Source: an uncultured Verrucomicrobiae bacterium (GTDB lineage: Bacteria; Verrucomicrobiota; Verrucomicrobiia; Limisphaerales; JAFGQR01). Taken from it: a DNA stretch of 16,163 nt. Under the pieces are notes generated by a model. It was not told the origin of the DNA and did not search any database. It was given only the letters and a program-made list of their open reading frames with translations. The position numbers and the translations under genes were made by a program. The stretch covers positions 1 through 16,163 of the forward strand of contig CAWBHS010000042.1 of NCBI GenBank assembly GCA_963788655.1, given 5' to 3'. Positions 1 through 16,163 of this stretch are shown here, one piece after another; position 1 is the stretch's first letter; each line of letters begins with the position of its first letter.

Positions 1-2193
<2,193 letters not shown>

Positions 2194-2201
<8 letters not shown>

Positions 2202-2510
2202 AACGCTGACACTGATGCTGGCTGGCTGCCGCAGGCGCGGCTGCTCGGCGCGATTTTCTTCGGCGGCCTTTGGTGGACGGTGCGCAGGGGCGTTTCGTCC
2301 CCACGACCGGCGCTTTGGTTCTTCGGCAGCATGCTGCTGCGGATGAGCATTGTCCTGGCTGGATTTTATTTTGTCGGGCGCGGGCATTGGGAGCGGCTCG
2401 TGGCCTGTTTGCTTGGATTCATCATCGCGCGTTTCATCGTGATGCGGTTGACCCGCACGCCGGTCGAAAACCACAACTCCCGAGCGAAGGAGGCCAGCCA
2501 TGCGCCTTAG
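2194..2510 (+). CDS. atpR: N-ATPase AtpR subunit (frameshift near 2225-2240)
   Basis: MNETLTLMLA... joins LLGAIFFGGLWWTVRRG...WFFGSMLLRM...LLGFIIARFIV. It has the two intramembrane Arg residues typical of AtpR and lies between atpQ and atpB. Confidence 0.85.
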
Positions 2511-3202
2511 TCCCGATGAGATGATTTTCTGGCAACACGGGTTTTTCAAACTCAACGCGACGATTGTTTTCACGTGGGGACTGATGCTCGTCCTCGCCGT
2601 CGGTTCAAAACTCATCACGCGCAAACTGACCACCGAGCACACGCGTTCCCGCTGGCAGAACCTGTTGGAAATCGTCGTCACCGGCATCGCGAAACAAATC
2701 GAAGAAGTCGGCCTCCAGAACCCGAAGAAGTATATCGGTTTTCTGGGCACGCTCTTTCTGTTCGTCGCGCTGGCCAGCGTCTGCACCATCATTCCCGGCT
2801 ACGAACCGCCGACCGGCTCGCTCTCGACCACCGTGGCACTCGCGCTGTGCGTGTTTGTGGCCGTGCCGCTGTTCGGCATCGAGGACCAGGGCGTGGGCGG
2901 CTACCTCAAGTCCTACATCGAGCCGACGTTCATCATGCTGCCGTTCAATATCATCAGTGAGATCTCCCGCACGCTGGCCCTGGCCGTCCGCCTGTTCGGC
3001 AACATGATGAGCGGCGCGATGATCATCGGGATTCTGCTGACCATCACGCCCTTCATCTTTCCCATCGTGATGACGGTGCTCGGTCTGCTCACCGGCATGG
3101 TGCAGGCCTACATCTTTCAGCATCCTGGCCGCGGTTTACATCGCGGCCGCCACCCGCACGCGCCAGCCCAAGCTTGAGCCTGAGCCGGCAACCACAACTT
3201 GA
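2500..3202 (+). CDS. atpB: F0 subunit a (frameshift near 3117)
   Basis: PFNIISEISRTLALAVRLFGN and VQAYIF motifs. Removing one base gives ...FSILAAVYIAAATRTRQPKLEPEPATTT* ending at TGA 3200-3202. Confidence 0.93.
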
Positions 3203-3232
3203 AACAACAACGAATCAACCAAAGGACATATT

Positions 3233-3523
3233 ATGGATAGCATGACAATCATCGCGGTGGCATCAATTGTCACCGCCGGCATCACCACCGGTTTCGGCAC
3301 GATGGGGCCGGCGCTGGCGGAAGGGAAGGCGGTCGCGACCGCCCTGACTTCGCTGGCGCAGCAGCCCGACGCCTCCGCCACCATCACGCGAACCCTCTTC
3401 GTCGGTCTGGCGATGATCGAGTCCACGGCCATCTATTGCTTCGTGGTCTCGATGATTCTGATTTTCGCCAACCCGTTCTGGAATCACGTCATCGCCGCGG
3501 CAACCCAGGCGGCAGGAAAGTGA
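3233..3523 (+). CDS. atpE: F0 subunit c with Na+-type ligand set
   Basis: Hairpin with QQPD loop; PALAEG in helix 1 and ESTAIY in helix 2; SD AAGGA upstream. Confidence 0.96.
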   Translation: MDSMTIIAVASIVTAGITTGFGTMGPALAEGKAVATALTSLAQQPDASATITRTLFVGLAMIESTAIYCFVVSMILIFANPFWNHVIAAATQAAGK

Positions 3524-3527
3524 ACCT

Positions 3528-4374
3528 ATGCTGATTGACTGGTTCACCGTCGGTGCGCAGGCGCTCAACTTCCTCATCCTCGTGTGGTTGTTGAAGCGTT
3601 TTCTCTACAAACCCATCCTCAACGCCATTGACGCGCGGGAGAAGCGGATCGCCAAGGAACTCGCGGACGCCGACGCGAAAAAAGCCGAAGCTCAAAAGGA
3701 GCGCGACGAATTCCAGAAGAAGAACGAGGAGTTCGACCAGCAGCGCGCCGCTCTTTTGACCAAGGCGACAGACGAGGCAAAAACCGAACGCCAACGACTC
3801 CTCGACGAAGCCCGCAAGGCGGCCGACGCCCTGAGCGCCAAGCGACAGGAGACGCTGCGCAACGACGCCCACAATCTGAATCAAGCCATCGCGCGCCGGA
3901 CTCAAGACGAAGTGTTTGCCATCGCCCGCAAGGCGCTGACGGATCTCGCCACGACGAGTCTGGAAGAGCGGATGGGCGAAGTGTTCACGCGTCGTTTGCG
4001 CGAGATGGACGGCAAGGCGAAAGCCAGTCTCGGCGAGGCCCTGAAGACCGCGTCCGAGCCTGCACTCGTGCGCAGCGCTTTCGACCTGCCGGCGGAGCAA
4101 CGCGCGGCGATCCAAAATGCGCTCAACGAAACTTTCTCGGCTGACATTCACCTTCGGTTCGAGACCGCGCCGGACTTGGTCAGCGGGATCGAACTCACCA
4201 CGAATGGACAAAAAGTGGCCTGGAGCATCGCGGATTACCTCGCGTCGCTGGAAAAAGGCGTCGGCGAACTTCTGAAAGAGAAGGACAAGCCTCAAGCTCA
4301 AAGCCGAGCCAAAACCGGAAGCCAAGGTCGAACCTAAACCGAAAGAACCCGTGCTTGATACAAAGAGCCAATGA
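3528..4374 (+). CDS. atpF: N-ATPase subunit b (extended b with delta-like C-terminus). ORF stops at 4337 as sequenced; probable native stop at 4374
   Basis: [30 protein letters not shown], then a coiled coil and the C-terminal [13 protein letters not shown]...KVAWSI. The alternative-frame tail [24 protein letters not shown] ends in an ATGA overlap with atpA. Confidence 0.92.
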
Positions 4375-6093
4375 ACGCCGCGCCTGAAAATTTGCAGAGC
4401 GTCTTCGACCGCACGTTTGCCGGCATCAGCCAGGTGCGGGAAACCTTCACGCCGCAACTGACACCGCATGAGGTGGGCACGATCACCAGCGTTTCCACGG
4501 GTATCGCCCGGGTCTCGGGTCTGCCCAGCGTCGGCTTTGAGGAGTTGGTGAAATTTCCCGGCGGCGCGTTTGGCATCGCGTTCAATGTGGACGAGGACGA
4601 AATCGGCGTCGTGCTGCTCGGCGAATACTCGCATCTGCACGCGGGCGATGAGGTCGAGCGCACGGGCCGGGTCATGGACGTGGCCGTGGGCGAAGGATTG
4701 CTGGGACGCGTCATTGACCCGCTCGGTCGGCCGCTGGATGCCAATGGGCCGGTGGCCGCCAGCGAGCGATTGCCCATCGAACGCCCGGCGGCGGCCATCA
4801 TGGATCGCGCGCCCGTCACCGTGCCGCTCCAGACCGGCCTCAAAGTCATTGATGCGCTCATTCCCATCGGGCACGGCCAGCGCGAGTTGATTCTGGGTGA
4901 CCGCCGGACAGGCAAAACGGCCATTGCGCTCGACACCATCCTCAACCAGCGCGACCGGAATGTCGTGTGCGTCTATTGTGCCATCGGCCAGCGCGCGTCC
5001 GCCGTCGCCAAGGTCGTGGCCAACCTCCGCGAAAAGGGCGCGATGGATTACACCGTGGTGGTCGTGACCGAGGGCAACGATCCGCCCGGGTCTTGCCTAC
5101 ATCGCGCCTTACGCCGCGACCAGCATCGCGGAGCATTTCATGGAAGCGGGTCGCGACGTGCTCATCGTGTATGACGACCTCACCCACCATGCCCGCGCCT
5201 ATCGCGAACTTTCCCTCCTGCTCCGCCGTCCACCCGGACGCGAGGCTTTTCCCGGTGACATTTTCTACATCCACTCGCGCCTGCTCGAACGCGCCACCCA
5301 TCTGAGCAAGGAACGCGGCGGCGGTTCGCTCACCGCGCTCCCCATCATCGAAACCGAGGCGCAGAACATTTCCGCCTACATTCCGACCAACCTGATTTCC
5401 ATCACGGACGGTCAGATTTACCTTTCGCCGTCGCTGTTCGAATTGGGCGTGCTGCCGGCGGTGGATGTCGCCAAATCCGTTTCGCGCGTCGGCGGCAAGG
5501 CGCAACAGGCGGCCTACCGCGCCGTGGCGGGCGACCTCAAACTCGCCTACGCGCAGTTCGAGGAACTCGAAACCTTTGCCCGGTTCGGCGCGCGCCTGGA
5601 TGAAGACACCCGCAAGATCATCGAGCATGGACGGCGCATCCGCGCCTGCCTCAAGCAACCGGAATTCTCTCCGGTGTCCGTGCCCGCACAAATCGCCGTG
5701 CTGCTGGCCTTGACCGCGGAACTTTTCGATCCCGTGCCACTGGACCGGATGACGGACGCCGAGCACGCCGTGCATGAGGCCGCGACGAAGATTCCGGCGG
5801 AGATCTGCGCACGGTTCGAAACCGCCAAAAAGTTGAGCGATGAGGATCGCAAAGTGATCATTGAACTCGCGCGCCAGGCGCTCGCGCCTTTCCAGCCCAA
5901 ACCGGAAGCCAAACCTGACGAGCCTGACCAAAAAACCGAAACGAAACCCAAACCGGAAGGAAAGGACGGGAACAAGTCGGAATCCAAACCGAACAAGTCC
6001 ACGCCGGAGTCCGAAGCCAAGCCTCGCAAAAAACTGATTCCAAGCCGGAAGCGCCAAACGCCAACCCCGAAAAAACAAATACTCAAACCATGA
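4371..6093 (+). CDS. atpA: F1 subunit alpha (frameshift near 5090)
   Basis: ORFs 4371-5174 and 5140-6093 join via [19 protein letters not shown]. Motifs [39 protein letters not shown] and SVSRVG are present. Confidence 0.96.
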
Positions 6094-6781
6094 GACACGC
6101 TGAAAAACACCGAACCCATCGAATCGGGTGGCTCCGCGCCGCCGTGCTCGGCGCCAACGACGGCATTGTCTCCACGGCCAGTTTGATCGTGGGCGTGGCC
6201 GCCGCCGAATCCAGCCGCAGCAGCGTGCTGGTCGCCGGCATGGCCGGGTTGGTGGCGGGCGCGATGTCGATGGCTGCCGGCGAATATGTGTCCGTCAGTT
6301 CCCAAGCCGATACGGAGCACGCCGACCTGGAACGGGAGCGTGAAGAGTTGGCGACGGACGGTGAAAGCGAACACGCAGAACTGGCCGCCATCTATGTGAA
6401 GCGGGGACTCGACGCAGACGCTGGCCAGCCAGGTCGCCACGCAGTTGATGGCCAAGGACGCCCTGGGTGCCCACGCCCGCGATGAACTGGGAATCTCCGA
6501 TACCCTGAGCGCGCGGCCGGTTCAGGCCGCCTTCGCCTCGGCGGGCAGTTTCACCGTCGGTGCCTTCCTGCCGCTCGTGCTGGTTCTCCTCGTGCCCGAT
6601 CCGCCTTGGTCTGGACGGTGTCCGGCGGCTCGCTTGCTGTTCCTCGCCCTGCTGGGTTCCCTGGCGGCCCGCGCCGGCGGCTCACCCGTGTGGATTTCAG
6701 TCGCTCGAGTGACTTTTTGGGGTGCGTTGGCCATGGCGTCTGACCGCCGGGGTGGGAGCTTTGTTTGGAGCGACACTTTGA
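6090..6781 (+). CDS. VIT1/CCC1 family Fe2+/Mn2+ transporter (several apparent frameshifts)
   Basis: [67 protein letters not shown]. The reconstructed end is [19 protein letters not shown] at TGA 6779-6781. Confidence 0.92.
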
Positions 6782-6801
6782 GCGATCGACCAGACTTTAC
6801 C

Positions 6802-7696
6802 ATGAGCGACACCACGGCCAGCCTGCGTCGGAAGATCAGCAGCGCCGGCGATCTCCAATCCGTCGTCCGCACGATGAAAGCCCTGGCCGCTTCGAGCATC
6901 GGGCAATACGAGAAATCCGTGCGCGCTTTGGGTGACTACTATCGCACCGTGGAGCTTGGGCTGGGCGCGTGCTTTCGCGAAAACGAGCCAGCGGCCCTGA
7001 CGGTGGAACGGAAAGGACAAACCGATGCGGGTGCCATCGGCGCGGTTGTGTTCGGCTCCGACCAAGGACTGGTGGGCCAGTTCAATGACGTGGTGGCCGA
7101 TTTTGCGGTGAAGACCCTCGCCGCTCTGCCCGGCAAATCCCAAGTCTGGGCCGTCGGCGAGCGCGTTCATGCGCGCCTGGCGGACGCGGGCCTGCCGCTG
7201 GTCGGCCTCTTCACCGTGCCGAATTCCGTCAAAACCATCACCCCGCTCGTCGGGCAGATTCTTGTCGAGCACGAGACACATCACGACCGGGGCGAAGTCA
7301 CCGAACTCCACCTCTTCTACAACCGCCCCACGTCCGGGAGCGGTTTATGCGCCCGTCCATCAGCGACTGCTCCCGCTGGACGAAACCTGGCGTCGCAAGC
7401 TGGCCGACCTTCCCTGGCCGACGAAGAACTTGCCCGAGGTCATGGGCGAGGGCACCGAGACCTTGCGGGCGCTGATCCGCGAATATCTTTTCGTCTCACT
7501 CTTCCGCGCGTGCGCTGAATCCCTCGCGAGCGAGAACGCGAGCCGCCTGGCAGCCATGCAGCGCGCCGACAAGAACATTGATGAACTGCTGGAGACGCTC
7601 CACGGCACGTTCCACCGTCTGCGCCAGAGCGGCATTGACGAGGAACTGTTCGACGTGATCTCCGGCTTCGAGGCGCTGGCCGGATCGCGTCGGTGA
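6802..7696 (+). CDS. atpG: F1 subunit gamma (frameshift near 7340)
   Basis: LRRKISSAGDLQSVVRTMKALAA, VFGSDQGLVGQFN, ESLASENASRLAAMQRADKNI, RQSGIDEELFDVISGFEAL. Confidence 0.95.
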
Positions 7697-7832
7697 CGAG
7701 CCGCGAAGTGGATCTCCGAATTGGCCGAACACACCAGTGGGCCTGCTGGGCGGGATGGTGTTTCAGAATTTTGCGCTGTAACTGAGGCTGACTGCCGCCG
7801 TCCAACTCCGGGCGCAGGGCGCCCTCAGGAAA

Positions 7833-7878
7833 GGTAGGGTTATACCCCATAGCGAAGGGCCTGCCTTCAGCTTAGCGT
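7833..7878 (+). promoter_or_regulatory. Palindromic box copy 1 (7833-7853) plus -10-like TAGCGT (7873-7878)
   Basis: Exact GGTAGGGTTATACCCCATAGC; intergenic; upstream of ATG 7928. Confidence 0.8.
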
Positions 7879-7927
7879 GTCACCAGCGGTCAAACGTAAA
7901 ACGCAAACTGTGAAATACCAGAATATT

Positions 7928-8394
7928 ATGAAATCCCTCGCGATTACCTTCTTCGCCATCACGGCCTTCGCGGTGGGCTGTAAACCGTCGGCGGAATCTT
8001 CGGCGACCAAAACCGGAGCAGCCACCTCGCAGCAGATCGACAAGGTCCAGGCAGAAACAGAACAAGCCGCGCAGGATATGAAGGATTATACCTTCGCGCA
8101 AAAAGCTGAATTCATCGAAACAATGCAGAGCCAGTTGGCCGAGATCAACGGGATCTGGACCAGCTCGCCGCCAAAATCGAAAAATCCAGCGACGCGGTCA
8201 AAGCCGAAGCCAAACCCAAACTTCAGGCGCTGCGCGATCAAACGGCCCAGTTGAACAAGCAGCTTGACGAGGCCAAGAACGCCACCGAGTCCACCTGGGA
8301 CAGCGTCAAAGGCGGCTTCAAGAAGGGCTACGAAGCGTCGAAGGAAGGGTTCAACCAAGCGCGCCAGTGGGTGAGCGACAAAATCGCGCCTTAA
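7928..8394 (+). CDS. Predicted alpha-helical lipoprotein (frameshift near 8150)
   Basis: Signal peptide with lipobox FAVGC. It continues after a frameshift as DLDQLAAKIEKSSDAVKAEAKPKLQALR...ATESTWDSVKGGFKKGYE...WVSDKIAP* to TAA 8392-8394. Confidence 0.8.
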
Positions 8395-8496
8395 CTCGAG
8401 TGGGCGGGCCCAAGAACCAAACCGATGGATCGCCATTGGTTGGTGCGGAAGCGCGCCCACCGGCGGTGGTTCCAGAAAACTGAAAGAAAAACAATT

Positions 8497-8649
8497 ATGT
8501 TATACACCATTGCGGTGGTCATCCTCCTCCTGTGGTTGCTTGGTCTGGTGACCAGTTACACGATGGGAGGGTTAATCCATGTCTTGCTGGTAGTTGCCAT
8601 CATCATGGTGCTGTTCAACCTTTTATTCGGACGCCGGCGCGCCGGCTGA
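8497..8649 (+). CDS. lmo0937-like small membrane protein (50 aa)
   Basis: MLYTIAVVILLLWLLGLVTSYTMGGLIHVLLVVAII matches the family pattern; an A-rich leader precedes ATG 8497. Confidence 0.85.
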   Translation: MLYTIAVVILLLWLLGLVTSYTMGGLIHVLLVVAIIMVLFNLLFGRRRAG

Positions 8650-8700
8650 AGGAACTGACACGCGGATCGACATCAACCACCCACTCATTGAAATACTGTT

Positions 8701-8908
8701 ATGAATAAAATCATTTCCCTGGCCCTACTCATTGGCGGAGTGGTGCTCATCATCTTTGGGATTCAGGCCACGGACTCCTTCAGCTCGGACGTTTCCCGGT
8801 TCTTTACCGGTTCGCCGACGGACAAGGCCATCTGGATGCTCATCGGAGGCATCCATCACCGCCATCGTAGGTCTGACGATGACATTGCGCGGTTCGAAAC
8901 CGAGTTGA
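8701..8908 (+). CDS. DUF3185-like small membrane protein (frameshift near 8853)
   Basis: SFSSDVSRFFTGSPTDKAIWMLIGG signature between two TM helices; corrected end is TGA 8906-8908. Confidence 0.82.
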
Positions 8909-9000
8909 ACCAGTAGGCGGCCGCACGGCGAAGAGAGGCAGCCTCCTTGTTTCGGCGACCCTCACGGCGGCCGGACTCTCTTCCCGGGCCGCAGACATCC

Positions 9001-9794
9001 ATGCGCGCCATTACGCAGACTGGGGGAGATTGTTTGGGCGCAGTGGGATGAACTGCGGCATGCGGCGGCGGTGATCGGGACCGTCGCTGGGCCTTGGAGT
9101 TCAACCGCGGTCCTGGGCGCGCCCGGTGCGGAAGCTCTTCGCGCGGCAGGTACTGGCCATCGGGGTCGAACCGCTCGGGTTTGTCTGCGCGGTGGCGGTG
9201 TTTGTCGGCATTTCGGTGGTGGTGCAACTCACTTTCTGGACCGGCCAAGCCGGGCAGTCACAACTGCTCGGGCCGCTGCTGGTGGCCGTCGTGGCGCGCG
9301 AACTCGGCCCGCTGCTGATCAACATCATCGTGATCGTCCGCAGCAGCAGCGCGATGGCCACCGAACTGGGCGTCCTCAAAATCAACGGGGAAGTCCGCGC
9401 CCTGGAAGCGCAGGGAAACGATCCGTTCGTGCATCTGGTGATGCCGCGCGTGCTGGGCATGGCGGTGTCCACGTTTTGCCTGACGATTGTTTTTATCCTC
9501 GTCGCCTTTGCGAGCGGCTATCTGTTCGCGGCCTGGATGGGGACGGGCAGTCGTGATTGTCTTGCTGTTCGCGGACACCGTGCTCAACGCGCTGTTCGCC
9601 CCAGGACATGTTCAACATCCTTGCCAAGAGCATCCTGCCCGCCCTGTTTGCCAGTGCGTCCTGTTGCATTGGCGGGCTGGGCGTGGGCGGCGTCGGTCAC
9701 GGAAATCCCGCACGCCACGCAACGGGCGCTCACCCGCTCCGTCGCCGGACTGTTTGTCATTTCGGCCGTGGTATCACTGCTGACCTACCTGTGA
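9001..9794 (+). CDS. MlaE-family ABC permease (several apparent frameshifts)
   Basis: VARELGPLL..IIVIVRSSSAMATELGVLKINGEVRALEAQGNDPFVHLVMPRV is the MlaE/DUF140 signature; the start at ATG 9001 is inferred. Confidence 0.88.
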
Positions 9795-9796
9795 CC

Positions 9797-9862
9797 ATGA
9801 ACGAACCGACCGGCATGCTGAATGCGCGCGACGTGACCGAGGCGGCAACCGAGGCCAACTGA
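9797..9862 (+). pseudogene. 21-codon ORF, possible remnant of an internally deleted ABC ATPase gene
   Basis: MNEPTGMLNARDVTEAATEAN*; starts 2 nt after the mlaE stop and its TGA overlaps the mlaD ATG; occupies the usual ATPase slot. Confidence 0.4.
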
Positions 9863-10864
9863 TGGAAGAGCGCTTTAAATTCCGGCACGTCCATGCAATC
9901 ACCGGCACGTTCGTGCTGGTCGTGGTCGCCGTGCTGATCGCCGCCGTGGTGTGGACGGGTCGCAGCCAGCGCTGGTTCATAAGCAATGTCACCCTGCGGA
10001 TCGTTTTGCCCGAGGCCGGCGCGGCGGGAATCCGGCAGGGATCGGAGGTTTACTTCCTGGGCACACTCGTAGGGTCGGTTTCCGATGTCATTGTGGACAC
10101 GACGGGCCGGATGGAAGCCCAGGCAACCATCCGCCGCGACTTCTTCCGGTTCGTGCGCGCGGATTCATCCGCGGTCGTCAAAAAGAAATTCGGCGTGGCG
10201 GGCGATTCCTTTTTTGAGATCACGCGCGGCCAGGGCCGGCCGTTGCCGGAGAAGAACGCTTCCATTGATTGCCGGGAATTGCCCGGCACGCTGGAAGCCG
10301 CGATTGAGGAAGTCCGCAGTGCCAGCTTTGCCGGTGCTCAAAAAGCTGAGCGCGGGCCTCGACACGTGGACCGTGCTCGGCACGAACCTGATCACCACGC
10401 GGGAGCGGTTGGACCAACTCCTTGCTCGCGTGGACAGCATCGCCGCCGACCTCCAGCAGGGCAAAGGCACCGCCGGCAAACTGATCACCGACACCGCGCT
10501 GGCGGACGAGGCGCAAACCCTCCTGGCGCGGGCGAACGAAGCGATGAGCGAGTTGCGAGCCGTGGCGACGAACCTGAACGTCGCGGTGAAGAACGTGCAA
10601 AACGGCACCGCCCGCCTGCCGGAAATCACCGACGCCGTGGCCAACGAGGCGAAAGATCTGCCCGGCTTGGTCGAGCAAACGCAGATTTCGATGCGCGAAG
10701 TCGAGCGGTTGGTGGAAGCGATGCAACGACACTGGCTCTTGCGCAAATACGTGAACCACACGAATCCGCCGCCCTTGCGACCGTGGCCGACGAGCCAGGA
10801 ACCGGCCACCAAGCCGGTGAAGGTGTTCCGTTCGCCGCGGGATTCGGGGAGTTCGGGGAGGTGA
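9862..10864 (+). CDS. MlaD/MCE-domain protein (frameshift near 10322)
   Basis: N-terminal TM, then AAGIRQGSEVYFLGTLVGSVSDV and SSAVVKKKFGVAGDSFFEITRG (MCE domain), then a helical region with GKGTAGKLITD and HWLLR. Confidence 0.9.
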
Positions 10865-10868
10865 CCAC

Positions 10869-10914
10869 GGTAGGGTTATACCCCATAGCCCGTGGCCAAC
10901 TGAAGGCGTAGCGT
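10869..10914 (+). promoter_or_regulatory. Palindromic box copy 2 (10869-10889) plus -10-like TAGCGT (10909-10914)
   Basis: Exact 21-mer; same 40-nt offset to TAGCGT as copies 1 and 6. Confidence 0.8.
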
Positions 10915-10959
10915 GACCTTGTAATAAAAGCGAAAACGCACAAACGAAAGTGAACAAAT

Positions 10960-11211
10960 ATGCCATTAACTACAATTGTCATCACGCTGATTGTCGCCGG
11001 AGTCTTGCTCTGGCTCATCAACAACTACATTCCCATGGATGGTAAGATCAAAAAGATCCTCAACCTCGTGGTGGTGGTCGTGGTGGTCCTGTGGCTGCTC
11101 AATGTGTTTGGCGTGTGGGACCAACTCCGCAACCTTCGGACCTCCATTCAAGCGCCGACCTTGGCCGGGCTCACCTGCGGTGTCGGCACCCCATCTGAAG
11201 CAACCCTGTGA
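10960..11211 (+). CDS. Thivi_2564-like small membrane protein
   Basis: LIVAGVLLWLINNYIPMDGKIKKILNLVVVVVVVLWLLNVFG; two TM helices; A-rich leader. Confidence 0.82.
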   Translation: MPLTTIVITLIVAGVLLWLINNYIPMDGKIKKILNLVVVVVVVLWLLNVFGVWDQLRNLRTSIQAPTLAGLTCGVGTPSEATL

Positions 11212-11325
11212 AGCGGATTTGAAAATTAACTCGCCCACCGGCAGCCGAAACCACACTACACCGAAGACACTGGCCGACCGGCACGGCGACCAGGCAGACT
11301 GAGTCAAGCATTCCAGCACCCGAAC

Positions 11326-11703
11326 ATGAAGACACCGTTCGCTTACGGTAAAGCTGATTTCTTGACCGGCCTGGCGGTGGTGCTCCCGGCGGCGGTTTCC
11401 ATCGGGATCGTCGTCTGGCTGTTTGGCACGGTGGCCAATTTCACAGACACTTTGCTGCTGTTCGTGCCCAGGGCCTGGACCCATGCGCGGAACGGCCTGG
11501 GGCCGATGCACCTTTACTGGAGCGTGATGGCCCTGGTGGTGGCGATCCTGTTGGTGGGACTGGTGGGCCGACTCGCCCGTTACTATTTGGGCAAGAAGTT
11601 GATTCAAGTCGTGGACATGGTCCTCATGCGTGTGCCCCTGCTCAATAGGATTTACAGCGCCCTGAAGCAAATCAACCACGCCTTCACTTCCAACCACGCC
11701 TAA
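11326..11703 (+). CDS. DUF502-like membrane protein, N-terminal half only
   Basis: FLTGLAVVLP...VGLVGRLARYYLGKKLI...LMRVPLLNRIYSALKQI; stops before the usual C-terminal soluble part. Confidence 0.7.
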   Translation: MKTPFAYGKADFLTGLAVVLPAAVSIGIVVWLFGTVANFTDTLLLFVPRAWTHARNGLGPMHLYWSVMALVVAILLVGLVGRLARYYLGKKLIQVVDMVLMRVPLLNRIYSALKQINHAFTSNHA

Positions 11704-11780
11704 ACTCAATCGACTCCATGAACCAAGGGATAGAACCACCTCGCACCGGGATCGCCTGACCGGTTGACGAAAGAACCGCG

Positions 11781-12104
11781 ATGACCAACACGCTCACAAA
11801 CGGCGGAATTGTTTTAGTACCAGTTCGCTTGGAGTTCACGCATCCGACCGCCCGCACCGTTGGGGTCGCCGGAACGTTCCACGACTGGCGGTCAAAAACC
11901 AAGTCCATGGTTTCCCTGGGCAACGGTCGATGGCGGAAAGAAATGGTCTTGCCGCCCGGCACTTATGAATATTGCCTGGTCGTGGACGGCCAATGCCGAC
12001 CTGATCCGCTGGCCAAGGAGACAGTGCCCGACCCGTTCGGGGGGATGAACTCACTGCTGAAAGTGGGCCGGGGTGCCCAATGCCGGCCTTCGCAAGATGA
12101 TTGA
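11781..12104 (+). CDS. Glycogen-binding (AMPK-beta CBM48 / isoamylase early-set) domain protein, paralog 1
   Basis: VGVAGTFHDW...GRWRKEMVLPPGTYEYCLVVDGQ..PDP...DPFGGMNSLLKV. Confidence 0.85.
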   Translation: MTNTLTNGGIVLVPVRLEFTHPTARTVGVAGTFHDWRSKTKSMVSLGNGRWRKEMVLPPGTYEYCLVVDGQCRPDPLAKETVPDPFGGMNSLLKVGRGAQCRPSQDD

Positions 12105-12165
12105 TCGACGGGAAGTTACCTGCCTCAATCTGGATCCAAAATCTCCGACTCCTTTGGCTCAGGCA

Positions 12166-12212
12166 GGTAGGGTTATACCCCATAGCGCCCGTCGGAGGTT
12201 CCATATTAAAGT
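12166..12212 (+). promoter_or_regulatory. Palindromic box copy 3 (12166-12186) plus -10-like TAAAGT (12207-12212)
   Basis: Exact 21-mer; intergenic; upstream of the receiver and BON genes. Confidence 0.78.
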
Positions 12213-12219
12213 TGGTGCC

Positions 12220-12453
12220 ATGAGAACCAGCAGGCTCATCCAAGATGGCGAGTCAGCCGGAAGGCAACCTCCGGTTTTGCCGCAGGACTCCAACTGCACC
12301 CGAGTTGAAATCCGTTGGTGCGAGAGTGAAACCCAAGCGATTGATTTCCGTCCGGTGACCTTGGACATGCCGTCTCGCAGTAAGAATAGTGGGCGTCGCT
12401 GTTCCTGGCGAATTCCATCAACCCCATGGAAGCAAAGAAGTCGCATCGAATGA
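12220..12453 (+). CDS. Possible small leader ORF (77 aa), hypothetical
   Basis: MRTSRLIQDGESAGR...; its N-terminus resembles the ORF at 13992; its TGA overlaps ATG 12450. Confidence 0.3.
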   Translation: MRTSRLIQDGESAGRQPPVLPQDSNCTRVEIRWCESETQAIDFRPVTLDMPSRSKNSGRRCSWRIPSTPWKQRSRIE

Positions 12454-13049
12454 AAGAACTGCGCGAAAACGCCCCACCGAAAGCAGCGAAGCAAGCGATG
12501 AAGCCACTCCGTAATAATAGTCGAGGTGCCGTAGCAGTTGCCGGCCCCACGCAAATCCCGGCGCCTCCATCTGCGCGCATCCTGGTGGTCGAGGACAACG
12601 TGGAAATCCGCCAACTCAGCACGCAAATACTCATGCGCTCCGGCGGCTACCAAGTGGACGCCGCCGGGGACGGGGCCGCAGGTTGGGAGGCACTCCAGGC
12701 GAGCAATTTCGACCTTCTGATTACCGACCACAACATGCCGAAATTGACCGGCGTGGAGCTGGTTAAAAAAGTGCGTTCCGCGCGCATGGCCCTACCGGTC
12801 ATCCTGGCGACCGGCACGTTGCCCGAGGAGGAGTTGGCGCGGCACCCGTGGCTCCAGCTTGCCGCCACCCTGTTCAAGCCCTTCTCCCCTCACCAATTGT
12901 TGGCCACGGTGCAAGCGGTCCTCGGCGTGGACGAGCGTAGTGCTCGCGTCGCCCCTGAGCATTGCTTCCCGATGTTTGCCGCCCCATTCAGGCAGCCCTT
13001 GCCGTACCCTCAATCCGACCACCATGACCAAAGCACTCCCCACATTTAA
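12450..13049 (+). CDS. Stand-alone response regulator receiver (CheY-like) protein; start may be 12426
   Basis: RILVVEDN...FDLLITDHNMPKLTGVEL...PVILATG...KPF retains the phosphoacceptor Asp, the Thr and the Lys; there is no HTH output domain. Confidence 0.9.
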   Translation: MKELRENAPPKAAKQAMKPLRNNSRGAVAVAGPTQIPAPPSARILVVEDNVEIRQLSTQILMRSGGYQVDAAGDGAAGWEALQASNFDLLITDHNMPKLTGVELVKKVRSARMALPVILATGTLPEEELARHPWLQLAATLFKPFSPHQLLATVQAVLGVDERSARVAPEHCFPMFAAPFRQPLPYPQSDHHDQSTPHI

Positions 13050-13079
13050 AGCGAAAACAAAACCGAAAACAGAAACAAA

Positions 13080-13901
13080 ATGAAAGCAATCCATACGTTC
13101 GCGCTGATCGTTGTCGGCGCCGGGTTAGGCACCAGCACACCGCTGGGCGCTTCCGAAATCGACGACCGCATTGAGTCGTCCTTCAACCAGTCCTACGCGT
13201 ACCGCACTCACCTTAAAGATGACGCCATCAAGACCGTGTCCCGGAATGGAATGGTCACGTTGACCGGGCAGGTCAACGAAGCCAGCCACAAGTCCCTGGC
13301 CCAGGAAGTCGCGACCGGCTTGCCGGGGGTCCAGCGGGTGGACAATCGGCTGGAAGTCAAACTGGAGGGCACGGAGAAATCGGATACGTGGATCCGCGCG
13401 AAAGTGCGCAGCGTCCTGGCGTTGCATCGCAACGTGAGCGGCAGTCACACGCAAGTGGATATCCGAGATGGCGTGATCACCCTGCGCGGCGCCGCCACGA
13501 GCGAGGCGCAAAAGGAGTTGGCCGCCGAATATGCCGAAGACGTCCAAGGGGTTTTGCGGGTGACGAATGTAATGACGGTGGTCCGGCCCCCGGCCCCGGC
13601 GAACGAAACGGTGGTTGAGCCCGTTGATGACGCCTCCATCACCGCTCAGGTCAAGGTGGTCTTGCAATTGCATCGTTCCACCAGTTCCGTCCGCACCCAG
13701 GTCGGAACGACCAATGGCGTCGTCACGGTTAGCGGCCTGGCCAAGAATCGGGCGGAGAAGACGCTGGTCACAAAACTCGCCACCGACATCAGCGGGGTGA
13801 AGCGCGTCGTTAACAACATGACCCTGGCGCCGGCGGTGTCGGAACGAGGCATCCGACCGGTCCGGCCCGGGATCCTGCGAGTGGTGAGCACGACCGACTA
13901 G
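13080..13901 (+). CDS. OsmY-like exported protein with three BON domains
   Basis: Signal peptide, then three repeats: GMVTLTGQV...GVQRVDNRL, GVITLRGAA...GVLRVTNVM, GVVTVSGLA...GVKRVVNNM; also DDASITAQVK. Confidence 0.92.
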   Translation: MKAIHTFALIVVGAGLGTSTPLGASEIDDRIESSFNQSYAYRTHLKDDAIKTVSRNGMVTLTGQVNEASHKSLAQEVATGLPGVQRVDNRLEVKLEGTEKSDTWIRAKVRSVLALHRNVSGSHTQVDIRDGVITLRGAATSEAQKELAAEYAEDVQGVLRVTNVMTVVRPPAPANETVVEPVDDASITAQVKVVLQLHRSTSSVRTQVGTTNGVVTVSGLAKNRAEKTLVTKLATDISGVKRVVNNMTLAPAVSERGIRPVRPGILRVVSTTD

Positions 13902-13937
13902 GTTTACGGACGCGGGTCGTTCCTGTTCCCGAAACAG

Positions 13938-13983
13938 ATGGGGTGAACACCCCATAGCGCCGGCACGCTTTTCAGGTGACGTT
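13938..13983 (+). promoter_or_regulatory. Palindromic box copy 4 (ATGGGGTGAACACCCCATAGC, 13938-13958) plus -10-like GACGTT (13978-13983)
   Basis: Perfect 8-2-8 inverted repeat followed by the shared AGC tail; 22 nt to the hexamer. Confidence 0.7.
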
Positions 13984-13991
13984 CTCCGGTC

Positions 13992-14078
13992 ATGAATAGC
14001 AGACGACTCATCCAAAATGGAAAGTCCGACCGCGCACCACTGCGGCGGGCGGATCGGCTGAACCCATTCAGATCGTGA
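13992..14078 (+). CDS. Possible 28-aa leader peptide
   Basis: MNSRRLIQNGKSDRAPLRRADRLNPFRS*; similar to the start of the 12220 ORF and at the same distance from its box. Confidence 0.3.
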   Translation: MNSRRLIQNGKSDRAPLRRADRLNPFRS

Positions 14079-14087
14079 AAGGAAAAT

Positions 14088-14243
14088 ATGTTAGGAACTA
14101 TCTTGGTGATTTTGCTCGTTCTCATGTTGCTCGGCGCCCTCCCGACCTGGCCCCACAGCCGGCGTTGGGGGTATTACCCGAGCGGCGGACTGGGCCTGGT
14201 GCTGGCCATTCTGGTTGTCTTGCTCTTGCTGGGCAGACTCTGA
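14088..14243 (+). CDS. DUF3309-like small membrane protein (51 aa; below the ORF-track cutoff)
   Basis: MLGTILVILLVLMLLGALPTWPHSRRWGYYPSGGLGLVLAILVVLLLLGRL*; SD AAGGA upstream. Confidence 0.9.
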   Translation: MLGTILVILLVLMLLGALPTWPHSRRWGYYPSGGLGLVLAILVVLLLLGRL

Positions 14244-14340
14244 GCCAGAGAGGTACGAATTCGAACGCGCCGTGGGCCATCCGCCCGCCCGGTCGGGTGA
14301 AGACCAACCAATCACCGCAGCAAGAGAAAGCCCATCCAAA

Positions 14341-14550
14341 ATGACACCATTGCTCCGCCGAGTGCTTCACGTTGGGGTGATCGTAACGACGGTCGTTCAA
14401 CGAATCTGGGAAAGCATCTTAAGGCTCTTACCTTCCCAAGCGCCGGTGACCCGGCGAACCACGGAAAGACTCGCTGCGCTCAAGCGCAAAGAGATGGAAT
14501 TGGAACGGCTCGATCGCCTGAGAAATCCCCGCGACTATCAAGGAAGGTGA
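14341..14550 (+). CDS. Small hypothetical protein (69 aa)
   Basis: MTPLLRRVLH...ERLAALKRKEMELERLDRLRNPRDYQGR*; protein-like charged helical C-terminus; collinear with neighbouring genes. Confidence 0.55.
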   Translation: MTPLLRRVLHVGVIVTTVVQRIWESILRLLPSQAPVTRRTTERLAALKRKEMELERLDRLRNPRDYQGR

Positions 14551-14787
14551 GGCTCCTGCCTGCGTCGCGCCGCAATTCCACCCCGACGTTCCTCAAGGTT
14601 CTGTTGCTGAACTTTCCCTCCCGCAGTCGTCTGTGTTGTGCGCACAGATAGGCCGATTATTGGCCCGCTAAACAACCAAACTGATCAACGTCCGGAATGT
14701 GCCGGGCTGCCTGTTCGATCTCGAACCGCCCCGCCTGTGCTGCTGGAGAAGAGGGGCGCCGGTGCCCATCCATTCAGCTTCAGCCCG

Positions 14788-14900
14788 GTAGCGCAGAGTT
14801 GCACTCTGCGGGCCGCTGCGTCAATCCCCGCGGGCTCCGAAGTTGCGTACAGCTTGCCGAATACAATTCGGCGATACAGCAGATTGAAAATCTGCGCTAC
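14788..14900. repeat. GTAG-type REP doublet (REPIN/BIME-like)
   Basis: GTAGCGCAGAGTTGCACTCTGC (14788-14809) and the inverted GTAGCGCAGATTTTCAATCTGC (14900-14879) are each GTAG plus a hairpin. An inner palindrome GCCGAATACAATTCGGC lies at 14856-14872. Confidence 0.75.
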
Positions 14901-15008
14901 GGCAAAATGTAGTCCATCCTTCCGTCTCATCAGTATGCGGAAGTAGTCCCTCGGGCATGCTGGCAATACTTCTCTATTCCAGGAATACCATTGCCAGCAC
15001 CCATTGGC

Positions 15009-15305
15009 TTACTTCTTTTCCGTGTCCGCTTTGGCTTTTTCGAGTGCCGCCTGGGCGTCCGCTTTCTTTTTATCAGCATCCAGTTGGGCCTGGTCAGCGA
15101 CCTTCTTGGCTTCGATCTTTGCTTTTTCAAGCGCCGCATCCGCATCCGCCTGTTGTTTGTTAGCTTTCGCGGCGGCGTCCACTGCTTCCTTTTGAGTGTC
15201 GATCGTGTTTTGGGTGGCATCGGCATTGTTGTCGATGGCCGTCTTCGGTTTGTCGCAGCCCATGAGGACACAGGCGGCAACGATTCCCAGTATTATTGGT
15301 TTCAT
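15009..15305 (-). CDS. Ala/Lys/Asp-rich small lipoprotein
   Basis: MKPIILGIVAACVLMGC lipobox, then a hydrophilic repetitive helix (ADADAALEKAKIEAKK / ADAQAALEKAKADTEKK); A-rich leader. Confidence 0.85.
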   Translation of the reverse strand: MKPIILGIVAACVLMGCDKPKTAIDNNADATQNTIDTQKEAVDAAAKANKQQADADAALEKAKIEAKKVADQAQLDADKKKADAQAALEKAKADTEKK

Positions 15306-15369
15306 AATTTTCGGTTTTGGTTGTTGACGGCGCTTATTCGCGGTCAGCGTTTTTCAAGCGCGCAGTCGT

Positions 15370-15415
15370 ATTCTGCGCCAATTCGGGAATGGGCGCTATG
15401 GGGTAAATACCCCAT
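15370..15415 (-). promoter_or_regulatory. Palindromic box copy 5 (minus strand ATGGGGTATTTACCCCATAGC, 15415-15395) plus -10-like CAGAAT (15375-15370)
   Basis: Perfect 8-2-8 inverted repeat whose AGC tail points at the only minus-strand gene; 22 nt to the hexamer. Confidence 0.75.
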
Positions 15416-15597
15416 GGCTGTGGGGCAGCCCGAACGAACGCAACCGCCGGAGGATCCCGGGTCCAACCCGGTCCCACCCCGTTGAAGCGAAGTTGGCCCG
15501 GGCAGTTCCAAGGGGGCCGTAACAAAACCCAGGAATGCCCGCGCCGGAAAGCAGCCCCGCCCTGATCACTCCTGGCCGAATCCCTCCCCAATGGCAC

Positions 15598-15643
15598 GGT
15601 AGGGTTATACCCCATAGCCAAGCGCCAGCCCACCGTCTAGCGT
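15598..15643 (+). promoter_or_regulatory. Palindromic box copy 6 (15598-15618) plus -10-like TAGCGT (15638-15643)
   Basis: Exact 21-mer; shares the 25 nt CACGGTAGGGTTATACCCCATAGCC with copy 2. Confidence 0.8.
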
Positions 15644-15678
15644 GATACCCGCGATAAAAAGCAAAGTAACAAATTACT

Positions 15679-16065
15679 ATGAAACATCACAATAACCCTG
15701 ACCCCGCCAAGAGCGCCGGGCGTCAATTGGAGCCGGTTTGCTTCGAATTCACGCATCCCACAGCTACCACCGTTTGTGTGGCCGGGACGTTCAACGACTG
15801 GCAGCCCGAAGCCAAGCCGATGCATCCCGTGGGCGAGGGGCGCTGGCTTAAAGAGACGGTCTTGCCGGCCGGCACCTATGAATACTGCCTGGTGGTGGAC
15901 GGCCATTGGATCCCCGATCCGCGGGCCAAGGAAACGACGCCGAATCCGTTCGGAGGGAGGAACTCGCTGCTGACGGTGCCCAAGTCGCTGGAAGCAACCC
16001 ATCTCGTCGACGCGGAACATTTGCCATTGAAGAACGCCAACAAACCGAAAACACAGATATTATGA
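15679..16065 (+). CDS. Glycogen-binding (AMPK-beta CBM48 / isoamylase early-set) domain protein, paralog 2
   Basis: VCVAGTFNDW...GRWLKETVLPAGTYEYCLVVDGHWIPDP...NPFGGRNSLLTV. Confidence 0.88.
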   Translation: MKHHNNPDPAKSAGRQLEPVCFEFTHPTATTVCVAGTFNDWQPEAKPMHPVGEGRWLKETVLPAGTYEYCLVVDGHWIPDPRAKETTPNPFGGRNSLLTVPKSLEATHLVDAEHLPLKNANKPKTQIL

Positions 16066-16163
16066 GCAAACAAACAAAAGCAATCAGCAACGACCTGGGC
16101 CAACTGGCCGACGACGCGCGCGCCTTGATGGTCGCCACCGCCGGCGTGGCTGACGAAAAAGTC
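16062..16163 (+). CDS. DUF883 / ElaB-YqjD-like protein, N-terminus (3'-truncated by the window)
   Basis: MSKQTKAISNDLGQLADDARALMVATAGVADEKV resembles the DL..L..D...L...TA....EK start of the family; ATGA overlap with the upstream gene. Confidence 0.7.
   Translation, partial: MSKQTKAISNDLGQLADDARALMVATAGVADEKV

Follow-up and report, generated by a model that had tools for sequence, protein, structure and literature searches.

A promoter box in two coupled forms and its candidate NarL/FixJ-family regulator in Verrucomicrobiota

Regulators with comparable sites

NarL and NarP recognize inverted heptamers arranged as TACYYMT-NN-AKRRGTA. In the available text of PMC4549865, the 7-2-7 sites of NarL read TACCCCT-AA-AGGGGTA, and its activating sites (napF, yeaR) lie at -38 to -49, as is predicted for the boxes analyzed here. 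The candidate regulator of these boxes, called R below, is of the same protein family as NarL. The original prediction likened the box half-site to the NarL heptamer, but the polarity is opposite: CCCC...GGGG in NarL sites (PMC4549865, available text) and GGGG...CCCC here. R scores 129 bits against a cut-off of 250 for the NarL model and 117 against 343 for the NarP model, and none of the 25 NCBIfam equivalogs listed reached its own cut-off. Judged by sequence, the boxes would thus fall outside a NarL/NarP regulon, since both the 7-2-7 heptamer and orthology are lacking.

The geometry of the box matches that of DosR rather than the NarL 7-2-7 arrangement. DevR/DosR of M. tuberculosis is a NarL-family regulator whose site is a palindrome of 18-20 bp, each half carrying G4G5G6 (PMC3177182, available text). 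Aligned in the 20-bp frame, the palindromic form of our box (form B, see below) fills the G4G5G6 positions; the DevR half goes on with A7C8T9, whereas form B goes on with G7T8R9. Positive autoregulation and stress or dormancy targets are described for DevR and predicted for R. As far as the available text of PMC3177182 goes, a primary and a secondary box are required in tandem at promoters under DevR control, and no asymmetric short form is seen. Here, the boxes appear to be mostly single: the 20 nt upstream of 203 form-A sites carry nearly no information and tandem cases are few, although degenerate secondary sites may be present. The sensors and targets also differ, no GAF haem domain being found among the kinase matches.

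RcsB (PMC5829831) and ComA of B. subtilis (PMC4797271), related tetrahelical HTH regulators with more than one binding arrangement or partner, provide a precedent for two site types. In the available texts, ComA reads an inverted or a direct repeat at different promoter classes, and the two site types of RcsB come from its partners. Both forms of our box are inverted; they occupy the same promoter position and differ by one base of spacing and a changed distal half.

The general stress regulons of SigB, RpoS and EcfG in other bacteria contain target families that overlap with those found here (CsbD, DUF883, BON, ferritin/Dps-like, catalase, OsmC, YflT). The output differs from SigB-type systems in that it would be a response regulator acting on sigma-70 promoters, not an alternative sigma factor. 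RsbM is a CheR-like protein. In the RsbK-RsbM system of Bacillus cereus, a methyltransferase tunes a sensor kinase upstream of the stress response, which parallels the CheB-CheR-PAS fusion described below (PMC4574943, available text). Among the papers listed by our literature search, which covered mainly openly accessible texts, there was no published account of the box or of R.

Boxes, site forms and promoter geometry

The window is a stretch of 16,163 nucleotides from an uncultured Verrucomicrobiae bacterium (contig CAWBHS010000042.1; source genome, G000). A motif search recovered all six boxes of the original prediction, with the predicted hexamers in place, and the boxes point toward genes, the minus-strand gene included (Table 1). 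The palindromic boxes were also matched in reverse, giving two extra readings; 200 shuffles of the window gave a mean of 0.01 matches. Genome-wide, a third-order Markov model expects 0.003 copies of the form-A 16-mer and 0.027 of the form-B 16-mer; 11 and 8 are observed, of which three form-A sites and one form-B site fall within crude ORF calls. The six copies are not fully independent of one another: boxes 1 and 6 are 77% identical across 73 nt, and boxes 3 and 4 have a leader in common. All six were said to be intergenic, but box 2 lies inside the mechanical ORF 9862-10911 and would be intergenic only if the frameshifted MlaD gene ends in the other frame, with its stop at 10864.

Table 1. 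Features of the window and their positions
Feature	Position	Strand	Basis
Alternate (N-type) F1Fo ATPase operon with VIT1 gene	1..7696	+	
Box 1, form A, asymmetric, 3-nt spacer	7833..7850	+	motif search
AGC tail of box 1, at the -35 position	7851-7853	+	
-10 hexamer TAGCGT, 22 nt past box 1	7873..7878	+	position conserved across sites
Predicted unit 1: sll1863-like lipoprotein (frameshifted), DUF5670, DUF3185, MlaE, MlaD (frameshifted)	7928..10864	+	
Box 2, form A	10869..10886	+	motif search
-10 hexamer TAGCGT of box 2, gap 22	10909..10914	+	
Predicted unit 2: Thivi_2564-family membrane protein, DUF502 (truncated), AMPK1_CBM glycogen-binding protein	10960..12104	+	
Box 3, form A	12166..12183	+	motif search
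-10 hexamer TAAAGT of box 3, gap 23	12207..12212	+	
Predicted unit 3: single-domain receiver protein, triple-BON protein	12426..13901	+	
Box 4, form B, palindrome, 4-nt spacer	13938..13955	+	motif search
-10-like hexamer GACGTT of box 4, gap 22	13978..13983	+	
DUF3309 small membrane protein, downstream of box 4	14088..14243	+	
Small Ala/Lys/Asp-rich putative lipoprotein, downstream of box 5	15009..15305	-	
-10-like hexamer CAGAAT of box 5, gap 22	15370..15375	-	
Box 5, form B, facing minus-strand gene	15398..15415	-	motif search
Box 6, form A	15598..15615	+	motif search
-10 hexamer TAGCGT of box 6, gap 22	15638..15643	+	
Predicted unit 6: second AMPK1_CBM protein, start of further gene	15679..16163	+	

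The boxes had been taken for copies of one palindrome. That holds for boxes 4 and 5; in the four identical copies the halves are not symmetric and stand one base closer together, so that two site architectures are found instead of one. Form A is GGTAGGGT-3 nt-ACCCCAT and form B is ATGGGGT-4 nt-ACCCCAT, a true palindrome, the common half being the promoter-side WYACCCCAT. Spacer length is coupled to the sequence of the distal half-site: sites with the 3-nt spacer have A at -1 (71/81) and G at -3 (76/81), whereas those with the 4-nt spacer have G at -1 (33/38) and A at -3 (28/38). In 48 pairs of homologous promoters, one genome has form A and the other form B; the DUF3309 promoter, form B here, has form A at the homologous promoter in four relatives. 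The form-A set is partly of shared ancestry, the largest cluster comprising 77 of 224 sites at 24/48 identity. Forms A and B are most likely two discrete, interchangeable shapes of the site of one activator. A heterodimer would likewise give a one-base spacer change together with an altered half-site.

Promoter geometry is one-sided across genomes. The nAnnnT hexamer stands exactly 22 nt past form A in 149 of 200 distinct sites, versus 7 of 200 on the opposite side, and a -10 lies at a gap of 21-24 in 131 of 169 form-B sites, in line with the 22-23 nt spacing of the original prediction. ATG counts peak at a gap of 35-36 from the box, as in leaderless transcripts. At box 3, the ATG at 12220 (gap 36) is likely the start region; box 4 is followed by an upstream ORF of 28 codons, whose first codon is the ATG at 13992 (gap 36). 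Position -33 is G in 85% of 203 form-A sites, and the AG tail of form B is found on the -10 side in 65/131 sites and on the far side in 16/131.

The 165 ordinary leaderless promoters of the genome have the same TAnnnT -10, and TTG is their commonest -35 trimer (spacers 16-18). Box promoters have a normal -10 but TAG or TGG where TTG is expected. A consensus sigma-70 scan found two sites, a chance level, and none at the boxes, as expected of promoters without TTG. If the hexamer starts at -12, the predicted site centre is at about -43 to -44.5. This position borders on the -35 and keeps a set distance to the sigma-70 -10; it points to class II activation and supports the dimeric activator originally proposed.

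Unit 1 is drawn with the help of orthologues at L349:8724 and L351:13014, which match NF052504, and its genes are presumably co-transcribed. Homologues of the putative lipoprotein lie near a form-B or B-like box in two relatives as well. The partial gene ending unit 6 is probably DUF883, as gene order in relatives suggests. On the overlapping contig C41, the ATPase operon comes after a gene run headed by a form-B box, and thus may belong to the regulon. The predicted targets make up a large block of protective, general-stress genes (CsbD, DUF883, BON, ferritin, catalase, OsmC, dodecin).

The candidate regulator and its distribution

As originally stated, the window encodes no regulator. R, a NarL-type protein, is encoded in the flanking DNA, about 36 kb upstream on the same island, as traced through overlapping contigs. 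Its copies in the source genome are an intact one (C97:3290-3982) and a frameshifted one (C18:40-730). R is a conserved NarL/FixJ-family response regulator (PF00072 receiver and PF00196 GerE/LuxR HTH) encoded with CheB/CheR-PAS and HisKA_3 kinases. A HisKA_3 kinase lies directly upstream of R or one gene away in eight genomes (G000, G136, G075, G068, G134, G043, G179, G248), and is not adjacent in G047. The phospho-acceptor set D62, S90 and K112 is invariant in ten of ten aligned sequences. The fold matches LiaR, VraR, DesR and RcsB; LiaR and VraR (PDB 5HEV, 4GVP; about 33-38% identity) are the closest solved relatives by sequence and fold.

The source genome has 24 GerE-domain matches, so the assignment of R rests on association. 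R was picked for its nearness to the boxes in that genome, and the later genome survey is independent of the choice. Of 301 genomes of the order, 119 have form A, form B or both, with 0 in reversed controls. At E<=1e-75, R was detected in 98 of these 119 and in 30 of the 182 box-negative genomes, kin not being independent. Looser boxes occur in 27 of the 30 (89 matches versus 4 in controls). For the 21 box-positive genomes without R, deeper searches gave partial or split copies in six, leaving 15 (1-5 boxes, 78-98% complete) in which R was not found. In loci of at least 10 kb, a same-strand box-like match lies upstream of 13 of 16 copies of R, one of which (L023) is a chance match with the true box 6.6 kb upstream; 8 of 16 copies have such a match within 600 nt downstream. 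In genome G134 (2.3 Mb, 96% complete), where form A and form B both occur, there are just two GerE-domain proteins: R, and one that is unlinked and differs in its recognition helix.

Almost nothing of gene regulation has been mapped in Verrucomicrobiota and Acidobacteriota, both of them abundant in soil. The boxes also occur in Acidobacteriota and Planctomycetota, and R orthologues of 70-74% identity stand amid box clusters in two Acidobacteriota genomes and one Sedimentisphaerales genome. The cultured strain Brevifollis gellanilyticus carries both box and R, and offers a test case. These associations argue for the NarL/FixJ-family reader of the original prediction.

Another regulator, C41:9590, stands beside a box and was rejected as a candidate, because the gene led by this box is a glycosyltransferase gene copy, duplicated and truncated.

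Proposed mechanism and alternatives

The boxes in their two forms, the one-sided -10 spacing, the co-occurrence and physical linkage of R and the families of the target genes are seen in sequence. From these, it is probable that the boxes are sites of a single NarL/FixJ regulator, R, which would read both A and B and activate stress genes at sigma-70 promoters. On receipt of a signal, soluble PAS/HisKA_3 kinases, often encoded with the CheB-CheR-PAS fusion or KaiBC, would phosphorylate R at Asp62. An R dimer would then bind the box, the ACCCCAT half of which always lies beside the -35 position, and would bring in sigma-70 RNA polymerase at promoters with TAG/TGG instead of TTG at -35, starting transcription at the predicted sites. 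A general-stress or dormancy gene set would be turned on, and so would R's own operon, a positive feedback. Most likely, A and B are read by the same protein in two dimer geometries. As a way of activating genes this is ordinary; the outcome is a candidate regulator, together with its exact motif and a list of targets, for a probable general stress response, which gives the DUF3309, DUF3185, DUF5670 and DUF502 proteins a likely stress role. The two coupled forms are also a natural test of how an HTH dimer copes with a one-base spacing change.

A rather improbable alternative is that an R homodimer reads form B, and that R with a second protein reads form A, in the manner of the RcsB heterodimers (PMC5829831, available text). 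The distal half of form A is indeed another sequence, which is strongly conserved and goes with a spacer length of its own, and in some genomes form B is the only one present (G255: 11 B, 0 A). Yet no palindrome of that half occurs at spacers 0-8, form A accompanies R into other phyla, and G134 lacks another island GerE protein. A second island regulator, with a KTVEYHR helix, was tried and rejected as obligate partner: with ten candidates scored per genome, it is found in 41 of 301 genomes and is missing from many form-A-rich ones. No other DNA-binding family appears among the 117 and 128 island proteins scanned, which are part of the loci's ORFs.

Reading by one R is also to be weighed against an alternative-sigma promoter (RpoS-like group 2 or ECF) whose extended -35 the box would be, the competing explanation in the original prediction, now weakened and quite unlikely. 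Targets of this kind are under SigB, RpoS and EcfG control elsewhere, the source genome encodes several RpoD-like and many ECF sigma factors, and box promoters show a mild enrichment of G and C at positions -15 and -14 (58% and 57%) that is not seen genome-wide. Against this, form B is two-fold symmetric and at 19 of 169 sites is flanked by a -10 on either side, which one sigma region 4 would not need; the box also reaches to about -52. The -10 is the ordinary sigma-70 type of the genome; no distinct -35/-10 pair with a linked sigma gene was found. Contigs C18, C19, C41, C42 and C97 carry no sigma gene, the nearest being at C35:43226, 32 kb from the last box. A group-2 sigma factor acting jointly with R is possible.

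Marginally less likely still, a transcription factor encoded elsewhere might read the boxes, with R a mere passenger or target. The 15 genomes without a detected R and the other regulators in the islands (the KTVEYHR one, C41:9590) would fit this; against it, R is the sole DNA-binding protein common to the islands examined, and its recognition helix is almost invariant in three phyla. That the boxes are REP-like or mobile repeats or copied promoter DNA with no selected binding function is hardly credible: some promoters are paralogous, but conservation is highest on box and -10 and lower between, -10 and ATG spacing is one-sided at unrelated promoters (the flanks of 224 sites fall into at least 119 unrelated clusters), the boxes are phased with promoters rather than left at gene 3' ends, and Rfam and tRNA scans gave no match.

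More tentatively, the findings can be joined in a broader reading that we regard as possible but doubtful. R would be a master switch, so far undescribed, that governs general stress or dormancy responses in Verrucomicrobiota, carried on a mobile two-component island, filling the role of SigB, RpoS or EcfG and spread to Acidobacteriota and Planctomycetota. Its one protein would read two operators through two dimer geometries, the second enabled by an ESSVQxTI tail; the one-base indel and half-site change would tune promoter timing or strength, with input from methylation-adapted (CheB/CheR) or KaiBC-linked kinases.

The conserved C-terminal ESSVQxTI tail of R lies beyond the region aligned with LiaR and VraR, and its pLDDT is below 50 in the AlphaFold model. 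Among 48 genomes with at least four boxes, two or more form-A sites occur in 33 of 37 with a tail-bearing KTVEKHR-type R versus 2 of 11 without, in a comparison framed after the data were seen, with kin not independent, a quick tree only, and G143 (ESHLQITIE) counted as tail-less under the rule. A fresh set of 45 genomes of the class did not confirm the link, which stays a lead only: tail-bearing R accompanies 73 A and 124 B sites in 36 genomes, 6 of 19 box-rich tail-bearing genomes have at most one A, and nine genomes scored as tail-less have 8 A and 5 B, all A coming from two that keep V-x-L-T-I. R has its recognition helix in common with a paralogue group that lacks the tail, and in some genomes it may be this group that reads form B.

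Probable operator, spacers and promoter geometry

We think it quite likely that the box is a real conserved operator, that of a probable general-stress regulon, most likely read by a NarL/FixJ-family activator. All six boxes of the original prediction are in place (shuffled sequence gives 0.01 matches), and the hexamers claimed to follow them lie on the CCCCAT side of each, 22 nt away, or 23 nt for box 12166. The source genome is an 8.96-Mb draft, 86% complete, of which the window is contig C42; frameshifts affect many of its genes, probably through sequencing error. VPDSG-CTERM domains, together with the affiliations of other box-bearing genomes, suggest that it belongs to the Verrucomicrobiota. 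Scanned with free spacer length, it has strong sites at spacers 3 and 4 only: 14 of the asymmetric form A (GGTAGGRT-TWT-ACCCCAT) and 8 of the palindromic form B (TGGGGT-RWWY-ACCCCA), at least three of these 22 being duplicates from overlapping contigs.

The promoter geometry was read from site sets collected via exact patterns, kin included. Among 200 distinct form-A sites, nAnnnT stands 22 nt from the box on the CCCCAT side in 149 and on the opposite side in 7; the counts for TAnnnT are 105 and 2. Form B is represented by 169 sites: a -10 stands at 21–24 nt in 131 (60 at 22, 49 at 23), is present on each side of the box in 19 and is missing from either side in 38. ATG is most frequent 35–36 nt after the box. 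The AG tail of form-B sites goes with the -10 side (65/131, vs. 16/131 on the far side) and so most plausibly represents a weak -35; the dyad of box promoters looks, from its sequence, to end at -35 or -36. Across 2567 operon-first genes of the source genome, taken from crude gene calls, TAnnnT is enriched 6–8 nt ahead of the ATG; in the 165 promoters that have it there, the most frequent -35 trimer is TTG. Box promoters are therefore seemingly of the ordinary sigma-70 type without TTG.

Half-site letters and spacer length are coupled, as counted with distal letters left free in the source genome and 36 island loci of 10–20 kb, chosen for holding boxes. Where the spacer is 3 nt and a -10 follows, A occupies -1 in 71/81 sites and G occupies -3 in 76/81; where it is 4 nt, the counts are 33/38 for G at -1 and 28/38 for A at -3. 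Spacer 2 gave 7 matches, none with a -10, and spacer 5 gave 13, one with a -10. A search for a palindrome of the form-A distal half found none. Forms also switch between homologous promoters: downstream identity is above 34/60 in 48 A–B pairs, against a null maximum of 30, and among the 30 largest clusters shown, 7 contain both forms. The DUF3309 promoter, for example, has form B at 13938 in the window and form A in four relatives. Common ancestry accounts for part of the form-A set, since clustering at 24/48 places 77 of 224 sites in the largest cluster, but 119 separate clusters are left.

Of the 301 genomes surveyed from the order, 36 contain the 18-mer, 80 the form-A 16-mer and 103 the form-B 16-mer; reversed control motifs gave no matches. 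A GTDB-wide scan gave at least 139 loci; among the 80 listed, Verrucomicrobiota predominate, Lentisphaeria and Kiritimatiellia included, and Planctomycetota and Acidobacteriota also occur.

The candidate reader

The source genome has 24 GerE-domain matches. One of these regulators, R, sits behind CheB, CheR, PAS and HisKA_3 genes on contigs C18 and C97, and a form-B box stands ahead of this series of genes. Because contigs C97, C18, C41 and C42 overlap (C18/C97 94%, C18/C41 99%, C41/first 1379 nt of the window 98%), R is placed about 36 kb ahead of the window. Of the 119 box-positive genomes among the 301, 98 have a detected R; of the 182 box-negative ones, 30 do, and 27 of these 30 have looser boxes. 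Deeper searches of the 21 box-positive genomes lacking R recovered partial or split copies in 6 and not in 15. Upstream of R, 13 of 16 large loci have a same-strand box-like match (one a chance match, the true box being further up), and 8 of 16 have one directly downstream. R proteins 70–74% identical occur in two Acidobacteriota (G301, G305) and one member of the Sedimentisphaerales (G302), with boxes clustered around them; nearly all have the 3-nt spacer, in genomes reached through form-A matches, a selection that favours form A. R retains D62, S90, K112 and the helix KTVEKHR and is modelled to fold like LiaR and VraR; it scored below the cut-off of each of the 25 best NCBIfam families shown. 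An R clade with a KTVDKHR recognition helix (L372, L373, L402, L422) comes from genomes with few form-A sites, and the 3.7-kb loci L372 and L373 showed no box.

Genome counts favour a single protein binding in two modes rather than a heterodimer of R with a second protein: both forms occur in G134, which encodes just two GerE proteins; G179, with 14 A and 9 B sites, has one KTVEKHR protein among 8; and form A occurs independently of the second island regulator. The less favoured heterodimer could draw its partner from another family. A tendency of genomes with tail-less R paralogues to carry form B alone, noticed after the fact, found no confirmation in 45 newly chosen genomes.

The proposed mechanism belongs to a familiar type; the coupled pair of site forms is unusual. 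The DevR box shares the dyad geometry of form B and G4G5G6 in each half, differs at positions 7–9, and is required in tandem (PMC3177182); the supposed likeness to NarL sites is unsupported, form B not being a NarL 7-2-7 site (PMC4549865); ComA (PMC4797271) and RcsB (PMC5829831) are precedents for several binding arrangements, and RsbK-RsbM for a stress kinase controlled by methylation (PMC4574943). No published description of the box was found in the titles and abstract openings searched.

Predicted targets and neighbouring elements

The window encodes DUF5670, DUF3185, MlaE, MlaD, DUF502, two AMPK1_CBM proteins, a receiver protein, BON and DUF3309, every one with homologues in relatives' islands. 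The islands further hold CsbD, DUF883, YflT, Hsp20, GrpE, ferritin, catalase, SOD, OsmC, dodecin, PRC-barrel, G6PD and 6PGD, and in one case KaiBC. We take these families to be a general stress set, by likeness to the regulons of SigB, RpoS and EcfG. The N-type ATPase operon, which comes after a form-B-box-led gene run on C41, may belong to the regulon, as may the omega subunit, to judge from their gene order. The DUF3309 leader could be a regulatory RNA leader.

Features in the window, in contigs (C) of the source genome and in loci (L)
Feature	Position	Remarks
N-type ATPase operon	window 1-7696	82–90% DNA identity to L019:1-5183, at the island edge of G136; VIT1 gene between atpA and atpG; beta + epsilon one ORF, probably a frameshift
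DUF3309 leader, ~95 nt between predicted start and gene	window 13992-14087, 12220-12260; L038:14763; L033:16188; L353; L021	DNA conserved, upstream-ORF peptide not clearly so; mostly opens with ATGAA; upstream ORF of 28 codons here, 11–28 elsewhere, absent in G136
Intergenic 160 nt	window 14777-14936	82% identical to C76:2476-2635; 22-nt inverted repeat
Form-B box, omega-subunit gene	L001:9779-10287	leaderless geometry; 51-aa ORF, then RNA polymerase omega gene
ATGGGGC-ATT-GCCCCAT and degenerate tandem copies (GGGG...CCCC family)	L002:10370-10420, 11075-11125 (C41)	directly after another NarL-type regulator (C41:9590-10276), before downstream genes
Form-B box, R remnant	C76:22033-22168	adjoins 81 nt of R 3' end (93% to C18)
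kaiC-kaiB-kaiB	L025:6759-9291	ahead of kinase and R; one operon, form-A box leads
HisKA_3 protein without ATPase domain	L023:6532-7248; L360:14889-15599; L362:6081-6695; L355:4048-4533	first in kinase operon
Secreted-looking protein, 163–169 aa	L027:13679-14167; L362:7856-8362	two genomes, between the kinase gene and R; unmatched in Pfam and NCBIfam
Four-helix-bundle genes (23S rRNA IVP family)	L005:3778-4107, 6107-6433	two, near-identical; interrupt kinase operon on C18; within 615-nt repeats

The GGGG...CCCC family of C41, distinct from the box, likely marks a small separate regulon, judged by its placement, and the 160-nt intergenic stretch is probably REP-like and independent of the box. 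The R remnant reads as a relic of the usual R-then-box arrangement. The ATPase-less HisKA_3 protein is possibly a phosphatase, a phosphotransfer protein or a kinase inhibitor.
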